A stretch of 64,000 nt of DNA, from the NCBI GenBank assembly GCA_964500465.1, contig CAZCNB010000001.1, positions 34,567-98,566 of the forward strand, read 5' to 3'. The notes beneath the pieces were generated by a model that was given only the letters and a program-made list of their open reading frames with translations, was not told the origin of the DNA and searched no databases. A program made the position numbers and the translations under genes. Of the stretch, positions 1 to 64,000 are shown piece after piece (positions within the stretch are counted from its first letter, which is position 1; each line of letters starts with the position of its first letter). Source of the stretch: an uncultured Candidatus Saccharibacteria bacterium (lineage in GTDB: Bacteria > Patescibacteriota > Minisyncoccia > Phycocordibacterales > UBA9973).

Positions 1-2
1 CT

Positions 3-326
3 AAAAAGAAAGCACTTGTAGATGAGAAAAATACAGCAGAAATGATGATATTCTCAGCTGAGAAATCTCTAAAAGAGTATGGAGACAAAATAGATGCTAC
101 ACTTAAAGCAAGTGTTGAAGAAAAGATTAATGCAGTTAAGACCGCAAAAGATGGCACTGATATTGAGGCTATCAAATCTGCACTTGAAGCTCTTACAACT
201 GAAGTTTCAAAAATTGGCGAAGCTATGAGTAAGCAAGGTTCTACTCCTGAAGGAAGTACAACAGCTGAACCTCAAAGTGAAGAGATTAAGGATGCAGAAA
301 CAAAAGAGAATCCAGATAATAAATAA
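3..326 (+). CDS. dnaK: Molecular chaperone DnaK, C-terminal fragment (gene starts upstream of window)
   Basis: Frame from nt 3 translates KKALVDEKNTAEMMIFSAEKSLKEYGDK...; typical DnaK lid/C-terminal tail; immediately followed by dnaJ. Confidence 0.8.
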   Translation, partial: KKKALVDEKNTAEMMIFSAEKSLKEYGDKIDATLKASVEEKINAVKTAKDGTDIEAIKSALEALTTEVSKIGEAMSKQGSTPEGSTTAEPQSEEIKDAETKENPDNK

Positions 327-346
327 AATTATGCTAATATAATTTT

Positions 347-1432
347 ATGTCAAAAGATTACTACGAAATATTAGGAGTAAATAAAAGTGCTTCTAAAGAT
401 GAAATAAAAAAAGCCTTTCACAAGATGGCTCACAAGTATCACCCTGACAAGAACAAGGGTGATGATTCGAAGTTCAAGGAAGTGAATCAGGCTTACCAAA
501 CCCTCTCAGATGACCAAAAACGTGCTCAGTACGATCGTTTTGGAGCAGATGGGCCTCAAGGATTCAATTCGGGTCAAGGAGGTGGATTTGGAGGTTTTGA
601 CTTCTCAGGATTTCAGAATGGTGGTGGGGTAGAGTTTGATATGGGTGACCTTGGAGATATCTTTGGAGATTTCTTTGGAGGTGGAATGGGTCGTGGTGGA
701 AGTAAAGCTCGCAGAGGACGTGATATTTCAACCGAGATAGATCTCACATTTGAGGATTCTGTTTTTGGTGTTACTCGAAAGATATTACTTTCTAAACAAT
801 CAGTTTGTGATATCTGTAAAGGCTCAGGTGGTAAACCTGGGACAAAGATGGATACATGTAAAACATGTAATGGTAACGGTCAGATTCGTGAAGTTAAGCG
901 CTCAATACTTGGAACATTTCAAACAAATAGAACTTGTGACACTTGTCATGGATCTGGAAAAATTCCTAGTGAAAAGTGCAGTGAATGCCATGGAAAAGGA
1001 GTTCGTAATAAACAGGAAGAAATTGAACTAAAAATTCCAGCTGGTATTAGCGATGGAGAAATGCTTCGCATGACTTCTATGGGTGAAGCTATTCAGGGAG
1101 GACAAGCAGGTGATCTGTACATAAAAGTAAATGTAAAACCACATGCAGTTTTCAAAAGAGATGGAATCAATCTAAATCTGGACATAAAGATAAGTCTTAC
1201 AGATGCGCTCCTTGGTATGAATTACAATTTGAAAACTCTTGAAGGAAATAATCTTGAAGTTAAAATTCCAGAAGGAATAAACCATGGAGAATTACTAAGA
1301 GTTAAGGGTAAGGGTGTGCCATCTAGTCGTGGACGAGGAGATATTATTATCCGAGTACTTATAAAGATGCCAACTAAACTTTCTAAGAAATCTAAAGAAC
1401 TAATTGAAAAGTTAAAAGAAGAGGGAATTTAA
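347..1432 (+). CDS. dnaJ: Co-chaperone DnaJ
   Basis: J-domain with HPD (KYHPDKN), Gly/Phe-rich linker, four CxxCxGxG zinc-finger repeats, C-terminal domain. Confidence 0.95.
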   Translation: MSKDYYEILGVNKSASKDEIKKAFHKMAHKYHPDKNKGDDSKFKEVNQAYQTLSDDQKRAQYDRFGADGPQGFNSGQGGGFGGFDFSGFQNGGGVEFDMGDLGDIFGDFFGGGMGRGGSKARRGRDISTEIDLTFEDSVFGVTRKILLSKQSVCDICKGSGGKPGTKMDTCKTCNGNGQIREVKRSILGTFQTNRTCDTCHGSGKIPSEKCSECHGKGVRNKQEEIELKIPAGISDGEMLRMTSMGEAIQGGQAGDLYIKVNVKPHAVFKRDGINLNLDIKISLTDALLGMNYNLKTLEGNNLEVKIPEGINHGELLRVKGKGVPSSRGRGDIIIRVLIKMPTKLSKKSKELIEKLKEEGI

Positions 1433-1445
1433 CCAGAAGATAGAA

Positions 1446-1468
1446 GCACCCGAAAGGGTGTTTTCTGT
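1446..1468 (+). terminator. Intrinsic terminator after dnaJ
   Basis: Hairpin cacccgaaagggtg followed by ttttct. Confidence 0.6.
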
Positions 1469-1558
1469 TGATAAACTATTGTGTTATTTTCTGTAGATGC
1501 TATTATTTTTCTTAAATTTCTAACCCGTTTTTTCTAACCCCCCATTAAATTTTTACAG

Positions 1559-2140
1559 ATGGCTAAAAAAATATCACCAGGTTCTATTAGGTATCGACTG
1601 GTTACAGATTTTAAAAATGCAAATGTTATTCCACACTTGAAAGTTTGGGTAGATGCTATACACGATAATTCACTAAATATGTTACCTGAAACGGTAGAAT
1701 CTTTAAGAAATAAATTATTGTGTGCAGTATTTGCCTTCCATAACCAAAAGTTAGTGGGAGCCGGCGGAATTATGTATCCGCCAACTAAACCTTTGTACTA
1801 CAACAAAAAGCGAGTGGTAGAATTCAGATCTGTTTTTCGTCACCCTGATTATAAGAAATGTGGTATAGCCACAGAGCTTGTAATTAAAAGATTGGAATTT
1901 GTAAAGCAAAGTAAACTTTTCCCAGTTATTCTTACAAAGCAGCCAGACATGAAGCCAATATTGAAGAAACTCGGTTGGGTCTATATAGAGAAACAGCTTG
2001 TAAAGAAGCTGGTACCCGTCAAGAATGGCTTAAGGGATTGCTCTTGTCAAAACAATAAAAGGATACCTTTCATTGGGGAACGATGTTCAAACTGCCCAAT
2101 GCTGGAAAGATTTACTTGGATCAATCCATCATTCCTTTGA
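1559..2140 (+). CDS. Putative GNAT-family N-acetyltransferase
   Basis: VEFRSVFRHPDYKKCGIATELV resembles GNAT acetyl-CoA binding motif (R/Q-x-x-G-x-G/A); weak. Confidence 0.45.
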   Translation: MAKKISPGSIRYRLVTDFKNANVIPHLKVWVDAIHDNSLNMLPETVESLRNKLLCAVFAFHNQKLVGAGGIMYPPTKPLYYNKKRVVEFRSVFRHPDYKKCGIATELVIKRLEFVKQSKLFPVILTKQPDMKPILKKLGWVYIEKQLVKKLVPVKNGLRDCSCQNNKRIPFIGERCSNCPMLERFTWINPSFL

Positions 2141-2151
2141 TTGATTCACAT

Positions 2152-2198
2152 CCGATAGATTGTCAGGCTACTTGCCAGGCGGTCTATCGGTTTTTTTA
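2152..2198 (+). terminator. Intrinsic terminator
   Basis: ccgatagat...atctatcgg stem with inner gcc/ggc pairing, followed by ttttttt. Confidence 0.7.
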
Positions 2199-2285
2199 TT
2201 TAAACTATTTACATATTTTCTCATTTTGCTATTATATTCATATTATTATTTTATTACTGGCGTGAAATTCGCCTGGTAAAAGAAG

Positions 2286-3665
2286 ATGACTAAACGTTCT
2301 GTTGCTTCAAAGAAGCTCTGGAAAATTGGTGCGAAAGAATTTAATACTCAATATTTTGACTTTAATAAAGACGGCGACCTTATCATAAAGGAAGGTCACA
2401 ATATTTATAATGTTCGCTACTTAGCTGATAAGATGGGTACTTCACTTGAAATACTCATGCCTTTTGTTATTGAAGAGAGATTAGAAGACTTGCTCGATAC
2501 AGCTCATGCTCTTTCAAAGAAAACTGGATACAAAGGTAAATTCCTTTATCATTTCCCAATGAAGGTTAATCAAAATAAAGAAGCCGTTATGTCTATTGTA
2601 GGTGAAGGTGCGCATCTTGAAACTTCATCTTACAATGACCTGTATCTGATCAAGAAAATGCTAGAACAAGAATCTTTTAATCCTAATATTCGTATTCTAT
2701 GTAATGGCCCAAAGACCGATAAATACATGAACCTTATTGATGAACTTCAACACAAAGGAATGAAAATTTTTCCAATCATAGAAGGGCCAAATGAACTAAA
2801 ATTTCTTCAGCATTCAAAATACGATGTAGGTATCCGTATAGATATGCCAGTAAAAGCTCAGTCTATTTGGAACAAGCCAATTGATCGCTTTGGATTTTCT
2901 GCGAAAGAAATAATCGCAATGGGGCGCTTTAAGAACTTAAAAATTCTCCACTACCATATTGGTTCACAAATTGAGAAACTTTCTGATGTTATTGTACCTA
3001 TCAAATATGCCCTTGATATTTTCTTTAAATTAAAACAACAAAATCCGTCATTAGACACTCTTGATATTGGTGGAGGAATGCCTATCCCTTATGAGAGAAC
3101 AAAAAGTTATCCAGTAGATAAATTGCTTGAGAAAATATTTGAAGTTGTTAAAAAAGAATCTGAGAAAAGAGGAATGCCACATCCAAATATTATCTGTGAA
3201 TGGGGTCGCTATATTGCAGCACCAGCACAGATAAATATTTATAAAGTTATTGATACAAAAAAGATTCATAGTAAAAAAGCCGAAGCCGATAAATGGTATG
3301 TTATCGATGGTAGTTTTATGAACGACTTATGTGACACATGGGCTATAGGTCAAAAATGGGCAATAGCCCCAGTGAATAATAGCAATGACAAGAACCTCAC
3401 AAATGTCTGGCTTGCAGGATCAACTTGTGACTCAGATGACGTATATACAGGCACAAAGGGTTCTATAGAGCTTCCAGATTATGAAATGGATGAAAGTAAG
3501 CCAATGTATATAGCTGTATTTGATACTGGTGCATATGAAGATGCTCTAGTAATGCACCATTGTCTACTTTCTTCACCACTTAAGATCATTGCAGAAAATG
3601 GGCATATAGTTGTCGCTCGCAAACGTGAGACACCAGAAGAAGTTGGAAAAGTATTTGGTTGGTAA
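2286..3665 (+). CDS. speA: PLP-dependent arginine decarboxylase (fold-type III, SpeA-like)
   Basis: PMKVNQ PLP-lysine motif, DIGGGMPIPY, HYHIGSQ, CEWGRY motifs of Orn/Arg/DAP decarboxylase family; SpeA-like HxGSQ; adjacent agmatinase. Confidence 0.75.
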   Translation: MTKRSVASKKLWKIGAKEFNTQYFDFNKDGDLIIKEGHNIYNVRYLADKMGTSLEILMPFVIEERLEDLLDTAHALSKKTGYKGKFLYHFPMKVNQNKEAVMSIVGEGAHLETSSYNDLYLIKKMLEQESFNPNIRILCNGPKTDKYMNLIDELQHKGMKIFPIIEGPNELKFLQHSKYDVGIRIDMPVKAQSIWNKPIDRFGFSAKEIIAMGRFKNLKILHYHIGSQIEKLSDVIVPIKYALDIFFKLKQQNPSLDTLDIGGGMPIPYERTKSYPVDKLLEKIFEVVKKESEKRGMPHPNIICEWGRYIAAPAQINIYKVIDTKKIHSKKAEADKWYVIDGSFMNDLCDTWAIGQKWAIAPVNNSNDKNLTNVWLAGSTCDSDDVYTGTKGSIELPDYEMDESKPMYIAVFDTGAYEDALVMHHCLLSSPLKIIAENGHIVVARKRETPEEVGKVFGW

Positions 3666-3687
3666 TTATTATTAATAATAAATATAT

Positions 3688-4707
3688 ATGAACAATAATC
3701 TTCCTACATTAGAATTTATTTTAAAAAATTATAAGAATTTCAACGCTCGTGCTACTCGCGATGCACTCATTGCATATTGGAGGCATACAGAAAAAGGTGG
3801 CAAAATGTTCTGGGCTCTTGCTGGAGCTATGTCTTCAGCACAGCTTGGAATAGTTCTTGCTCCAGCTATTCGTGCTGGACTTATATCTGGAATATCATCA
3901 ACGGGTGCAAATCTTGAAGAGTCACTCTTCCGCCTCGTAGCTCATAATTCTTACAAAGATTTTCCAGATTACAGGTACTTCACAAAGGAACATGATACAA
4001 AAATATTAGAAGATAGAATGCGTCGCGTTACAGACACAAGTATTCCAGAAGATGAAGCATTTCGTGCTGTTGAAAAACACATAGTTCCTACATGGAAAGA
4101 AGCAACTGAAAAGGGAACACGTATGTTCTGGCATGAATACTTCTATGATCTTATTCAAAAAATAGACAAAGAAGACCATGAAGGCAAAGCAGATGAATGT
4201 TGGCTTCTTGCGGCAGCAGAGAATAATATTCCAATAGTTGTTCCAGGATATGAAGATTCAACATTTGGAAACATTTTTGCATCACACGTGAAAACTGGTG
4301 AATGCAATGCAAGTATTGTGAAGTCAGGTATTGAATACATGGCTGCTTGGTATGACCAATACAAAAAGTTGTCTGATGGGGAAGGAGTAGGATTCTTCCA
4401 AATTGGTGGAGGTATAGCAGGAGATTTCCCAATCTGCGTAGTGCCATCTATTAAATATGATCTTGGAGAAGATGTTAAACCATGGGCATATTTCTGCCAG
4501 ATTTCCGATTCTACTACCTCATACGGCTCATATTCAGGAGCTACTCCAAACGAAAAAATTACTTGGGATAAACTTACAAAAGACACACCAATGTTTGTTA
4601 TTGAATCAGATGCCACAATAGTTGCTCCACTCATACTCCAAGCCTTACTTGAAATGAAAGCAAATCCAAAAGAGGCGAATGAATTGATTTCAAAATATAC
4701 TGCATAA
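3688..4707 (+). CDS. Deoxyhypusine synthase-like protein (putative homospermidine synthase)
   Basis: SSTGANLEESL, NIPIVVPGYEDSTFGNIF, QIGGGIAGDF, SYSGATPNEKITWDKL align to DHS motifs including catalytic Lys (WxK). Confidence 0.75.
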   Translation: MNNNLPTLEFILKNYKNFNARATRDALIAYWRHTEKGGKMFWALAGAMSSAQLGIVLAPAIRAGLISGISSTGANLEESLFRLVAHNSYKDFPDYRYFTKEHDTKILEDRMRRVTDTSIPEDEAFRAVEKHIVPTWKEATEKGTRMFWHEYFYDLIQKIDKEDHEGKADECWLLAAAENNIPIVVPGYEDSTFGNIFASHVKTGECNASIVKSGIEYMAAWYDQYKKLSDGEGVGFFQIGGGIAGDFPICVVPSIKYDLGEDVKPWAYFCQISDSTTSYGSYSGATPNEKITWDKLTKDTPMFVIESDATIVAPLILQALLEMKANPKEANELISKYTA

Positions 4708-4713
4708 AATAAT

Positions 4714-4740
4714 AAAACCCCCGAATCGGGGGTTTTATTA
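4714..4740. terminator. Bidirectional intrinsic terminator between DHS-like gene and agmatinase
   Basis: aaaacccccgaatcgggggtttt perfect hairpin with A/T tracts both sides. Confidence 0.75.
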
Positions 4741-5625
4741 TTTTAATCTGTCTCTAAATTTATTTGCAATAATACTGTAACAAAGTTGAGCTGCACCATA
4801 CTCAGTCAGCACTGAATCTTTCATAGGGGAGACTTCTACTATATCTGCACCGATAAGATTTTTTTCTTTAACTAAGCGAGTTATAAGCTCCATTCCATAC
4901 CACCATTCAAGACCACCTTGTACAGGCGTACCTGTACCTGGCATATGAGCAGGATCAAAACCATCTACGTCTATAGTAAGATAAACGTTTTTTGTATTTA
5001 TTGAAGCAAGTATTTCATCTATTGTTGGAATTTTATTTGCATTACCCCATTCAAAAACTTTAATATTATTTTTAGGATCACTAAAATAATTATATTCATC
5101 TATTGAATATGTACGGATACCAACTTGGATAAGTTTATAACCGAGCTCATTTCCACGATGAAGAACACATGAGTGAGCGTACTTTGATGGGTGAGTACTA
5201 TAATCGCCATCATTGTCACGAAGGTCACAGTGAGCGTCTATATGAAGTATAGTAGTATCTTTTGCATCTATATGTTTTGCAAGTGCTTGAAATAATCCAA
5301 GTGATACTGAGTGTTCACCACCTAAAAGAAATACAAATTTACCCTCAGAAACAAATTTCTCACACTCAGTTGTTATTTTACTCAATGCTTTTTCTGGAGT
5401 TAATTTATTTATATTACCTAAATCTTTTTGTGCAATTTTTACAAAATTATTCACCTCTTTTTTGTATTCACGATCGAAAAATTCGAGTTTACTATCTAAA
5501 CATTTAAGTATTGCCTTTGGTCCATTGATAGTACCTTTACGACTGGAAGCTGTTTTTTCATAAGGTGCAGACACAATAACAACGTCTGCAGTTTTTGTAT
5601 TTTTTTCATTTAAAATTGAATTCAT
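4738..5625 (-). CDS. speB: Agmatinase (ureohydrolase/arginase family)
   Basis: GGEHS, DAHCDLRD, DVDGFDP, metal-binding motifs of arginase/agmatinase fold. Confidence 0.8.
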   Translation of the reverse strand: MNSILNEKNTKTADVVIVSAPYEKTASSRKGTINGPKAILKCLDSKLEFFDREYKKEVNNFVKIAQKDLGNINKLTPEKALSKITTECEKFVSEGKFVFLLGGEHSVSLGLFQALAKHIDAKDTTILHIDAHCDLRDNDGDYSTHPSKYAHSCVLHRGNELGYKLIQVGIRTYSIDEYNYFSDPKNNIKVFEWGNANKIPTIDEILASINTKNVYLTIDVDGFDPAHMPGTGTPVQGGLEWWYGMELITRLVKEKNLIGADIVEVSPMKDSVLTEYGAAQLCYSIIANKFRDRLK

Positions 5626-5844
5626 ATAGAAACTATGATACAGAAATAAGCCATTTAATGCAATAAAATTATGGGCATGTTACAATATCCTGGTATGGAT
5701 AGGAAATCTTTCATTATGATCCTCATAATAGCTATTGCTACTTTAGTATCAATATATTTCTTGTACCAAAGATCTTATAATGACAAAAGTTTTGAAATAA
5801 TTGACGATAATACTTTAAATTTAAGCCAGAACAATTCTTAATTT

Positions 5845-6783
5845 ATGCATAATAATTGGTTTTTTATAGCTTTAATACCACCCATACTTTGGAGTATAGT
5901 TAACCACGTTGATAAATACATACTTTCTAGACATTTCAAGGGTAGTAGTTTAGGTGGGATATTTCTTTTCTCATCCTTATTTTCTATAGTTGTATTAATT
6001 TTTATTTCTCCATTTTTGTCAGATTCATTTTTTGATGTCCCTTTTGCTCACATTCTACTACTGCTTTTTGTTGGTGCTTTAAATGCTTGTGCATTCTTTT
6101 TATATTTAAAAGCTATAAATGAAGAGGAGGCTTCTATTGTTGTACCATTGCTTCAAATGATACCAGTGTTCGGTTATCTACTAGGTTATCCTATTCTCGG
6201 TGAAGTGCTTTCTTCTCAACAAATATTAGCAGCAATTATTATAATGATTGGTGTATCAATACTTTCTATAGATTTTGATATTGATAACAATAAGTTTTCT
6301 GTTAAAAAAAGAATACTACTTTTAGTAGGTGGGTCATCTTTTTTGTTTGCTTTACACGATGTTCTTTTTAAAACAGTTACAGATGAAAACCACTTTCTAA
6401 TTTCAGCTTTTTGGCAAAACTCTGGTTTGGTTATTGTAGGATCTTTAGTTTTTATTTTTCATAAAGTATACCGTAAACAGTTTATAGAAATATTTATTGC
6501 TAATAATGCTAAGGCCCTCTCTCTAAATATAATATCTGAAGTACTATATACTATCGGTAGTCTTGCAAATAGTTTTGCTACATTACTTGCACCAGTTGCA
6601 CTAGTATTGATTATAAGTAGCTATCAACCACTATTTGTGTTTGTTATAGGAACACTGCTCACTATGTTTTTACCTATAATTAGTAGTGAAAAAGTTACTT
6701 TAAAACATTTACTTCAAAAGATATTATCTATTATAATAATAATCATAGGGAGTTATCTTCTTTATTCATTCTCAACCTATTAA
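5845..6783 (+). CDS. Polytopic membrane protein, DMT/EamA-like transporter
   Basis: ~10 predicted TM helices, two-repeat architecture; no specific motif recognised. Confidence 0.45.
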   Translation: MHNNWFFIALIPPILWSIVNHVDKYILSRHFKGSSLGGIFLFSSLFSIVVLIFISPFLSDSFFDVPFAHILLLLFVGALNACAFFLYLKAINEEEASIVVPLLQMIPVFGYLLGYPILGEVLSSQQILAAIIIMIGVSILSIDFDIDNNKFSVKKRILLLVGGSSFLFALHDVLFKTVTDENHFLISAFWQNSGLVIVGSLVFIFHKVYRKQFIEIFIANNAKALSLNIISEVLYTIGSLANSFATLLAPVALVLIISSYQPLFVFVIGTLLTMFLPIISSEKVTLKHLLQKILSIIIIIIGSYLLYSFSTY

Positions 6784-6789
6784 ATTTCT

Positions 6790-8460
6790 ATGCCATTTTG
6801 CCCTTGGGAACCAGCTCAATACTTAATATATTCAAGTAATATTCCAAGTTTATTTTATTACTCTCATATACCAGCTATTATAGTTGCATTATTTTTAGGT
6901 ATCTTTATCTTATACAAAGGTAATAAATCTATCGTCAATATAGTTCTATTTTCAATCACGATACTTTTTTCTATTTGGTGTATATTCGATTTAATCTTGT
7001 GGGCTACTAACAATCCAAGTGATACTATGTTCTTTTGGTCATTACAGGTATTAATTGAACCCTTAATTTACGCTACATGTATATATCTAACATTTTTGTT
7101 TGTGAAGGGTAGAGATATGATTTTTAGTGAAAAACTGTTAATGACTATTTTAATTACTCCATTCATAATATTTTTATCGAACAAGTTAACTTTAATAGGA
7201 GTAAATCTTTCTGATTGTACAGCTATTGAAGGTCCGATTTCTCTATATTACTCATACGTATATCAAATCATAAGTGTTATCATAATACTTGAAATATTTG
7301 TTTCATCCTATAGAAAAACAACCGATTCTCTTAGAAAGAAGGAAATTAGATACTTTATCATTGGAATGATTATGTTCCTCCTTGCTTTTTCATGGGGCAA
7401 TCTCATAGGTAGCTTTACTGATAATTGGACTATTGCACAAGGAGGTTTGATAGGAATGCCAATATTTTTTGGTTTTCTTGCATATATAAGTGTTAAATTT
7501 AAAACTTTCAACTTAAAAATACTTGGAGCCCAAGCGCTAGTCTTTGTATTAGGGTTTTTGGTTCTATCAATGTTATTTATAAGAAGTTTGAATTATATAA
7601 ATATTATTATATTTTTCATGTTAGGGTTTGTTATAGTGCTTGGATATCAGTTAATTAAAGGTGTAAAAACTGAAGTTAAACAAAGAGAGCGCCTAGAAGT
7701 TTTAAGATTAAAACTTGAAGAGTCCAATTTAAAGCTTGAAGATGCTAATGATAAACTCAAAGATTTAGATAGATTAAAAACTGAATTTTTATCTCTTGCT
7801 TCACACCAGTTACGAAGCCCTCTTACAGCGATAAAGGGTTACACTTCTATGGTTCTTGAAGGAGATTTTGGAGAGCTAAATGAAAAAGCTAAAGAGGCGA
7901 TAGAGAGAGTTTTTCAATCAACAATGAATCTAACAAAAGTTGTTGAAGACTTGTTAAATGTCTCTAAAATTGAGCAAGGTGGGATGAAATTTGTAATGGA
8001 ACCTTTCTGTTTGGCGGAGATTGCTAGAGATATGTCTAAAGATTTATCTATAAGTGCAGAAAAAAAAGGATTGAAACTAAGCTTTGAATCAGATAAAGAT
8101 GAAGATTGTATGGTAAATGGTGATAAAGAAAAACTCCGTCAAGTTGTTCTAAATCTAATTGATAACTCTATAAAATATACAAAAGAGGGAAACGTAAATG
8201 TTTCAGTTAGAAAGGTATCAGAGAAAGTTGTATTTTCTGTTAAAGATACTGGTATGGGTATGACTCCAGAAATAAAAGCAACATTGTTCCAAAAATTCTC
8301 AAGAGGGGAAGGCGCTCGCATGAATACTGGGGGTTCAGGCCTAGGTCTTTATCTTGCAAAAGAAATTATGGAAGCACATAAAGGAACAATAGATGTTGAT
8401 TCAGAAGGTATGGGTAAAGGATCAAATTTCCACTTTGAATTAGATGCAATACAAAAATAA
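6790..8460 (+). CDS. Sensor histidine kinase (multi-TM sensor, coiled coil, HisKA, HATPase)
   Basis: H-box LASHQLRSPLTAIKGY; G-box GGSGLGLYLAKEI; N-terminal ~8 TM segments; no response regulator adjacent. Confidence 0.85.
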   Translation: MPFCPWEPAQYLIYSSNIPSLFYYSHIPAIIVALFLGIFILYKGNKSIVNIVLFSITILFSIWCIFDLILWATNNPSDTMFFWSLQVLIEPLIYATCIYLTFLFVKGRDMIFSEKLLMTILITPFIIFLSNKLTLIGVNLSDCTAIEGPISLYYSYVYQIISVIIILEIFVSSYRKTTDSLRKKEIRYFIIGMIMFLLAFSWGNLIGSFTDNWTIAQGGLIGMPIFFGFLAYISVKFKTFNLKILGAQALVFVLGFLVLSMLFIRSLNYINIIIFFMLGFVIVLGYQLIKGVKTEVKQRERLEVLRLKLEESNLKLEDANDKLKDLDRLKTEFLSLASHQLRSPLTAIKGYTSMVLEGDFGELNEKAKEAIERVFQSTMNLTKVVEDLLNVSKIEQGGMKFVMEPFCLAEIARDMSKDLSISAEKKGLKLSFESDKDEDCMVNGDKEKLRQVVLNLIDNSIKYTKEGNVNVSVRKVSEKVVFSVKDTGMGMTPEIKATLFQKFSRGEGARMNTGGSGLGLYLAKEIMEAHKGTIDVDSEGMGKGSNFHFELDAIQK

Positions 8461-8481
8461 CCCTTTAACAGGTTTTTTGTA

Positions 8482-9834
8482 TTATAGCTTCTTTACTTTT
8501 GGCCCGTTTACTGTGTCTTCAATTTTGTATCCTAGTTCTGCAGTATTTTTTCTAATCCTATCTACTTCTTCCCAATTTTTTTCTTCTTTTGCTTTTATAT
8601 AATTATCTAAATTAATATCTTTTGGGATTTCTTCTTCTTTTAAATTCTCTAAGCCAAACCCGAATACTTTATCAAAATCAAGCATAGTTGCTTTCTTGTC
8701 TTCTGGTCTAATATCTGGATTATGAACTAAATCCCATAGTAACGCCAAAGCCTTAGGTGTGTCTAAATCATCATCCATATATTCCATAAATCTTTCCTTA
8801 TAATTTTGGTCAACTGAACCAGTGTTTATCTTAATCAAATTTCTAAAAAACTCATGTAGTCTCTTTAATGCAACTTGGCTTGCGTTTACTGCATCTAATG
8901 TAAAGTTTGTTTTTGTTCTATAGTGAGCTCCATATATCCATAATCTAAAAGCAAGAGGTTCAACACCTTTTTCAATTAAATCTCTCAAGGTGTAGAAGTT
9001 TCCAGCTGATTTAGCCATTTTTACTCCATCTACCATTAAGTGCTCATTGTGCATAAAGTATTTAGAAAACATTTTTCCAGTTGCACACTCGGATTGAGCT
9101 ATTTCATTTTCGTGGTGAGGAAACATATTATCAACTCCACCAGTATGTAAATCAAAAGTTTCTCCTAATTCATGCATACTCATTGCTGAACATTCTATGT
9201 GCCATCCTGGTCTACCTTTTCCTAATGATGTTTCCCAAAATACCTCTCCATCAGAGTTATCCCATGCTTTCCATAGTGCAAAATCTTCTGCACTATCTTT
9301 ATCGTATTCATCTTTAGTTATTCTACCTTTTGCATTTTCTTTTAAATCAGATATTTTAAAATGAGACAACTTGCCGTAATCAGGATCCTTGTGTATATCA
9401 AAATATACTGATCCATCTTCTGTTTTATAAGCAAAACCTTTTTCTAATAGTTTCTCAATGATTTTAACCATTTCAGGTATGAAGTCTGTAGCCTTTGTGT
9501 AGTTATCTGCTTTTGTTATATTGAGCTCATCTCTATCTTTATAAAATTCTAAAGTATAAAACTCTGTAAAATCTTTTAAACTTTTCCCTTGAGCTTTGGA
9601 ATCCCTAATGGTTTTATCATCAATATCAGTTATATTCATAATATGTTTTACATTGTATCCTCTGTAGGTCAGATATCTTTTTAAAATATCTCCGAATATG
9701 TATGCTCTATAATTTCCAATATGCGGATAATTATAAACAGTAGGTCCACAAGTATATAAGCCAACCTTATTTTCACTGATTGGTTCGAATTCTTCTTTTG
9801 ATCTAGATAAAGTATTGAATATATTTAAAGCCAT
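8482..9834 (-). CDS. cysS: Cysteinyl-tRNA synthetase
   Basis: Class I HIGN motif (YPHIGNYRAY), KMAKS (KMSKS variant), zinc-binding Cys. Confidence 0.95.
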   Translation of the reverse strand: MALNIFNTLSRSKEEFEPISENKVGLYTCGPTVYNYPHIGNYRAYIFGDILKRYLTYRGYNVKHIMNITDIDDKTIRDSKAQGKSLKDFTEFYTLEFYKDRDELNITKADNYTKATDFIPEMVKIIEKLLEKGFAYKTEDGSVYFDIHKDPDYGKLSHFKISDLKENAKGRITKDEYDKDSAEDFALWKAWDNSDGEVFWETSLGKGRPGWHIECSAMSMHELGETFDLHTGGVDNMFPHHENEIAQSECATGKMFSKYFMHNEHLMVDGVKMAKSAGNFYTLRDLIEKGVEPLAFRLWIYGAHYRTKTNFTLDAVNASQVALKRLHEFFRNLIKINTGSVDQNYKERFMEYMDDDLDTPKALALLWDLVHNPDIRPEDKKATMLDFDKVFGFGLENLKEEEIPKDINLDNYIKAKEEKNWEEVDRIRKNTAELGYKIEDTVNGPKVKKL

Positions 9835-10736
9835 TTTTTTCTCTTAACGTAGATAAACGTAATCAAACTAGTTATAAACATTAAAAATAAAACCAAATAA
9901 TAGTTGTCTGGATTTTTTATTCTTAAGAAATTACTGTTTATAACAAATATATTAGATATTACAGTTATTGGTGATATTAAAAATGTTACAACAGTCAAAA
10001 TTTTAATTGTTTCTGTACTTTTACTTGCCAAAAGAGAGTCATTAGTATCTCTCAAATCATCTAATATTTCTTTGTGACTATCTAATATGTCTTGAGTTTT
10101 TGTATATTCACTTATTATTGCGGATAAGTAATAGCTAAAATTATCACCAAAGAATTTCTTTGCTACAAATTCAAACTGATTAAGTGCTTCTTTATGAAAA
10201 CGCAATGCTTGTCTAAAATCTATCAAAGTACGATTTATATTTGATATAGTAACAACCATCTTACTTTCTTGACCATCAAATATGTTTTTTTCTGTTTCCC
10301 GAAGTAAAGAATTCATATCATTTAATTCGTATCGAGAGTGAGCATACAATGCTTTAATCAAATGGTAGAAAAGAAATCCTGCATGATCTACATCTATGCG
10401 TTTTTCAAGTATTGCGTCAACTTCAAAACTCTTTGAAAACTCATGAAGAGATTCTATAAATTCATAGTGTGTTGTGATTATGAATTTATTTCCCACAATA
10501 AAATCTATTTCTTGCTCGACTCCCTTATTTCTATGATGAGAAATACGAGGGAAGTGCATTATGAGATAAATAAAATTCGGATATAAATCTACACGTGATT
10601 GCGGGGTTCTATTATGCAGTTCTTCTGATACTAATGTTGGTATTGAATATTCTTCCATAATATGGATCAATTCTTCTTCTGTTGGTGACTCTAAATCAAT
10701 CCAAGTTAAACCCTTATATGTGTATTTTGATATCAT
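9825..10736 (-). CDS. CorA-family divalent cation channel, GMN motif replaced by NSN
   Basis: N-terminal WIDLESPTEEE; C-terminal two TM helices LTVVTFLISPITVISNIFVINSNF...KRKKWL aligning to CorA TM1-GMN-TM2-KKKKWL. Confidence 0.7.
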   Translation of the reverse strand: MISKYTYKGLTWIDLESPTEEELIHIMEEYSIPTLVSEELHNRTPQSRVDLYPNFIYLIMHFPRISHHRNKGVEQEIDFIVGNKFIITTHYEFIESLHEFSKSFEVDAILEKRIDVDHAGFLFYHLIKALYAHSRYELNDMNSLLRETEKNIFDGQESKMVVTISNINRTLIDFRQALRFHKEALNQFEFVAKKFFGDNFSYYLSAIISEYTKTQDILDSHKEILDDLRDTNDSLLASKSTETIKILTVVTFLISPITVISNIFVINSNFLRIKNPDNYYLVLFLMFITSLITFIYVKRKKWL

Positions 10737-10834
10737 ATAAGGCTATTATAGCGTTACACTTGCATTTTTCAAAGGTTTTGTGTATTATAGGTCCTGTGGA
10801 AACTCTGTAAATATAGAGTTTTTTATATAAATTT

Positions 10835-11197
10835 ATGGCAACAGCTAAAAAGACTACAAAAAAAGAAAAGGTAGAAAATACAGAATTTGCTGTAATTCTT
10901 ACGGGAGGTAAACAGTATAAAGTTGCTGTTGGTGATATTTTGAAGGTTGAAAAGATGGATGGAGAATACAAAAACGGAGACAAAATTGTTTTTGATAAAG
11001 TACTACTAGTTGATAACGGAACAGATACTACCATAGGCTCACCTTATATTCCTAACGCAAAAGTTGAATCACTGTTTCAAAAAGCAGGACGCGGTAAAAC
11101 AGTAAAAGTTGTTAAGTACAAACAAAAGAGCCGATACCTAAAGCGCAACGGACACAGACAACCATTCATTGAAGTTAAAATCTCAGCAATAAAATAA
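10835..11197 (+). CDS. rplU: Ribosomal protein bL21 with N-terminal Lys-rich extension
   Basis: FAVILTGGKQYKVAVGDILKVEK ... RNGHRQPFIEVKI typical L21. Confidence 0.9.
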   Translation: MATAKKTTKKEKVENTEFAVILTGGKQYKVAVGDILKVEKMDGEYKNGDKIVFDKVLLVDNGTDTTIGSPYIPNAKVESLFQKAGRGKTVKVVKYKQKSRYLKRNGHRQPFIEVKISAIK

Positions 11198-11224
11198 ACT
11201 CCCTAACTCGGGAGTTTATTTTAT
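11196..11224. terminator. Bidirectional intrinsic terminator (rplU / recR)
   Basis: aaactccctaactcgggagttt hairpin flanked by A/T runs. Confidence 0.7.
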
Positions 11225-11839
11225 TTAGGATCTATTTTTCAATGCATTTTTTATAGTTTCACTATCTGAATATTCTAATTCTGTTCCAGTAGAAAGACCT
11301 TTACCTAAAGAGACTATGTTTAAACCGTATTTTTTCTCAACCGATGATAGTGTTTCGCGTAAATACATATCTGTATGTTCTCCCTGTGGATTTAATGATA
11401 AAGCTATTATTATTTCTTTCAAAGTATTTTCTTTTGCTAAATTTTCAACCTTACTAATTAATTCTTTTATTCTCACAAAACTAGGAGTTTCTTTAGTTAC
11501 AATTGGAACTAACCCTCCCAATATAAAGTAAGCACCGCTATAGTTTTTGCTTCTTTTGATACTTTCAAAATCAGCATCTTTTTCTACAATCATTAAAACT
11601 GCTTTATCTGTTTTTGTGCTACTACATGTCTCACATGTAGAGCCTTTTGGTCCTTGAAAAAATAGAAAACAAGATGGACATTGATTTATAGAATTGCGAA
11701 GTGATAAAATTTCATCCCCCAATTCTTTTACATAATTTGGATTTTTATGTAATAAAAAATAAACAAAGCGTTTTGCTTGACGCTCACCAATACCAGGAAA
11801 CTCTTTGAATATTTCTGCTAATTTTTCAATTGGATTCAT
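11225..11839 (-). CDS. recR: Recombination protein RecR
   Basis: HhH N-terminus (FPGIGERQAKR), C4 zinc finger CPSC...CETC, Toprim domain. Confidence 0.9.
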   Translation of the reverse strand: MNPIEKLAEIFKEFPGIGERQAKRFVYFLLHKNPNYVKELGDEILSLRNSINQCPSCFLFFQGPKGSTCETCSSTKTDKAVLMIVEKDADFESIKRSKNYSGAYFILGGLVPIVTKETPSFVRIKELISKVENLAKENTLKEIIIALSLNPQGEHTDMYLRETLSSVEKKYGLNIVSLGKGLSTGTELEYSDSETIKNALKNRS

Positions 11840-13239
11840 TAGAATTGATCTATATCTCCAACTTCACGAGTTGAGGACGAGAAACTATTAAGGTTACTTT
11901 TCTCAATACTTACAAATGTAGTCAATTTTTCATCAAAGTAAAGTTCAACTTTACCAACTGGGCCGTTACGGTGCTTTTCGATAAGAATTTCTGCTATATT
12001 CGTACGCTCTGATTCATCTTTTCCTTTGTCCTCGCGATGAATAAACATAACCACATCAGCATCTTGTTCAATAGATCCTGAATCACGAAGATCAGATAAT
12101 CTTGGTCTACCACCACGACTCTCAACCGCACGAGAAAGTTGAGATAGCGCAATAACTGGAACATTAAACTCTTTAGCTAATCCTTTGAGTGATCTTGAGA
12201 TCTCAGTAACTTGGTTTACCATGCTGTCGTAATTTTTAGAAGTAGACATTAACTGAAGATAATCTACAATTATGAGTCCTAAGCCATGTTCGGCTTTAAT
12301 TCTTCTACAAACTGATCTCATCCTAACTATTGAGTTACCAGCCATATCGTCCACATATATAGGGGCTCTAGATAACTTGTCCAGTGAATCTCGTATTTTC
12401 GAAAATTCATTTTCAGCTGATAAATTACCGGTTCTAAGATTCCAAGCATTAACTCTTGATTGAGCAGCAAGCATCCTATCTACTAATTGTTGAGTACTCA
12501 TTTCAAGAGAGAATATTACAGTTGGAGTTCCGTGATTAAGTGCTGCTTGGCGTGCGATATCAAGAGCAAGAGTGGTTTTTCCCATCGATGGACGAGCGGC
12601 TAGAATTATAAGATCAGATTTTTGAAGTCCTGATAAGTACTGATCAAGGTCATGAAAACCAGTAGGAACTCCACGAAGTTCACCCTTACTCTCATGAAGT
12701 CTCTCCAACCTATCCCATGCTTCTGGAAGACTATCTTTTAAAGATTGAAACGCGTGACCACTTGAAGTGTTGTTGCTAATTCCCATCATTCTTTTTTCTG
12801 CTTGATCAAGTACTTCAAAAACATCTTCTATTTCTTCTTTAAATCCAAGTTCTGATATATCTACGCCTGCTTCAATAATTTTTCTTAATATATTTTTTTT
12901 AGCAACTATATCAGCATAATGTTTTATGTTTGTAGATGCCGGAACGGAATCTGTTAGTTCACTTAAATATGCAGTCCCTCCAATTTGGTCGAGTAATCCT
13001 TTTTCTTTCAATTTATGTGATACAGATAAGATATCAATAGGTTCACCCTTACTTGATAGTTCAAGCATTATACTGTAAATCTGACCATGCTTAGTTGTAT
13101 AAAAAGAGTCGATACTTAAAATATCACTAATCTCATGGATAGCCTGAGGTCGTAGCATTATAGATCCTAAGACGGCTTTTTCTGAGTCGATACTTTGTGG
13201 TGGTATTCTAAGATTGTTTTTTCTATCTGCCATGTGCAA
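11839..13239 (-). CDS. dnaB: Replicative DNA helicase DnaB
   Basis: Walker A GMGKTTLALDIA, RecA-like C-terminal domain, DnaB N-terminal domain. Confidence 0.95.
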   Translation of the reverse strand: MHMADRKNNLRIPPQSIDSEKAVLGSIMLRPQAIHEISDILSIDSFYTTKHGQIYSIMLELSSKGEPIDILSVSHKLKEKGLLDQIGGTAYLSELTDSVPASTNIKHYADIVAKKNILRKIIEAGVDISELGFKEEIEDVFEVLDQAEKRMMGISNNTSSGHAFQSLKDSLPEAWDRLERLHESKGELRGVPTGFHDLDQYLSGLQKSDLIILAARPSMGKTTLALDIARQAALNHGTPTVIFSLEMSTQQLVDRMLAAQSRVNAWNLRTGNLSAENEFSKIRDSLDKLSRAPIYVDDMAGNSIVRMRSVCRRIKAEHGLGLIIVDYLQLMSTSKNYDSMVNQVTEISRSLKGLAKEFNVPVIALSQLSRAVESRGGRPRLSDLRDSGSIEQDADVVMFIHREDKGKDESERTNIAEILIEKHRNGPVGKVELYFDEKLTTFVSIEKSNLNSFSSSTREVGDIDQF

Positions 13240-13337
13240 TATTGTAGCATAGTCGCGAGAGGTTCAAATTGTTATTTTTAGAACAAATATGTGGGTAAAA
13301 TGTGCAAAACTGTTGGTTTTTTGTTATTATTAAGCTT

Positions 13338-14309
13338 ATGAAAAAACGTTTACTTTCTGGCGTTAAACCAACAGGAGCTCCTCATATCGGAAATTACTTC
13401 GGTGCTATGCGTCAATTCGTTGATTTACAGAAAGATTATGAAGCCTTTATTATGATAGCTGACTATCATGCTCTTAACTTTATTCAAAATAAAAAGGAAA
13501 TGGAGGAAAATATACTCGGAGTGACTTTAGACTACCTAGGTATAGGGCTTGATCCGAAGAAGGTTACAATATTCAAACAATCAGATGTTCAAGCTCATAC
13601 AGAACTTGCTTGGATTTTTGACACAATAACCACAATGCCGTACTTGATGCGTGCTCATGCTTTCAAAGACGCTGAAGCTAAAAATAAAGAAATAAATGTT
13701 GGAACTTTTAACTATCCCATGTTAATGTCTGCTGACATCTTGCTTTACGACCCTGAGATAGTTCCAGTTGGTTCAGATCAAAAACAACATGTTGAATACG
13801 CTCGTGATACTGCTCAAAAATTTAATAATATTTACGGAGAAACTTTTGTTATGTCTAAGGAGCTAATCATGAAAGAAGTTGCTACAGTTCCAGGTACAGA
13901 TGGTCAAAAAATGAGTAAGAGTTACAAAAATACAATCCCACTTTTTGGCACCGATGAGGAGATAAAAAAATCAGTCATGAGTATAGTTACTGACTCTAAA
14001 ACACCAGAAGAACCTAAAAATCCAGAAACTTGTAACATTTTTGCGCTGCATAAACTTTTCTTAAATGAAAAAGACTTAAAAGAGCTTTCTGAAAAATATA
14101 AAAAAGGCGGTATGAGTTATAAAGAATCTAAGGAAATGTTACTTGAAGAAATTCTAAGTTTGATTAGACCGATGCGTGAAAGACGTGAGAAATATGCTAA
14201 AAACCTAAATAAGGTTCGTAGTATATTAAAAAAAGGAGGTAAAAAAGCGTCAAAAATTGCTGAGAAAAAAATGAAACTAATACGTAATAATATTGGAGTT
14301 AATATATAA
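13338..14309 (+). CDS. trpS: Tryptophanyl-tRNA synthetase
   Basis: LSGVKPTGAPHIGNY (HIGH), KMSKS present; start moved to internal ATG at 13338 (MKKRLLSG). Confidence 0.9.
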   Translation: MKKRLLSGVKPTGAPHIGNYFGAMRQFVDLQKDYEAFIMIADYHALNFIQNKKEMEENILGVTLDYLGIGLDPKKVTIFKQSDVQAHTELAWIFDTITTMPYLMRAHAFKDAEAKNKEINVGTFNYPMLMSADILLYDPEIVPVGSDQKQHVEYARDTAQKFNNIYGETFVMSKELIMKEVATVPGTDGQKMSKSYKNTIPLFGTDEEIKKSVMSIVTDSKTPEEPKNPETCNIFALHKLFLNEKDLKELSEKYKKGGMSYKESKEMLLEEILSLIRPMRERREKYAKNLNKVRSILKKGGKKASKIAEKKMKLIRNNIGVNI

Positions 14310-14312
14310 TCT

Positions 14313-14591
14313 ATGTTTTCTATAATTCTAAGATATATAATTATAATAATTGCCGCACTCTTAATTATTAAAAGCTTCAAATTTTTACGAGTTATTTTGA
14401 CAGTAGTGCTTGGTATTATTTACATACCTATAAACAATTTCAATCTAGCTGTACAAAAATGGTACTTTGGAATGAAACACAAGGATAAGGTTACTTATTA
14501 TTTATTTACCCCCTTTTACTGGATTATCGTAGGTCTAACTTTCATAGTATCTATACCTTATGAGTTCGTGATAGCAATGGATATACATTAG
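14313..14591 (+). CDS. Small hydrophobic membrane protein, unknown function
   Basis: Two predicted TM helices; no motif. Confidence 0.3.
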   Translation: MFSIILRYIIIIIAALLIIKSFKFLRVILTVVLGIIYIPINNFNLAVQKWYFGMKHKDKVTYYLFTPFYWIIVGLTFIVSIPYEFVIAMDIH

Positions 14592-14599
14592 ACCCGATG

Positions 14600-14810
14600 C
14601 ATGTTTTATGTTAGTATGTGTATAGGCCTTTGAACCAGCTGACACTGGGGAGGCAGGGAAAGAAAGTATTAATTACAAGTAGACTCCCTCGTAATAACTA
14701 CGATACAGTTTTTAAATGAGTCGAAAAGTAGGGTGGCACCGCGACAAAAATCGCCCCTGCAAATGTATTATTATTAATACGTTTGGAGAGGCGATTTTTG
14801 TTTTCTCTAA
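14600..14810 (+). promoter_or_regulatory. T-box riboswitch leader upstream of aspS
   Basis: Conserved T-box sequence AGTAGGGTGGCACCGCG at 14727-14743 followed by terminator hairpin (aaatcgcccc.../...ggaggcgattt) and TTTTTGTTTT; Stem I-like helix upstream. Confidence 0.6.
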
Positions 14811-14822
14811 ACTCTAGAATAT

Positions 14823-16172
14823 ATGACAAATAGAGTATATATAAAAGATTTAAATAAATATACTGGCCAAGAAGTAACAATATCTGGCTGGGTAAATGTT
14901 CGACGTGATCAAGGTAAACTTGTATTCATAGATATGAGAGATATGACTGGTTTTGTTCAATGTGTTGTATTACCGAATCACACAGAAGCTATGGAACAAA
15001 TAAAAGAAGTACGAGTTGAATGGGTCCTTAAGCTAACCGGTATTGTAAATAAACGCCCAGAAAAAAATATAAAAGTAGGAGTTATAAATGGTGATATAGA
15101 ACTTGAAATAACTAAGGTTGAAGTACTTGCTCAAGCAGCAACATTACCTTTTGATATATCACTCGACGGCTACAATCTAGAACTTACAACTGAACTTGAT
15201 AACCGTTCTTTAGTTTTGAGACAACCAAAAATTCAAGCAGTGTTCAAGGTTCAAGAAACTATAATAGATTCTTTTAGAGAATTTATGAAAAAAAATATGT
15301 TTTTTGAATTTCAAGCTCCAGCTATTACTCCAGCAACAGCTGAAGGTGGAGCAGAAGTTTTTCAAATTGGATACTTTGATAAAAAAGCATACTTAACTCA
15401 ATCGCCTCAACTTTACAAACAAATTGTTATGTCTGCATTTGAAAGATGTTTTTCTGTAAACAAAGTTTTTCGAGCAGAACCTTCCTCAACCACACGTCAC
15501 TTAACAGAAATAGTTTCGCTCGATGCTGAAATGGCATTTATTGATTCATGGAGAGATGTGAGAGATATGGCAGAAGAGACAGTAAGATATATTTTGAAAC
15601 AAGTTGAAGAAAAGAATTCTGAACATCTTAAAATTCTAGGTGCAACATTGCCAGTAATGATCGATAAAACTCCAACTCTTACACTTGCTGAAGTTCAACA
15701 GAAAATATTTGAAAAAACTGGACGTGATGTAAGAGGTGATAAGGACACTAACCCTCAAGATGAAAGAGAAATATGTGAAATAATAAAAGAGGAGACTGGT
15801 TCAGATTTCGTGTTTATATATGGATATCCAACTCGCAAAAAACCCTTCTATGTATATCCAAATCCAGAAAATCCAGAATTTAATGAAGGTATGGATTTAA
15901 TATGTCGTGGGGTTGAATGGCTCTCTGGTGGTAGAAGAATAAATGATTACAATCAACTAATGGAACATGTTAAAACTTGGAATATGGACCCTGAGAAAAT
16001 AAAAATGTTTCTAGAAGCATTCAAGTACGGTGTTCCTCCAGAAGGAGGTTTTGCTTTCGGAGCTGAGCGTATAACTATGCAACTTCTTGGGCTTAAAAAT
16101 ATTCGAGAAGCTTGTATGTTCCCAAGAGATATGAATAGAATTGATGAGAAACTTAATAGTGATGGATATTAA
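14823..16172 (+). CDS. aspS: Aspartyl-tRNA synthetase, short archaeal/eukaryal-type (possibly non-discriminating; AsnRS not excluded)
   Basis: Class II motifs FRAEPSSTTRHLTE (motif 2) and GFAFGAERITMQLLG (motif 3); N-terminal OB fold; 449 aa rather than ~590 aa bacterial type. Confidence 0.8.
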   Translation: MTNRVYIKDLNKYTGQEVTISGWVNVRRDQGKLVFIDMRDMTGFVQCVVLPNHTEAMEQIKEVRVEWVLKLTGIVNKRPEKNIKVGVINGDIELEITKVEVLAQAATLPFDISLDGYNLELTTELDNRSLVLRQPKIQAVFKVQETIIDSFREFMKKNMFFEFQAPAITPATAEGGAEVFQIGYFDKKAYLTQSPQLYKQIVMSAFERCFSVNKVFRAEPSSTTRHLTEIVSLDAEMAFIDSWRDVRDMAEETVRYILKQVEEKNSEHLKILGATLPVMIDKTPTLTLAEVQQKIFEKTGRDVRGDKDTNPQDEREICEIIKEETGSDFVFIYGYPTRKKPFYVYPNPENPEFNEGMDLICRGVEWLSGGRRINDYNQLMEHVKTWNMDPEKIKMFLEAFKYGVPPEGGFAFGAERITMQLLGLKNIREACMFPRDMNRIDEKLNSDGY

Positions 16173-16174
16173 TT

Positions 16175-16633
16175 ATGGACGACTGTATTTTTTGTAAAAT
16201 CGTAAAAGGAACAGCGCCAGCTTTTAAAATATGGGAAGATGATAAACATCTAGCTTTTTTAAGCATTTTTCCAAATACTGAAGGATTTAGTGTGGTGATT
16301 ACTAAAGATCATTATGATAGTTACGCTTTTGAATTGCCTGATAACGTACTATCAGGGCTAGTTCTCGCAGCAAAAAAAGTAGGAAAGTTGCTTGATGAGA
16401 AATTAGATGATGTTGGTAGAACTGGAATGATATTTGAAGGATTTGGAGTAAATCATATTCATGCAAAACTTTTCCCTATGCATGGCACGAAAAGTGACGA
16501 ATGGAGGCAATATGTAAATAAGATAGAGAAATATTTTGACAAATACGAAGGTTATATTTCATCACATGATTACAAAATGGCAGATCAAGACTGGTTAAGA
16601 GATGTTGCTAATAAAATAAACAATGGAAGATAA
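16175..16633 (+). CDS. HIT-family hydrolase
   Basis: CIFCKIVKG N-terminus and VNHIHAKLFP histidine-triad-like motif (one His of HxHxH not conserved). Confidence 0.75.
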   Translation: MDDCIFCKIVKGTAPAFKIWEDDKHLAFLSIFPNTEGFSVVITKDHYDSYAFELPDNVLSGLVLAAKKVGKLLDEKLDDVGRTGMIFEGFGVNHIHAKLFPMHGTKSDEWRQYVNKIEKYFDKYEGYISSHDYKMADQDWLRDVANKINNGR

Positions 16634-17408
16634 TAAATCCACATTAAACTATACAGTAAAAACTAGTTCATTTGAGGGTCCACTTGAACTGCTCCTTTCT
16701 CTTGTAGAAGCAAAGAAATTATTCGTAAATGATGTTTCTCTTGCACAAGTCACTGATGACTACATCAAATATATAAGAAATTTGCCTAGTAGGGAAAATA
16801 ATGCACATATATCTGATGTCTCAAGTTTTTTGTTAATTGCTGCTACGCTTATCTTAATCAAATCTAAGTCACTATTGCCAAATCTTTCTTTAACAGAAGA
16901 TGAAGAAGATAAGATTTTTGATCTTGAAAATAGATTAAGAATGTATCAGATAATTAAAAACTCAACCGTAGACATTAAAGCGAAATTCGGCACAAAAATT
17001 ATATTTAGACCATTAGAAAGGAATTGGAACGAAGTTATTTTTTCACCTGATCCAGTGATTACTGTTGATACTATGTTTTCTTCAATAAATGATGTACTTG
17101 CTCATGTACCTAAAAAAGAAGAAAAATTACCCGAAGTTGAGGTAAAAAAAGTCATCAATATTGAAGAAATTATCAATAGCTTAACAGATAGAATTCAGAA
17201 TGCTATTAATCTATCTTTTAAAGATTTTGCTAAAAGTCATAAAGCTGAAAATAATGTTGAAGCAAGGGTTCATATTATAGTTTCGTTTCTTGCTATGTTA
17301 GAATTAGTTCGTGAAGGTATAATTGATGTTGTGCAAAACAATACTTTTGAAGATATAAGTATTACAAAGCAATCCGTCGAACAAGAGTTAAACATAGAAA
17401 ATCAATAA
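16623..17408 (+). CDS. scpA: Segregation and condensation protein A (kleisin)
   Basis: Size, position upstream of scpB, N-terminal FEGPLELLLSLV motif. Confidence 0.8.
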   Translation: MEDNKSTLNYTVKTSSFEGPLELLLSLVEAKKLFVNDVSLAQVTDDYIKYIRNLPSRENNAHISDVSSFLLIAATLILIKSKSLLPNLSLTEDEEDKIFDLENRLRMYQIIKNSTVDIKAKFGTKIIFRPLERNWNEVIFSPDPVITVDTMFSSINDVLAHVPKKEEKLPEVEVKKVINIEEIINSLTDRIQNAINLSFKDFAKSHKAENNVEARVHIIVSFLAMLELVREGIIDVVQNNTFEDISITKQSVEQELNIENQ

Positions 17409-17409
17409 C

Positions 17410-17949
17410 ATGGAACTAGAATCAAAAATTGAAGGACTTCTTTTTTATAAAGGTGAAGATATGCCCATAAAAAAGATAGCCGAATTACTTAAAGTCAGCA
17501 CTGATGAAGTGAGTACAGCTTTATTAAATTTAGAAAAATCTTTGGAAACAAGAGGTATTACTTTAATTAAAAAAGATAGCTCTGTAATGCTCGGAGTTTC
17601 CGCAGAACTTTCTAACATAATAGAATCAATCAGAAAAGAAGAATTAACTAAAGATTTATCAAAAGCTTCGATTGAAACATTATCAATTATAATGTACAAA
17701 AATGGAGTTTCTAGAAGCGAAATAGATTACATCCGAGGAGTAAATTCAAGTTTCATAATCAGAAACTTACTAGTTAGAGGATTAGTAGACAAAGTAATAG
17801 ACGAAAATGACAGTAGGAGAAATCTTTATAAACCATCTTTTGATACACTGTCTTATATGGGAGTAACTTCAGTTGAAAATTTACCTAATTATGAAAATAT
17901 TAGAAACGAATTAAATAGTGTAATAAAACAAGAAGATAAAAATGACTAA
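17410..17949 (+). CDS. scpB: Segregation and condensation protein B
   Basis: Tandem winged-helix; IEGLLFYKGEDMPIKKIAELL typical ScpB start. Confidence 0.8.
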   Translation: MELESKIEGLLFYKGEDMPIKKIAELLKVSTDEVSTALLNLEKSLETRGITLIKKDSSVMLGVSAELSNIIESIRKEELTKDLSKASIETLSIIMYKNGVSRSEIDYIRGVNSSFIIRNLLVRGLVDKVIDENDSRRNLYKPSFDTLSYMGVTSVENLPNYENIRNELNSVIKQEDKND

Positions 17950-18991
17950 TGCACTTAAAATATTACTTCCAGCTGCTATAAGTTTCTTAATGGGCATTAT
18001 ACTTACCCCAATCGCAACCCACTATTTCTACAAATATAAATTATGGAGAAGGGTTTCTCGATTGCAAAATGTTCCAGAAAGTAATTTTGCAAAAATTAAT
18101 GATGGAGTTACTGAAACTTCAACACCAAGAACTGGTGGCATGATAGTTTGGGTTTCAGTTGTATTAACAATTTTTATATTTTGGTTGGCTAATTTATTTT
18201 TTAATGATGAACTCAGTAACAAACTTTACTTCATAAGTAGAGGGCAAACATTGTTACCACTATTTACACTTATAGTTGCGTCTATAATTGGCTTAGGGGA
18301 TGATTTCATACAGATATTTGGAAGTGGTAAATGGACAACAGATCCCATCAAATTACGCTATATAAAAATATCAATCATAGTAGGGCTTGGAATTATAATT
18401 GGTTGGTGGTTTTTTGTTAAACTTGGCATATCAAGTTTATATATACCTTGGTTTGGTTTAGTTGACTTAGGATATATATTCATTCCGTTCTTTATACTGA
18501 TAATGCTAGGAGTTTGGTCTACTAGTGTCATTGATGGGATTGATGGACTCTCTGGTGGAGTACTTGCTTCTATTTTTGCAAGTTATACGTTAATTGCCTT
18601 TTTTCATGACCAATTAGATTTAGCGGCATTTTGTGCTGTTATTTCTGGAGGAATTTTAGCTTTTCTTTGGTTTAATATACCTCCCGCAAGATTTTATATG
18701 GGTGAAACTGGTATGATTGGACTTACGGTAACTTTGTCCGTAATAGCTTTTTTAACAAACACCGTTCTATTATTGCCTATAATAGCATTTCCGCTGTTCA
18801 TAACTTCACTATCTAGTCTGATTCAAATGTTTTCAAGAAGATTTAGAAACGGAAAAAAAGTATTTCTATTTGCTCCATTACATCATCATTTTGAAGCTTT
18901 AGGGTGGCCAAAGTATAAAGTTACCATGCGGTATTGGATAGTTGGAGTTATTACTTCTATGGTTGGAGTTATAATATCACTTGTAGATTAA
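17942..18991 (+). CDS. mraY: Phospho-N-acetylmuramoyl-pentapeptide transferase
   Basis: TPRTGGMIV, GLGDDFIQI, polytopic; dcw cluster context. Confidence 0.9.
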   Translation: MTNALKILLPAAISFLMGIILTPIATHYFYKYKLWRRVSRLQNVPESNFAKINDGVTETSTPRTGGMIVWVSVVLTIFIFWLANLFFNDELSNKLYFISRGQTLLPLFTLIVASIIGLGDDFIQIFGSGKWTTDPIKLRYIKISIIVGLGIIIGWWFFVKLGISSLYIPWFGLVDLGYIFIPFFILIMLGVWSTSVIDGIDGLSGGVLASIFASYTLIAFFHDQLDLAAFCAVISGGILAFLWFNIPPARFYMGETGMIGLTVTLSVIAFLTNTVLLLPIIAFPLFITSLSSLIQMFSRRFRNGKKVFLFAPLHHHFEALGWPKYKVTMRYWIVGVITSMVGVIISLVD

Positions 18992-20095
18992 ATGAAAAAA
19001 GGAAATATTGATAGAATTTTTTTGGGCATAATTATTGCACTAATTATTATAGGTGTAATTATGTTTACTTCTGCATCTCTAGGAATACTTGCTCGCAATG
19101 AAACTAAATTTTACAGTGTAATATTTGCACAATTTGTTTTCGGATTACTAGGAGGATTAATTGCTTTATATATAGGGCTTAGGATACCTTACAAGTTTTG
19201 GAGAGATTATTCCTTGCCAATCTTTATAATTTCGATCGCTCTTACTTTACTTGTCTTTTTACCTAAATTTGGCACATATCATGGAGGAGCTAGAAGATGG
19301 GTCAATATATTTGGTTTCTCTTTTCAACCGGTTGAATTCTTGAAAATAGGATTCATTCTATACTTTGCAGCATGGCTTTCTTGGGCAAAAAATAGAATTA
19401 ATGATATAAGATATAGTTTACTACCTTTAGTTGTTATGCTAGGTTTAATAGCACTTATTTTACTAAAACAACCAGACACAAAGAGTATTATTTTAATAAC
19501 AATTACAGGGATTACAATGTTGTTTGTTTCGGGTGTATCTTGGAAATATATTTTAAGTTTTTTAGGTATAAGCATTATAGGTTTTATGATACTAATTTCT
19601 TTTAAACCTTATTTAAAAGAAAGAATCAACACCTTTATAAATCCAAACCAAAATGGAAGTAGCACTTCATATCAATTACAACAATCTCTTATTGCGGTTG
19701 GATCGGGCGGAGCTTTTGGAAGAGGTTTAGGTCAAAGTATTCAAAAATTTAATTACTTACCGGAACCCCAAGGTGATTCTATCTTTGCTGTTGTTGGGGA
19801 AGAATTAGGATTTTTAGGTGGTACTGTTCTAATATTACTTTACGTTGCTTTTGCTTTAAGAGGTTATAAAATTGCTTATCAAGCTCCAGATTCTTTTAGT
19901 AAATTGTTAGTTATTGGAACAATAACAATAATAACAGCCCAATCTTTCATGAACATTGCATCTATAATTGGTGTTTTTCCATTAACCGGGGTCCCTTTAG
20001 TTTTTATAAGTCACGGTGGTACAGCTCTACTTCTTTCTATTGGCATGATGGGTATAATACTAAACATCTCAAGGAGTCAGAAAAAACAACACTAG
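18992..20095 (+). CDS. ftsW: SEDS-family peptidoglycan glycosyltransferase FtsW/RodA
   Basis: 10 TM SEDS architecture, between mraY and murG. Confidence 0.8.
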   Translation: MKKGNIDRIFLGIIIALIIIGVIMFTSASLGILARNETKFYSVIFAQFVFGLLGGLIALYIGLRIPYKFWRDYSLPIFIISIALTLLVFLPKFGTYHGGARRWVNIFGFSFQPVEFLKIGFILYFAAWLSWAKNRINDIRYSLLPLVVMLGLIALILLKQPDTKSIILITITGITMLFVSGVSWKYILSFLGISIIGFMILISFKPYLKERINTFINPNQNGSSTSYQLQQSLIAVGSGGAFGRGLGQSIQKFNYLPEPQGDSIFAVVGEELGFLGGTVLILLYVAFALRGYKIAYQAPDSFSKLLVIGTITIITAQSFMNIASIIGVFPLTGVPLVFISHGGTALLLSIGMMGIILNISRSQKKQH

Positions 20096-20129
20096 AATAT
20101 CTATAAAAAATAGGGTAGAATCATCTTAT

Positions 20130-21257
20130 ATGAAGATATTACTTACAGGAGGTGGAACTGGTGGACATTTTTATCCACTAATTGCCATCGCAGAAGAACT
20201 CAATAATCTTGCAGAAAAACAAAAAATCATTGATTTAAAACTGTATTATATGTCAGACAGTCCATATGACAAGCATATGCTGTTTGAAAATAGAATTTCA
20301 TATGTTCAAGTTCCAGCAGGGAAAATGAGAACTTATTTTTCTATAAAAAATTTTTTTGATATTTTTTCAACTGCAACTGGTGCATTCTATGGTTTACTAA
20401 GCATGTTCTTTATATATCCTGACGTTGTTATTTCAAAAGGAGGTTACGCTGCATTTCCTGCAGTTTTTGCAGCAAAATTACTTAGAATTCCTGTAATAAT
20501 ACACGAATCTGATTCGAGTCCTGGGAGATTAAACCTTTGGACTGCTAAATTTGCTAAACGAATCGCTGTATCATGGGGTGAAGCTGGTGAAAAATTTCCA
20601 AAAGACAAAGTTGCTTTAACTGGACAACCTATACGAAAAGCAATAATTCAATCCAGTCCAGAAGGTTCTTATGATTTTTTTAAACTAGCTTCTGATTTGC
20701 CAGTTATATTTATATATTGTGGTTCACAAGGAGCAGAAATAGTAAATAATACAATATTGCAAATACTCCCTGATTTATTATCAAGATATCAAGTTATTCA
20801 TCAAACTGGTACAAAACTTTATGAAGAAGTTGTTTCCAGATCAAAATTAGTTTTAGAAAATAATCCAAATATTAGCAGATATAGACCAATTGCTTATTTA
20901 AATAATTTAACAATCAGAATGGCATCTGGTGCAGCAAGTTTGATAGTCGGTAGAGCTGGATCAACAATATTTGAGATAGCTTCTTGGGGTGTACCATCAA
21001 TAATAATCCCAATTACAAACTCAAACGGTGATCATCAGAGGAAAAATGCTTACTCCTACGCGAGAAGTGGTTCTTGTGAAGTTATAGAAGAATCCAATTT
21101 GTCACCACATGTTTTAATATCAGAAATTGATAGATTAATATCAGATCAAAATAAACTAAGTGAGATGAAAAAAAACGCACTAGCTTTTGCTAATCCGAAG
21201 GCAGCTGAAAAAATTGCCCAAGAAGCTATAAATATAGCACTAACTCACGAATACTAA
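20130..21257 (+). CDS. murG: UDP-GlcNAc:lipid I GlcNAc transferase MurG
   Basis: LLTGGGTGGHFYPLIAIAEEL N-terminal G-loop; GT28 family. Confidence 0.9.
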   Translation: MKILLTGGGTGGHFYPLIAIAEELNNLAEKQKIIDLKLYYMSDSPYDKHMLFENRISYVQVPAGKMRTYFSIKNFFDIFSTATGAFYGLLSMFFIYPDVVISKGGYAAFPAVFAAKLLRIPVIIHESDSSPGRLNLWTAKFAKRIAVSWGEAGEKFPKDKVALTGQPIRKAIIQSSPEGSYDFFKLASDLPVIFIYCGSQGAEIVNNTILQILPDLLSRYQVIHQTGTKLYEEVVSRSKLVLENNPNISRYRPIAYLNNLTIRMASGAASLIVGRAGSTIFEIASWGVPSIIIPITNSNGDHQRKNAYSYARSGSCEVIEESNLSPHVLISEIDRLISDQNKLSEMKKNALAFANPKAAEKIAQEAINIALTHEY

Positions 21258-21258
21258 T

Positions 21259-22752
21259 ATGAACGACAATATTAATAAAAAAATTGTTACCCGATTTGCT
21301 CCTAGTCCTACAGGATATCTTCATATAGGAGGAGTGAGGACTGCACTATACGCATGGGCTTATGCAAGAAAACATAATGGAACATTTATATTGAGAATTG
21401 AAGATACGGATAAGGAAAGAGAAATCCTCGGATCTATTGACCATATAATTGAATCTCTTAAGTGGCTTGGTATAACTTGGGATGAAGGACCAGATATAGG
21501 TGGACCAAATACTCCGTATAAACAATCAGAAAGATTAGAATCATATAAAAAATATGCACAAATCTTAATAGATAAAGGTCTAGCTTATGCTGATCCATAT
21601 ACAAGTGATCAACTTGAACAATTTAGAAAAGAAGCAGAAGCTAACAAAAAACCATTCTTATATAGAAATCATAGACCAGAGAATCCTCCAAAATGGGACG
21701 GGACTATGCCACTTCGTTTAAAAATTGTTGATATTAAACAAACTGAGTGGTTCGATGAAGTTCGGGGTAGACTGACTGCTGGTGAAGAAGCATTGGACGA
21801 TTTTATACTAATTAAAAGTGATGGCTATCCAACCTATAACTTTGCTCATATAATTGATGATCTAGAAATGGGAGTAACTCATATTATGCGTGCAGATGAG
21901 TTTATATCATCTACGCCTAAATTCTTGGCATTGTATGATGCCTTAGGAATAGATAGACCACATTTTGCAACATTGCCACCTATAATGGCTCCTGATGGTA
22001 AAAAAAAGCTTGGCAAGCGAGATGGTGCAAAAGATATCTTGGAATATAGAGATGATGGATATTTACCTAATGCAATGTTTAATTTCCTAGCTTATATTGG
22101 ATGGAGTCCTGAAGATGAAAGGGAAATACTTACACCTGAAGAATTTATAAAAGTATTTGATTTAAAACGCATTCATAAATCTGGAGGAGGCTTTAATGTT
22201 GATAAACTTGATTGGATAAATCGAGAATATCTAAAAAAACTTTCATATGAAGAACAAGAAGAATATATAAGTAAATACATACCAGAAAATATTAAAAATT
22301 TGCCTGGTTATTCAAATACTATCCTACACAATATAACACCAATAATAATGGAGCGTATAAATAATGCTGTAGATATAATAAAGATGGTAGAGGATAAGGA
22401 GCTAGATTATTTCTTTTCTAAACCTAATTACCAAAAGGAAAGCTTATTTTTCAAATCTTCTAAAATCCCTGCAAGTGATAAATATACGACACTTTCAAGA
22501 TACCTAGATCATGCAAAAAACATATTGGAAATGATAGATGATTCTTCTTTTAAAAAAGAAATTATAAAAGAAAAATTGTGGCCTTTCACTGAGAGCGAGG
22601 ATGTTGTATCACGAGGAGATGTCCTATGGCCTATGCGCTATGCATTATCTGGATTAGACAAATCTCCAGACCCATTTATAATTGCAGAAGTTTTAGGTAA
22701 AAAAGAAACTATTTCAAGATTAGAAGATGCAATTCTTCTATTGCAAAAATAA
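21259..22752 (+). CDS. gltX: Glutamyl-tRNA synthetase
   Basis: RFAPSPTGYLHIGGVRTALY (HIGH), KLGKRDG (KMSKS-like). Confidence 0.9.
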   Translation: MNDNINKKIVTRFAPSPTGYLHIGGVRTALYAWAYARKHNGTFILRIEDTDKEREILGSIDHIIESLKWLGITWDEGPDIGGPNTPYKQSERLESYKKYAQILIDKGLAYADPYTSDQLEQFRKEAEANKKPFLYRNHRPENPPKWDGTMPLRLKIVDIKQTEWFDEVRGRLTAGEEALDDFILIKSDGYPTYNFAHIIDDLEMGVTHIMRADEFISSTPKFLALYDALGIDRPHFATLPPIMAPDGKKKLGKRDGAKDILEYRDDGYLPNAMFNFLAYIGWSPEDEREILTPEEFIKVFDLKRIHKSGGGFNVDKLDWINREYLKKLSYEEQEEYISKYIPENIKNLPGYSNTILHNITPIIMERINNAVDIIKMVEDKELDYFFSKPNYQKESLFFKSSKIPASDKYTTLSRYLDHAKNILEMIDDSSFKKEIIKEKLWPFTESEDVVSRGDVLWPMRYALSGLDKSPDPFIIAEVLGKKETISRLEDAILLLQK

Positions 22753-22766
22753 GTTATAATAAGACT

Positions 22767-24080
22767 GTGCGACACAAAATCATATTAATCACAATCTTTT
22801 TTACTATGTGTGGAGTATTTCTACCACATATATCTTTTGCTGTAACAGCAGATAGTGTTAATGAGAAGATCAAAGATGTAAATGCACAAATTGAATCATT
22901 AAATAAAGAAATCGAGCAATATAAAAATCAAATTTCTCAAACAAATCAACAAAGTAACACTTTAACCAATCTAATTAAAGAGTTAACCCTAACCAGGGAT
23001 AAGCTCTTAAAAGAAACTAAACAAACCGAAAAGAAAATCACCGCAACAAATATTGTTATAGGAACTTTATCAGAAGATATAAACGATAAGCAAAAATCTA
23101 TAAACAATAGCGAAAGTGCTATGAATAAAATGTTGCGGGATTTACAGCTAAAAGATAATGATTCTATTGTTGAAAAATTACTCGCAAAAGAAAGCTTAAG
23201 TGCTGCAAATCGCGAATATAACAATATAATTTCAGTTAATGATAAACTAAAAAACTTAATTATAGATATTAAAAAACAAAAAGAAGATCTTGAATTTTCT
23301 AAAAATCAAAAACAAACCGAACAACAAAAATTATCTAAGTTAAAGAAAAGTTTAGTTCAACAAAAAATTGCTGTAGATATAACTAAAAAAGAGAAAGATA
23401 CATTACTCAAAGAAACTAAAAACAAAGAATCCAATTATAAAAAACTATTAGCTGATAGGATAAAAAAACGGGACGCTTTTGAAAAAGATCTAGAAAACTA
23501 TGAAGCACAGTTAAAATTCATCTTAAACCCAAATTTATTACCATCTGAAGGTTCTGGAATTCTATCTTGGCCACTTGATAATGTCTTTATAACTCAGTTA
23601 TTTGGAAAAACAGTAGCGGCTAAGAGGTTATATACTTCTGGGTCGCATAGTGGCGTAGATTTTCGGGCATCTATCGGAACTCCTGTTAAATCTATGGCAG
23701 ATGGAGTTATCGTTGGTAGTGGCGATACAGATTTGTATTGTAAAGGTGCTTCTTTTGGTAAGTGGATATTTATCAAATATGATAATGGTCTCTCTAGTAC
23801 TTTTGGACATTTATCATATGTTTCTGGAGTAACTGGTCAAAAAGTAAAAACTGGTGATGTTGTTGCGTTATCTGGAAACACTGGACATTCTACGGGTCCA
23901 CATTTACATGTAACTGTTTACGCTTCACAAGGAGCAGATGTAAAAACAGTACCTAGTCTTTCTTGTAATGGAAAAACGTTCATAATGCCTATTGCCCCTA
24001 CTAAAGCATACCTTGATCCAATGCTTTACTTGCCTAAAATAACGGCTGGTATGATAAAAAGTGACAGGCCTAGAGATTAG
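22767..24080 (+). CDS. Secreted coiled-coil M23 metallopeptidase (EnvC/PcsB-like architecture)
   Basis: Signal/TM, long coiled coil, C-terminal M23 motifs SGSHSGVDF and NTGHSTGPHLHV. Confidence 0.8.
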   Translation: MRHKIILITIFFTMCGVFLPHISFAVTADSVNEKIKDVNAQIESLNKEIEQYKNQISQTNQQSNTLTNLIKELTLTRDKLLKETKQTEKKITATNIVIGTLSEDINDKQKSINNSESAMNKMLRDLQLKDNDSIVEKLLAKESLSAANREYNNIISVNDKLKNLIIDIKKQKEDLEFSKNQKQTEQQKLSKLKKSLVQQKIAVDITKKEKDTLLKETKNKESNYKKLLADRIKKRDAFEKDLENYEAQLKFILNPNLLPSEGSGILSWPLDNVFITQLFGKTVAAKRLYTSGSHSGVDFRASIGTPVKSMADGVIVGSGDTDLYCKGASFGKWIFIKYDNGLSSTFGHLSYVSGVTGQKVKTGDVVALSGNTGHSTGPHLHVTVYASQGADVKTVPSLSCNGKTFIMPIAPTKAYLDPMLYLPKITAGMIKSDRPRD

Positions 24081-24097
24081 ATGATATAATAACCAAT

Positions 24098-24511
24098 ATG
24101 AGTGAGGGGGTTAAAAATGAAGAAACTTCACACAAACATCACAAACTTCGCTTAGGTGCTTTGATTTTAGTTGTCCTACTAGTTCTGGTTTTGTTTAAAG
24201 TAAATTTACGTAAAGCAATTAATTCTCCACAATTTAATGACAACGTTTCTTATATTGAACAACATATAAGAGCTTGGTACCAAGAATCCTACAACTTTTT
24301 TAGTAATATGTTTAAAAATGATGGAACTAGCCAATTTAAAATACAAGGTGGGTTAGATTTCAAGCCTCCAGTATTAATTGATCCAAATATGATTGAAAAT
24401 AAGATTGGTGCAGATAAAATAAGAGGATACTTTAATGCTCCTTCAGATGATAATATCGATAAAAAATTTAATGAAGTATATAACCCCATAAGTACTCCAG
24501 TAAGTAACTAA
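24098..24511 (+). CDS. Hypothetical single-TM protein
   Basis: ORF only. Confidence 0.3.
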   Translation: MSEGVKNEETSHKHHKLRLGALILVVLLVLVLFKVNLRKAINSPQFNDNVSYIEQHIRAWYQESYNFFSNMFKNDGTSQFKIQGGLDFKPPVLIDPNMIENKIGADKIRGYFNAPSDDNIDKKFNEVYNPISTPVSN

Positions 24512-24554
24512 ATGCGATTGTAAAAATTCAAAAAATATGTAATTATATAGCATT

Positions 24555-24628
24555 GCCCGAGTGGGTAAAAAGTCAAACTGCTTTGATTTTTTACCAGAGC
24601 TACGCTCTGCGGACCGCCTAAGCGGGCA
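24555..24628 (+). pseudogene. tRNA-like fragment / degenerate tRNA (first 11 nt identical to adjacent tRNA-Leu 5' end)
   Basis: gcccgagtggg... ...aagcgggca; 5-bp acceptor-like pairing only, no recognisable D- or T-arm. Confidence 0.3.
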
Positions 24629-24662
24629 TTTAAAAGAAATACTGCAGTATATTTCTTTATAT

Positions 24663-24747
24663 GCCCGAGTGGCGGAACTGGTATACGCGCACGACTTAAA
24701 ATCGTGTCTCGCAAGGGATGTGGGTTCGACCCCCACCTCGGGCACCA
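24663..24747 (+). tRNA. tRNA-Leu (anticodon UAA), class II with long variable arm, CCA encoded
   Basis: Manual fold: acceptor gcccgag/ctcgggc, anticodon stem cacga/tcgtg loop cttaaaa, T-arm gtggg ttcgacc cccac, 3' a+cca. Confidence 0.85.
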
Positions 24748-24751
24748 AAAT

Positions 24752-26167
24752 ATGTCAAATCAATATTACACAACTATAGGACTTGAAATACACGCAGAAC
24801 TTAAAACAAATTCAAAAATGTTTTGTGGATGTGTTAATAATCCCGATGAAGAGAATCCTAATGCAAACACTTGCCCGGTTTGCATGGCACATCCAGGCAC
24901 TCTTCCTGTTATAAACAAAAAAGCAGTAGAAAGTGTGATCAGAGTTGGTCTTGCTTTAAATTCAAAGATTGCAGATTTTACGGAATTCGATCGTAAAAAT
25001 TATTTCTACCCAGATATTCCAAAAGCATATCAGATATCACAATATAAATATCCAATAGTTTCGGGTGGTTCACTTAATAGTATTGAAATTACTCGTATTC
25101 ACTTAGAAGAAGATACAGCTAATAATAAGCATGATAGAGGAGATTATTCACTCGTAGATTTTAATCGTGCAGGTGTGCCCCTAATGGAACTTGTAACAGA
25201 ACCAGTAATTCATTCGGCAAAAGAAGCAGGAGATTTCGGTCGTGAATTACAATTACTACTTAGATATCTAGGAGTATCAAATGCAAATATGGAGAAGGGC
25301 GAAATGCGAGTAGAATTAAATATTTCTATATCAGGAGATCCTAAAAAGTTTGGTACAAAAGTTGAAGTAAAGAACATCAACTCATTTAAAGCAGTAGAAC
25401 GCGCAGCTGAATATGAAATAAAAAGGATGTCAAAACTACTCGATGAAGGCCGTGGAGAAGAAATAGTTCAAGAAACTCGTGGCTGGGACGAGAGTAAACA
25501 AGCTACATTTTCACAGCGTTCAAAAGAAAATGCAAATGACTATAGATACTTCCCAGACCCTGATCTACCAAAACTTTATTTGAGTAAGGCTTTTGATATT
25601 GAAAAATTAAAATCTGAACTTCCAGAACTCCCTCAAACTAAAAGAATTAGATACAAAAATGAATATGGAATTAAAGATGAAGATATCGAGAGTTATATAA
25701 TAGATCTAGAACTTGCAAATTGGTTTGAAAATGTAGCTAAAGAGTTAAAAGATAAAGAAAAAATAAAAACTGGTTCAAATTACGTAACTTCAGATTATCT
25801 AGGACTCAAAAAATCGAACGATAGTGTAAAACTCCCAAAACCTGAGAACTTTGCAGAACTTATTACTATGGTCACAGATGGACAAATATCATCCCGTGCA
25901 GCAAAAGATATTCTTGCAATGATTGTGGTTAATGATTATTCTCCAATGGAAATAGCTACTGAAAAAGACCTGATACAGAAAAATGACGAAGGGGCTCTGA
26001 AAGAAATTGTACAAAAAGTTATAGATGCTAACCCTCAAGTTATAGCTACATACAAAGGTGGTAAGGAAAATGCCCTCATGTCACTTGTTGGCCAAATAAT
26101 GAAAGAAACAAAAGGTTCAGCAAATCCTGGTCTTGTTCAAAAACTTTTGAAGGAATTGATAGGATAA
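24752..26167 (+). CDS. gatB: Asp-tRNA(Asn)/Glu-tRNA(Gln) amidotransferase subunit B
   Basis: TTIGLEIHAEL..CPVCMAHPGTLPV..NRAGVPLMELVTEP; listed ORF start 24704 overlaps tRNA-Leu so start moved to ATG 24752. Confidence 0.9.
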   Translation: MSNQYYTTIGLEIHAELKTNSKMFCGCVNNPDEENPNANTCPVCMAHPGTLPVINKKAVESVIRVGLALNSKIADFTEFDRKNYFYPDIPKAYQISQYKYPIVSGGSLNSIEITRIHLEEDTANNKHDRGDYSLVDFNRAGVPLMELVTEPVIHSAKEAGDFGRELQLLLRYLGVSNANMEKGEMRVELNISISGDPKKFGTKVEVKNINSFKAVERAAEYEIKRMSKLLDEGRGEEIVQETRGWDESKQATFSQRSKENANDYRYFPDPDLPKLYLSKAFDIEKLKSELPELPQTKRIRYKNEYGIKDEDIESYIIDLELANWFENVAKELKDKEKIKTGSNYVTSDYLGLKKSNDSVKLPKPENFAELITMVTDGQISSRAAKDILAMIVVNDYSPMEIATEKDLIQKNDEGALKEIVQKVIDANPQVIATYKGGKENALMSLVGQIMKETKGSANPGLVQKLLKELIG

Positions 26168-26337
26168 ATAATTAACCCTTAAAATAGTTTTTGATATATT
26201 AAAATTAATACAAGATATTTCGTCTCTTTTTGAGACTTCGATCATATTTTTTCATATGGCAAGCAATCGTTAAATCGGGGATGTCCATTTTTTGTGGAGG
26301 ACCCCCTTTTTATTTTTAATTTTGATATAATTAGCTA

Positions 26338-26565
26338 ATGGAATCAAAAATAAAACCAGGTAAATATAAACATTTCAAAGGAGTAATTCATAAGATTATA
26401 GGTGTAGCAAAACACACTGAAGATCATGATAAAGAATTCGTTATATATTATCACCCAGATGAAAGTGGGAACAACCAACTCTGGGCTAGGCCAAAAGAGA
26501 TGTTTTTGGAGAATGTAAAAAGAGGTGAATATGAAGGTCCTAGATTTGAGTATATTGGTGAATAA
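26338..26565 (+). CDS. DUF1653-like small protein
   Basis: GKYKHFKG..YHPDE..LWARPKEMF pattern. Confidence 0.55.
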   Translation: MESKIKPGKYKHFKGVIHKIIGVAKHTEDHDKEFVIYYHPDESGNNQLWARPKEMFLENVKRGEYEGPRFEYIGE

Positions 26566-26581
26566 ATGATATAATTTTCTT

Positions 26582-27625
26582 ATGAAATTATTTAAAAAGG
26601 ATGAAAAAAAGATAAGGGTTGCTATTAATGGATTCGGTCGTATAGGTCGCGCGTTTGTAAAAATTGCTTGGGAAAAACCCGAGCTTGAAATTGTAGCTGT
26701 GAATGATTTAGGTACACTTGATAGCCTTACTTATCTATTAAAACACGATACTGTATATAGAAATTGGAATCATGATGTAAAACATGATGGTAAAGATATC
26801 TGGGTTGATGGCAAGAAAATAACATTTGTTTCTGAAAAAGACACCACAAAACTCCCTTGGAAAGATTTAGATATTGATGTGGTTGTAGAATCAACTGGAC
26901 TTTTTACTGCATTTGAAAAAGCAAAATTCCATATTGATGATGGTGCTAAAAAAGTAGTAATCTCGGCTCCAAGTAAGGGTGATGGTAGTGTAAAAGGGGA
27001 AACAATTCTGTTGGGTATAAATGAAGAAAAATTTGGTACTTGTGATATCACTTCAAACGCATCATGTACTACAAATGCTGCTTCGCCTTTGATTGGAATC
27101 CTGCATGAAGCACTTGGAATAGAGAAAGCAGTACTTTCAACTACTCATGGTTACACTGCAAGTCAATCTCTAGTAGATGGACCTAGTAAAAAAGATCTTC
27201 GTGAAGGTCGTGCTGCTGCTTGTAACATTGTTCCAAGCTCAACTGGTGCTGCAATAGCCGTTACAGAAGCTTTTCCAGACTTAAAAGGACTATTTGATGG
27301 TATATCACTTCGTGTACCAGTCCCAGCTGGATCTATTGTTGATGTTACATTTATATCGAAGAAAAATACTACAGCTGAAGAAGTAAATGGAATATTAAAA
27401 AAAGCAGCACAGAGTGATAAATGGAGTAAAATTTTTGCAGTTACAGAAGAGCCACTTGTTTCTAGTGACATTCTTGGTGAATCACATGGTTCAATTGCTG
27501 ATCTTGCAATGACTCGGGTTATAGGAGGAAATCTTGTTAAAGTTCTTGGATGGTATGACAATGAGATGTCTTACACACATACACTTGTAGATCATGTTAT
27601 AAAAACAGGGAATAGTATTAAATAA
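26582..27625 (+). CDS. gap: Glyceraldehyde-3-phosphate dehydrogenase
   Basis: INGFGRIGR NAD-binding, active site SNASCTTN. Confidence 0.95.
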   Translation: MKLFKKDEKKIRVAINGFGRIGRAFVKIAWEKPELEIVAVNDLGTLDSLTYLLKHDTVYRNWNHDVKHDGKDIWVDGKKITFVSEKDTTKLPWKDLDIDVVVESTGLFTAFEKAKFHIDDGAKKVVISAPSKGDGSVKGETILLGINEEKFGTCDITSNASCTTNAASPLIGILHEALGIEKAVLSTTHGYTASQSLVDGPSKKDLREGRAAACNIVPSSTGAAIAVTEAFPDLKGLFDGISLRVPVPAGSIVDVTFISKKNTTAEEVNGILKKAAQSDKWSKIFAVTEEPLVSSDILGESHGSIADLAMTRVIGGNLVKVLGWYDNEMSYTHTLVDHVIKTGNSIK

Positions 27626-27729
27626 CAATGAAAAGGCCAGTAATGATTACCAAGATTATCATTGTATTGATATTATTATTTATAATTTACAAATTTATTC
27701 CAAGTTATATTACCGGAATAAAATAAAAT

Positions 27730-28500
27730 TTAAATTTCTCCTTTAAACACGCATTTGGCTTCACCTATAAGCCAAATGTTTTCGTATATACCATCGCGTT
27801 CTTTGAACATGATGGTCAAATCCCCACCTGGCATTTTGATGTTACAAATGTTTGCTTTTAATTTATCTAGTGAGTGGCAAGCAATTGCTACTGATGTAGC
27901 TCCAGTACCACAAGCCCAAGTCTCATCTTCTACACCACGTTCATATGTACGGACATGATAGATTCCATCTATTTCTTCTACGAAGTTTACATTTACTCCA
28001 TCTGGATCTGCATTACGAATTTTTCTCCCAGCTTCAACAACTGGAAAATTTTTAATATCAGTTATGAAAAATATATTGTGAGGGGTAGTACCTTGGCATA
28101 TAAAAGGTAGATTGTTTCTAGTAGATATTTCTTTTATGTCTTGCATTTTTAATCTAACTTCATCAGCATTTATTTCTGCTTCGTGTTCACCATCAACGGC
28201 TAAAAATTTTATATTTTTAGGATCCTTGACCATTTTTAGTATATGGTGAGCAAAATGAACTATACACCTCCCACCATTACCACACATGGAACCAATACTT
28301 CCATCATTGTTTACAAAAACCATTTTAAAATCATACCCTTTTGCTTCTTCAACTAAAATAACTCCATCTGCTCCTATGCCAAACCTTCTATGACAAAGTA
28401 GCTTAATCTGATCCTTATCCTCAATATCAAATACTTTATTACGATTATCTATCAAAATAAAGTCATTACCTGTACCGTGATATTTGTAGAATTTAAACAT
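27730..28500 (-). CDS. dapF: Diaminopimelate epimerase
   Basis: HGTGNDFI, MCGNGGRC and ACGTGATS catalytic Cys motifs. Confidence 0.85.
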   Translation of the reverse strand: MFKFYKYHGTGNDFILIDNRNKVFDIEDKDQIKLLCHRRFGIGADGVILVEEAKGYDFKMVFVNNDGSIGSMCGNGGRCIVHFAHHILKMVKDPKNIKFLAVDGEHEAEINADEVRLKMQDIKEISTRNNLPFICQGTTPHNIFFITDIKNFPVVEAGRKIRNADPDGVNVNFVEEIDGIYHVRTYERGVEDETWACGTGATSVAIACHSLDKLKANICNIKMPGGDLTIMFKERDGIYENIWLIGEAKCVFKGEI

Positions 28501-28544
28501 ATGGCCTATTATAATATGTTTTAATAAAATGGTATAATTTTTGC

Positions 28545-28982
28545 ATGTACAAGGTATATATTGGTTCAGATCATGCTGGATACAGCTTAAAAGAAAAGCT
28601 TAGAGTCTATTTAAGCGATCTTGGTTATGAGGTTGAAGACCAAGGGGCTTTTTCTTTTGATCCAAATGACGACTATCCAGATTTTATAAAACCAGTGGCT
28701 ATAGCTGTGGTAAATGATAAAAATAGTTTTGGCATAATATTAGGTGGTTCAGGAGAAGGAGAACAGATGGTTGCAAATAAAGTTGATGGTATAAGAGCTG
28801 CTGAATACTATGGTGGTGATTTAGATATTGTTAGACTTGCTAGAGAACACAACGATGCAAATATTTTATCATTAGGAGCTCGTTTTTTAAATGAAGAACA
28901 AGCACGTAATGCTGTCAAAATATTCCTTGAAACACCATTTTCAAGAGAAGTGAGGCACCAACGTCGCATAAATAAAATGTAA
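28545..28982 (+). CDS. rpiB: Ribose-5-phosphate isomerase B
   Basis: IGSDHAGYSLKEKL, RpiB/LacAB fold length 145 aa. Confidence 0.85.
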   Translation: MYKVYIGSDHAGYSLKEKLRVYLSDLGYEVEDQGAFSFDPNDDYPDFIKPVAIAVVNDKNSFGIILGGSGEGEQMVANKVDGIRAAEYYGGDLDIVRLAREHNDANILSLGARFLNEEQARNAVKIFLETPFSREVRHQRRINKM

Positions 28983-28984
28983 TT

Positions 28985-29674
28985 ATGACAGAAGTAATAC
29001 CAGCCATTCTAGTAGATGATTTTATAGAACTAAAAGAAAAACTATCCCAAGTAGTTGGATTAGCTAAAACTGTTCAAATTGATATTTGTGATGGAAAATT
29101 TGTAAAAAGTACTTCATGGCCAATAGGTAGCAAGAACATCGATAGCGTTGAATCTATTTTAAACGAAGAGGATGGTTTACCTTTTTGGGATTCTGTGGAT
29201 TTCGAGTTTGATTTGATGGTTAGAAACGCTCATACACAATTTGATTTTTTCATAAAACTTGGAGCAAAAAGAATAATTTTTCATCTAGAAGCAGAAGGGG
29301 ATTTGGATAGATTCAACGAATTTTTGGAAGCTATCGACATGTATACTAGAGAAAATGTTGATATAGGGGTTGCAATAAATACAAACACTGATATTAATAA
29401 TCTAAAAAATATAATACAAAATATAGATTTTGTTCAATGCATGGGTATTGAAAAAATTGGATATCAAGGCGAACCTTTTGATGTAAGGGTTTTGAATCAG
29501 ATAAAAACATTGCGAGAGATTTATCCTGAGCTTATAATAAGTGTAGATGGTAGTGTAAATGAAACTACGGCTCCAAAACTTGTAGAAGCTGGAGCAAATA
29601 GATTGGTTGTTGGTTCAGCTTTGATGAATAGTTATGATGTTCGTGCCACTATAAAAGAATTAGAAAATTTATAA
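28985..29674 (+). CDS. rpe: Ribulose-phosphate 3-epimerase-like TIM-barrel protein
   Basis: IPAIL..DF..L N-terminus, QIDICDGKFV (metal His/Asp motif), FDLMV, SVDGSVN align to Rpe. Confidence 0.65.
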   Translation: MTEVIPAILVDDFIELKEKLSQVVGLAKTVQIDICDGKFVKSTSWPIGSKNIDSVESILNEEDGLPFWDSVDFEFDLMVRNAHTQFDFFIKLGAKRIIFHLEAEGDLDRFNEFLEAIDMYTRENVDIGVAINTNTDINNLKNIIQNIDFVQCMGIEKIGYQGEPFDVRVLNQIKTLREIYPELIISVDGSVNETTAPKLVEAGANRLVVGSALMNSYDVRATIKELENL

Positions 29675-29675
29675 A

Positions 29676-30545
29676 ATGGAAAACCTTACAGATCAAAAAA
29701 TTAGAGATTTGGAAATAAAAGCAAATAATATTCGCGAAAGCATTATAGAAATGTTGCTTGAAGCAAAATCAGGTCACACTGCAGGTCCACTTGGTATGAC
29801 GGATATTTTTACATTACTTTATTTCCATGCATTAAAACATGATCCTAATAGACCAGATTGGAATGATAGAGACAGATTAGTACTTTCTAATGGTCATATA
29901 GCCCCTGTGTTGTACGCTACGATGGCTCATGCGGGTTACATGCCTATTAAAGAGCTCCAAACTCTACGTAAATTTGGTTCCAGACTTCAAGGTCACCCGC
30001 ATCGCGAATTCATGCCTTGGTTAGAAACCTCATCTGGCCCACTGGGTTCAGGACTCTCTCAAGCAGTCGGAATGGCTATTGCTGATAGAATAGACCATGG
30101 ACAAAGTACAGACAAAACTATTTACGCATTACTTTCAGACGGTGAACACAACGAAGGCAATACTTGGGAAGGTGTGATGCTTGCAGGAAAAGAAAAACTA
30201 AGAAATTTAATAGCAATTATCGATAGAAATAATATTCAAATAGACGGATACACTGAGGATATTATGCCACTTGGAGATATGACAAGAAAATACGAAGAAT
30301 TTGGATGGCATGCGCAAGAAATAGACGGACATAATTTTAGAGAGATAAATGATGCTATAAACAGAGCAAAGGCAGTATATGATAAACCATCAGTAATAGT
30401 TGCAAGAACAATTCCAGGTCGTGGGGTGAAAGAATTTGAAAGAGATTATCATTGGCATGGCAAGGCTCCAAATAAAGAAGAGGCTGAAATGGCATTGAAG
30501 GAATTGCGCACATTAGGAGGAAAGATTACAAGTGAACACGAATAA
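29676..30545 (+). CDS. Transketolase, N-terminal (TPP-binding) subunit
   Basis: SGHTAGPLGMTD, GHPH, GPLGSGLS, SDGEHNEG motifs; split tkt as in archaea/CPR. Confidence 0.9.
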   Translation: MENLTDQKIRDLEIKANNIRESIIEMLLEAKSGHTAGPLGMTDIFTLLYFHALKHDPNRPDWNDRDRLVLSNGHIAPVLYATMAHAGYMPIKELQTLRKFGSRLQGHPHREFMPWLETSSGPLGSGLSQAVGMAIADRIDHGQSTDKTIYALLSDGEHNEGNTWEGVMLAGKEKLRNLIAIIDRNNIQIDGYTEDIMPLGDMTRKYEEFGWHAQEIDGHNFREINDAINRAKAVYDKPSVIVARTIPGRGVKEFERDYHWHGKAPNKEEAEMALKELRTLGGKITSEHE

Positions 30546-30547
30546 AT

Positions 30548-30853
30548 ATGGAAAAAGTAGAAATATCAATACCAACAGCAGAAGAGTTTGTTGAGAATAT
30601 AAAAGAAACTAACGCAAAAGATATAAAAACTGAGTTCATTGGGCGTATTGTTTTGATTATAATTGCAGGCCTAGGACTGATATCAGTTCTTGCATGGGAT
30701 GAAGCAATAAAAGACTTGTATAGACATATTGTTGAGAACGCAGACTCACTTTCAGGAAAATTCGGTTATGCAATTTTGATAACTTTACTAGGTGTAATAA
30801 TATCAATAATCCTTGGAAGGATATTTATAAAACGTAAAACAAGTAATATTTAA
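30548..30853 (+). CDS. Small two-TM membrane protein inserted between transketolase halves
   Basis: ORF with 2 hydrophobic helices. Confidence 0.35.
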   Translation: MEKVEISIPTAEEFVENIKETNAKDIKTEFIGRIVLIIIAGLGLISVLAWDEAIKDLYRHIVENADSLSGKFGYAILITLLGVIISIILGRIFIKRKTSNI

Positions 30854-30854
30854 A

Positions 30855-31853
30855 ATGTTAAACGACAAATTTAAACTAAACCCAAAGATTTTTAATGACG
30901 ATGTAGAACAAATACCTATTCGCCAAGGTTTTGGTGATGGTTTACTTCAAGCTGGGATTGAAAATGAAGATATTGTGGCTCTGTGCGCAGATTTAACTGA
31001 ATCTACAAAAATGAATATGTTTGCCGAAAAATTTCCTAAAAGATTTATAGAGATAGGCGTTGCAGAGCAGAACCTCGCTACTGTTGCATCAGGCATGGCA
31101 GCTATGGGTAAAATACCTTTTATCTCTTCGTACGCAATGTTTTCGCCAGGAAGAAACTGGGAACAAATACGTACTACGATTTGCTACAACGATCGCCCTG
31201 TAAAGATAGCAGGGAGTCATGCTGGTATCTCTGTAGGACCAGATGGTGGTACACATCAAGCAATAGAAGACATAGCAATTACTCGTGTAATACCGAAAAT
31301 GGTAGTTATATCTCCGTGCGACAGCATAGAAGCAAAGAAGGCGACTCTTGCTTGCGCAAAAATAGTGAATCCCACATATCTACGTCTTGCTCGAGAAAAA
31401 ACTCCAGTAATAACAACTGAAGAAACACCATTTGAAATAGGTAAAGCTCAAATAGTATTTATACCAGAAAATGGTTTAGCTGAAGTTGGAATAATAGCAA
31501 CCGGAGCACTTCTGTATAAAGCACTAAAAGTTGCCAAAGAATTAGAAAAAAAGGGAACTAAAGTAAAAGTAATGAACTTATCTACAATTAAACCTCTAGA
31601 TAGCGAGGCAGTAGTAGCTCTTGCAAAAGAGACTAGATGTATAGTTGCAGTTGAAGAACATCAGGTAGCAGGTGGTATGGGTTCTGCAGTTGCTGAATGT
31701 TTAAGTGTTTATTATCCAACACCAATAGAATTTGTAGGTGTAAATGATGAATTTGGGCAATCAGGAACTCCAGATGAACTTATAGAAAGATATGGAATGG
31801 ATGAAGAAGGAATAAAAAAAGCAGTAGAGAAAGTTTTAAAGAGAAAGATTTAA
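30855..31853 (+). CDS. Transketolase, C-terminal (pyrimidine-binding) subunit
   Basis: IEIGVAEQNLATVASGMA, ISVGPDGGTHQAIEDIA motifs. Confidence 0.9.
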   Translation: MLNDKFKLNPKIFNDDVEQIPIRQGFGDGLLQAGIENEDIVALCADLTESTKMNMFAEKFPKRFIEIGVAEQNLATVASGMAAMGKIPFISSYAMFSPGRNWEQIRTTICYNDRPVKIAGSHAGISVGPDGGTHQAIEDIAITRVIPKMVVISPCDSIEAKKATLACAKIVNPTYLRLAREKTPVITTEETPFEIGKAQIVFIPENGLAEVGIIATGALLYKALKVAKELEKKGTKVKVMNLSTIKPLDSEAVVALAKETRCIVAVEEHQVAGGMGSAVAECLSVYYPTPIEFVGVNDEFGQSGTPDELIERYGMDEEGIKKAVEKVLKRKI

Positions 31854-31856
31854 TAT

Positions 31857-31890
31857 TAAAAAATTCCTTGGATTGCTCCAAGGAATTTTT
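31857..31890. terminator. Bidirectional intrinsic terminator
   Basis: aaaaattccttggattgctccaaggaattttt. Confidence 0.75.
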
Positions 31891-31905
31891 ATTTTCCTAA
31901 ATAGT

Positions 31906-32175
31906 TTAAGAATGCACTGACATTTTACTCTTTATTTCATTTATGATCTTTTCTTCTTCTTTAATTTCAAGTAAAACAGGGTTATTGACGTCAAGTTGTG
32001 TTATATGTTGATTAATCATTTGCTCTTCGCGATTTTCAGTATCTGATTTATCAATCAAATTTAAAGACAACTTACTTTTTAACTCTTCTACTTTTCTTAA
32101 ATGAAAACTAAGCTCATCAAGCAATGCATCAGTGATTTCTTTTTTTGTTTTTAATGTATCAGGTTTAAACATCAT
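31906..32175 (-). CDS. Hypothetical coiled-coil protein
   Basis: ORF co-directional and adjacent to PfkB kinase. Confidence 0.3.
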   Translation of the reverse strand: MMFKPDTLKTKKEITDALLDELSFHLRKVEELKSKLSLNLIDKSDTENREEQMINQHITQLDVNNPVLLEIKEEEKIINEIKSKMSVHS

Positions 32176-32182
32176 AAATGGG

Positions 32183-33175
32183 TTAGTTTATTTTTTTAAT
32201 AATATAATCTTGTGGTGCTTTTTGCAAATATTCTTCAATTTTCTCTGGTGTTAATAAGCCTTTTTGAGCGCCAATAAATTGAGTTACTGACATTGCGTTT
32301 ATTGGAGCCCAAGTTAGTGCTTCAGCTAAAGTTTTACCCATAGCTAAACATGAAGTTATTGTTGATTCATATGCATCACCAGCTCCTGTTCTCTCTATGG
32401 GAGTATGAGGATACACTGGCATAAACCACATATCGCCATTTTCTTCTCGAGCATAAGCACCTTTTATTCCATCAGTCATAACTATAATTTTCGGTCCAAG
32501 TGCGTGAAGCATGTCCATAAGTTTTTTAGGTTCTAATTCTTTAGAAACAAGTATTCTCTGAGCTTCCTCAAGGTTACAATAAAATATCTCTGTAAGTTCA
32601 TAAATATCTTTTAATTTTTCAGTTCCGAGTTTGATCTGGAAAGTTCCTGGTTGAAATGCAAGTTTTGTTTCTGGATGGGCTTTTAGCCATTCAGCTATTT
32701 CATGGTGGAATCCTTCTGTGTTTTCTCCAAGCGAAGAGAGGTAAATCCATTTCGGAGGTTTAATATCCTTGAAGTGTCTTTCAAATGGAGCATGATTAAC
32801 TAATATTGTTCTCTCTGGACCATACCAAAGTACATAATGATAGTTGGTAGGTAGTTTTGGATCTGTTTCTATGTAATCAAGACTCACATTATTTTCAGCA
32901 AGTGCTTTCATGCATTCTTTTCCATAATTATCATTACCAACTACTCCAGATAGAGCAGAATTAAGTCCTAATCTACTAGCAGAAACAGCAGCATTTGCAC
33001 TATTTCCAACAGCATAAATTATTTCATGAAATTCAAAAGGTACTTTATCTCCGAAACGCACGCAGAGTTTACAATTTTCTTGATCAAGATCACATGTAGC
33101 CTCAGCATCTTTAATTCTTATAAAATCATCTACAACCAAGTCGCCGATAGCTAAAAAATCGATTTGTTTATCCAT
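32183..33175 (-). CDS. PfkB-family carbohydrate/nucleoside kinase (ribokinase-like)
   Basis: N-terminal LAIGDLVVD and C-terminal GAGDAYESTI anion-hole motif. Confidence 0.8.
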   Translation of the reverse strand: MDKQIDFLAIGDLVVDDFIRIKDAEATCDLDQENCKLCVRFGDKVPFEFHEIIYAVGNSANAAVSASRLGLNSALSGVVGNDNYGKECMKALAENNVSLDYIETDPKLPTNYHYVLWYGPERTILVNHAPFERHFKDIKPPKWIYLSSLGENTEGFHHEIAEWLKAHPETKLAFQPGTFQIKLGTEKLKDIYELTEIFYCNLEEAQRILVSKELEPKKLMDMLHALGPKIIVMTDGIKGAYAREENGDMWFMPVYPHTPIERTGAGDAYESTITSCLAMGKTLAEALTWAPINAMSVTQFIGAQKGLLTPEKIEEYLQKAPQDYIIKKIN

Positions 33176-33214
33176 ACTACGTGGATTATATCACACTATG
33201 ATATAATCCTAAAT

Positions 33215-34081
33215 ATGAAAACACTGCGTGAAGTAATAAATGAAGCGTCCCAAAATGGTGTTGCTATTGGACATTTTAATATCTCAAATTTAGAAGGTCT
33301 ACATGGTATATATCAAGCCGCAAAAAAACTTGGGCTTCCAGTTATTATTGGTTTATCTGAAGGAGAAGAGAAGTTTGTTGGTCGCGAAGAAGCCGTTGCT
33401 CTAATACGTACAATAAGAGATAGGGACAACTATCCAATATATCTAAATGCCGACCATCACGGATCATATGAAAGTGTAAAAGCATGTATAGATGCTGGTT
33501 TTGATATGGCTATTATAGATTGCGCAAAATTACCATTTGAAGAAAATGTAAAAATAACTAAACAGTGTGTAGAGTATGCAAGAAATGTTACCAAAGAAAC
33601 TGGAAGAGATATTCTAATAGAAGCAGAGTTGGGATTTATCGGATCTGGTTCAGACATAAAAGATACAATACCAGAAGGAGCAGGAATACTTACTAATCCA
33701 GAGGATGCAAAAAAATATGTTGAACAAACTGGTATAGATATGTTTGCACCTTCAGTAGGCTCTATACATGGGCTTATCAAAAGTGGGAAGCCGCATATTG
33801 ATTCAGATCTAGTTGCTAAAATCAAAGAAGCAACAGGTGTTCCTCTTGTTCTCCATGGTGGTTCTGGACTTCGCAATGAAGATTTTACAAGTGCAATCGC
33901 TGCCGGAATTTCTGTTGTTCATATAAATTCTGAACTAAGACTTGCATATGAACAAGCTGTTGGAAATTTTATAAAAGAAAATCCTGAAGAAATTGTTCCT
34001 GCAAAGATTTTATCTGGTGCAGTAGATGCAATAGAGAAAATAGTAGAGGATAGATTAAAACTTTTTAACAATATTAAATAA
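33215..34081 (+). CDS. fba: Class II fructose/tagatose-bisphosphate aldolase
   Basis: GVAIGHFNISNLEG, HGGSG zinc-binding motifs; start moved to ATG 33215 (TATAAT at 33202-33207 just upstream). Confidence 0.85.
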   Translation: MKTLREVINEASQNGVAIGHFNISNLEGLHGIYQAAKKLGLPVIIGLSEGEEKFVGREEAVALIRTIRDRDNYPIYLNADHHGSYESVKACIDAGFDMAIIDCAKLPFEENVKITKQCVEYARNVTKETGRDILIEAELGFIGSGSDIKDTIPEGAGILTNPEDAKKYVEQTGIDMFAPSVGSIHGLIKSGKPHIDSDLVAKIKEATGVPLVLHGGSGLRNEDFTSAIAAGISVVHINSELRLAYEQAVGNFIKENPEEIVPAKILSGAVDAIEKIVEDRLKLFNNIK

Positions 34082-34082
34082 T

Positions 34083-34403
34083 ATGTATTATTGGCTTATA
34101 CCCTTATCATTTTTAGTCCTAAGTGAACTAGTTGCAGATATATTTGCAAAAGAATACTCATTAAAAGGACACAACTGGCTTTGGGTATGTGCAATTATAG
34201 GATATATATTTGCAAATATATTTTGGCTATCAGCAATTAAGAATGGTTCGGGTCTTGCTAGAGGCGCAATATTGTTTTCAATTTCATCAGCAGTTGTTGC
34301 TACGATCTTAGGAATTTTTATATATCATGAAAGTTTAAATAAAATTCAAATAATTGGTATTGTACTAGGTTTATTATCAATAACTTTAATTTTTTGGGAA
34401 TAA
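34083..34403 (+). CDS. Small 4-TM membrane protein (SMR/EamA-like)
   Basis: 106 aa, four hydrophobic helices. Confidence 0.4.
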   Translation: MYYWLIPLSFLVLSELVADIFAKEYSLKGHNWLWVCAIIGYIFANIFWLSAIKNGSGLARGAILFSISSAVVATILGIFIYHESLNKIQIIGIVLGLLSITLIFWE

Positions 34404-36133
34404 TTAATGCACATATGAAAGAAGAAATATTAAAATTTTTTAAAGGCGATGTGGAAGATAGCGATGAAATACTTTTAAAATATTCCAGAGATGCATCCTT
34501 GCTTGAAGTTAGACCAGAAATAGTTGTTTTCCCAAAAGACTCTGAAGATATAAAGGCTTTGGTTAAATGGGTTGGAGATAATAAAGATAAATATCCTAAA
34601 CTTGCATTAACATCTAGATCAGCTGGAACTTGTATGTCTGGCGGAGCAATTGGCGAGTCAATAATAGTGGACTTTACTCGTTACATGAATAGGATTGAAA
34701 AAATTGATAGAGTTAATCCTTTTGAAATAACTCCAAAGTTTGGAGGTGCACACGGAATTATTATATCTGGAGAAGCTATTGTTGAGCCTGGTTGTTATTA
34801 TAGAGATTTTGAACCTAAAACTTTGGAACAAGAGTTACTTTTACCCTGTTATACAGCTTCAAAAAGTCTGAACGCCATTGGTGGAATGGTTGGAAATAAT
34901 TCTGGAGGAGAGAAAACTCTAAACTATGGAAAAACGGAAGATTACATAAAAGAACTATGTGTTGTTTTTGCAGACGGTAGAGAATATATAGTTAAACCAC
35001 TAACAAAAAAAGAATTGTATGGAAAAATCGCCCAAGGTGATTTTGAAGGAGAAATATATAAAAATATTTTTGCTTTAATAAACGAAAACAAAATTGAAAT
35101 TAAAGGAGCAAAACCAAATGTATCTAAAAATTCTGCTGGTTATTACTTATGGAATGTATGGGATGAAGAAAAAGAAATTTTTGATTTAACCAAGCTAATA
35201 GTAGGTTCACAAGGAACATTAGGAATTGTTACTAAAATAACCCTCCATTTAGTTAATGTGAAAAAATCTTCAAAATTAGTAGCAATTTTCATGAAAGATA
35301 TAGAAAGACTTGGGGAGGTTGTAGATACAATCTTAGTTCATAAGCCAGAGAGCTTAGAATCTTACGACGATGCCACCATGAAACTCGCTATAAAGTTTTT
35401 CCCAGATTTTCTTAAGAAAAAAGGTTTTTGGGGAATGATAAAATTCATGTGGAGTTTTTGGCCTGAAGCTATAATGATGCTAACTTTTGGAATTCCAAAA
35501 TTAATTCTTTTAGTTGAATTTGCTGGTGATAATGAAAAAGAGATAGACAAGAACGCCAAAAAATTGTTACCTGACTTAAAAAAGTTTAATTTTAAAACAA
35601 GAGTGACCAAATCAGAATCTGAGTCTGAAAAGTACTGGGACATAAGGCGTGAAAGTTTTGCTCTATTACGTAAACATGTAAAAGATAAGCATACTGCACC
35701 ATTTATTGATGACATTATAGTTCGTCCAGAATTTTTGCCAGAATTTTTGCCAAAACTAAACAATATACTTAATAATTATCCTATAACATACACTATTGCA
35801 GGTCATGCTGGTAATGGAAATTTTCACATTATTCCACTTATGGATTTTGCCGATGAAAAAACTGCACCAATAATAGTAGATCTATCCAAAGAAGTATATG
35901 ACCTAGTCTTTGAATATAGAGGTTCAACTACGGGTGAACACAATGATGGAATAATCCGCTCACCATTTTTAACTCAAATGTTTGGAAATAAAATCTACTC
36001 ACTATTTGATAAAACAAAACAAATCTTTGATAACAAAAATATACTAAACCCAGGCAAAAAGATTGGTGGAAGTATAGATTATCTAAAATCTCATATTATT
36101 AAAGAATCTCATGAACATTCCCATAAAGTCTAA
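34394..36133 (+). CDS. FAD-linked oxidase (PCMH-type FAD-binding, GlcD/D-lactate dehydrogenase-like)
   Basis: LTSRSAGTCMSGGA FAD-binding region, C-terminal oxidase domain; true start may be the ATG at 34415. Confidence 0.65.
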   Translation: MGIINAHMKEEILKFFKGDVEDSDEILLKYSRDASLLEVRPEIVVFPKDSEDIKALVKWVGDNKDKYPKLALTSRSAGTCMSGGAIGESIIVDFTRYMNRIEKIDRVNPFEITPKFGGAHGIIISGEAIVEPGCYYRDFEPKTLEQELLLPCYTASKSLNAIGGMVGNNSGGEKTLNYGKTEDYIKELCVVFADGREYIVKPLTKKELYGKIAQGDFEGEIYKNIFALINENKIEIKGAKPNVSKNSAGYYLWNVWDEEKEIFDLTKLIVGSQGTLGIVTKITLHLVNVKKSSKLVAIFMKDIERLGEVVDTILVHKPESLESYDDATMKLAIKFFPDFLKKKGFWGMIKFMWSFWPEAIMMLTFGIPKLILLVEFAGDNEKEIDKNAKKLLPDLKKFNFKTRVTKSESESEKYWDIRRESFALLRKHVKDKHTAPFIDDIIVRPEFLPEFLPKLNNILNNYPITYTIAGHAGNGNFHIIPLMDFADEKTAPIIVDLSKEVYDLVFEYRGSTTGEHNDGIIRSPFLTQMFGNKIYSLFDKTKQIFDNKNILNPGKKIGGSIDYLKSHIIKESHEHSHKV

Positions 36134-36170
36134 TTTGTCAAAATAGCCATAATATGCTATTATTTCGGCT

Positions 36171-36818
36171 ATGCAAACATTAACATTAACCGCAAATAAG
36201 CGAAGTAAGGCAGACAGGCTAGAAGCTATACGAATTAAAGGTATGATTCCTGCTGTTGTCTATGGCGCTCGAGTGGAAAATACATCTATTTCCGTACCGA
36301 GTGTTTCTTTTGAAAAGACCTTAAAGATGGCCGGAGAATCAAGCACTATAGTTCTTGACCTTGAAGGCACAAAGATAGATGTACTTATTCATGACGTACA
36401 AGTTGATCCTATTAAAGGACATCCTATACATATCGATTTCTTAGCTGTAGATATGAACAAGCCGGTAGAAGTTCAAGTTCCCCTTGAATTTTCTGGTATA
36501 TCTCAAGCTGAAAAGGATGGACTCGGTACTTTAGTTAAGGTGATGCACGAAATTGAAATAAAAGCTCTTCCTAAAGATCTTCCTCACTCAATAATAGTTG
36601 ACATATCATCACTTGTTACATTATCAGATCAAATTCACGTAAAAGATCTAAAAGTAGCAAAAGAAATATCAATATTGACAGATGAAAATGAAGTAGTAGC
36701 ACTTGTAGCTGCCGCTAAAGCAGAGAAGGTTGAAGACGAAGCACCTGTTGATTTATCTAGTATTGAAGTTGAAAAGAAAGGTAAGAAAGAGGAAACAGAA
36801 CCTTCTGAAGAAAAATAA
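36171..36818 (+). CDS. rplY: Ribosomal protein bL25 (Ctc form)
   Basis: LTANKRSKADRLEAIRIKGMIPAVVYG typical L25 N-terminus plus acidic C-terminal extension. Confidence 0.85.
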   Translation: MQTLTLTANKRSKADRLEAIRIKGMIPAVVYGARVENTSISVPSVSFEKTLKMAGESSTIVLDLEGTKIDVLIHDVQVDPIKGHPIHIDFLAVDMNKPVEVQVPLEFSGISQAEKDGLGTLVKVMHEIEIKALPKDLPHSIIVDISSLVTLSDQIHVKDLKVAKEISILTDENEVVALVAAAKAEKVEDEAPVDLSSIEVEKKGKKEETEPSEEK

Positions 36819-36834
36819 TAATGAATTTAATATA

Positions 36835-36866
36835 AAAACCCTAGAGTCACAATCTAGGGTTTTTAT
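36835..36866 (+). terminator. Intrinsic terminator after rplY
   Basis: aaaaccctagagtcacaatctagggttttt. Confidence 0.75.
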
Positions 36867-36884
36867 ATGTTATAATATACAAGT

Positions 36885-38246
36885 ATGAAACGATTGATTC
36901 GGTATTATTTTCCTTTTATTCTGGTTTTTATATTTATATTTAGCCCATTAAGCAACAATATTGTTGAGGCAGACCAAGCACTACAAAATGCTCAAGCTGA
37001 TAAAGCTCGTCTTGAAAGCGAGTTAAGTGCGCTTGAACAAGAAATTGCTCAAAAACAACAAGAATTAGCTAGTCAGAAGGGTCAATCTGTATCACTATCA
37101 AGGGATATAGCTATTTTGACTACCCAAATTAAAAAATCAAAATTGGATATTCAAGCAAAAAATCTAATAATTAAAAAACTTGGAGGAGAAATAGTACAAA
37201 AAAACAAGAAAATAGAAACATTATCTACTAAAATAGAAACTGAGAAAGAAACACTTGCTCAATTAATAAGAAAAGACAGAGAAATAGACGAAAAGACAAT
37301 GGTTTCATTTTTATTATCAAAAGAAAATTTATCTCTTGCGTATGGAGATATAGGAGCTTTTGCTTCTCTAAAATCAGGAATTAAAAAATCTGTTGATGAA
37401 ATTAGAGGAGTAAAAAAAGAAACAGAAACTGAAAAGAAAAATTTAGAAATTAAGAAGAATCAAGAAACTGATGTTAAAGTAAAACTCGAAAAAGCAAAAC
37501 AAGAAGTTGAGGCAAGTGAAAAAAATAAACAGCAACTACTCTCAATAAGTAAAGATAAAGAAAAAGCCTATCAAAAAGTACTAGCAGACAAAGCAAAAAG
37601 ACGTTCAGAGATACTTGCTGTATTGTTCAATCTTCGTGATGCATCAGCAATTCCTTTCGGAAAAGCTCTAGAATTCGCAAAAGAAGCTTCTAAATCAACC
37701 GGTGTTGATGTAGCATTCATATTGGCAATAATTACCCAAGAAAGTAATCTTGGAACTGATCAAGGATCTTGTTATGTAACTGATATGAACACTGGTGTAG
37801 GCGTTAGTTCGAAGAGTAATAAAACATATAGAAATGTAATGAAACCAGGACGTGATACACCAATATTTATGGAAATAACTTTAGCTCTAGGTAGAGATCC
37901 TTATAAAACACTAGTATCTTGTCCTATCGCTTCAGCTGGAAGTTCAAGTTGGGGTGGAGCAATGGGACCTGCTCAATTCATACCATCTACTTGGAAAGGT
38001 ATGGCTAAAAAAGTAGCAAATGCACTGGGAATACAGACACCTGATCCATGGAACCCTAGAGATGCCTTTACAGCCTCAGCTATGTTCTTAGCAGATTTAG
38101 GGGGAAGTGGAGATAGTTATACTGGTCAAATAAGAGCTGCTTGTAAGTACTATGGTTCAGGTGGTTCGACATGCGCATATGGAAGACAAGTGATGGCTAA
38201 AGCTGCAAATATACAGAAAAATATGCTAGATCCTTTGCAAAATTAG
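36885..38246 (+). CDS. Secreted coiled-coil protein with C-terminal lytic-transglycosylase (SLT-like) domain
   Basis: Signal/TM, long coiled coil, AIITQESNLG (catalytic Glu-Ser) and MGPAQFIPSTW SLT motifs. Confidence 0.6.
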   Translation: MKRLIRYYFPFILVFIFIFSPLSNNIVEADQALQNAQADKARLESELSALEQEIAQKQQELASQKGQSVSLSRDIAILTTQIKKSKLDIQAKNLIIKKLGGEIVQKNKKIETLSTKIETEKETLAQLIRKDREIDEKTMVSFLLSKENLSLAYGDIGAFASLKSGIKKSVDEIRGVKKETETEKKNLEIKKNQETDVKVKLEKAKQEVEASEKNKQQLLSISKDKEKAYQKVLADKAKRRSEILAVLFNLRDASAIPFGKALEFAKEASKSTGVDVAFILAIITQESNLGTDQGSCYVTDMNTGVGVSSKSNKTYRNVMKPGRDTPIFMEITLALGRDPYKTLVSCPIASAGSSSWGGAMGPAQFIPSTWKGMAKKVANALGIQTPDPWNPRDAFTASAMFLADLGGSGDSYTGQIRAACKYYGSGGSTCAYGRQVMAKAANIQKNMLDPLQN

Positions 38247-38274
38247 AATATCTATGTTAGTATGACGAAACGTT

Positions 38275-38490
38275 ATGAAAAAAGACATTCACCCAAAATA
38301 CAACAACAATACAGCTGTCACTTGCGCTTGTGGAGCTAGTTTTACTGTAGGTTCAACTATGGACACTATGAACATTGAAATCTGCAGTCAATGTCACCCG
38401 TTTTACACAGGTAATGATAAGGTTCTGGATACTGCGGGACGTGTTGATCGATTTAAAAAGCGCGCAGCAGTTGCAAAAGCAAAGAAATAA
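38275..38490 (+). CDS. rpmE: Ribosomal protein bL31
   Basis: MKKDIHPKY...CxC...[10 protein letters not shown]. Confidence 0.9.
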
Positions 38491-38537
38491 CTACAAAAAA
38501 TAAGGAACTAGTCTCGTATAGAGCTAGTTTTTTATTT

Positions 38538-39497
38538 TTGCTATATAATACAAATATGAATTTTGATTTAGAAGAATTAAAAAAAGATCATAAAACAAGT
38601 TATTTTGCAGGAGAATATGAAAGGCTTGTTGAAGAGGAGAGAAAAGTAAACGAAATGGTTGCACAAGATGAATCATTGCGTGATTTAGCTGATGAAGAAC
38701 TTCAAAATATTAGATTCCAAAAAGAAGCAATTGAAAGACAAATAGAAGAAATTCAAAAAGCAGATAAAGAAGAGGAAGAATTTCCAAACGAAATAATTCT
38801 TGAAGCACGTGCAGGAGCAGGGGGTGACGAAGCAGCACTTTTTGCAATTGAATTAGTTGATATGTATGAAAAATTTGCTGATATAAAAGGATGGAATAGT
38901 AAACATTTAGACGAGTATACACTTGAGATAAAGGGGAAGGATGTCTATAAGTTGCTTAGGTACGAAACTGGAGTCCATCGTGTTCAAAGAGTTCCTGCTA
39001 CTGAAAAGAATGGGCGTATTCATACTTCCACTGCTTCAATAGCTATTCTTCCGATAAGAAAGAAAAGTAAGATAGAGATAAATCCTGCTGATCTTGATAT
39101 GGAATATTCTCGTTCAGGTGGAGCTGGAGGACAAAATGTTAATAAAGTCGAGACGGCAGTAAGATTGATACATAAACCAACAGGTATTGATGTTCGTTCT
39201 ACGTCAGAGCGTAGTCAGCTTGGTAATCGTGAAAAAGCTATGAGTATTTTGATTGCGAAACTTCAAATGCTAAAGGATGAAGAGGAAGCAAAGAAATATT
39301 CAGGCGATAGAAAAGCTCAGATAGGCACAGCAGACCGCAGTGAAAAAATCCGTACATACAATTTCCCGCAAGATAGAGTTACTGACCATCGTATAAAACA
39401 GTCATGGTCAAATATACCAGGAATAATGCAAGGCAGAATAGATAAAATTATTGATGCTCTAGCATCAGGTGAGGTTGGAGACGCAGAGGAGGAATAA
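38538..39497 (+). CDS. prfA: Peptide chain release factor 1
   Basis: GGQ motif ([11 protein letters not shown]), RF1-type tripeptide [12 protein letters not shown]. Confidence 0.8.
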
Positions 39498-39676
39498 TTG
39501 CACATTTACAATATATGTGTTATTCTTTTCTCTAGTAGTTCTCACACGTTTTGGTTATTGTTTCATACGAATTGTTTCAAACATTGAGTATGTAAATGGA
39601 ATCAGGCTTCGAGCGATTACATTTATAAATTAGTTTTCTTCAAATAGAAGTATGTAAGTACTCTAGGAGAAGCACA

Positions 39677-39973
39677 TTGTCATATATGGCAAAAAAGTTA
39701 TACGTCGGAGGTCTTCCTTATAAGACGACTAACGATGAGCTCAAGGCACATTTTGAGCAAGCAGGTGCTGTTCTATCAGCAACTATTATCATGGATAAGA
39801 TGACTGGCCGCTCAAAAGGCTTCGGTTTCGTAGAAATGGAAAACGATGCAGATGCCGACAAAGCTATCTCAATGTTTGATGGCAAGGATTACGAAGGTCG
39901 TAACCTTACAGTGAACGAAGCTCGTCCAATGGAAGCACGCCCACAAAGTGGTGGTTTCCGTGGAAATAGATAA
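39677..39973 (+). CDS. RRM-type RNA-binding protein
   Basis: RNP2 KLYVGGL and RNP1 KGFGFVEM. Confidence 0.85.
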   Translation: MSYMAKKLYVGGLPYKTTNDELKAHFEQAGAVLSATIIMDKMTGRSKGFGFVEMENDADADKAISMFDGKDYEGRNLTVNEARPMEARPQSGGFRGNR

Positions 39974-39990
39974 TAATCTATCGCAATGTC

Positions 39991-40018
39991 AAAAATACCC
40001 CTAATAAGGGTATTTTTG
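39991..40018 (+). terminator. Intrinsic terminator
   Basis: aaaatacccctaataagggtattttt. Confidence 0.7.
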
Positions 40019-40095
40019 TTTGCAAAATAAAGCTTTTTTTGATATAGTTTGGGTGACGCTTAGTGAGCGCCTGTTTTTCGTTAAGCGAGCATTAT

Positions 40096-40168
40096 GCGTG
40101 TGTAGTTCAGTGGTAGAACGCTGTCCTGATAAGACAGAGGTCGAAAGTTCGATTCTTTCCACACGCAC
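40096..40168 (+). tRNA. tRNA-Ile (anticodon GAU)
   Basis: Manual fold: acceptor gcgtgtg/cacacgc, D-arm gttc agtggta gaac, anticodon stem ctgtc/gacag loop ctgataa, T-arm gaaag ttcgatt ctttc. Confidence 0.85.
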
Positions 40169-40192
40169 ACTTCATCTTAGTTATGAAGTAAT

Positions 40193-40447
40193 ATGGATAA
40201 AGACAAAAAAGAAATTTGGTGGCAACCTGCAATAGTTATGTTCGTCAAAGTTTCTGCTTGGGTAGCAATACCTATCATCTTGGCTTTATTTATTGGTAAA
40301 TATTTAGATAAAAAATACGAAACCTCGCCTTGGATATTTATAAGCGCAACCATAATAGCATTTACAATATCAATGATTGCACTTGGTAAAATATCAATAA
40401 ATTATATTCGTAAAATAGATAAAGATAAAAATGGAAAATCAGAATAA
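40193..40447 (+). CDS. ATP synthase protein I-like small membrane protein (AtpI/AtpZ)
   Basis: 2-TM 84 aa ORF immediately upstream of atpB. Confidence 0.5.
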   Translation: MDKDKKEIWWQPAIVMFVKVSAWVAIPIILALFIGKYLDKKYETSPWIFISATIIAFTISMIALGKISINYIRKIDKDKNGKSE

Positions 40448-41300
40448 TCTAAATCACTCAGAAATAAAACATGAATCAACTCTATACGCAGAGCATATTT
40501 ATCATATTGGACATTTACCAATAACAAACTCACTACTTACTAGTTGGATTGTTGTTTTCGTAATTTTAATTATATCTATAATTATAAGACTAAAACTTAA
40601 ACAAATACCTAAAGGTATTCAAAATTTCTTTGAAATAATGATAAATGGCGCTTTGTCACTTTGTGATCAAGTAACTGGAAGTAGAAAAATATCTAAAAAA
40701 GTTTTTCCTTTAGTATTCACTATATTTTTATTTATACTTCTTAATAATTGGCTTGGAATATTACCCCTAGGGGGGTTCGGTTTAATAGAGAAGAGCAGTG
40801 AAGGTTCAAGCTTTATACCTTTCATTCGTTCAGGAACAGCAGATATAAACACAACCCTTGCTCTTGCTCTCATGTCAGTTGTGGGTGCAAATATATTTGG
40901 AATAATGTCTATTGGCGTTTGGAAAACTTTTAACAAATATATTAATTTGAAATCAATTTTTGGAATATTTAAAAAAGTCAAAAAAGATCCTACTGTTTTA
41001 GTTGTGTCTCCAGTGACTTTCTTCGTTGGAGTTCTTGAATTGATAGGAGAATTTGCAAAAATTGCATCACTCTCTTTTCGTCTATTTGGAAATGTCTTTG
41101 CTGGAGAAGTGCTTTTAATGTCAATGAGTGCATTACTTGCTTATGGACTACCAATACCATTTTTATTTCTCGAAATCTTTGTTGGTGCGATTCAAGCTTT
41201 TATCTTTGCAATCTTGGTACTTGTGTATTTCACAATCGCAAGTCAAGATCATGATGAACACGAAGAACATCATAGTGAAGAAAAACTGGCGACAGTATAG
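40431..41300 (+). CDS. atpB: F0F1 ATP synthase subunit a
   Basis: LSFRLFGNVFAGEV conserved Arg motif. Confidence 0.9.
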   Translation: MENQNNLNHSEIKHESTLYAEHIYHIGHLPITNSLLTSWIVVFVILIISIIIRLKLKQIPKGIQNFFEIMINGALSLCDQVTGSRKISKKVFPLVFTIFLFILLNNWLGILPLGGFGLIEKSSEGSSFIPFIRSGTADINTTLALALMSVVGANIFGIMSIGVWKTFNKYINLKSIFGIFKKVKKDPTVLVVSPVTFFVGVLELIGEFAKIASLSFRLFGNVFAGEVLLMSMSALLAYGLPIPFLFLEIFVGAIQAFIFAILVLVYFTIASQDHDEHEEHHSEEKLATV

Positions 41301-41391
41301 CGGATGGTTCCTTTTGTAAATGTCACAGAAATGACGTTTTCAAAAGAAACTTTCTGGTAAAGTTTATTTAAAAAGTAGTCGATATTATTAG

Positions 41392-41622
<231 letters not shown>

Positions 41623-41715
41623 TATTTGCTATTTACATCTAGTCAGTTGATTCTATCGCAAGTGACTAGGAGTAAGGAGCTAAGGCTCTTTTATTAAATA
41701 ATAATTAATTACAAA

Positions 41716-42207
41716 ATGGATTCACTTATAACGACATTTCACATAGATTGGAAAATAATCATTGCTCAAGCAATAAACTTTATTGTTGTTTTTTTGGTTT
41801 TGTATTTCTTTGCTCTTAAACCTCTAGGTAAACTCATGAAAGAACGTGAGACAAAAATAGAGGGTGGTTTAAATGATGCAAAAAACAATGCAAAACTATT
41901 AGAACAAACAAAAAAAGAATATAGTGATGTAATAGCAAAAGCTAGAATAGAAGCTAGCGAAATATTTAACACAGTAAAAGTTGAAGCTGAAAACAACCGG
42001 AAGGATATTTTAGCAAAAGCTCAGATTGAAGTTGAATCTATGATAGAAAGCGGAAAGAAAACCCTCGAAAGTGAGAAAGTAAAAATGGTAGAAGAAGCAA
42101 AAGGAGAGATAGTTTCTTTGGTTGTTAAAGCAACTGAAAAATTACTGGAGTCTCATGACAAAAGTGATTATGAAAGCAAAGTAATAAAACAAATTAAAAA
42201 AGCATAA
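41716..42207 (+). CDS. atpF: ATP synthase subunit b
   Basis: Single N-terminal TM then long charged helix; operon position. Confidence 0.8.
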   Translation: MDSLITTFHIDWKIIIAQAINFIVVFLVLYFFALKPLGKLMKERETKIEGGLNDAKNNAKLLEQTKKEYSDVIAKARIEASEIFNTVKVEAENNRKDILAKAQIEVESMIESGKKTLESEKVKMVEEAKGEIVSLVVKATEKLLESHDKSDYESKVIKQIKKA

Positions 42208-42212
42208 AGTTT

Positions 42213-42620
42213 ATGGCCAATATATCTATTAAAAATATAGCAGAAGCAATATATGAATCCGGAAAAAACAAATCTGGAACTTCACTTGAAAGTACAATGA
42301 AAAATGCTACGAGAATATTGGATGAAAAACATTTATTAAGTAAAGCTCCACAAATTTTAGAAAAACTTCAACAAATTACAGATAAATCTGAAAATGTAGT
42401 AAGGGTAAAAATATATTCAGCTAACAAATTAACTAAAAAGGACATCGATGATATAGAAGAATCAATAAAAAAGAGATGGGGAGCAAAAGAAGTTGAAATG
42501 AGTTTAATAGAAGATAAGGGATTAATAGGCGGAATAAAGATAGAGGTTGGAGACGAAATCATAAATATGACACTTAGAAATAAGTTAGAAAAATTACAAG
42601 ATTATTTAATTAAAAACTAA
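42213..42620 (+). CDS. atpH: ATP synthase subunit delta (short, 135 aa)
   Basis: Operon position between b and alpha; helical. Confidence 0.65.
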
Positions 42621-42621
42621 T

Positions 42622-44124
42622 ATGACCAAGAATCACATTGTAGAAAATTTAAGAAAGCAGATTGAAAAATTCCAAGATGACTTAAAAGCAGAAAAAGTAG
42701 GTCATGTAGTAGAAGTTTTCGATGGTATTGCAAGAGTATCAGGCCTTTCAGATTTGAAAGCTTCAGAAATGGTGAGTTTCTCATCTGGTGCTACAGGTGT
42801 AGCACTTAACCTAGAAGAAGATTCAGTTGGAGTTATTATACTTGGAGATTTCTCTAATATTAAAGAAGGAGATGAAGTTAAAGCAACAGGTCAAATCCTT
42901 TCTGTTCCAGTAAGTGATAAACAGATAGGTCGCGTACTTTCTGCTATTGGTACACCTATAGATGGAAAGGGTGACATAAAAACCGAAAAACGAAACCCTA
43001 TAGAAAAAGTTGCTTCTGGTGTCATGAGTCGTCAATCTGTTGACCAACCAATGCAAACAGGTATTAAAGCAATTGATGCTCTTATTCCAATAGGCCGCGG
43101 ACAACGTGAACTTATCATTGGTGATCGTCAAACAGGAAAAACCGCCATCGCTATCGACACAATCCTAAACCAAAAAGGACAAAATATGATCTGTGTTTAC
43201 GTTTCAATTGGTCAAAAAGATTCTAAACTTCGCAAACTTCAAACTCGATTAGAGGAAGGTGGAGCTATGGACTACACTATTATAGTTTCTGCTGGATCAT
43301 CTGAGCCTGCATCTATGTCATATATAGCACCTTATACAGGAGTATCGATTGCAGAATACTTTATGGATCAAGGTAAAGATGTGTTAATTATTTATGATGA
43401 TCTTTCAAAGCACGCAGTTGCATATCGTGAAATCTCATTACTTCTTCGTCGTCCACCAGGTCGTGAAGCATATCCTGGAGATGTTTTTTATCTACACTCA
43501 CGTCTTTTGGAACGTGCATGCCGTAAGAACAAAGAATACGGTGGGGGTTCAATAACTGCTCTTCCAATCATTGAGACCCAAGCTGGAGACATTTCTGCAT
43601 ATATTCCTACGAACGTTATTTCTATTACAGATGGACAAATATTCCTTGAAACTGATCTTTTCTATAAAGGAGTACGACCTGCAGTGAACGTTGGGTTCTC
43701 TGTTTCTCGTGTAGGAGGAAGTGCCCAAATTAAAGCCATGAAGAAAGTTGCGGGAACTCTAAAACTTGATCTTGCTCAATTCCGTGAACTTGAAGCTTTC
43801 TCACAATTTGGTTCAGACTTAGATGAATCTACAAAACGCCAACTTGAGAGAGGAAAACGTGCTGTTGAAATACTTAAACAACCTCAATATTCTCCAGTTT
43901 CTACTATACACCAAGTGGTAACTCTATATGCACTAGTAAAAGGTTATGCAGATGAAATACCATTAGACAAAATAAAAGAATTTGAAAAAGGCCTTATTGA
44001 ATACACAGAAAGAAATGCAAAAGATTTCTATAAAGATGTAGAAGAAAAGAAAATGTGGACAGATGAGAGTGAAGCATCATTAAAGAAAGCAATTGAGGAT
44101 TTCAAAAATACATTAGTTAAATAA
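42622..44124 (+). CDS. atpA: ATP synthase subunit alpha
   Basis: Walker A GDRQTGKT, highly conserved alpha sequence. Confidence 0.97.
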
Positions 44125-44129
44125 TTATC

Positions 44130-45050
44130 ATGCCAGGCACAAAAGAGATAAAACAACGAATAAAAAGTGTAAAGAACACGAAAAAAATCACGAAAGCAAT
44201 GGAACTTGTGGCTGCTTCAAAAATGAAGCGTGCAGTATCTCGTGCTCTTTCTTCTCGTCTATATGCAAGCTATTCTTGGGATCTGCTTACATCTCTTTCT
44301 AGTAGATTAGATGAAGTATCACACCCATTCTTTGTAGAAGAAAAAGGCAACAAAACTCTTCTCGTGCTTATTACAGCAAATGGTGGACTCTGTGGTGCTT
44401 ACAATGCTCAAGCTATTAAAAAGGCTTTATCTGTATTAAAAGCTAAAAAATCAGAAGAAATTATAGATATAGTAACTGTAGGAAAAAAGGGGGATGTAGC
44501 AATGCGTCGTATTGGTCAAAATATAGTTGCTTCATTTACTGAGATACCTGACAACAATATATCTTTGAGTGACATAGTTCCACTCGCAAAATTAATCATA
44601 GATGAATACAAAAATTCAAACTATCAGAGAATACAAGTAATATACACAGACTTTGTATCAGCTTTAACTCAAAAGGCAAACTTAAAAAAACTTCTACCGG
44701 TATCTAAAACAGACCTAAAAGAGTTCATAGAAGAAGTTGGAGAAAACAGAAAAAATAATGAAGGAGAAGTATTATCAGAAAAATCAAAAGATGTCCCATA
44801 TATATTTGATGGAAATATAGAAAAACTGGTTGAATTATTGGCAGAAAAGCTGGTCAGGATGCAAATCTACCAAATGATATTAGAATCTAGTGCATCCGAA
44901 CAATCATCTCGAATGTTAGCCATGAAAAACGCTTCAGAAGCAGCAGGAGAAATGATAGATGATCTGACACTTGTATTTAACAAAGCTCGTCAGGCAGGAA
45001 TCACACAAGAAATATCAGAAATTAGTGCGGGTATGGCAAGTATTAGTTAA
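44130..45050 (+). CDS. atpG: ATP synthase subunit gamma
   Basis: KNTKKITKAMELVAASKMKRA N-terminus, C-terminal ITQEISEI. Confidence 0.9.
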   Translation: MPGTKEIKQRIKSVKNTKKITKAMELVAASKMKRAVSRALSSRLYASYSWDLLTSLSSRLDEVSHPFFVEEKGNKTLLVLITANGGLCGAYNAQAIKKALSVLKAKKSEEIIDIVTVGKKGDVAMRRIGQNIVASFTEIPDNNISLSDIVPLAKLIIDEYKNSNYQRIQVIYTDFVSALTQKANLKKLLPVSKTDLKEFIEEVGENRKNNEGEVLSEKSKDVPYIFDGNIEKLVELLAEKLVRMQIYQMILESSASEQSSRMLAMKNASEAAGEMIDDLTLVFNKARQAGITQEISEISAGMASIS

Positions 45051-45075
45051 AAAATTATTAGAAATTATTAATTAA

Positions 45076-46440
<1,365 letters not shown>

Positions 46441-46448
46441 TTAAAAAT

Positions 46449-46892
46449 ATGGCAAAACAATTACAACTTAAAATAGTAACACCTGAAAAACTAATTCTTG
46501 AAGATTTAGTTGAGTATGTTGTAGTGCCCACAACAGAAGGAGAGATAACAATACTTCCTGATCACGTGCCACTTATTGCAACACTTACATCGGGAGATAT
46601 CGTAGCCTACGAGGGAGGTGAGCATATTCCTATGGCAGTTGTAGGTGGATTTATAGAAGTTAAAAATTCAGATGGAAAAACAGAGGTAGCTATTTTAGCT
46701 GATTTTGCTGAACATGTTTCTGAAATCACAGAAGAAGCAATAAACACTGCTCGTACTCGTGCAGAAGAGCTAAAAAAGCAAGTAGAAAATAAAGAGGTTG
46801 TTGATTTTGAACACTTTGCAACAGAACTTGAAAGATCTCTCACTCGTGTGAAAATTGCAGATAAATGGCGAACAAGAAAATATAGGAAATAA
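46449..46892 (+). CDS. atpC: ATP synthase subunit epsilon
   Basis: LKIVTPEK beta-sandwich N-terminus plus helical C-terminus. Confidence 0.85.
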   Translation: MAKQLQLKIVTPEKLILEDLVEYVVVPTTEGEITILPDHVPLIATLTSGDIVAYEGGEHIPMAVVGGFIEVKNSDGKTEVAILADFAEHVSEITEEAINTARTRAEELKKQVENKEVVDFEHFATELERSLTRVKIADKWRTRKYRK

Positions 46893-46921
46893 AAAAGGCG
46901 GGATGTACAGTCCCGCTTTTT
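46891..46921. terminator. Bidirectional intrinsic terminator after atp operon
   Basis: aaaaaaggcgggatgtacagtcccgcttttt. Confidence 0.8.
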
Positions 46922-46938
46922 GTAAAAAACTTAAACAG

Positions 46939-47325
46939 TCAATCGTATTTGCTATGAACTTCTTTCTGATGCCACTTTCTCTTAAAGGATTTTTTAAAAA
47001 GTTCTTCAGTAGAAACCAGAAAATAAGTTATATAGAAAAAGATGGTAACAACAAAGAAAATTCCAACAGTAAGGAATGAATGTTTAAGGAATAAAACTAT
47101 TACAAAGAGAGCTGTAGAAGCTAAACCGATCCAGAAAACTCCTTTTTGATAATCTTCTTTGTACCCCTTGAAAATCAATCTAAGGGACACAATATGGAGC
47201 CCAAATACAATAACGATTATTTTGAATATAGAGTTTAGGGATACGTTTTCTTCTGGAAATTGGATAAAAGCATATATCCATAATCCTGGCATCAATAGGC
47301 TGAGTAAGAAGTTTATGTATTTCAT
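46939..47325 (-). CDS. Hypothetical 4-TM membrane protein
   Basis: ORF only. Confidence 0.35.
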   Translation of the reverse strand: MKYINFLLSLLMPGLWIYAFIQFPEENVSLNSIFKIIVIVFGLHIVSLRLIFKGYKEDYQKGVFWIGLASTALFVIVLFLKHSFLTVGIFFVVTIFFYITYFLVSTEELFKKSFKRKWHQKEVHSKYD

Positions 47326-47407
47326 GGTAAACAGTTTTACTAATTAAATCATTTATATTAAATATGTCAACTAAAAAAATTAACTAAAATAAGCTATATT
47401 ATTATCT

Positions 47408-48361
47408 ATGCAGAAAGAATATAAAGTAATCCTTTTCTATAAATATGTGCATATAGATGACCCTAAAAGGGAACGTGAAGCTCAATTTGAGCTTGCAAAA
47501 CGACTAAACATGAAAGGTCGTATGATTATTGCTCATGAAGGGATAAACGGAACATTTGAAGGAAAAAATGAAGCTTGTGATGAATACATGAAAATAATGA
47601 AAGCTGATCCTAGGTTTTTTGATATTCACTGGAAAGTCAGCGATGGAACAATAGACGGTACAGCATTCCCAAGACTCTCTGTAAAAGTCCGCAAAGAGAT
47701 AGTATCACTACATCTAGGTGATGAAGCAGACATTGATCCAAACCAAACTACTGGAATACATCTTAAACCTGAAGAACTAAGAAAATGGTATGAGGAAGGT
47801 AAGAAATTTCATATTGTTGATATGAGAAATGATTACGAGCTTCGTGTTGGCAAGTTTGAAGGCACAGTCTTTCCAGATTTAAATAATTTTAGAGATCTTA
47901 AAGAAAACATAAAAAAAATTGAAGATTTAAAAGATACTACAGTTCTCACAGTTTGTACTGGAGGAGTACGTTGCGAGAAAGCATCGGGCCTGTTAGTTAG
48001 GGAAGGTTTTAAAGACGTATATCAACTAGATGGTGGAATAGTGAGTTATATGGAAAAATATCCAGGACAAGATTTTAAAGGCTCGCTCTATGTGTTTGAT
48101 AAACGTATCGTTATGAATTTTGACGACCCAAGCAAACACGAAGTGATTGGGCGCTGTAGTAAATGCGATAAACCTAGTGAGCACTATGTAAACTGTGCGA
48201 ACCTTATGTGCCATGAACACTTTATATGTTGTGAAAATTGTTTAAAAACTAGTGCAGAGGACCATCCGCCTTACGGAGAAGCTTATTGTAATACTTGGTG
48301 CAATTTAAAATGGAAGTGGTATAGGTTCAGAAAAAATTTAAAACTCAAATTTGCTAGGTAA
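47408..48361 (+). CDS. trhO: Rhodanese-domain tRNA U34 hydroxylase TrhO (YceA/UPF0176) with Cys-rich C-terminus
   Basis: VILFYKY N-terminus, rhodanese active-site CTGGVRCEKA, C-terminal CxxC clusters. Confidence 0.8.
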   Translation: MQKEYKVILFYKYVHIDDPKREREAQFELAKRLNMKGRMIIAHEGINGTFEGKNEACDEYMKIMKADPRFFDIHWKVSDGTIDGTAFPRLSVKVRKEIVSLHLGDEADIDPNQTTGIHLKPEELRKWYEEGKKFHIVDMRNDYELRVGKFEGTVFPDLNNFRDLKENIKKIEDLKDTTVLTVCTGGVRCEKASGLLVREGFKDVYQLDGGIVSYMEKYPGQDFKGSLYVFDKRIVMNFDDPSKHEVIGRCSKCDKPSEHYVNCANLMCHEHFICCENCLKTSAEDHPPYGEAYCNTWCNLKWKWYRFRKNLKLKFAR

Positions 48362-48393
48362 CAGTCTTTTTGTAGTTATCCACAGCTTTTTTA

Positions 48394-48422
48394 TTGACTG
48401 TGAACGTTCGTTCACTTATACT
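48394..48422 (+). promoter_or_regulatory. Sigma70-like promoter TTGACT-N17-TATACT with embedded LexA (Cheo-type) box GAACGTTCGTTC
   Basis: Read directly: ttgact(48394-99) gtgaacgttcgttcact tatact(48417-22); GAAC-N4-GTTC at 48402-48413; 39 bp upstream of the small ORF-lexA operon. Confidence 0.6.
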
Positions 48423-48460
48423 ATTTATATAGTTAATTAGTAGTAATTATTAATAAATAT

Positions 48461-48667
48461 ATGAATAGAGAACAATACGTAAAAATAATAGAAAAAGAAC
48501 TACAGGCTCTAAATAAGAGAATAGACATGAAAATTCTCCAAGGGGTTGAATACAGGAAGGAAGCCCGAGATCACAAGATACTGCAGAAGAAAATGATGCA
48601 ACATTCTCGCAAGGGAATATTTAGTAAATTCTTGACTGCTGTACCTCAATTTATGATATTCTTTTAA
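48461..48667 (+). CDS. 68-aa protein with C-terminal hydrophobic tail, first gene of lexA operon
   Basis: ORF ends 3 nt before lexA start; helical/charged N-terminus, IFSKFLTAVPQFMIFF tail. Confidence 0.4.
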   Translation: MNREQYVKIIEKELQALNKRIDMKILQGVEYRKEARDHKILQKKMMQHSRKGIFSKFLTAVPQFMIFF

Positions 48668-48670
48668 TAT

Positions 48671-49237
48671 ATGAATGAAGATTACAAATTAAAACTCCAA
48701 TCCTTCTACCAACGAGAAAAACGCATGCCTACTTATGCAGAGATGATGAAGCTTTTTGGATTTAAATCAAAAAATGCTGTTGCACGCGTAGTTGATAAAT
48801 TCATAGAAGCAGGTATAGCGACAAAAGATCATCTTGGCCGACTACTTCCAAATGATTCCTTTAACAATGTTCCTCTCCTTGGTTCCGTAACTGCAGGATT
48901 TCCTGTAGATGTTGAAGAAGAAATGAAAGAAGCTATAAACCTAGATAACTACTTAATAAACAAAAAGGAAAATACCTATATGCTAGAAGTTGATGGTAAT
49001 TCCATGATTGACGCTCATATTGCCGATGGAGATATGGTTATTGTTGAAAAAACTAATGTAGCTCGCAACGGTGATATAGTGATAGCAAACGTTGATGGCG
49101 AATTTACAATGAAATATTTTAAAAAAGAAGGAGAGAAAGTTTGGCTGGAACCAGCAAATAAGGATTTTAAACCAATATACCCTAAACAATATTTAAATAT
49201 AAATGCAGTCGTAAAAGCTGTAATAAGAAAGTACTAA
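48671..49237 (+). CDS. lexA: SOS repressor LexA
   Basis: N-terminal HTH, cleavage-site VTAGFP (Ala-Gly), S24 peptidase Ser (DGNSM) and Lys. Confidence 0.85.
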   Translation: MNEDYKLKLQSFYQREKRMPTYAEMMKLFGFKSKNAVARVVDKFIEAGIATKDHLGRLLPNDSFNNVPLLGSVTAGFPVDVEEEMKEAINLDNYLINKKENTYMLEVDGNSMIDAHIADGDMVIVEKTNVARNGDIVIANVDGEFTMKYFKKEGEKVWLEPANKDFKPIYPKQYLNINAVVKAVIRKY

Positions 49238-49238
49238 T

Positions 49239-49532
49239 ATGAAAAAAGTAAAGAAACTTAGTCTTTTTACTGAGAGAGTTCTAAATGTTGTATCAAGTAT
49301 AAAAAGAGGTGAGACTATGACTTATAAAGAGGTAGCAACTCGTGCGGGTAGCTCAGGGGCAGCACGGGCTGTAGGTTCAATAATGAAGGCAAACTATCGA
49401 CCCAATGTACCATGTCATAGGGTTATTCGTAGTGATGGGAATATAGGAGATTATAATCGCGGTGGTAGAGGCGCAAAATTTAATAAGTTGAAAAGTGAAG
49501 GTGCTATTTTTAAAAATATTGATTATAATTAA
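49239..49532 (+). CDS. MGMT-family DNA-binding/alkyltransferase domain protein (stand-alone C-terminal domain, active-site Cys retained)
   Basis: TYKEVA..GSSGAARAVGSIMKANY..VPCHRVIRSDGNIGDY (PCHRV motif). Confidence 0.7.
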   Translation: MKKVKKLSLFTERVLNVVSSIKRGETMTYKEVATRAGSSGAARAVGSIMKANYRPNVPCHRVIRSDGNIGDYNRGGRGAKFNKLKSEGAIFKNIDYN

Positions 49533-49538
49533 ATCAAT

Positions 49539-50084
49539 ATGAAAGCAAAATTGATTTCAATACTTATAGGTCTAGCATTAGTAGTCGGAACCGGCACTTT
49601 AGTTTATAAAACAAAAAAACCGGTAGTCTTGCCATCCGATGAGGCTACAGAAAGTCAATCGACTATAAATAATACTAATGGGGTCCAGAATCAAATACCG
49701 GCAAGCAACAATACCACTACAACCTCCAAAAACAAATCTTTGTTCGATGACGACGATGAAGACGATGATGAGGATTTCAAAAGTAGTAGCAATTTAAATA
49801 CTACAGTAGTTACTCCTAAACCAACAACCACTACAACAACTACTACTTCAAGTGGTATTACTCTTACTACAATCGCAAAGCATAACAATAGATCTAGTTG
49901 TTGGTCAGCAGTAAACGGTAACGTATACGATTTAACTAGTTGGATACCAAATCACCCTGGAGGAGAACAAGCAATTTTGTCTATGTGTGGAGTAGATGGA
50001 TCAAATGGATACAATGGTCAACACAGTGGAGGTAAACCAGCTAGAATATTAGCAGGATTTAAAATAGGCACTCTTTCAAAATAA
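49539..50084 (+). CDS. Membrane-anchored cytochrome b5-like heme-binding domain protein with Thr-rich/acidic linker
   Basis: N-terminal TM; HNNRSSCWSAVNGNVYDLTSWIPNHPGG...GQHS matches cyt b5 HPGG motif and both heme-ligand His positions. Confidence 0.65.
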   Translation: MKAKLISILIGLALVVGTGTLVYKTKKPVVLPSDEATESQSTINNTNGVQNQIPASNNTTTTSKNKSLFDDDDEDDDEDFKSSSNLNTTVVTPKPTTTTTTTTSSGITLTTIAKHNNRSSCWSAVNGNVYDLTSWIPNHPGGEQAILSMCGVDGSNGYNGQHSGGKPARILAGFKIGTLSK

Positions 50085-50086
50085 TT

Positions 50087-50482
50087 ATGAATATAAATTT
50101 AACTAGACAAGAATTTGGTTTGCATTTACTGAGGCTTGGTCTTGCTGCAGTTTTCTTGTGGTTCGGATTCTCTCAATTGATGGACGGAATACACTGGGTA
50201 ACGATAGTTCCAGATTGGGCTGTTAGCTTTCTACATCTTCCACCAGCAATGATTGTGTTATTAAATGGATCATTTGAGGTAATTATGGCTACACTTCTTG
50301 CTATGGGATTTTTCGTGAGAATAACATCACTAGTACTTGCTTTACATCTATTACTTATAGCTTTTGACTTTGGATTTACTGCTACTGGTATAAGAGACCT
50401 TGGTCTTGTAATAGCAACTCTTGCTCTTTCTTTTATATTCACGAGAAAATCTTCTATTGAAGAAGTATCAATTATAAAATAA
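50087..50482 (+). CDS. DoxX-family membrane protein
   Basis: LLRLGLAAVFLWFGFSQL DoxX signature, 4 TM. Confidence 0.75.
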   Translation: MNINLTRQEFGLHLLRLGLAAVFLWFGFSQLMDGIHWVTIVPDWAVSFLHLPPAMIVLLNGSFEVIMATLLAMGFFVRITSLVLALHLLLIAFDFGFTATGIRDLGLVIATLALSFIFTRKSSIEEVSIIK

Positions 50483-50495
50483 TATTTATTCATAT

Positions 50496-50915
50496 ATGGA
50501 AATAAACATTTGGGCGGTGTTAGTGTGCACAATTTTAACTCTTGTCATAGGATTCATTTGGTATGGGCCAATTTTCGGAAAGAAATGGATGGAAATAACT
50601 GGAGCAGATAAGATGGATATGGAAAGAAGAAAAGAGATGATGAAAGGTGTATGGAAACTATATATTGCTCAAATAGCTTTAGCACTTCTTCAAGTATATG
50701 TTCTTGCTTGGTACATAAATACAATAGGAAACATATCTTCTGGTATTCATACTGCATTCTCTATATGGCTTGCATTTGTTATGCCTACTATTGCTGGAAC
50801 TGCAATGTGGAATAACGATTCAGCTAAAATATCTTGGGCTCGTTTCTTTATCCAATCTGGATATCAATTAATTATATTTATAGTATTTGGATTAATTCTT
50901 AGTTTTTGGAAATAG
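50496..50915 (+). CDS. Membrane protein (DUF1761-like)
   Basis: 4 TM, FIWYGPIFGKKW N-terminus. Confidence 0.4.
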   Translation: MEINIWAVLVCTILTLVIGFIWYGPIFGKKWMEITGADKMDMERRKEMMKGVWKLYIAQIALALLQVYVLAWYINTIGNISSGIHTAFSIWLAFVMPTIAGTAMWNNDSAKISWARFFIQSGYQLIIFIVFGLILSFWK

Positions 50916-50927
50916 TAAACAAAACAA

Positions 50928-51155
50928 TTGTATATACAAGTAAAAGTAAAAACCGGTCTTAAAAAAGAAGAGATTAATCAGAAAGATGATAATCACTTTG
51001 AAATTTCTGTTAAGGAAAAAGCTGAGCGGAACCTTGCAAACAACAGAGTGGTTGAACTTATCGCTCTATATTTCAAAGTTCCAAAATCGCAAATCAAAAT
51101 TATAAATGGTCATCATAGCCCGACCAAACTTTTATCTATAAGAGATGGGGAATAA
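50928..51155 (+). CDS. DUF167/YggU-like protein
   Basis: VKVKTGLKKEEI...NNRVVELIALYFKVPKSQIKIINGHHSPTKLL resembles YggU. Confidence 0.5.
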   Translation: MYIQVKVKTGLKKEEINQKDDNHFEISVKEKAERNLANNRVVELIALYFKVPKSQIKIINGHHSPTKLLSIRDGE

Positions 51156-51432
51156 GCAATACAAATTTATAGCAACTGTTTGGAAATGGCCAGGAGAAGG
51201 TCCATGGTATTTTGTAACTTTAGATAAAAAGATGTCAGAAGAGATACAAAACAAATATGGAAAGGGTATGATAAAGATTAGTACAACTATAGGCAAAACT
51301 ACATGGGATAATGCTCTTTTCCCTCATAAGCTATCCCAAGCATATCTACTTGCTATTAAAAAATTAGTGCGTGAGAATGAAAATATTTTTGAAGGAGACA
51401 AAGTAAAGATTAAATTTAATATTAAAAAGTGA
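51145..51432 (+). CDS. DUF1905 domain protein
   Basis: YKFIATVWKWPGEGPWYFVTL...GKTTWDNALFP pattern. Confidence 0.55.
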   Translation: MGNKQYKFIATVWKWPGEGPWYFVTLDKKMSEEIQNKYGKGMIKISTTIGKTTWDNALFPHKLSQAYLLAIKKLVRENENIFEGDKVKIKFNIKK

Positions 51433-51447
51433 TATAATGTAATCATT

Positions 51448-51843
51448 ATGAACACAATAAATATATTATATGTTTTTGGTGTTATAGGTGTAGTTGATAC
51501 ACTGTATCTTATTTATCATAAAGTTCGTGGTACTGACGTAGCGTGTGTATTTTTTCCAAAAGAATGGTGTTATAAAGTTCAGCACTCTCCTCAGAGCAAA
51601 ACATTTGGTATACCGAACTCTTATTTAGGCTTTCTAATGTACATATTAATACTTGCTATGACATATATGTTCACAACAGGATCATTAGTATTTTGGCCAA
51701 TTCAAGCAATAGTTACTTTTGGGTTTCTTTTTTCAATGTACTTTATATACATCCAAGGGTTTGTATTGAAAGCATTTTGTACTTGGTGTGTGGTATCAGC
51801 GATAAATTTTACAGTTATGATGATAGCTGTCTGGATGATTTAA
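51448..51843 (+). CDS. Vitamin K epoxide reductase (VKOR)-family membrane thiol oxidoreductase, stand-alone
   Basis: Loop Cys pair CVFFPKEWC and TM4 active site CTWC. Confidence 0.65.
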   Translation: MNTINILYVFGVIGVVDTLYLIYHKVRGTDVACVFFPKEWCYKVQHSPQSKTFGIPNSYLGFLMYILILAMTYMFTTGSLVFWPIQAIVTFGFLFSMYFIYIQGFVLKAFCTWCVVSAINFTVMMIAVWMI

Positions 51844-51846
51844 ACA

Positions 51847-52086
51847 ATGATATATATCGATGTAAGAACAAAAGAAGAATATGCTGATGGTCATAAACCA
51901 GGTGCTATACATCACGATATTATGGATATGATTTCTGGTATATATCCTCAGATAGATAGAGAAAGTGATGTAACTCTATATTGTGAATCGGGAAACCGTT
52001 CAATGATGGCAAAGACATTAATGGAAAATGCTGGATTCGTAAAAGTAATAGATGGTGGAGGTATAGAAAATTTTACTAATAAATAA
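51847..52086 (+). CDS. Single-domain rhodanese sulfurtransferase
   Basis: Active site loop YCESGNRS. Confidence 0.8.
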   Translation: MIYIDVRTKEEYADGHKPGAIHHDIMDMISGIYPQIDRESDVTLYCESGNRSMMAKTLMENAGFVKVIDGGGIENFTNK

Positions 52087-52095
52087 ATTTATAGT

Positions 52096-52332
52096 ATGAA
52101 AAAATTTAAAAATAGAAATGGAGGGTTTATTGGAATCTTGTTTATGTTAGTTGCCCTAGCAGCTATAATGATATATATAGTAAGACCAGACATAATAACA
52201 GGTAAAAAAGAAACTAAAGGAATGCTTGAACAAAATCTGGACGTAGTTCAGAAAGCAAAAGATATAAAATCAGTACTTGAAAAAAATTCAGCTAAACAAG
52301 CAGATGAAATAGATAAATTAAATCTTAATTAG
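52096..52332 (+). CDS. Small single-TM protein
   Basis: ORF only, last gene of operon. Confidence 0.3.
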   Translation: MKKFKNRNGGFIGILFMLVALAAIMIYIVRPDIITGKKETKGMLEQNLDVVQKAKDIKSVLEKNSAKQADEIDKLNLN

Positions 52333-52504
52333 TATTTAATTGACAGAAGTAGACATTTGTATCCTAAAGTTAAACTGTGGATAAGTCGCTATCATTAATT
52401 TTAAATAAGAGTAATATATGTAATGAGTCTCGTAAGTATGACGGATACGATCGTAAGTGAATATCTTCAATAGCAATATTGATAGCGCTTGTGAGTCTCA
52501 TAAA

Positions 52505-52530
52505 GAAAACCCCATCAGGGGCTTTTTTTA
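52505..52530 (+). terminator. Intrinsic terminator
   Basis: aaaaccccatcaggggcttttttt. Confidence 0.65.
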
Positions 52531-52557
52531 TACCTATATAAAAATATATAAAAAACC

Positions 52558-52588
52558 TTTACAAAAAGGACTTTAAGTATGGTATAAT
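52558..52588 (+). promoter_or_regulatory. Putative promoter (TTTACA-N19-TGgTATAAT extended -10) for SWIB gene
   Basis: Read directly; spacer slightly long (19). Confidence 0.4.
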
Positions 52589-52636
52589 GTAAGTATTACT
52601 AGTAAAACTTTAACGCTCTATTTTGAGCAAAAAAAT

Positions 52637-52894
52637 ATGCCAGCAACAAAAACATCCGCATTTATGAAACCTATGAATATCAGTGCTGACCTAGCAGCTG
52701 TAGTAGGTAAGGGTCCTATGCCTCGTTCAGAAGTTGTAAAAGCTCTATGGGCTTACATAAAAAAGAACGGTCTTCAAGATCCAAAGAATAAGCGCAACAT
52801 AAATGCAGACGACAATCTAAAGAAAGTATTCGGTGGTAAAGGAGTTGTAAACATGTTTGAAATGACAAAACTCGTTTCAAAACACCTTTCATAA
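52637..52894 (+). CDS. SWIB/MDM2 domain protein
   Basis: LAAVVGKGPMPRSEVVKALWAYIKKNGLQDP...INADDNLKKVFGGK...MFEMTKLVSKHL matches bacterial SWIB proteins. Confidence 0.7.
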   Translation: MPATKTSAFMKPMNISADLAAVVGKGPMPRSEVVKALWAYIKKNGLQDPKNKRNINADDNLKKVFGGKGVVNMFEMTKLVSKHLS

Positions 52895-52921
52895 GAAAAA
52901 ATATAATCTATCAATATAAAT

Positions 52922-52942
52922 GCCGCAGTAATGCGGTTTTTA
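52922..52942 (+). terminator. Intrinsic terminator after SWIB gene
   Basis: gccgcagtaatgcggttttt. Confidence 0.6.
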
Positions 52943-53007
52943 TATTTATCGATATAAAAGGAAAAAACGCGAACTCTAAGAGAACGCGCTTTTCATTGAA
53001 TTGGATT

Positions 53008-53214
53008 TTAGTCAGCTTTCTTAAACTGCAATCTTGGAATTAATAACCAAACCCCAATTAATATCACCGTAATAAGTGATAGGCAGTACACTGTTATACA
53101 AGCAACTGCCATTGGTTCTTTAATTAATTCATTCCAATGATTTATCATTATGGCACCCGTAGGCACCGCAAAGATAAAGAAGCCAACAAAAAGAACTGGG
53201 ATAACTCTTGTCAT
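53008..53214 (-). CDS. Small 2-TM membrane protein
   Basis: ORF only. Confidence 0.3.
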   Translation of the reverse strand: MTRVIPVLFVGFFIFAVPTGAIMINHWNELIKEPMAVACITVYCLSLITVILIGVWLLIPRLQFKKAD

Positions 53215-53337
53215 AGTTATGGATTTAATTGTGAGAATTATCTATATTATAGCATGTTTTTGCCTTATTTGTCAAATAAAATAACCTTATTTTACAGTGT
53301 TTTTTAAGAAAATTATCTAAAATGCTATAATTACTCT

Positions 53338-53952
53338 ATGAAAAAAAATTTAAAAAAAATACTAACCATAGGTTCTTTTGTGGCTTTAATTGTATTTTTA
53401 ATTAGCGGATACATACTAACAAAAGGAAAGGAAACTGAGTTTAATATACTGGAACAAAAAACGGCTGATTATAAAAAAACTACTCTTATAAGAGTATTAA
53501 GATCAGTAATAAGCTTGCCAGATGATAACAACATAACAGTGGGCATGAAAGATGGGGTTGGTAGTTATAAAATTCCTAGTATTAAAAGGGAAGGTGTATT
53601 AAAATTTGAAAATAATTTATTGACTACTAGTTTAGTAAAAGGAACATTTAAAATAGAAGATCCAAGACTAGACGCAATTATTCCTATGGCAGTTAGTTCT
53701 GATTCATTAGATGGATCAAAATACATTATATTATTTCACGATAGGGGGGACTTTGCTATTGAAAAATCGTATGCAAGAATTGGTAATTTAAATACAGAAA
53801 TTAAGAGTATTGAAATAATTGATAAAGACAAAGAAGTAAAAGAGCAGGATTATAGAGTGGTAATAAAATATTTAAATAATGGTAAGGAAAAAGAAACTAC
53901 TATACCAGTAGCTTCTGGGCATTTTGATCCTAGTAGGACGGTATCGAAATAG
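53338..53952 (+). CDS. Hypothetical membrane-anchored/secreted protein
   Basis: N-terminal TM/signal, no motif. Confidence 0.35.
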   Translation: MKKNLKKILTIGSFVALIVFLISGYILTKGKETEFNILEQKTADYKKTTLIRVLRSVISLPDDNNITVGMKDGVGSYKIPSIKREGVLKFENNLLTTSLVKGTFKIEDPRLDAIIPMAVSSDSLDGSKYIILFHDRGDFAIEKSYARIGNLNTEIKSIEIIDKDKEVKEQDYRVVIKYLNNGKEKETTIPVASGHFDPSRTVSK

Positions 53953-53954
53953 GT

Positions 53955-54113
53955 TTATCTTTTTGTCTCCCTCCAATCGTATTCTTCATCCTCATCATCT
54001 TTTTTATCAACAATTGGGGTGCCACAGTTAGCACACTCTTCATCATATGATCTTAAACCACATCTAGGACAAGTTGGATCATTTTTTGTAGCATCTTCTA
54101 ATTCTTCTTCCAT
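53955..54113 (-). CDS. Unlisted 52-aa acidic zinc-ribbon protein (MEEELEDATKNDPTCPRCGLRSYDEECANCGTPIVDKKDDEDEEYDWRETKR)
   Basis: Manual translation of minus strand; two CPxCG/CxNCG knuckles; below ORF-track length cutoff. Confidence 0.4.
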   Translation of the reverse strand: MEEELEDATKNDPTCPRCGLRSYDEECANCGTPIVDKKDDEDEEYDWRETKR

Positions 54114-54259
54114 AAAAATTATTATACTATATTAATATATAACAGAAAAAGTGCTAAAATATAAAATATTATTAGTAGAAAAAATTAAAATATATGGCAA
54201 AAGGAGTATCTCACAAGAAAGAAGCAAAGAAACCAAAGAAGGCAAAAAAGAAGTAGTAA

Positions 54260-54292
54260 CAAAAAACCCTCAATCATAATTGAGGGTTTTTT
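54260..54292. terminator. Bidirectional intrinsic terminator downstream of cspA
   Basis: aaaaaaccctcaatcataattgagggtttttt. Confidence 0.75.
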
Positions 54293-54302
54293 GTTAGGTT
54301 AA

Positions 54303-54500
54303 CTATGCACGTTGTACGTTTACAGCGCTAGGTCCTTTTGCAGTTTCTTCTGTGTCAAAAGTAACAGCATCACCTTCACGTAATTCATCGAATGATACGT
54401 TTACAAGAGAGTTACTGTGAAAGAATAGATCTTTTGCAAGTCCTTCTCCTGTTATGAAACCGAAACCTTTATCAGTAAGCTTTTTTATTGAGCCAGTCAT
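54303..54500 (-). CDS. cspA: Cold-shock protein (CSD)
   Basis: GSIKKLTDKGFGFIT RNP1 and DVSFDEL...VTFD RNP2 regions. Confidence 0.9.
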   Translation of the reverse strand: MTGSIKKLTDKGFGFITGEGLAKDLFFHSNSLVNVSFDELREGDAVTFDTEETAKGPSAVNVQRA

Positions 54501-54767
54501 TGATTTGATTTGTTATAAATTGTTAAAAATAAGATAGATGTATAAAAATCGACTTTTTTCTAGATAGACCTTATGTTCTAAGATATTACAATATTTAAAG
54601 TTTTTTGTCAAAATTTAGTATTATAAGATAATAAAATATTGACAAAATTTGATATAAATGATATTCTTTAAACGTTGAAATACTCCTAAGTGCGTGTATA
54701 TAAGTGTTTCAATCTTTTGCCTGATTTACAGGTAATTATTTATTTTTGAAACACGTAAAATTTAATT

Positions 54768-56048
54768 ATGATTACAAGCAGTAAAAAAAGCTCCAGTAAG
54801 AGCTCATATTCACACGGTCCCAAAAGACCTAATTCTAATTTTAAAAAGAGTTCGAGATCTGAATTTCGTAAAGATAAACCTTCATTTAGAGGTAAACCTT
54901 TTAATAATCGAAATAGTAGGAACAAGAAAAAAAATCTGTTTGAAAGAATAGATGTATCTAGGTTTATAAGCAAAGCAACTATTGTAGAGAAGGAAGAAAT
55001 ATATCTTCCAACTCACACGTTTAGTGATTTTGCTATAGATGCTCGACTAAAAACTGCAATTGCAAACAAACAATATATCTATCCAAGTCCTATTCAAGAT
55101 AAATCCATACCTCATGCACTTGAAGGCAGAGATATTTTAGGTATAGCAAACACTGGCACAGGTAAAACTGCAGCGTTTTTGATACCTATAATAAACAAGA
55201 TATTAAAAGATCATAAAGAAACTGCAATAATAATTGCCCCAACCCGTGAACTTGCGCTTCAAATAGAGAAAGAATTTGTAGAATTTACAAAAGGAATGAA
55301 AATATGGTCGGTATCTTGTGTTGGTGGTGCACCAATATTTGCACAAATAAAAAACCTACGCAGAGGATGTAATGTAGTTATAGGAACACCAGGTAGGTTA
55401 CTTGACCTTGTTAAGCGTAAAGAAATAGATTTATCAGACACTAAAAGTGTTGTGCTTGATGAAGCAGATAGAATGTTAGATATGGGATTCATAGATGATA
55501 TTACATTTCTTCTTGAAAAAACTTCCAAAGATAGGCAAGGCTTCTTCTTCTCAGCTACACTTCCAAAGCCTATAGAAAAGCTAATTGAAAAATTTGCGAA
55601 AGATCCAGTACGTGTGATGGTAAAGACACGTGATACTTCAAAAAATGTTGAACAAGATATTGTTCGTGTCGCTCGTGGAGTAGAGAAAATAGATGTACTT
55701 ACAGAATTGCTTCAAAAAAATGATGAATTCAAGAAAGTTGTAATTTTCTCAGAAATGAAACATGCAGTAGAGAAACTTGCAAACGAGCTAATCAAGAGGG
55801 GATTTAAAGCCGGTAGTATACATGGAGACAAACGACATAATGATAGGCAAAGAACTCTTAAAAAATTTAAAGACAACGAAATAAATATACTAGTTGCTAC
55901 AGATGTAGCTGCAAGGGGTTTAGATATTCCAAACGTGACTCATGTCATAAATTATGAAATACCTCAAACATATGACACCTACGTTCACCGTATAGGCCGT
56001 ACAGGCCGTGCTAGTGCCAAAGGTTTTGCCCTTACTTTTGTTGGTTAA
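54768..56048 (+). CDS. DEAD-box ATP-dependent RNA helicase with basic Ser/Lys-rich N-terminal extension
   Basis: Q-motif PSPIQ, Walker A ANTGTGKTAAF, DEAD (VLDEADRML), SAT, HRIGRTGRA. Confidence 0.9.
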   Translation: MITSSKKSSSKSSYSHGPKRPNSNFKKSSRSEFRKDKPSFRGKPFNNRNSRNKKKNLFERIDVSRFISKATIVEKEEIYLPTHTFSDFAIDARLKTAIANKQYIYPSPIQDKSIPHALEGRDILGIANTGTGKTAAFLIPIINKILKDHKETAIIIAPTRELALQIEKEFVEFTKGMKIWSVSCVGGAPIFAQIKNLRRGCNVVIGTPGRLLDLVKRKEIDLSDTKSVVLDEADRMLDMGFIDDITFLLEKTSKDRQGFFFSATLPKPIEKLIEKFAKDPVRVMVKTRDTSKNVEQDIVRVARGVEKIDVLTELLQKNDEFKKVVIFSEMKHAVEKLANELIKRGFKAGSIHGDKRHNDRQRTLKKFKDNEINILVATDVAARGLDIPNVTHVINYEIPQTYDTYVHRIGRTGRASAKGFALTFVG

Positions 56049-56111
56049 TAATCACGATTTGACATGTAATAATATATATGATAAATTGTAGGTCACTAAA
56101 TTAGTTTCCTT

Positions 56112-56219
56112 ATGCGTTTGAACAACAAGCACAACAGAAAGTCCCCGGATAAAATCCGTGGCAACGGTAGCAAAAGAAAGGGTAAAGGTTTCAAAAACAA
56201 AACAAAACCTTACCGTTAA
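56112..56219 (+). CDS. Candidate micro-ORF, 35 aa, extremely basic (MRLNNKHNRKSPDKIRGNGSKRKGKGFKNKTKPYR)
   Basis: Manual translation; embedded in multi-helix RNA structure and followed by strong terminator; may be non-coding. Confidence 0.25.
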   Translation: MRLNNKHNRKSPDKIRGNGSKRKGKGFKNKTKPYR

Positions 56220-56248
56220 AATTATTAAGCCGGGGGTTCAATCAAACA

Positions 56249-56289
56249 GGTCAGCGAAGCATTATGCGAGCTGGCCTTGTTTTTATTTT
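56249..56289 (+). terminator. Intrinsic terminator
   Basis: ggtcagcgaagcattatgcgagctggcc (7-bp stem with G-U) followed by ttgtttttatttt. Confidence 0.65.
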
Positions 56290-56562
56290 GGTTGACATTT
56301 AACCCTTACGAGTATATAAACAAATTAACTAAATCTTTATGTCATGAGGAAGTCAAACACACGCAAAAAAGTACTCCGCTGGATACTTGCGGATTTGCGA
56401 ATCGCATTCAAAAAAGCAAAAATAAGAAAAAAATTAAATGAAGCTTACCATAAAATGATAAACTCAAGACCAAGAATTTACTGGTAAGACTTCCAAAGGG
56501 GGTCAGTGCATATCTGTTTATGATAGATATATACTGGCCCTTTCTTTTGATATAATATAAAA

Positions 56563-56949
56563 ATGAAAAAGTATGAAAAAGAAGTAAGTAAATATCTTAA
56601 AGAAAGGAGTTGGGACAAGTTAAGGCCAGGGGATGTTGCCAAATCTATTTCAATAGAATCTGCTGAACTTCTTGAAATATTTCAATGGACTAATCCGACA
56701 TTGGAAGAAGTAAAAAAAGATAAGGAAAAATTAAAACAGATCCAAAAAGAACTATCGGATGTACTTATTTATTGTTTTAATATGAGTGTACTTTTGAATT
56801 TAGATACAGGAAAAATACTATTAGAAAAATTAAATCAAGTAAAAAAGAAATATCCTGCACATTTATTTAAAAACAGAGATAAAAATATAGATGCAGGCTC
56901 AGAAGAAATTTATTGGAAAATAAAACAAGCTTATAGAAAAAATAAATAA
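56563..56949 (+). CDS. MazG-like nucleotide pyrophosphohydrolase (YpjD-type)
   Basis: EVSKYLKERSW..ESAELLEIFQW all-alpha NTP-PPase pattern; TATAAT 14 nt upstream of start. Confidence 0.65.
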   Translation: MKKYEKEVSKYLKERSWDKLRPGDVAKSISIESAELLEIFQWTNPTLEEVKKDKEKLKQIQKELSDVLIYCFNMSVLLNLDTGKILLEKLNQVKKKYPAHLFKNRDKNIDAGSEEIYWKIKQAYRKNK

Positions 56950-57011
56950 AAAAACTCCCAGAACAACTTGCGTCGTAATGGGAGGTTAACCAATTTATAG
57001 AACCAGTTTTG

Positions 57012-57704
57012 TTAAACGATTTCGTACAATTTACTAAGATCGTTATACTCTACATTTCCCCGGAAATATTCGGCGATTTTAGTGTCATAAGCCGCCAAAG
57101 TTTCAAACGTCCTCAGAAAACCCCGGAAACGCTGTGAGAGCGTTGTGTGGCCATGATGAGCGTTAATCTCACCAATGAGTGAATCGTAAGCTTCAGATGT
57201 GTAATCCGGTACTGTCATGACACGGTGGAAGTTTTTTCCAGCAGCTCGTAAAGCTGAAGGTCCGCCTACATCAATATGCCCTCGTGCCACTTCAGCAGTG
57301 ACATCTGCACTTGATATAACTTTTTCAAACGGGTAGAGATCCACCACCACAAGATCAATTGGCACGGCACTTTCTCTGGCCAAATCAGCCTGGTGAGCTT
57401 CTGAAAAAGTTTCAGTGAGATAACCGAGGAAAAACTTATGGTGGAGAGTTTTCACCAACCCTCCATCTGTTTCCGGCATGCCTGTGTATTGTGAAGCTTC
57501 AAACAGACGGCCTTTTGATGTTGAGAGGTCCATCTCTTTATCGAGATGGGTATAAGTTCCGCCGCTTGAAAAAATTTTCAAACCAGGACAGATACTGAGC
57601 AGTTGCTCAACAAGTTGTCCGAGTTGGCTTTTATCATATACTGATATAAAAGCATGCTTAACAGGTACTAAGTCCTGTATTTTTTTTACGTTTCTGATAG
57701 ACAT
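57012..57704 (-). CDS. Stand-alone IMP cyclohydrolase (PurH N-terminal MGS-like) domain protein
   Basis: FISVYDKS, SSGGT, YTGMPETDGGLVKTLHHK, PIDLVVVDLYPF, IDVGGPSALRAAGKN, TLAAYD align to PurH residues 1-200; no AICAR-transformylase domain; local GC clearly above window average. Confidence 0.8.
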   Translation of the reverse strand: MSIRNVKKIQDLVPVKHAFISVYDKSQLGQLVEQLLSICPGLKIFSSGGTYTHLDKEMDLSTSKGRLFEASQYTGMPETDGGLVKTLHHKFFLGYLTETFSEAHQADLARESAVPIDLVVVDLYPFEKVISSADVTAEVARGHIDVGGPSALRAAGKNFHRVMTVPDYTSEAYDSLIGEINAHHGHTTLSQRFRGFLRTFETLAAYDTKIAEYFRGNVEYNDLSKLYEIV

Positions 57705-57816
57705 ACAAAGTGGTTTTATTGTTTTTTGAATTTAAATACTTACTAGTAAATTAGCATTTACTTAATATTTGTCAATTGACACATAAATACCATTCAAGTA
57801 AACTAGGATTATACGT

Positions 57817-57940
57817 ATGATAAAAAATATTTCAAATATAATTGCATTTAACCCGGCACCGACTCCTAGATAGCAGTCGGGGTATATTATTTTTATCATA
57901 TACATTTAAGCGGCCCCGACCAAGAAGGGGTTTTTATTTT
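57817..57940 (+). promoter_or_regulatory. Candidate transcription attenuator: 18-codon leader peptide (MIKNISNIIAFNPAPTPR) plus alternative hairpins and U-tract upstream of ornithine cyclodeaminase
   Basis: Leader ORF 57817-57873 with 3 Pro codons in last 6; hairpin ccgact/agtcgg (57859-57880); 3' arm gtcggg complementary to cccgac (57915-57920); cccc/gggg stem + TTTTTATTTT (57914-57940). Confidence 0.35.
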
Positions 57941-57959
57941 GTAAAATCTCCAAAGCTAA

Positions 57960-58997
57960 ATGTTTAAAACATATAAAATGAAAATTATAACTGAAGAAGT
58001 ATTAACTGAAATAATAAAAAAGCACGGTTTTGAAAACTTTATAAAAGACTTAATGGTAAAGTTGAAGGAAGATTTTTCTAGATGGCAAGAATTCAATAAG
58101 ATTCCTCGTCCGGCTATGCATGTGCCAGGGGGAGTTTTAGAGCTTATGCCTATATGTGACGATAAATACTACACATTTAAGTACGTCAATTGCCATCCTA
58201 AAAATCCTGAATCAAACCTTATGACAGTTGTTGCAACTGGTCAGCTTTCTCGTATAGATACTGGATACCCACTTATGTTTGGGGAAATGACACTAATGAC
58301 TGCACTTCGTACAGCCGCAACTACTGCAATAGCTACAGATTTAATGGCAAGAAATGATAGTACAGTGCTTGCAATAATAGGCACAGGGGCACAGAGTGAA
58401 TTCCTAGTTAAAGCTATTGGAATGGTGCGTGATATCAAAGAAGTCAGGTATTTTGATACAGATACTAATGCGATGGATAAATTTGAGAGAAACATGGAAG
58501 GAAGTTCGTTTAAACTAATTCGTTGCCAAAGTGGAGAAGAAACAGTGTTGGGCGCTGATATAATAACCACATGTACTGCATGTAAAGCAAATGTAGATGT
58601 CTTAAAAAACTCCTGGATAAAAGAAGGGGTTCATATTAATGGAATCGGTGGTGATACGATTGGAAAAACTGAATTGGAATTTGAAATACTATCTAGATGT
58701 AAAATAGTGGTTGAATACTTCGATCAATGTGTTATAGAAGGGGAAATACAACGTTTTAAGAAAGAAGAAGCTCGTAGTAAGGTGTACGCTGAATTAAATG
58801 AGATAATTAGAGGTGAAAAAGAGGTGAGAATTAATGATGAAGATATAACTCTTTATGACTCAGTTGGTATTGGACTTGAAGATTATTCAGTATTAAGATT
58901 TACTTACGAACTAGCTAGTAAATACAATTTAGGAAAAGAATTAAATCTAACTCCAAATATAGCTGACCCTAAAGATTTAATAGGATTATTAAAATAA
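57960..58997 (+). CDS. Ornithine cyclodeaminase / mu-crystallin family enzyme
   Basis: Rossmann IIGTGAQSEF, OCD family N-terminal region. Confidence 0.8.
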   Translation: MFKTYKMKIITEEVLTEIIKKHGFENFIKDLMVKLKEDFSRWQEFNKIPRPAMHVPGGVLELMPICDDKYYTFKYVNCHPKNPESNLMTVVATGQLSRIDTGYPLMFGEMTLMTALRTAATTAIATDLMARNDSTVLAIIGTGAQSEFLVKAIGMVRDIKEVRYFDTDTNAMDKFERNMEGSSFKLIRCQSGEETVLGADIITTCTACKANVDVLKNSWIKEGVHINGIGGDTIGKTELEFEILSRCKIVVEYFDQCVIEGEIQRFKKEEARSKVYAELNEIIRGEKEVRINDEDITLYDSVGIGLEDYSVLRFTYELASKYNLGKELNLTPNIADPKDLIGLLK

Positions 58998-59008
58998 TAA
59001 TTAAACTT

Positions 59009-59347
59009 ATGATAACAATAGATGATTTTGAAAAAGTTGATATTAGATTAGGTAAAGTAATAAACGTAGAAGATTTCCCAGAAGCCAAAAAACCAGCGTA
59101 TAAACTCACAATTGATTTTGGGGCTGAAGTTGGAATCAAGAGGTCTAGTGTACAACTTGTTGGAACATATAAAAAAGAGGAATTAATAGGTATGCTTGTT
59201 TGCTGTGTGATAAATTTCCCACCAAGGCAAGTAGGCCCTTTTATGTCTGAAGTTCTAACTTTAGGATTCAAAAATACAGAAAGCATGGGATATGTACTTA
59301 TAACTCCTTCAAAAAATACTGTACAAATAGGGGATAAACTTTGCTAA
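59009..59347 (+). CDS. csaA: tRNA-binding domain protein (CsaA/Trbp111-like)
   Basis: FEKVDIRLGKVINVEDFPEAKKPAYKLTIDFG ... OB-fold tRNA-binding signature. Confidence 0.75.
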   Translation: MITIDDFEKVDIRLGKVINVEDFPEAKKPAYKLTIDFGAEVGIKRSSVQLVGTYKKEELIGMLVCCVINFPPRQVGPFMSEVLTLGFKNTESMGYVLITPSKNTVQIGDKLC

Positions 59348-59394
59348 TTTGTTAATAATATATTATTCACACAAAGGTTTGATATAATGTATTT

Positions 59395-60267
59395 ATGAAA
59401 GAAGAGTTAAAATTTGGACACCTTAGAAAAGACCTTGAAAGAAATAAGGCAATAGCTACTAAGCACATAGAGGAGGGTGTTACATATGATCAAATTTACG
59501 ATTCTACTTTACACAACATAGGGAGTAGCTTTTCAAAAGTACTACCAGAAAACTATATCACGCATGTAAATAATAATAATGCGGCTAAAATAGAAGATTT
59601 TGGAGAAGCATTTAAAAAATATATAGAAGATACCTTATCAAAAAAAGAAAGTGGTAATAGAACGGCAATAGAATTTGGTGGACCTGGTTCAAAATTATTT
59701 TCTGGATTTTCAAATAGTTTTTTTAGCAAAACAGTTGGAGTTTGTCTTGAAGATCTTCGTCCTGTATATAAAAAAATGAGCGATAGTGAACGAGGGCATT
59801 CTGTCGTAGTGGCTGATATATTAGAAACAAACGATAAAGAAAAATTTACTGAAATTGAAAATAGTTTAGGAAATAGAAAAGTTGATCTTATTGTGTCTCG
59901 ATTAATGGGTCCACTAAATAGTGAGAAAAAAATACAAGGAGCCATTATATTAAAAAGAAATCCAGCTGTTCTAGATAGGGTAATTAGAAAATGGTATAGC
60001 ATGTTAAACGATGGAGGATTACTATTTGCACAATTTGAATATTTTGATGAACACGACCCATATATTGAAAAGAAACGTGAATCAGAACTCAATCAACCTC
60101 CGATCATGGAAATTGAAGAAAATGTTAAAAATTGGGTAAATGAAATAAATAAAAAATTTTCAGACAAAATAGAAATTCAACTTGGAAGAGGTATTATTAG
60201 ATTACTTAAAAAACCTGGGGCACCAGAAGAACTACCAAAAATAACTGAACTATTTAAAGTCAAATAA
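59395..60267 (+). CDS. Putative class I SAM-dependent methyltransferase
   Basis: AIEFGGPGS (motif I-like), VGVCLED (post I), KVDLIVS (motif II), LNDGGLLF (motif III). Confidence 0.45.
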   Translation: MKEELKFGHLRKDLERNKAIATKHIEEGVTYDQIYDSTLHNIGSSFSKVLPENYITHVNNNNAAKIEDFGEAFKKYIEDTLSKKESGNRTAIEFGGPGSKLFSGFSNSFFSKTVGVCLEDLRPVYKKMSDSERGHSVVVADILETNDKEKFTEIENSLGNRKVDLIVSRLMGPLNSEKKIQGAIILKRNPAVLDRVIRKWYSMLNDGGLLFAQFEYFDEHDPYIEKKRESELNQPPIMEIEENVKNWVNEINKKFSDKIEIQLGRGIIRLLKKPGAPEELPKITELFKVK

Positions 60268-60328
60268 AAAAACCGATGCTTTGGAAAGCAGAGCGGTTAA
60301 AAAATTATTTAATATTTTCGGTTTAAAT

Positions 60329-61147
60329 TTAGAAAATTAGTCTATCACCAACTGATATCAGGCCAATTCCTTCATGATTAAAATTTCTCGCAAACACAAC
60401 TCCTTCTTTAGTCCTACGATACTTTGAAAGAGTAAGTAGAGGTTCTTTTCCTTGTTCAGCTGTTATCTGATTTGTGGTGGTGATAGGACACCTCACACAG
60501 AGGTTCATGCCAATAAATTTAACTCCACCTATACTGAAGTCTGGCATTGTATCCTCAAAATATGGATCACAACCGGTGATAACAATGTTTGGCCGAAACC
60601 TATTCATTGGCAATTTCTCTTCAAGCCGGCTATTCAAATCAGCGAGAGAGGAATCAGACACAATCAGAAAAGGGTAAGCATCTGCAAAGCCTAAGTTGGC
60701 ACTGCCAGCTCTGGCTATGCGATTTGCATCATTTGGAATTCTTACTAATCTGTATTTACCAGGTACTTCTCTGGAAAGGTATTCTGTAGCCCATAGAGCT
60801 GCTTGATTACCTTGATCAATTCCTTCTGTAAAAGAATCCCACACTCTAACCGTATGTATTATCACACCCCCATCATCAAGAGGTAATACTAATTCCGGCA
60901 TATCTGGGGCAGTTAAAATTAGACTTTCAGATGTAATTTTTGTACCTATTTTGCACATTATTTTCACACCTTTGGTTCCAACTTTTTTATCGCCCCTTTG
61001 AGCGATGAAAGATCCTTCTTCATTTATAAACATCCAGTTGCGATCGTATTTTAAGCCCATACGACCAACCATTGCTGTGTCCATTGATATACCTGCACAT
61101 GATTTCACAGGATAGAAGTTAATCTCAGATATTCTTATATTTTCCAT
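60329..61147 (-). CDS. MOSC domain protein (beta-barrel N-terminal + MOSC)
   Basis: YPVKSCAG, RFRPNIVI, conserved Cys in GMNLCVRCPITT. Confidence 0.8.
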   Translation of the reverse strand: MENIRISEINFYPVKSCAGISMDTAMVGRMGLKYDRNWMFINEEGSFIAQRGDKKVGTKGVKIMCKIGTKITSESLILTAPDMPELVLPLDDGGVIIHTVRVWDSFTEGIDQGNQAALWATEYLSREVPGKYRLVRIPNDANRIARAGSANLGFADAYPFLIVSDSSLADLNSRLEEKLPMNRFRPNIVITGCDPYFEDTMPDFSIGGVKFIGMNLCVRCPITTTNQITAEQGKEPLLTLSKYRRTKEGVVFARNFNHEGIGLISVGDRLIF

Positions 61148-61214
61148 GATAAGTATTTATTTGGTGAATTAATTTAAAGTGTCATTTAATTTCATACTAT
61201 AATTTACTCAGTAT

Positions 61215-61244
61215 TTGTCAATTTATATATTTAAAATTTGACAA
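61215..61244. repeat. Perfect inverted repeat TTGTCAAATTT-N8-AAATTTGACAA in divergent promoter region
   Basis: Read directly; arms contain TTGACA-like -35 hexamers on both strands. Confidence 0.5.
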
Positions 61245-61366
61245 AAAATATATTTTATTATATTGTAATTTAAAATCTGATATTTGATATTTAGTTTTAT
61301 GGTTCTTAAAGTAGATTATTTAGTCTGTTTTAAGAACTATAAAACTTAAACTACAAAAATCTGATT

Positions 61367-61801
61367 ATGAAAAAAGATGTAAAAAACTTCCTGCTGGGAA
61401 TAAACAATCAATTATCACAACTTGATCTGTCAAAACCACTGACACCTGCACAGGCGAAAGAAGAAGCCATGAGAATTGTTTCGACAATTCCAAACATGGT
61501 GAAAAATTATTTTTTAATGAGGGAACAGATCCAGGTTTCTCCATTTGAAATAACAGTTTATTCCTTATATCAAAAGGAACTGGCAATGAAGGAACCTTTC
61601 GGTGGAGAACCTAAAAATCATTACAAAACCTTTAAAAAGGGTACTGTAGGATATTATCTCTGCCAGTACCTCTATGTCCTGGGATTTTATTTCCGGGTAT
61701 GGTGCGGCAAAATCGATATTTTAATGACATTACTTGGTGGAAGCACCGAGGAAACATTAAACTTTCTTCAACCAATAACCGAAGTAAATATCATTGATTA
61801 A
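61367..61801 (+). CDS. Hypothetical protein
   Basis: ORF only. Confidence 0.3.
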   Translation: MKKDVKNFLLGINNQLSQLDLSKPLTPAQAKEEAMRIVSTIPNMVKNYFLMREQIQVSPFEITVYSLYQKELAMKEPFGGEPKNHYKTFKKGTVGYYLCQYLYVLGFYFRVWCGKIDILMTLLGGSTEETLNFLQPITEVNIID

Positions 61802-61821
61802 ACCATATAAACCAAGCTGTT

Positions 61822-62262
61822 ATGAAATATGTAAATTGGACACTTTGGGTATCATCTGCCACAATAATACTTATTTTCATTCACCAATTACTGACCAAAA
61901 ACGGAACAAAAAGGCACCGTACAATGGGCTACATTGGAATGGCAGTGGGTGTAATAATATTTATTGTTGTATCAATCAGAGGATTCGCAAACAAAGAAAC
62001 ATTTAACCTGGCTTACGCAGTACATCTGCTTTCGGGTTTTCCTTTCTTTTATTTAATATTCCGTACAGGCTACCTTGGACATAAGGCCAAATATGACTCC
62101 AGGTACGCAAAGCGGCATCGCCGGGTAGCAAAAATTACTGCTATATTACTGGCAATAACACTATTAGTGGGAACAGTGGCAACACTATCCCACAAAAAAA
62201 AGAGTGTAAAAACAGATCAGAACCCCTCTGCTATGCATTGGGGTCTTTTTTATTTTACTTAA
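61822..62262 (+). CDS. Hypothetical 4-TM membrane protein
   Basis: ORF; terminator hairpin cccc...gggg+T-tract overlaps 3' end. Confidence 0.35.
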   Translation: MKYVNWTLWVSSATIILIFIHQLLTKNGTKRHRTMGYIGMAVGVIIFIVVSIRGFANKETFNLAYAVHLLSGFPFFYLIFRTGYLGHKAKYDSRYAKRHRRVAKITAILLAITLLVGTVATLSHKKKSVKTDQNPSAMHWGLFYFT

Positions 62263-62285
62263 TCTAAATTTGCTAGAATAAAGCA

Positions 62286-63512
62286 ATGAGAGATAACGTC
62301 ACTCAAAATTTATTCCTTCACGCCGATGGAGATTCATTCTTCGTCGCTTGTGAATTAGTTGTAAACCCACAATATAAGGGTTTACCTGTAGTTGTTGGAG
62401 AAGACAGGGGAATAGCTGTAGCTATGAGTTACGAAGCAAAGAAACTCGGTGTAACTCGCGGTATGCCAGTATTTAAGATAAAGAAACAATTCCCACAAGT
62501 TATTATACTTCCGCATCATTTTGACCTATACAGAGAAATTTCAAGTAGTGTTTATGATATTCTTTCGTCCTACTTAGTTGAAGTTGAGCAATACAGTATC
62601 GACGAATGTTTTGCACTGGTAAAGCCTTCTGATATCACACACGCAGGTGGAGCTAATAAACTATTGAAGGATATTAAAAATGAGATTGAAAAGAAACTCG
62701 GAGTAACATTCTCTCTAGGACTTGCACGCACAAAAGCTTTGGCTAAAACTGCTTCGAAATTAGAGAAACCAAATGGCATTGTATTACTTATGAATAATAA
62801 TGACGAAGAGCAGGCTTTAAAAAAGACAGCTATTGAAGATGTTTGGGGTATTGGAAGACGTACCGTACCAAGATTACTTTCAATGGGAATAAAAACTGCA
62901 TATGATTTTGTGCATTACCCAAGTAGTACTATAGAGAAAAACTTTTTCGAACCATTAGTTTTACTACAACAAGAACTTGCAGGTATATCACACTATGACA
63001 TTGATTCGAATCCCGATCCGAGAGATCAGAAATCTATTCAATCAACTGCAACATTTAAACCATCGTCTTCTGATCCAAAGATAATATTTGCGGAACTTTC
63101 AGAAAATGTAGAGCACGCATGTGAACATGCTAGAGAACTTGATCTAATGACAAACTCTGTTTCTTTATTTATTAAAAATACTGAGTTTATACATAGGACA
63201 GGAGATACACATCTATCAGTTTATACATGCGATCCAAGTATAATACTAAACGCAATCGAACCTGTGTTTTACAAAATATTACGAAAAGGGGAAATGATTC
63301 GCTCAACTGGAATAACATTACAAAATTTACGTCGTAGTGAAGACGTACCTCAAGATTTATTTGGTGCACAAAAGAAATCAGAAGCAAAAGATGTAATTGA
63401 AAGAGTAGGGGATTTAATAAGAAAAAAATTTGGCCATAACGCACTTAAACGCGCATCCTCACTAAAGGGACAAGGGAGAAAAAGAGGGAATTCTTTTCCT
63501 GGGACAAGATAA
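62286..63512 (+). CDS. dinB: Y-family DNA polymerase IV
   Basis: LHADGDSFFVACE, VAMSYEAKKLGV, SIDECF catalytic motifs. Confidence 0.85.
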   Translation: MRDNVTQNLFLHADGDSFFVACELVVNPQYKGLPVVVGEDRGIAVAMSYEAKKLGVTRGMPVFKIKKQFPQVIILPHHFDLYREISSSVYDILSSYLVEVEQYSIDECFALVKPSDITHAGGANKLLKDIKNEIEKKLGVTFSLGLARTKALAKTASKLEKPNGIVLLMNNNDEEQALKKTAIEDVWGIGRRTVPRLLSMGIKTAYDFVHYPSSTIEKNFFEPLVLLQQELAGISHYDIDSNPDPRDQKSIQSTATFKPSSSDPKIIFAELSENVEHACEHARELDLMTNSVSLFIKNTEFIHRTGDTHLSVYTCDPSIILNAIEPVFYKILRKGEMIRSTGITLQNLRRSEDVPQDLFGAQKKSEAKDVIERVGDLIRKKFGHNALKRASSLKGQGRKRGNSFPGTR

Positions 63513-63567
63513 TAATTTGCCAAATGGCTTCCTTTTAAAAAAAATAATTCTATGACATAATAGTTTT

Positions 63568-64000
63568 ATGGAAGGAAATCCGTACGGTTTAGCAGTAAAA
63601 AAGAACCAAATCCCTAAAAAAGAAGAACTTCAGTTGCAACTTAAAGAAATTTTGTCCAAAAAGAAGTTTTTTGATATCCTTAACTCTCAAACTTCAGAAC
63701 TTACAGAAGCAGATTACGAAAAAGTTAAAAATATAAATGAATGGAGAAAAAAATCCAAAAATTCACCTGCAAGGGATTTTTATCGCCTTTTTGAAGAATT
63801 CACTTCGCTTAAATCTGAAAATTTATCGACAGCCAACGAAAAGCTCCTAACAAGCGAGCTTTCAAATTATTTATCAATAGGTGCAAGAAAACTTTCTCCT
63901 CGTAGTTATGACCTTTATCAAGCTATATTGGCCTCATTTGAAAATAAAGATTATAAACCTCACTTTGATATAACTTCAGAAAAAATTAAAGAGCTGGCAG
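63568..64000 (+). CDS. Hypothetical protein, 5' part (runs off window end)
   Basis: Open frame from ATG 63568 to window end. Confidence 0.3.
   Translation, partial: MEGNPYGLAVKKNQIPKKEELQLQLKEILSKKKFFDILNSQTSELTEADYEKVKNINEWRKKSKNSPARDFYRLFEEFTSLKSENLSTANEKLLTSELSNYLSIGARKLSPRSYDLYQAILASFENKDYKPHFDITSEKIKELA

Follow-up and report, generated by a model that had tools for sequence, protein, structure and literature searches.

An unfused PurJ/PurH2-type IMP cyclohydrolase predicted in a stretch of CPR chromosome, with an old compositional bias in its gene

The 64-kb stretch of DNA analysed here (the window), from a small-genome bacterium of the CPR (Patescibacteria) type, carries on its minus strand, at 57012..57704, a gene for a 230-aa protein that PurH profiles, PDB matches, AF2/Foldseek comparisons, conserved residues and dN/dS point to as a stand-alone, purJ/purH2-type IMP cyclohydrolase. 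Convergent with purJ lies a plus-strand gene for a MazG-like NTP pyrophosphohydrolase (56563..56949; Pfam PF12643, 42.9 bits). On the other side, plus-strand genes encode an ornithine cyclodeaminase (OCD, 57960..58997; NCBIfam NF005762, 417 bits with a cut-off of 350; E 3e-78 to the P. putida OCD 1x7d), a CsaA-like tRNA-binding-domain protein (59009..59347; NF007494, 138 bits with a cut-off of 109, and TIGR02222, 136 bits) and ORF290 (59395..60267). They are followed on the minus strand by the gene of a mARC/YcbX-like MOSC_N and MOSC protein (60329..61147; Pfam, 78 and 71 bits), which matches human mARC1 with E 1e-34, the Mo-ligand Cys motif being aligned (CVRCPITT vs CSRCILTT). Further along the plus strand lie ORF144 (61367..61801), with no Pfam or NCBIfam match, the small membrane protein ORF146 (61822..62262; weak DUF420/DUF2231-like matches) and a DinB-type Y-family DNA polymerase IV with IMS, IMS_C and IMS_HHH domains (62286..63512).

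The five genes from purJ to MOSC are all present where a preliminary description of this DNA had placed them. Its methyltransferase label for ORF290 finds support at the level of fold, in that the AF2 model of this 290-aa protein (pLDDT 86) has only SAM methyltransferases as top Foldseek matches, at TM of only 0.3-0.4, which suggests a class-I methyltransferase-like fold; no Pfam or NCBIfam match backs the label. ORF290 belongs to a CPR-only family of 51 proteins, whose members adjoin purJ at the related loci L093 and L092 and at none of the 40 other family loci. At L092, a homologue of ORF146 comes after that of ORF290.

The purJ protein aligns only to positions 4-197 of 510 of the PurH equivalog profiles of NCBIfam, as expected from the IMPCH-only fragment described before, and matches the first 62 columns of Pfam PF01808. 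Its PDB sequence matches are the N-domains of ATIC/PurH (E ~1e-22) and also ForH. The AF2 model (pLDDT 92.4) superposes on the N-domain of human ATIC (1pkx) with a TM of 0.78 and an rmsd of 1.7 Å, the range over human ATIC and M. tuberculosis PurH being TM 0.78-0.79 and rmsd 1.7-2.3 Å. In an alignment of 32 family members, K85, Y124, D145 and K157 (human K66, Y104, D125 and K137) are invariant, and the SGGT and S-x-x-D-K loops are kept throughout; the catalytic set and the phosphate-binding loops are those of the PurH/ATIC N-domain. Taken together, family, predicted fold and active site identify 57012-57704(-) as the gene of a genuine IMP cyclohydrolase, unfused and of PurJ/PurH2 type. Its reaction is most likely the closure of FAICAR to IMP.

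A truncated remnant of a bifunctional purH in the course of decay could also leave a gene that covers only the N-terminal two-fifths of the PurH profile and scores 153 bits against a full-length cut-off of 402. This pseudogene reading, to which we give practically no credence, is refuted by the data on selection and conservation. The ORF is intact, its start and stop agree with those of more than 100 homologues of equal length, all catalytic residues are kept in a confidently predicted fold, and no AICARFT remnants were found 3' of the gene. Moreover, the dN/dS of purJ against its relatives is 0.043-0.048, and the gene is under strong purifying selection.

The preliminary description called a stand-alone IMPCH unexpected. 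The class, together with the purJ/purV combination, had however been described by Cruz et al. 2019 (PMC6486802), and Hunter et al. 2019 (PMC6797443) characterised the unfused PurH2 AF1811 of A. fulgidus, which turns FAICAR into IMP and is able to complement E. coli; the gene in the window adds a CPR member to this known class. Homologues of purJ fall into more than 1,100 clusters, with lengths of 223-240 aa for almost all of the best 120. In Desulfobacterota, whose loci have a 416-aa AICARFT-only gene directly downstream of purJ in 60 of 68 cases (a split purH), Desulfobacterales members from such purJ-purV operons are about 50% identical to the window protein. In our tree, PurJ of CPR and DPANN form one clade apart from the purV-linked Desulfobacterota/PVC clade, and the window protein nests deep within a CPR-specific clade; no description of the CPR/DPANN sub-clade was found in the literature searched.

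CPR/DPANN purJ genes are usually solitary. There is no AICARFT beside purJ, as the preliminary description held, nor elsewhere in the window, judging from tblastn searches in which AICARFTs of two divergent types were the queries and from Pfam scans that covered almost every ORF from ~130 aa upwards (a few, e.g. 42213-42620, 135 aa, excepted). The same searches found no other pur gene in the window, PurP and PurO included, and neither a ZTP nor a purine riboswitch was found ahead of purJ. Among the ~13 CPR/DPANN lineages examined, AICARFT lies within ±10 kb of purJ in a single one (locus L010), where a short, PurV-type gene is convergent with it. The FAICAR that PurJ would close would be supplied by an AICAR formyltransferase whose gene lies beyond the window, for example of the short PurV type seen at L010.

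At CPR loci, purJ seldom has such a partner (purV, purP or purH) close by. CPR bacteria are generally reported to be without nucleotide biosynthesis (e.g. PMC12281837), so that the partner may be absent and the physiological substrate a different one. The CPR/DPANN clade would then work without AICAR formyltransferase or de novo purine pathway, as a salvage or nucleotide-repair enzyme acting on imported or salvaged FAICAR, on its riboside after phosphorylation, or on a related ring-opened or formamido nucleotide. The lack of AICARFT in the window and within ±10 kb in 12 of 13 lineages is consistent with this, as are the separation of this clade from the purV-linked one and the frequent presence, across CPR/DPANN loci, of neighbours of nucleotide 'house-cleaning' or phosphatase type (MazG-like, NUDIX, HAD, NT5C, His_Phos_1). 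Stand-alone ForH, in addition, is an example of this fold having been put to use in closing a different heterocycle. On the other hand, the active-site and ligand-binding residues are those of the purV-linked Desulfobacterota members, including a family-wide R64-to-L change, so that there is no sign of a new specificity. The purJ at L010, which is paired with AICARFT, belongs to the same clade; other CPR encode a full bifunctional PurH and purC; and the neighbour associations vary from lineage to lineage. In published complete genomes, moreover, purJ usually lies apart from its partner: purJ does not adjoin other pur genes in 34 of 50 cases, and 48 of the 50 bacterial genomes with purJ also have purV or purH (PMC6486802). 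We regard an orphan function as a minority reading, with perhaps one chance in a few.

Regarding base composition, purJ is a single strong outlier. Its GC of 0.431, for which ~45% had been estimated by eye, compares with 0.336±0.033 over the 63 genes of at least 100 aa (z=2.9) and is the highest in the window, as is its GC3 (0.368, z=3.1); by GC it is within the top 0.16% of 693-nt windows. Codon usage (z of 8.3) is broadly shifted to G/C, with CTC accounting for 43% of Leu codons vs 6%. The MOSC gene is mildly raised in GC (0.387, z 1.5) and ordinary in codon usage, and OCD (0.339), the CsaA-like gene (0.330) and ORF290 (0.305) are within ±1.2 sd. Raised GC3 (z ~2.5) recurs in ORF144 (0.345; codon z 4.1) and ORF146 (0.333), beyond the block described before.

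The preliminary description had seen 57.0-61.2 kb as a higher-GC island and taken this as suggestive of horizontal acquisition. In one reading, purH-N, OCD, CsaA, methyltransferase and MOSC would have come jointly and recently from a GC-richer donor. In favour of this are the deviation of purJ, the mild rise in MOSC, ORF144 and ORF146, a synteny with the closest relative that ends exactly upstream of purJ, and the lack of OCD, CsaA, MOSC and ORF144 in the purJ neighbourhoods of relatives. The composition is not uniform, with only purJ deviating strongly, and no continuous higher-GC island is present. The block has a GC of 0.350 vs 0.334 for the whole window, a value equalled or exceeded by 13% of sliding windows of the same length (up to 0.373 in the ATP-synthase operon); three of its five genes are compositionally native, and genes with raised GC alternate with native-looking ones. 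Tetranucleotide profiles of 2-kb windows over 55.5-64 kb stay at |z|<2. No tRNA gene near the block and no repeats bounding it were found, nor any integrase-type domain in Pfam scans of the window ORFs.

Synteny and phylogeny also argue against a recent import. Synteny with L002 spans 49.3 to 57.7 kb and takes in purJ, its promoter and the MazG-like gene. The MazG-like gene, with a 90% identical orthologue at the same position in L001-L003, is the sole purJ neighbour kept in the closest relative. Sister lineages with PurJ proteins 65-87% identical share the GC and codon bias, the MazG-like neighbour and the promoter, and the excess of GC and of CTC/CTG Leu codons is common to the purJ sub-clade; hence there was no recent transfer, and any transfer would be old and within CPR. 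The GC excess of purJ is a long-standing feature of its sub-clade and not a sign of recent acquisition. The codon shift resembles the effect of a foreign origin more than that of selection on translation, so that an old intra-CPR transfer may have taken place. A recent island, largely refuted by composition and by the synteny and phylogeny of purJ, is thus very improbable.

Upstream of purJ, the promoter core, a -35 TTGACA with a conserved spacer (AATATTAAGTAAAT, 57756..57775, minus strand, 52 nt upstream of the ATG), is kept at the same position in L001-3, L093, L004 and L092 with 1-3 mismatches. A second copy of this 20-mer, with 2 mismatches, lies 55 nt upstream of the MOSC ATG (61202..61221, minus strand), where it forms TTGACA-16-TAGTAT. 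The window holds only these two copies, and none of 100 shuffles contained any match with up to 2 mismatches. Given the shared 20-mer, purJ and MOSC may not be fully independent, and their co-regulation is possible.

This bears on the link to MOSC and dinB raised in the preliminary description, which is weak in its genomic context and gains from the 20-mer. In its fullest form, purJ and the mARC-like MOSC protein would be a co-regulated pair acting against aberrant purines (such as bases or nucleotides that are N-hydroxylated or ring-opened), a role into which dinB and the MazG-like gene close by would fit. purJ and MOSC share the minus strand and a raised GC, with the 20-mer at much the same distance upstream, and the Mo-Cys of the mARC-like protein is conserved; a MazG-like or NUDIX gene adjoins purJ in the closest relatives, and dinB does so in one other lineage (L015/L091). 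However, the latter association amounts to 2 of ~11 lineages, and neither MOSC nor OCD or CsaA is near purJ at any of 15 CPR/DPANN loci tested or in two further relatives. The motif belongs to purJ ancestrally, and a mere copying event may account for its second occurrence; no biochemical precedent is known for IMPCH in base-analogue detoxification. We consider such a pair unlikely.

Our findings allow us to propose, as the probable account, that this is an ordinary stretch of CPR chromosome with a functional, naturally unfused PurJ/PurH2-type IMP cyclohydrolase, neighbours that are independent of it, and a purJ GC content that is an old trait of the sub-clade. The gene descends vertically within a CPR clade, and OCD, the CsaA-like gene, ORF290 and MOSC would have been assembled beside it through lineage-specific rearrangement, as neither a functional nor a transferred unit.

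Among known systems, the window protein most resembles PurJ and PurH2 (AF1811), free-standing homologues of the PurH N-terminus of ~200-230 aa with the same catalytic residues; it differs in belonging to a CPR/DPANN sub-clade, in having no purV, purP or purH within 64 kb, and in that its activity is a predicted one. With the IMPCH domain of PurH/ATIC (human 1pkx/1p4r, M. tuberculosis 3zzm) it shares the MGS-like fold, K66/Y104/D125/K137 and the SGGT and SxxDK loops, whereas it is unfused to AICARFT, only ~31-36% identical, and changed from R64 to L and from 'LHPK' to 'LHHK' family-wide and from S12 to Y in the window protein itself. ForH of formycin biosynthesis (PDB 6nko), another stand-alone PurH-N homologue, has an unfused IMPCH fold of similar length (TMt 0.84 to the purJ model), but only 27-28% identity (E 1.7e-9), and sits in a C-nucleoside antibiotic cluster of a kind that the window lacks. 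The archaeal-type IMP cyclohydrolase PurO would carry out the same reaction in organisms without fused PurH, although with a non-homologous fold, and Pfam scans found none in the window. Finally, the locus recalls horizontally acquired genomic islands in that a single gene departs in GC and codon usage and synteny breaks off next to it; unlike these, it shows no block-wide shift, nearby tRNA gene, integrase-type domain or bounding repeats, and it is precisely the deviant gene, purJ, that keeps its synteny and is native by phylogeny.

The gene at 57012-57704(-), purJ, encodes a 230-aa stand-alone IMP cyclohydrolase (IMPCH), the counterpart of the N-domain that in PurH/ATIC converts FAICAR to IMP. 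As the preliminary description had held, only this domain is present: matches to the PurH equivalog profiles are confined to their N-terminus (positions 4-197 of 510 in NF002049 and 1-193 of 511 in TIGR00355), and the N-domains of solved ATIC/PurH structures match the protein with E ~1e-22 in a PDB search. The ORF ends in a stop after 230 aa, and no domain of the other PurH half, the AICAR formyltransferase (AICARFT) that turns AICAR into FAICAR, is found in frame or downstream. With a dN/dS of 0.04-0.05 against its relatives, the ORF is both intact and strongly constrained and is therefore not a truncated pseudogene.

Human ATIC numbering was transferred to the window protein through a HMMER alignment, together with a 32-member family alignment. 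K85, Y124, D145 and K157, invariant among the 32 members, correspond to human ATIC K66, Y104, D125 and K137, which we take to be the catalytic residues, with roles as in the ATIC literature. The phosphate loops are also kept, as S47-G-G-T50 (SGGT) and S21-x-x-D24-K25 (S-x-x-D-K). At the position of human R64 the whole PurJ family carries Leu, including members linked to purV, the gene for the unfused form of AICARFT.

The composition of purJ sets it apart from its surroundings. The window has a GC content of 0.334, and its 63 ORFs of at least 100 aa have a gene GC of 0.336±0.033 and a GC3 of 0.218±0.048. Among these ORFs purJ is the top outlier (GC 0.431, z 2.9; GC3 0.368, z 3.1), with the second highest codon-usage deviation (z 8.3), and it falls within the top 0.16% of 693-nt windows by GC. 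Because its codons are shifted broadly to G/C (CTC, GGC, CCG, CGG, GTG) and the highly biased atpD stays low in GC3, translational selection is rejected as the sole cause of its high GC3.

The preliminary description had read this deviation as a higher-GC island at 57.0-61.2 kb, formed by purJ, OCD, a CsaA-like gene, a 290-aa ORF (ORF290) and a MOSC gene. Deviant composition stands for purJ and, mildly, for the MOSC gene (GC 0.387, z 1.5; codon usage ordinary), but not for the other three of the five block genes, which lie within ±1.2 sd (OCD 0.339, CsaA-like 0.330, ORF290 0.305). Taken as a whole, 57012-61147 has a GC of 0.350, a value equalled or exceeded in 13% of equal-length windows, with up to 0.373 in the ATP-synthase operon, and from 55.5 to 64 kb no 2-kb window stands out in its tetranucleotide profile (|z|<2). 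No tRNA target lies near the block, the tRNA genes of the window being at 24.7 and 40.1 kb only; Pfam scans of nearly all window ORFs of ~130 aa or more gave no integrase-type domain; and no repeats bound the block, only short chance-level ones being present, a promoter 20-mer excepted. The 57.0-61.2 kb stretch is not a horizontally acquired island: one GC-rich gene was mistaken for one. Just outside the claimed block, ORF144 (61367-61801(+)) and ORF146 (61822-62262(+)) have raised GC3 values of 0.345 and 0.333, respectively, with deviant codon usage (z ~4).

The descent of purJ gives no support to the horizontal acquisition that its GC had suggested. In a neighbour-joining tree of 144 sequences, built without bootstrap, carrying few taxon labels and with N-domains of bifunctional PurH from CPR as its root, the PurJ family divides into a Desulfobacterota plus PVC clade and a DPANN plus CPR clade, and the window PurJ sits deep inside the CPR part of the latter. 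This tree, in which purJ is the one gene of the supposed cargo covered, shows no phylogenetic incongruence. The GC excess and an unusual CTC/CTG Leu usage are common to a sub-clade comprising the window, its closest relative (locus L002) and the purJ loci L093, L004 and L092, whereas more distant CPR purJ genes have neither. Since the bias is sub-clade-wide, any transfer of purJ would be older than these lineages and within CPR; this genome did not gain purJ recently.

The closest relative shares 87% amino-acid identity in PurJ (78% in nucleotides), and its locus is colinear with the window over 49.3-57.74 kb, covering a DEAD helicase, a csp gene, a MazG-like gene and purJ. The MazG-like gene and purJ are thus syntenic, and OCD, CsaA, MOSC and ORF144 are missing from the purJ neighbourhoods of relatives, which may reflect either an insertion or a rearrangement. 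A 514-nt non-coding stretch (56049-56562) separates the DEAD helicase from the MazG-like gene and is conserved with positions 2384-2848 of the closest relative's locus; at the equivalent place the relative has an extra metallo-beta-lactamase-fold gene, which the window lacks.

Regarding the neighbours themselves, profile scores and domain matches bear out three of the earlier labels. The product of OCD (57960-58997(+)) scores 417 bits against an equivalog cut-off of 350 (NF005762) and matches P. putida OCD (1x7d) with E 3e-78; the 112-aa CsaA-like protein (59009-59347(+)) lies above the tRNA-binding/CsaA cut-offs; and the 272-aa MOSC protein (60329-61147(-)) carries the Pfam domains MOSC_N (78.3 bits) and MOSC (71.3 bits). 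The last is mARC-like, matching human mARC1 with E 1e-34 and aligning its CxRC Mo-ligand Cys motif. Eukaryotic mARC takes electrons from cytochrome b5, and a cytochrome-b5-domain protein (49539-50084(+)) is encoded in the same window. A polyamine cluster at 2286-5625 encodes an Orn/Arg decarboxylase, a deoxyhypusine-synthase-like protein and an agmatinase-family protein; this cluster and OCD suggest an active arginine/ornithine metabolism.

ORF290 (59395-60267(+)) had been called a methyltransferase. It has no Pfam or NCBIfam match, and its family, apparently confined to CPR, counts only 51 members of ~275 aa, the sole named one from the CPR class Minisyncoccia. Its AF2 model (pLDDT 86) has class-I SAM methyltransferases for all its top Foldseek matches, with probability 1.0 but TM of 0.3-0.4 and identity of 10-16%, so that the label may be kept as a guess at the level of the fold. 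The alignment of the family (A2) holds E93, G95, G96, C117, D120, H135 and W200 invariant, and the invariant 'EFGGPGS' and D120 resemble methyltransferase motifs I and II. The element TGATATAAT (repeat D4) lies only 6-7 nt upstream of the ORF290 start codon and likewise of the start of the MazG-like gene, which suggests leaderless transcripts.

ORF290 adjoins purJ in two other loci, divergently in L093 and convergently in L092, where a homologue of ORF146, a membrane protein, follows it. A functional linkage was rejected: none of 40 further ORF290 loci holds purJ, and the adjacency therefore reflects local synteny. The 15 CPR/DPANN purJ loci tested, and L092 and L093 as well, have no OCD, CsaA, MOSC or ORF144 near purJ, and no relative of ORF144 was detected in any locus examined. 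Compared with L093 and L092, the gene order of the window looks like purJ-ORF290-ORF146 with OCD plus CsaA and MOSC plus ORF144 interposed. As for dinB (62286-63512(+)), it occurs next to purJ in one other lineage only.

A 20-mer consisting of a -35 box and spacer, TTGACAAATAYTRAGTAAAT, lies at 57756-57775(-), 52 nt 5' of the purJ ATG, and again at 61202-61221(-), 55 nt 5' of the MOSC ATG. These are its only two occurrences in the window, a comparable match appeared in 0 of 100 shuffles, and the element is kept upstream of purJ in four relatives. It could reflect a promoter duplication or shared regulation of purJ and MOSC. In the OCD leader (57806-57959(+)), a terminator-like hairpin, CCCCgaccaagaaGGGG, with a T-run behind it, lies ~25 nt ahead of the start codon; a structured leader was dismissed, the fold z of -1.4 being not significant and Rfam giving no match. 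A ZTP or purine riboswitch 5' of purJ was also discarded: Rfam scans, by E-value over 52-64 kb and at gathering thresholds over the whole window, returned two tRNAs only, plus chance matches at the csp terminator.

The absence of an AICARFT beside purJ was confirmed and extended, since tblastn with two types of PurV, the 416-aa Desulfobacterales and the 348-aa CPR protein, found none anywhere in the 64-kb window. Pfam scans of nearly all window ORFs of ~130 aa or more gave no PurP or PurO, nor any pur gene other than purJ. The other genes are typical of a CPR chromosome: aminoacyl-tRNA synthetases, FtsW/MurG, non-oxidative pentose-phosphate genes, GAPDH, aldolase, F-ATPase and the polyamine cluster. 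The window also holds no second or degenerate copy of PurJ, such as the 241-aa tandem paralogue (31% identity) directly 5' of the intact purJ in the complete CPR genome OW818634.1 (9120-9845 of its locus, L006); that copy has the K66, Y104 and K137 equivalents substituted and is confined to its lineage.

The homology search gave 1,103 clusters of PurJ homologues, and of the 120 best nearly all are 223-240 aa long. Species-representative genomes hold at least 587 relatives, from which 80 loci were retained, the closest relatives being taken from the protein index only. Among these 80 are 68 loci from Desulfobacterota, 60 of which have a 416-aa AICARFT-only gene directly 3' of purJ; Cruz et al. 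(PMC6486802) described this purJ-purV arrangement. In CPR/DPANN loci purJ is usually solitary: no AICARFT occurs within ±10 kb in L001-L007, L009, L011-L015, L091, L092 or L214. The exception is L010, where a 348-aa short AICARFT (10779-11825(-)) is convergent to purJ. Among the matches listed, this short type (~350 aa) stands alone in CPR, Nitrospiraceae and Thermodesulfovibrionales, and Moraniibacteriota, Paceibacterota and Falkowbacteria have it fused into a ~535-aa PurH; identity between the short type and the 416-aa Desulfobacterales PurV is only ~25%. One CPR genome has purC 7 kb from the fused short-type PurH. Co-occurrence of PurJ and PurV judged from equal-sized contigs was set aside, a single pair (P0033/P0124, 16,704 bp) appearing among the best 120 listed, and so was carriage of the family by phages, as viral contigs hold only purH-like genes of 34-40% identity, outside the family. 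In L091, a 656-kb CPR contig, at least eight successive genes for ~480-aa PEP-utilizers proteins (PF00391; 1-9803) lie directly 5' of purJ, which is followed by dinB, LexA and a DEAD helicase.

This near absence of AICARFT genes around CPR/DPANN purJ is one ground for the main rival reading, that of an orphan PurJ acting on a scavenged or damage-derived substrate. CPR are also generally reported to lack nucleotide synthesis (PMC12281837), and nucleotide hydrolases (MazG-like, NUDIX, HAD, NT5C) recur beside purJ. The active site of CPR PurJ is, however, unchanged with respect to purV-linked members. In its fullest form, this rival makes CPR/DPANN PurJ a true orphan in ultra-small symbionts lacking AICARFT and the de novo pathway, cyclising a formamido-imidazole nucleotide (host FAICAR or a ring-opened purine nucleotide) to a usable purine nucleotide and, here, co-regulated through the shared promoter element with a mARC-like N-reductase, the two forming an unrecognised step of purine salvage or sanitation; we consider this improbable.

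The best-supported reading, we infer, is that the window PurJ would cyclise FAICAR to IMP, like other PurJ/PurH2 enzymes, with FAICAR probably supplied by an AICAR formyltransferase encoded outside the window. For the unfused PurH2 AF1811, both the FAICAR-to-IMP reaction and complementation of E. coli have been demonstrated (PMC6797443). An AICARFT elsewhere in the genome would be expected because 48 of 50 purJ carriers among published complete genomes also hold purV or purH, most purJ genes being non-adjacent (PMC6486802), and because L010 pairs a CPR PurJ from this clade with PurV.

These findings document at least three CPR solutions for the last purine steps, namely a fused short PurH, PurJ accompanied by a short PurV, and PurJ with no AICARFT within ±10 kb, and they give Patescibacteria and DPANN a well-conserved PurJ clade of their own in common, with purJ usually not beside AICARFT. 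Our literature search for CPR forms of purH or IMP cyclohydrolase returned nothing specific. Several JGI names for the homologous clusters label the PurJ class as bifunctional PurH, and such mislabelling by automated pipelines can inflate the purine-biosynthetic capacity inferred for CPR. Were complete genomes to hold no partner for purJ, this would speak for obligate symbionts using IMP cyclohydrolase in salvage or repair, and would bear on what their hosts supply. The ordinary reading, FAICAR to IMP, is the most likely, and the main value of the analysis then lies in correcting the over-reading of an island and of an "unexpected" truncated purH.

With respect to known systems, Foldseek aligns the AF2 model of the window PurJ (pLDDT 92.4) with human ATIC (1pkx) at a TM of 0.78 and an rmsd of 1.7 Å, and with the stand-alone homologue ForH at a TMt of 0.84. 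The protein that had seemed an unexpected fragment belongs with the PurJ/PurH2 proteins already described, as a CPR/DPANN-clade example of that enzyme class.

Follow-up and report, generated by a model that had tools for sequence, protein, structure and literature searches.

A conserved proline-codon leader peptide upstream of ornithine cyclodeaminase in CPR/Patescibacteria: evidence for a predicted transcription attenuator

Leader-peptide attenuation is one of the classic paradigms of bacterial gene control, although proline biosynthesis is not among the pathways for which it is textbook. In the amino-acid operon leaders of Proteobacteria (trpL, hisL, leuL, thrL, pheL and ilvL) and of Actinobacteria (ilvB, leu and trp leaders), a short ORF with codons for the end-product amino acid near its 3' end is followed by segments that can pair as 1:2, 2:3 or 3:4, the last being a GC hairpin with a U-tract, the stop codon lies just before segment 2, and the regulated gene makes the amino acid that is sensed. 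Two short ORFs of Salmonella, mgtL (mgtA leader) and mgtP (mgtCBR leader), have about 17 codons, are rich in Pro codons and overlap alternative stem-loops, and low prolyl-tRNA(Pro) stalls the ribosome on them and raises transcription of the downstream coding region (PMC3641672, and Park et al. 2010 cited there). The prolines of mgtL also alternate with other residues. In Pro-specific T-box leaders, such as those of proBA/proI of Bacillus, uncharged versus charged tRNA-Pro is read by direct binding of the tRNA, without translation, and sets an anti-terminator against a terminator. Lastly, leaderless polycysteine short ORFs of mycobacteria begin at or next to the 5' end of the mRNA and confer a response to the amino acid whose codons they carry in runs (bioRxiv 10.1101/834739).

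In this study, we analysed a leader located upstream of a gene for ornithine cyclodeaminase (OCD) in a window of 64,000 nucleotides from an uncultured Candidatus Saccharibacteria bacterium (GCA_964500465.1, contig CAZCNB010000001.1, positions 34,567 to 98,566, forward strand). A preliminary description, made from the sequence alone, had proposed that an 18-codon ORF with three Pro codons forms part of a proline-responsive attenuator of OCD. The features identified at the locus, in window coordinates, are as follows.

57776-57804, + strand: predicted promoter, with -35 TTGACA (57776-81), a 17-nt spacer and -10 TAAACT (57799-804).
57817-57873, + strand: leader ORF of 18 codons plus TAG (57871-57873), MIKNISNIIAFNPAPTPR, with Pro codons at 57853-55 (CCG), 57859-61 (CCG) and 57865-67 (CCT).
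57859-57864, + strand: segment 1 (CCGACU), the 5' arm of hairpin 1:2, inside Pro15-Thr16.
57875-57883, + strand: segment 2 (AGUCGGGGU), which pairs with segment 1 or segment 3 and starts 2 nt after the leader stop codon.
57884-57901, + strand: AU-rich spacer.
57902-57911, + strand: 5' strand of the outer helix (ACAUUUAAGC, with A57908 bulged).
57912-57920, + strand: segment 3 (GGCCCCGAC), which pairs with segment 2 (anti-terminator, 57913-20) or segment 4 (terminator, 57912-17).
57927-57940, + strand: segment 4 (GGGGUU, 57927-32), the 3' arm of the terminator, running into the U-tract TTTTTATTTT (57931-40).
57941-57951, + strand: segment 5 (GUAAAAUCUCC), which can pair with segment 4 and the U-tract.
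57955-57963, + strand: 3' strand of the outer helix (GCUAAAUGU), containing the ATG at 57960.
57978-58997, + strand: OCD (339 aa), the regulated gene in the model proposed here.

The observation made in the preliminary description was confirmed, as the ORF and each of the complementarities it had listed were present: ccgact (57859-64) with agtcgg (57875-80), gtcggg (57876-81) with cccgac (57915-20), and cccc (57914-17) with gggg (57927-30) followed by TTTTTATTTT. Three corrections were required. First, the anti-terminator is longer than the six pairs originally noted, comprising seven Watson-Crick pairs plus one G-U (57876-83 with 57913-20; -12.4 kcal/mol). Second, the terminator stem, given as only 4 bp, is 6 bp, formed by GGCCCC (57912-17) and GGGGUU (57927-32) and including two G-U pairs (-8.3 kcal/mol), which eases the concern that had been raised over its length. 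Third, OCD starts at ATG 57978 (MKIITEE) and not at ATG 57960, the start taken by an ORF finder, since nearly all homologues are 339 aa, tblastn matches begin at that residue, and the ATG at 57960 lies inside a conserved RNA helix and is not a conserved start. Taken alone the window is only suggestive, because the z-score of the leader fold is -1.26, and it is conservation with covariation in 38 distinct sequences that puts the element far beyond chance.

The same element was found directly upstream of OCD in 38 distinct contigs, and so in many ultra-small (CPR/Patescibacteria) bacteria; the samples that hold these contigs include groundwater and aquifer samples. It was identified in five of the closest genome loci, in 25 further non-redundant metagenome contigs, and in 9 of 9 contigs that had been chosen through the OCD protein alone, in which it was recovered by a covariance model (E 1e-13 to 1e-23), and it was always adjacent to OCD. 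The identity of the gene is well supported, as its product matched PF02423 (2e-89), passed the NCBIfam equivalog cut-off for ornithine cyclodeaminase (NF005762, 417 bits against a cut-off of 350) and had its closest solved structure in the OCD of P. putida (PDB 1u7h/1x7d, 4e-78). OCD converts ornithine to proline plus ammonia, and the gene therefore supplies the amino acid whose codons are present in the leader.

The leader ORF is conserved as a reading frame. It has 18 to 20 codons in the 38 sequences (18 in 25 of 31 relatives, 19–20 in the rest), a start codon lies at a fixed distance in 38 of 38, and indels inside it are multiples of three, whereas those just downstream are of any length. 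TAG, TAA and TGA all occur at the same stop position, along with a read-on variant at one related locus (L060) that continues for four codons past the usual stop. The encoded peptide ends P-x-P-x-P-x-stop. In the 25 versions with 18 codons, Pro occurs at -6, -4 and -2 from the stop in 24/25, 24/25 and 25/25, respectively, with synonymous use of CCC, CCG, CCA and CCT, and frames +1 and +2 carry stops in 25/25 and 23/25. The contigs chosen through the protein alone show the same Pro pattern. The promoter (10 of 12 positions matching) ends 12 nt before the leader ATG, and TTGACA-16..18-TAnAnT lies at the same place, 6–13 nt before the ATG, in 29 of 31 relatives, such that the ORF would sit on a nearly leaderless transcript, its start site being inferred.

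The mutually exclusive pairings are also conserved. Helix 2:3 was paired in 100% of 248 cells, 25 of which were changed on both sides, a result reached by 0 of 500 shuffles and compared with 25–59% pairing in slid controls, and it was independently selected as the consensus by RNAalifold. Hairpin 1:2 (-6.0 kcal/mol) was paired in 87.6% of cells, and three of its six pairs showed compensatory change (CCGACU/AGUCGG, CCGGCU/AGCCGG, CCAGCU/AGCUGG), although it is imperfect in about a third of sequences. Helix 3:4 was 97.8% paired but mostly invariant, partly because the search pattern fixed CCCC and GGGG. The structure containing 1:2, 3:4 and the outer helix together was 94.4% paired, with 37 compensatory cells and 0 of 500 shuffles. 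The terminator-like anatomy of a GC hairpin followed by a T-run was found in all 38 sequences, although in the window it is weak, having 6 bp with two G-U pairs and a 9-nt loop, and was not called by the terminator scan. In most relatives the stem is GGCCCC/GGGGCU with a 6-nt loop, and the equivalent hairpin plus T-run was detected by the scan in the relative L021.

To examine whether the geometry is consistent with ribosome-mediated switching, 31 sequences were folded with the RNA masked as by a ribosome. With the A site at the first or second Pro codon the anti-terminator formed in 29/31 and 25/31, respectively, whereas with the A site at the stop codon the terminator formed in 31/31. However, these results were obtained with the ORF behind the ribosome also masked. 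When a single footprint was masked in the window sequence, an AU helix between the start of the ORF (57814-33) and the spacer (57880-902) won and the terminator still formed, so that the anti-terminator appears only if the ORF behind the ribosome is also unavailable, for example through a second ribosome or steric exclusion. That AU helix was rejected as a family feature, as the window duplex (-13.9 kcal/mol, z=-4) contrasts with a mean z of about 0 over 31 sequences, although it recurs in the closest relative, L055. In addition, without any ribosome the thermodynamic optimum was 2:3 rather than 1:2 plus 3:4 in 12 of 31 sequences, and in those the default "off" state would have to be kinetic.

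Two sister lineages, represented by loci L004 and L013, lack this element and instead have a likely T-box upstream of OCD, with CCC in its short stem-I loop and followed by a terminator. No T-box was found in related loci at the Rfam gathering threshold, and these two were identified only with an E-value threshold, so they are likely rather than certain. Their presence represents independent evidence that the gene is governed by tRNA-Pro charging, and potentially a natural example of one gene being put under a T-box in one lineage and a leader peptide in another. The window element has no T-box sequence (GGUGGUACC) or stem I, as a search of 57300-58400 against Rfam at E up to 10 returned only noise hits (E 5–10) to unrelated families, with no match to RF00230 or to the leader-peptide families (His_leader, Trp_leader, Leu_leader, Thr_leader, Leu/phe_leader and others).

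The interpretation offered in the preliminary description is supported by these analyses, as every comparative test it had named came out in its favor. We consider it probable that the element is a ribosome-mediated transcription attenuator that reads the supply of prolyl-tRNA(Pro) and controls OCD. In this model, transcription starts about 5 nt before the leader AUG and a ribosome translates the ORF while RNA polymerase transcribes the leader. With ample Pro-tRNA the ribosome would run to the TAG, where its footprint covers segment 2, or, if it has already left, hairpin 1:2 would form; either way segment 3 would pair with segment 4 and transcription would terminate at about 57938-41. With scarce Pro-tRNA the ribosome would wait with the first or second Pro codon in its A site, covering segment 1 but not segment 2, so that the stronger 2:3 helix forms, the terminator cannot, and polymerase reads into OCD. 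Possibly, the alternating P-x-P-x-P spacing, rather than PPP, makes the pause depend on tRNA charging rather than on EF-P-type polyproline stalling. Our analyses demonstrate the conserved coding ORF with its Pro codons, the covarying exclusive helices, the terminator-like anatomy, a geometry consistent with the model and the identity of the gene, whereas translation of the ORF, its coupling to transcription, termination and read-through, and the response to proline or Pro-tRNA supply are inferred from sequence alone.

The mechanism proposed is therefore textbook, but it is found here for an amino acid and a bacterial group for which we found no earlier description, either in Rfam 15 or in the literature searched for proline or OCD leader peptides, CPR attenuators and OCD T-boxes. 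Relative to the classical amino-acid operon leaders, to which it has no sequence relation, the element has the short ORF, regulatory codons, alternative segments, stop position and cognate target gene described above, but the sensed amino acid would be proline, the target is OCD rather than a glutamate-pathway pro gene, the host belongs to CPR/Patescibacteria, the regulatory codons alternate instead of forming a run, the ORF is almost leaderless, and there are an additional 4:5 hairpin and an outer helix enclosing the terminator. The Salmonella ORFs, which have no homology to it, control Mg2+ transporters and virulence genes rather than proline supply and sit in long multi-signal enterobacterial leaders with Shine-Dalgarno sequences. 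The Pro-specific T-boxes share its proposed signal and output and, in L004 and L013, its target gene, but the window element uses an ORF inferred to be translated. The mycobacterial short ORFs differ in amino acid (cysteine) and phylum, and the mechanism reported for them is not a 1:2/2:3/3:4 intrinsic-terminator switch. If correct, our model provides a sequence-level functional annotation, that this OCD clade serves proline supply and is regulated by tRNA-Pro charging, and it implies that translation is coupled to transcription and that intrinsic termination operates in organisms that cannot yet be grown alone. At about 150 nt the element is also compact enough to be tested in vitro.

The element has more conserved parts than were seen in the preliminary description, and its conserved 4:5 hairpin, outer helix and spacer complementarities are not needed by the textbook model. 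The outer helix is 9 bp and about 97% paired, and several of its pairs covary (CA/UG to CG/CG to UG/CA), with further variants in the relatives L060 (ACAUUUGG/CCAAAUGU), L011 (UGUCCAAGC/GCUUGGACA) and L064, which lacks the bulge. Folding of the region from segment 4 to the outer helix showed that segment 4 pairs with a downstream pyrimidine stretch in 36 of 38 sequences (mean -6.6 kcal/mol, mean z -2.6; window -7.3 kcal/mol, z -3.0), and GGGGCU/AGCCCC, GGGGUU/AAUCCC and GGGGCAU/AUGCCC covary by eye. This 4:5 hairpin can form only after RNA polymerase has passed the terminator. Speculatively, it and the outer helix, which closes the whole terminator region, lock or stabilize the read-through mRNA or tune OCD translation, and they could reveal an added layer of control. 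A more far-reaching reading, which we regard as doubtful although it is not excluded, is that the element is a five-segment switch (1:2, 2:3, 3:4, 4:5) enclosed by an outer helix that stacks on 2:3 as a pseudoknot, in which a single stalling event would set both read-through and the later fate of the mRNA, through OCD translation initiation via spacer/RBS pairing or protection of the U-rich tract from nucleases. It would then also be the first regulatory RNA class specific to CPR/Patescibacteria and direct evidence that these ultra-small symbionts couple translation to transcription and monitor their own proline supply, drawn from (host-derived) arginine or ornithine.

Of the alternative explanations, the one that survives best, although unlikely, is that the switch acts mainly on translation or mRNA stability of OCD, as in erm-type translational attenuation, with the leader conformation deciding whether the OCD initiation region is sequestered by the spacer and outer helix and with the T-run incidental in an AT-rich genome; a dual mechanism of termination plus translation is a milder form of the same idea. 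In favor of it, the covarying outer helix ends 14 nt before the OCD AUG, and the 4:5 hairpin, formed only in read-through RNA, makes the 2:3 plus 4:5 fold more stable than 1:2 plus 3:4. In addition, in many relatives the spacer, next to the 5' strand of that helix, is complementary to the SD-like AAGAAA region next to its 3' strand, just 5' of the OCD start codon, and cognate spacer:RBS duplexes averaged -5.2 kcal/mol against -4.0 kcal/mol for non-cognate ones (p=0.0002 in a permutation test that does not correct for relatedness of the sequences). However, that complementarity is absent from the window itself (-1.6 kcal/mol) and from about a third of relatives, the outer helix is compatible with both conformations and so does not by itself discriminate between them, and a GC hairpin followed directly by a T-run is kept in all 38 sequences, including the GC-rich L011.

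It is less likely still that the peptide is an arrest peptide sensing free proline or ornithine inside the ribosome, as TnaC does for tryptophan or SpeFL for ornithine, with the stall at or near the stop codon rather than at hungry Pro codons. The near-fixed ORF length, the conserved P-x-P-x-P-(K/R/I)-stop C-terminus and the use of ornithine by the enzyme are compatible with this, and proline close to a stop codon is a feature of some arrest peptides. Against it, positions 2–12 vary freely among AT-rich codons, so that apart from the three prolines the peptide is poorly conserved, the last sense codon varies (K, R, I, T), L060 reads past the usual stop, and the likely T-boxes of the sister lineages point to tRNA charging as the signal. 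Moreover, a ribosome held at the stop covers segment 2 and favors the terminator in the masked folding, as normal termination does, so an arrest there adds nothing. The remaining possibility, that this is a metabolite riboswitch or protein-binding leader with an incidental, untranslated ORF, is very unlikely despite strong nucleotide conservation in loops (CCUAAAUAGCAG and GGGGUAUAUUA) and more conserved helices than a simple attenuator needs, because the coding signature is hard to explain otherwise, the Pro codons vary at the third base even where this breaks pairing, and no Rfam family matches.

No second copy of the element was found in the window, and a search for a tRNA-Pro gene with which to compare its codon choice found none there, the window having only tRNA-Leu and tRNA-Ile. 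A minus-strand promoter-like site overlaps the leader ORF, but it was not treated as part of the element since the upstream neighbor differs between loci.

In this part of the study, we first read the sequence from 57400 to 58300, and this confirmed each of the items that had been listed in the preliminary description, so that its observation holds as a matter of sequence. The features concerned, together with the further parts that emerged from our analyses, are as follows.
57817-57873, leader ORF of 18 codons, MIKNISNIIAFNPAPTPR, opened by ATG 57817 and closed by TAG at 57871-73, with Pro codons at 57853, 57859 and 57865.
57859-64, segment 1 (ccgact), pairing with agtcgg at 57875-80 (hairpin 1:2).
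57876-82, gtcgggg in segment 2, complementary to ccccgac at 57914-20 in segment 3 (anti-terminator 2:3, 57876-83 with 57913-20).
57914-17, cccc, pairing with gggg at 57927-30 (predicted terminator stem 3:4) and followed by TTTTTATTTT at 57931-40.
57941-51, segment 5, pairing with 57927-37.
57902-11 with 57955-63, outer helix of 9 bp with a conserved bulged A.
57978, ATG start of the ornithine cyclodeaminase (OCD) gene.

The folding program extends the 3:4 stem, which the preliminary description had given as only 4 bp, to six pairs, GGCCCC/GGGGUU. On its own, the window is only suggestive, since its fold is not unusually stable (z -1.26), the terminator scan does not call the site because the loop is 9 nt, and a search of Rfam returned no match. 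The identity of the downstream ORF as an ornithine cyclodeaminase is based on a match to Pfam PF02423 (2e-89), a score of 417 bits to the NCBIfam equivalog NF005762 against a cut-off of 350, and the P. putida OCD, 1u7h, as the closest solved structure. Its real start is ATG 57978 and not ATG 57960, as had been assumed. Homologues are almost all 339 aa, tblastn alignments begin at that residue, and the 57960 ATG is out of frame or followed by a stop in several relatives. The 57960 ATG, which gives the longest ORF, lies inside the conserved outer RNA helix and is not conserved as a start, and automatic annotation of the gene as 345 aa would be 6 residues too long. A gene for a CsaA/Trbp111-like tRNA-binding protein (59009-59347, + strand) starts 12 nt after the OCD stop, and the same gene follows OCD in at least 12 related loci (L001, L003, L007, L027, L042, L050, L051, L052, L056, L058, L061 and L062; L numbers denote the loci compared). 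The pair looks like a conserved operon, in which case the tRNA-binding protein would also be under the proposed proline attenuator.

The closest genomes are CPR/Patescibacteria MAGs, namely Paceibacterota, Nomurabacteria and contigs labelled Saccharibacteria, and the upstream regions of the five closest OCD loci in the genome collection (L001, L002, L003, L007 and L008) carry the same element. A degenerate pattern built from these loci, in which the variable bases of segments 2 and 3 were left free, was used to scan the metagenome collection and gave 34 hits, 25 of them non-redundant. Wherever sufficient downstream sequence was present, an OCD gene follows. Since that scan fixed TAG, GGGGTA, AAGCG, CCCC and GGGG, we undertook an unbiased test, in which OCD proteins from a protein search were traced to nine further contigs and a covariance model built from the first set was run over them. 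The model found the element immediately upstream of OCD in 9 of 9 contigs (E 1e-13 to 1e-23), as well as a divergent GC-rich version in a Saccharimonadia contig, L011 (36 bits), and a single copy in the window. In one locus, L040, and its duplicate L041, an intact leader is followed directly, about 70-280 nt after the leader stop, by only the C-terminal 69 residues of OCD, which looks like a deletion that removed most of the gene.

Multiple lines of evidence indicate that the leader ORF is a coding frame. It is exactly 18 codons in 25 of 31 sequences and 19-20 codons in the rest, and in the alignment every indel inside it is 3 or 6 columns, whereas those just after the stop are of any length. 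Frames +1 and +2 contain stops in 25/25 and 23/25 sequences, respectively. Pro occupies positions 13, 15 and 17 in 24, 24 and 25 of the 25 18-codon sequences, and its codons are used synonymously (CCC 19, CCG 3, CCA 1 and CCT 1 at the first position; CCG 16, CCC 4, CCA 3 and CCT 1 at the second), even where the change breaks the 1:2 pairing. The rest of the peptide is poorly conserved. Among the loci of the unbiased test, the stop is TAA in L062 and TGA in L011, whereas in L060 (L060:2363-2492) the TAG is mutated to TGG and the frame runs on for four codons (…PAPAPKWQSG) to a TAA that overlaps the end of segment 2, a natural variant in which the terminating ribosome would sit further into the switch. 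A TTGACA-16..18-TAnAnT promoter ends 6-13 nt before the AUG in 29 of 31 sequences, from which the ORF is inferred to be on a leaderless or nearly leaderless transcript.

The comparative evidence for the alternative RNA helices was obtained from the 31-sequence alignment. The anti-terminator 2:3 is a standard pair in 100% of 248 cells, and three positions show full compensatory changes (GUC/GAC, GCC/GGU, GCU/AGC, ACU/AGU and ACC/GGU), amounting to 25 double-change cells, a number reached by 0 of 500 shuffles, while slid controls gave 25-59% pairing. RNAalifold chose this helix as the consensus without being directed to it. The nested alternative, comprising 1:2, the outer helix and 3:4, is 94.4% paired, with 37 double-change cells and 0 of 500 shuffles. 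Hairpin 1:2 is 87.6% paired, with the variants CCGACU/AGUCGG, CCGGCU/AGCCGG and CCAGCU/AGCUGG, and its imperfections sit where the Pro codons constrain the sequence. The energies in the window are -6.0 kcal/mol for 1:2, -12.4 for 2:3 and -8.3 for 3:4. In relatives with the shorter loop, the predicted terminator is picked up by the scan, with 6 pairs, 5 of them GC, followed by a T-run.

To determine if the geometry is consistent with a switch, each of the 31 leaders was folded with everything up to the leading edge of a ribosome masked. With the A site at the first Pro codon the anti-terminator formed in 29/31, and with the A site at the second in 25/31. At the third Pro codon the outcome was mixed, and at the stop codon the terminator formed in 31/31 and the anti-terminator never did. 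Segment 2 starts 2 nt after the stop, so that a terminating ribosome would cover it, which is the logic of trp-type attenuation. There are two caveats. With no ribosome, the thermodynamic optimum is 2:3 in 12 of 31 sequences, and the "off" default in those would have to be kinetic. In addition, masking only one footprint in the window itself lets a lineage-specific AU helix of 17-19 bp form between the leader ORF initiation region and the spacer (57814-57833 with 57880-57902), and the terminator still forms. That helix is strong in the window (-13.9 kcal/mol, z -4) and has a covarying counterpart in the closest relative, L055 (UAAGAAUAAU with AUUAUUCUUA), but it is not a feature of the family (mean z about 0). 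Possibly, it shuts off repeated leader translation.

Independent support for the nature of the signal was found in two other lineages, L004 (Dojkabacteria) and L013, in which the OCD orthologue is preceded by a probable T-box leader (L004:3727-3942 and L013:198-449; Rfam RF00230, E 2e-9 and 4e-4, respectively, both below Rfam's gathering score). Each has the GGUGGUACC box and a very short stem I whose terminal loop contains CCC followed by a purine (CCCCAG and UUUCCCG), and in L004 a terminator follows. These are probably Pro-specific T-boxes in CPR-type genomes, although the reading of CCC as the specifier is our inference. If it is right, the same gene has been put under tRNA-Pro control by two unrelated devices.

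The element also has parts that the textbook model does not need. A pyrimidine stretch after the T-run, segment 5, pairs with segment 4 in 36 of 38 sequences (mean -6.6 kcal/mol, mean z -2.6). In the window this pairing has -7.3 kcal/mol in the program's own minimum-energy fold of the region and -5.6 when the pairs 57927-37 with 57941-51 alone are scored, and GGGGCU/AGCCCC, GGGGUU/AAUCCC and GGGGCAU/AUGCCC covary by eye. This 4:5 helix can form only after the termination decision, and it makes 2:3 plus 4:5 (-18 kcal/mol) more stable than 1:2 plus 3:4 (-14.3). The outer helix encloses the terminator and covaries, and its 5' strand abuts segment 3, from which we infer that it could stack on 2:3 as a pseudoknot. 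In many relatives, the spacer next to the 5' strand is complementary to the AAGAAA-type region next to the 3' strand, just before the OCD AUG, with cognate pairs stronger than non-cognate pairs (permutation p=0.0002, relatedness not controlled), but the window lacks this feature. Potentially, these parts represent a lock on the read-through conformation or tune translation or stability. An OCD orthologue in L006 (L006:3900-4000) has a TTGACA-17-TATACT promoter followed only by "gcgttcaag aaagt acgtttaa", which looks like the two strands of the outer helix with the whole attenuator deleted between them. A subset of loci (L007, L025, L026 and L028) carries, between the outer helix and the OCD ATG, an insertion of about 35 nt that forms an extra GC-rich hairpin (for example CCCUCCGUCGC-UAAA-GCUAUGGCGGG) followed by a stronger AAGGA Shine-Dalgarno sequence, and this may be a further regulatory module.

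Functionally, the element fulfils every anatomical criterion of a leader-peptide transcription attenuator, and the interpretation in the preliminary description, that a Pro-codon leader peptide controls OCD by attenuation, is supported. It is not a member of any Rfam leader family or of the T-box family. What our analyses establish, with very high confidence, is a conserved Pro-codon leader ORF, whose translation is deduced from its coding signature, together with covarying alternative helices. That the element works as a Pro-tRNA-sensing transcription attenuator is an inference from sequence and folding, which we consider likely but hold less firmly. The nearest functional precedents for Pro codons as the sensor are mgtL and mgtP of Salmonella (PMC3641672), which control Mg2+ transporters, and leaderless regulatory short ORFs are known from mycobacteria (10.1101/834739). 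Literature searches found nothing on a proline or OCD leader peptide, or on attenuators in CPR, although most subscription journals lay outside their coverage and this absence is not proof. The logic of the element is classical, and what is of interest lies in the amino acid, the target gene and the organisms, in evidence that is unusually clean for a purely computational case, and in the element being directly testable. Its conserved additions might make it a variant of the classical attenuator.

The region upstream of the leader is occupied by a divergent neighbour (57012-57704, - strand), a 230-aa protein that matches only the N-terminal (IMP cyclohydrolase) part of bifunctional PurH, well below the family cut-offs, and appears to be a stand-alone domain protein. 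A near-consensus promoter-like site on the minus strand (57808-57835; TTGAAA-16-TATAAT, 11 of 12) overlaps the start of the leader ORF and faces this purH-N-like gene. If it is active, the two promoters would be back to back within 60 nt.
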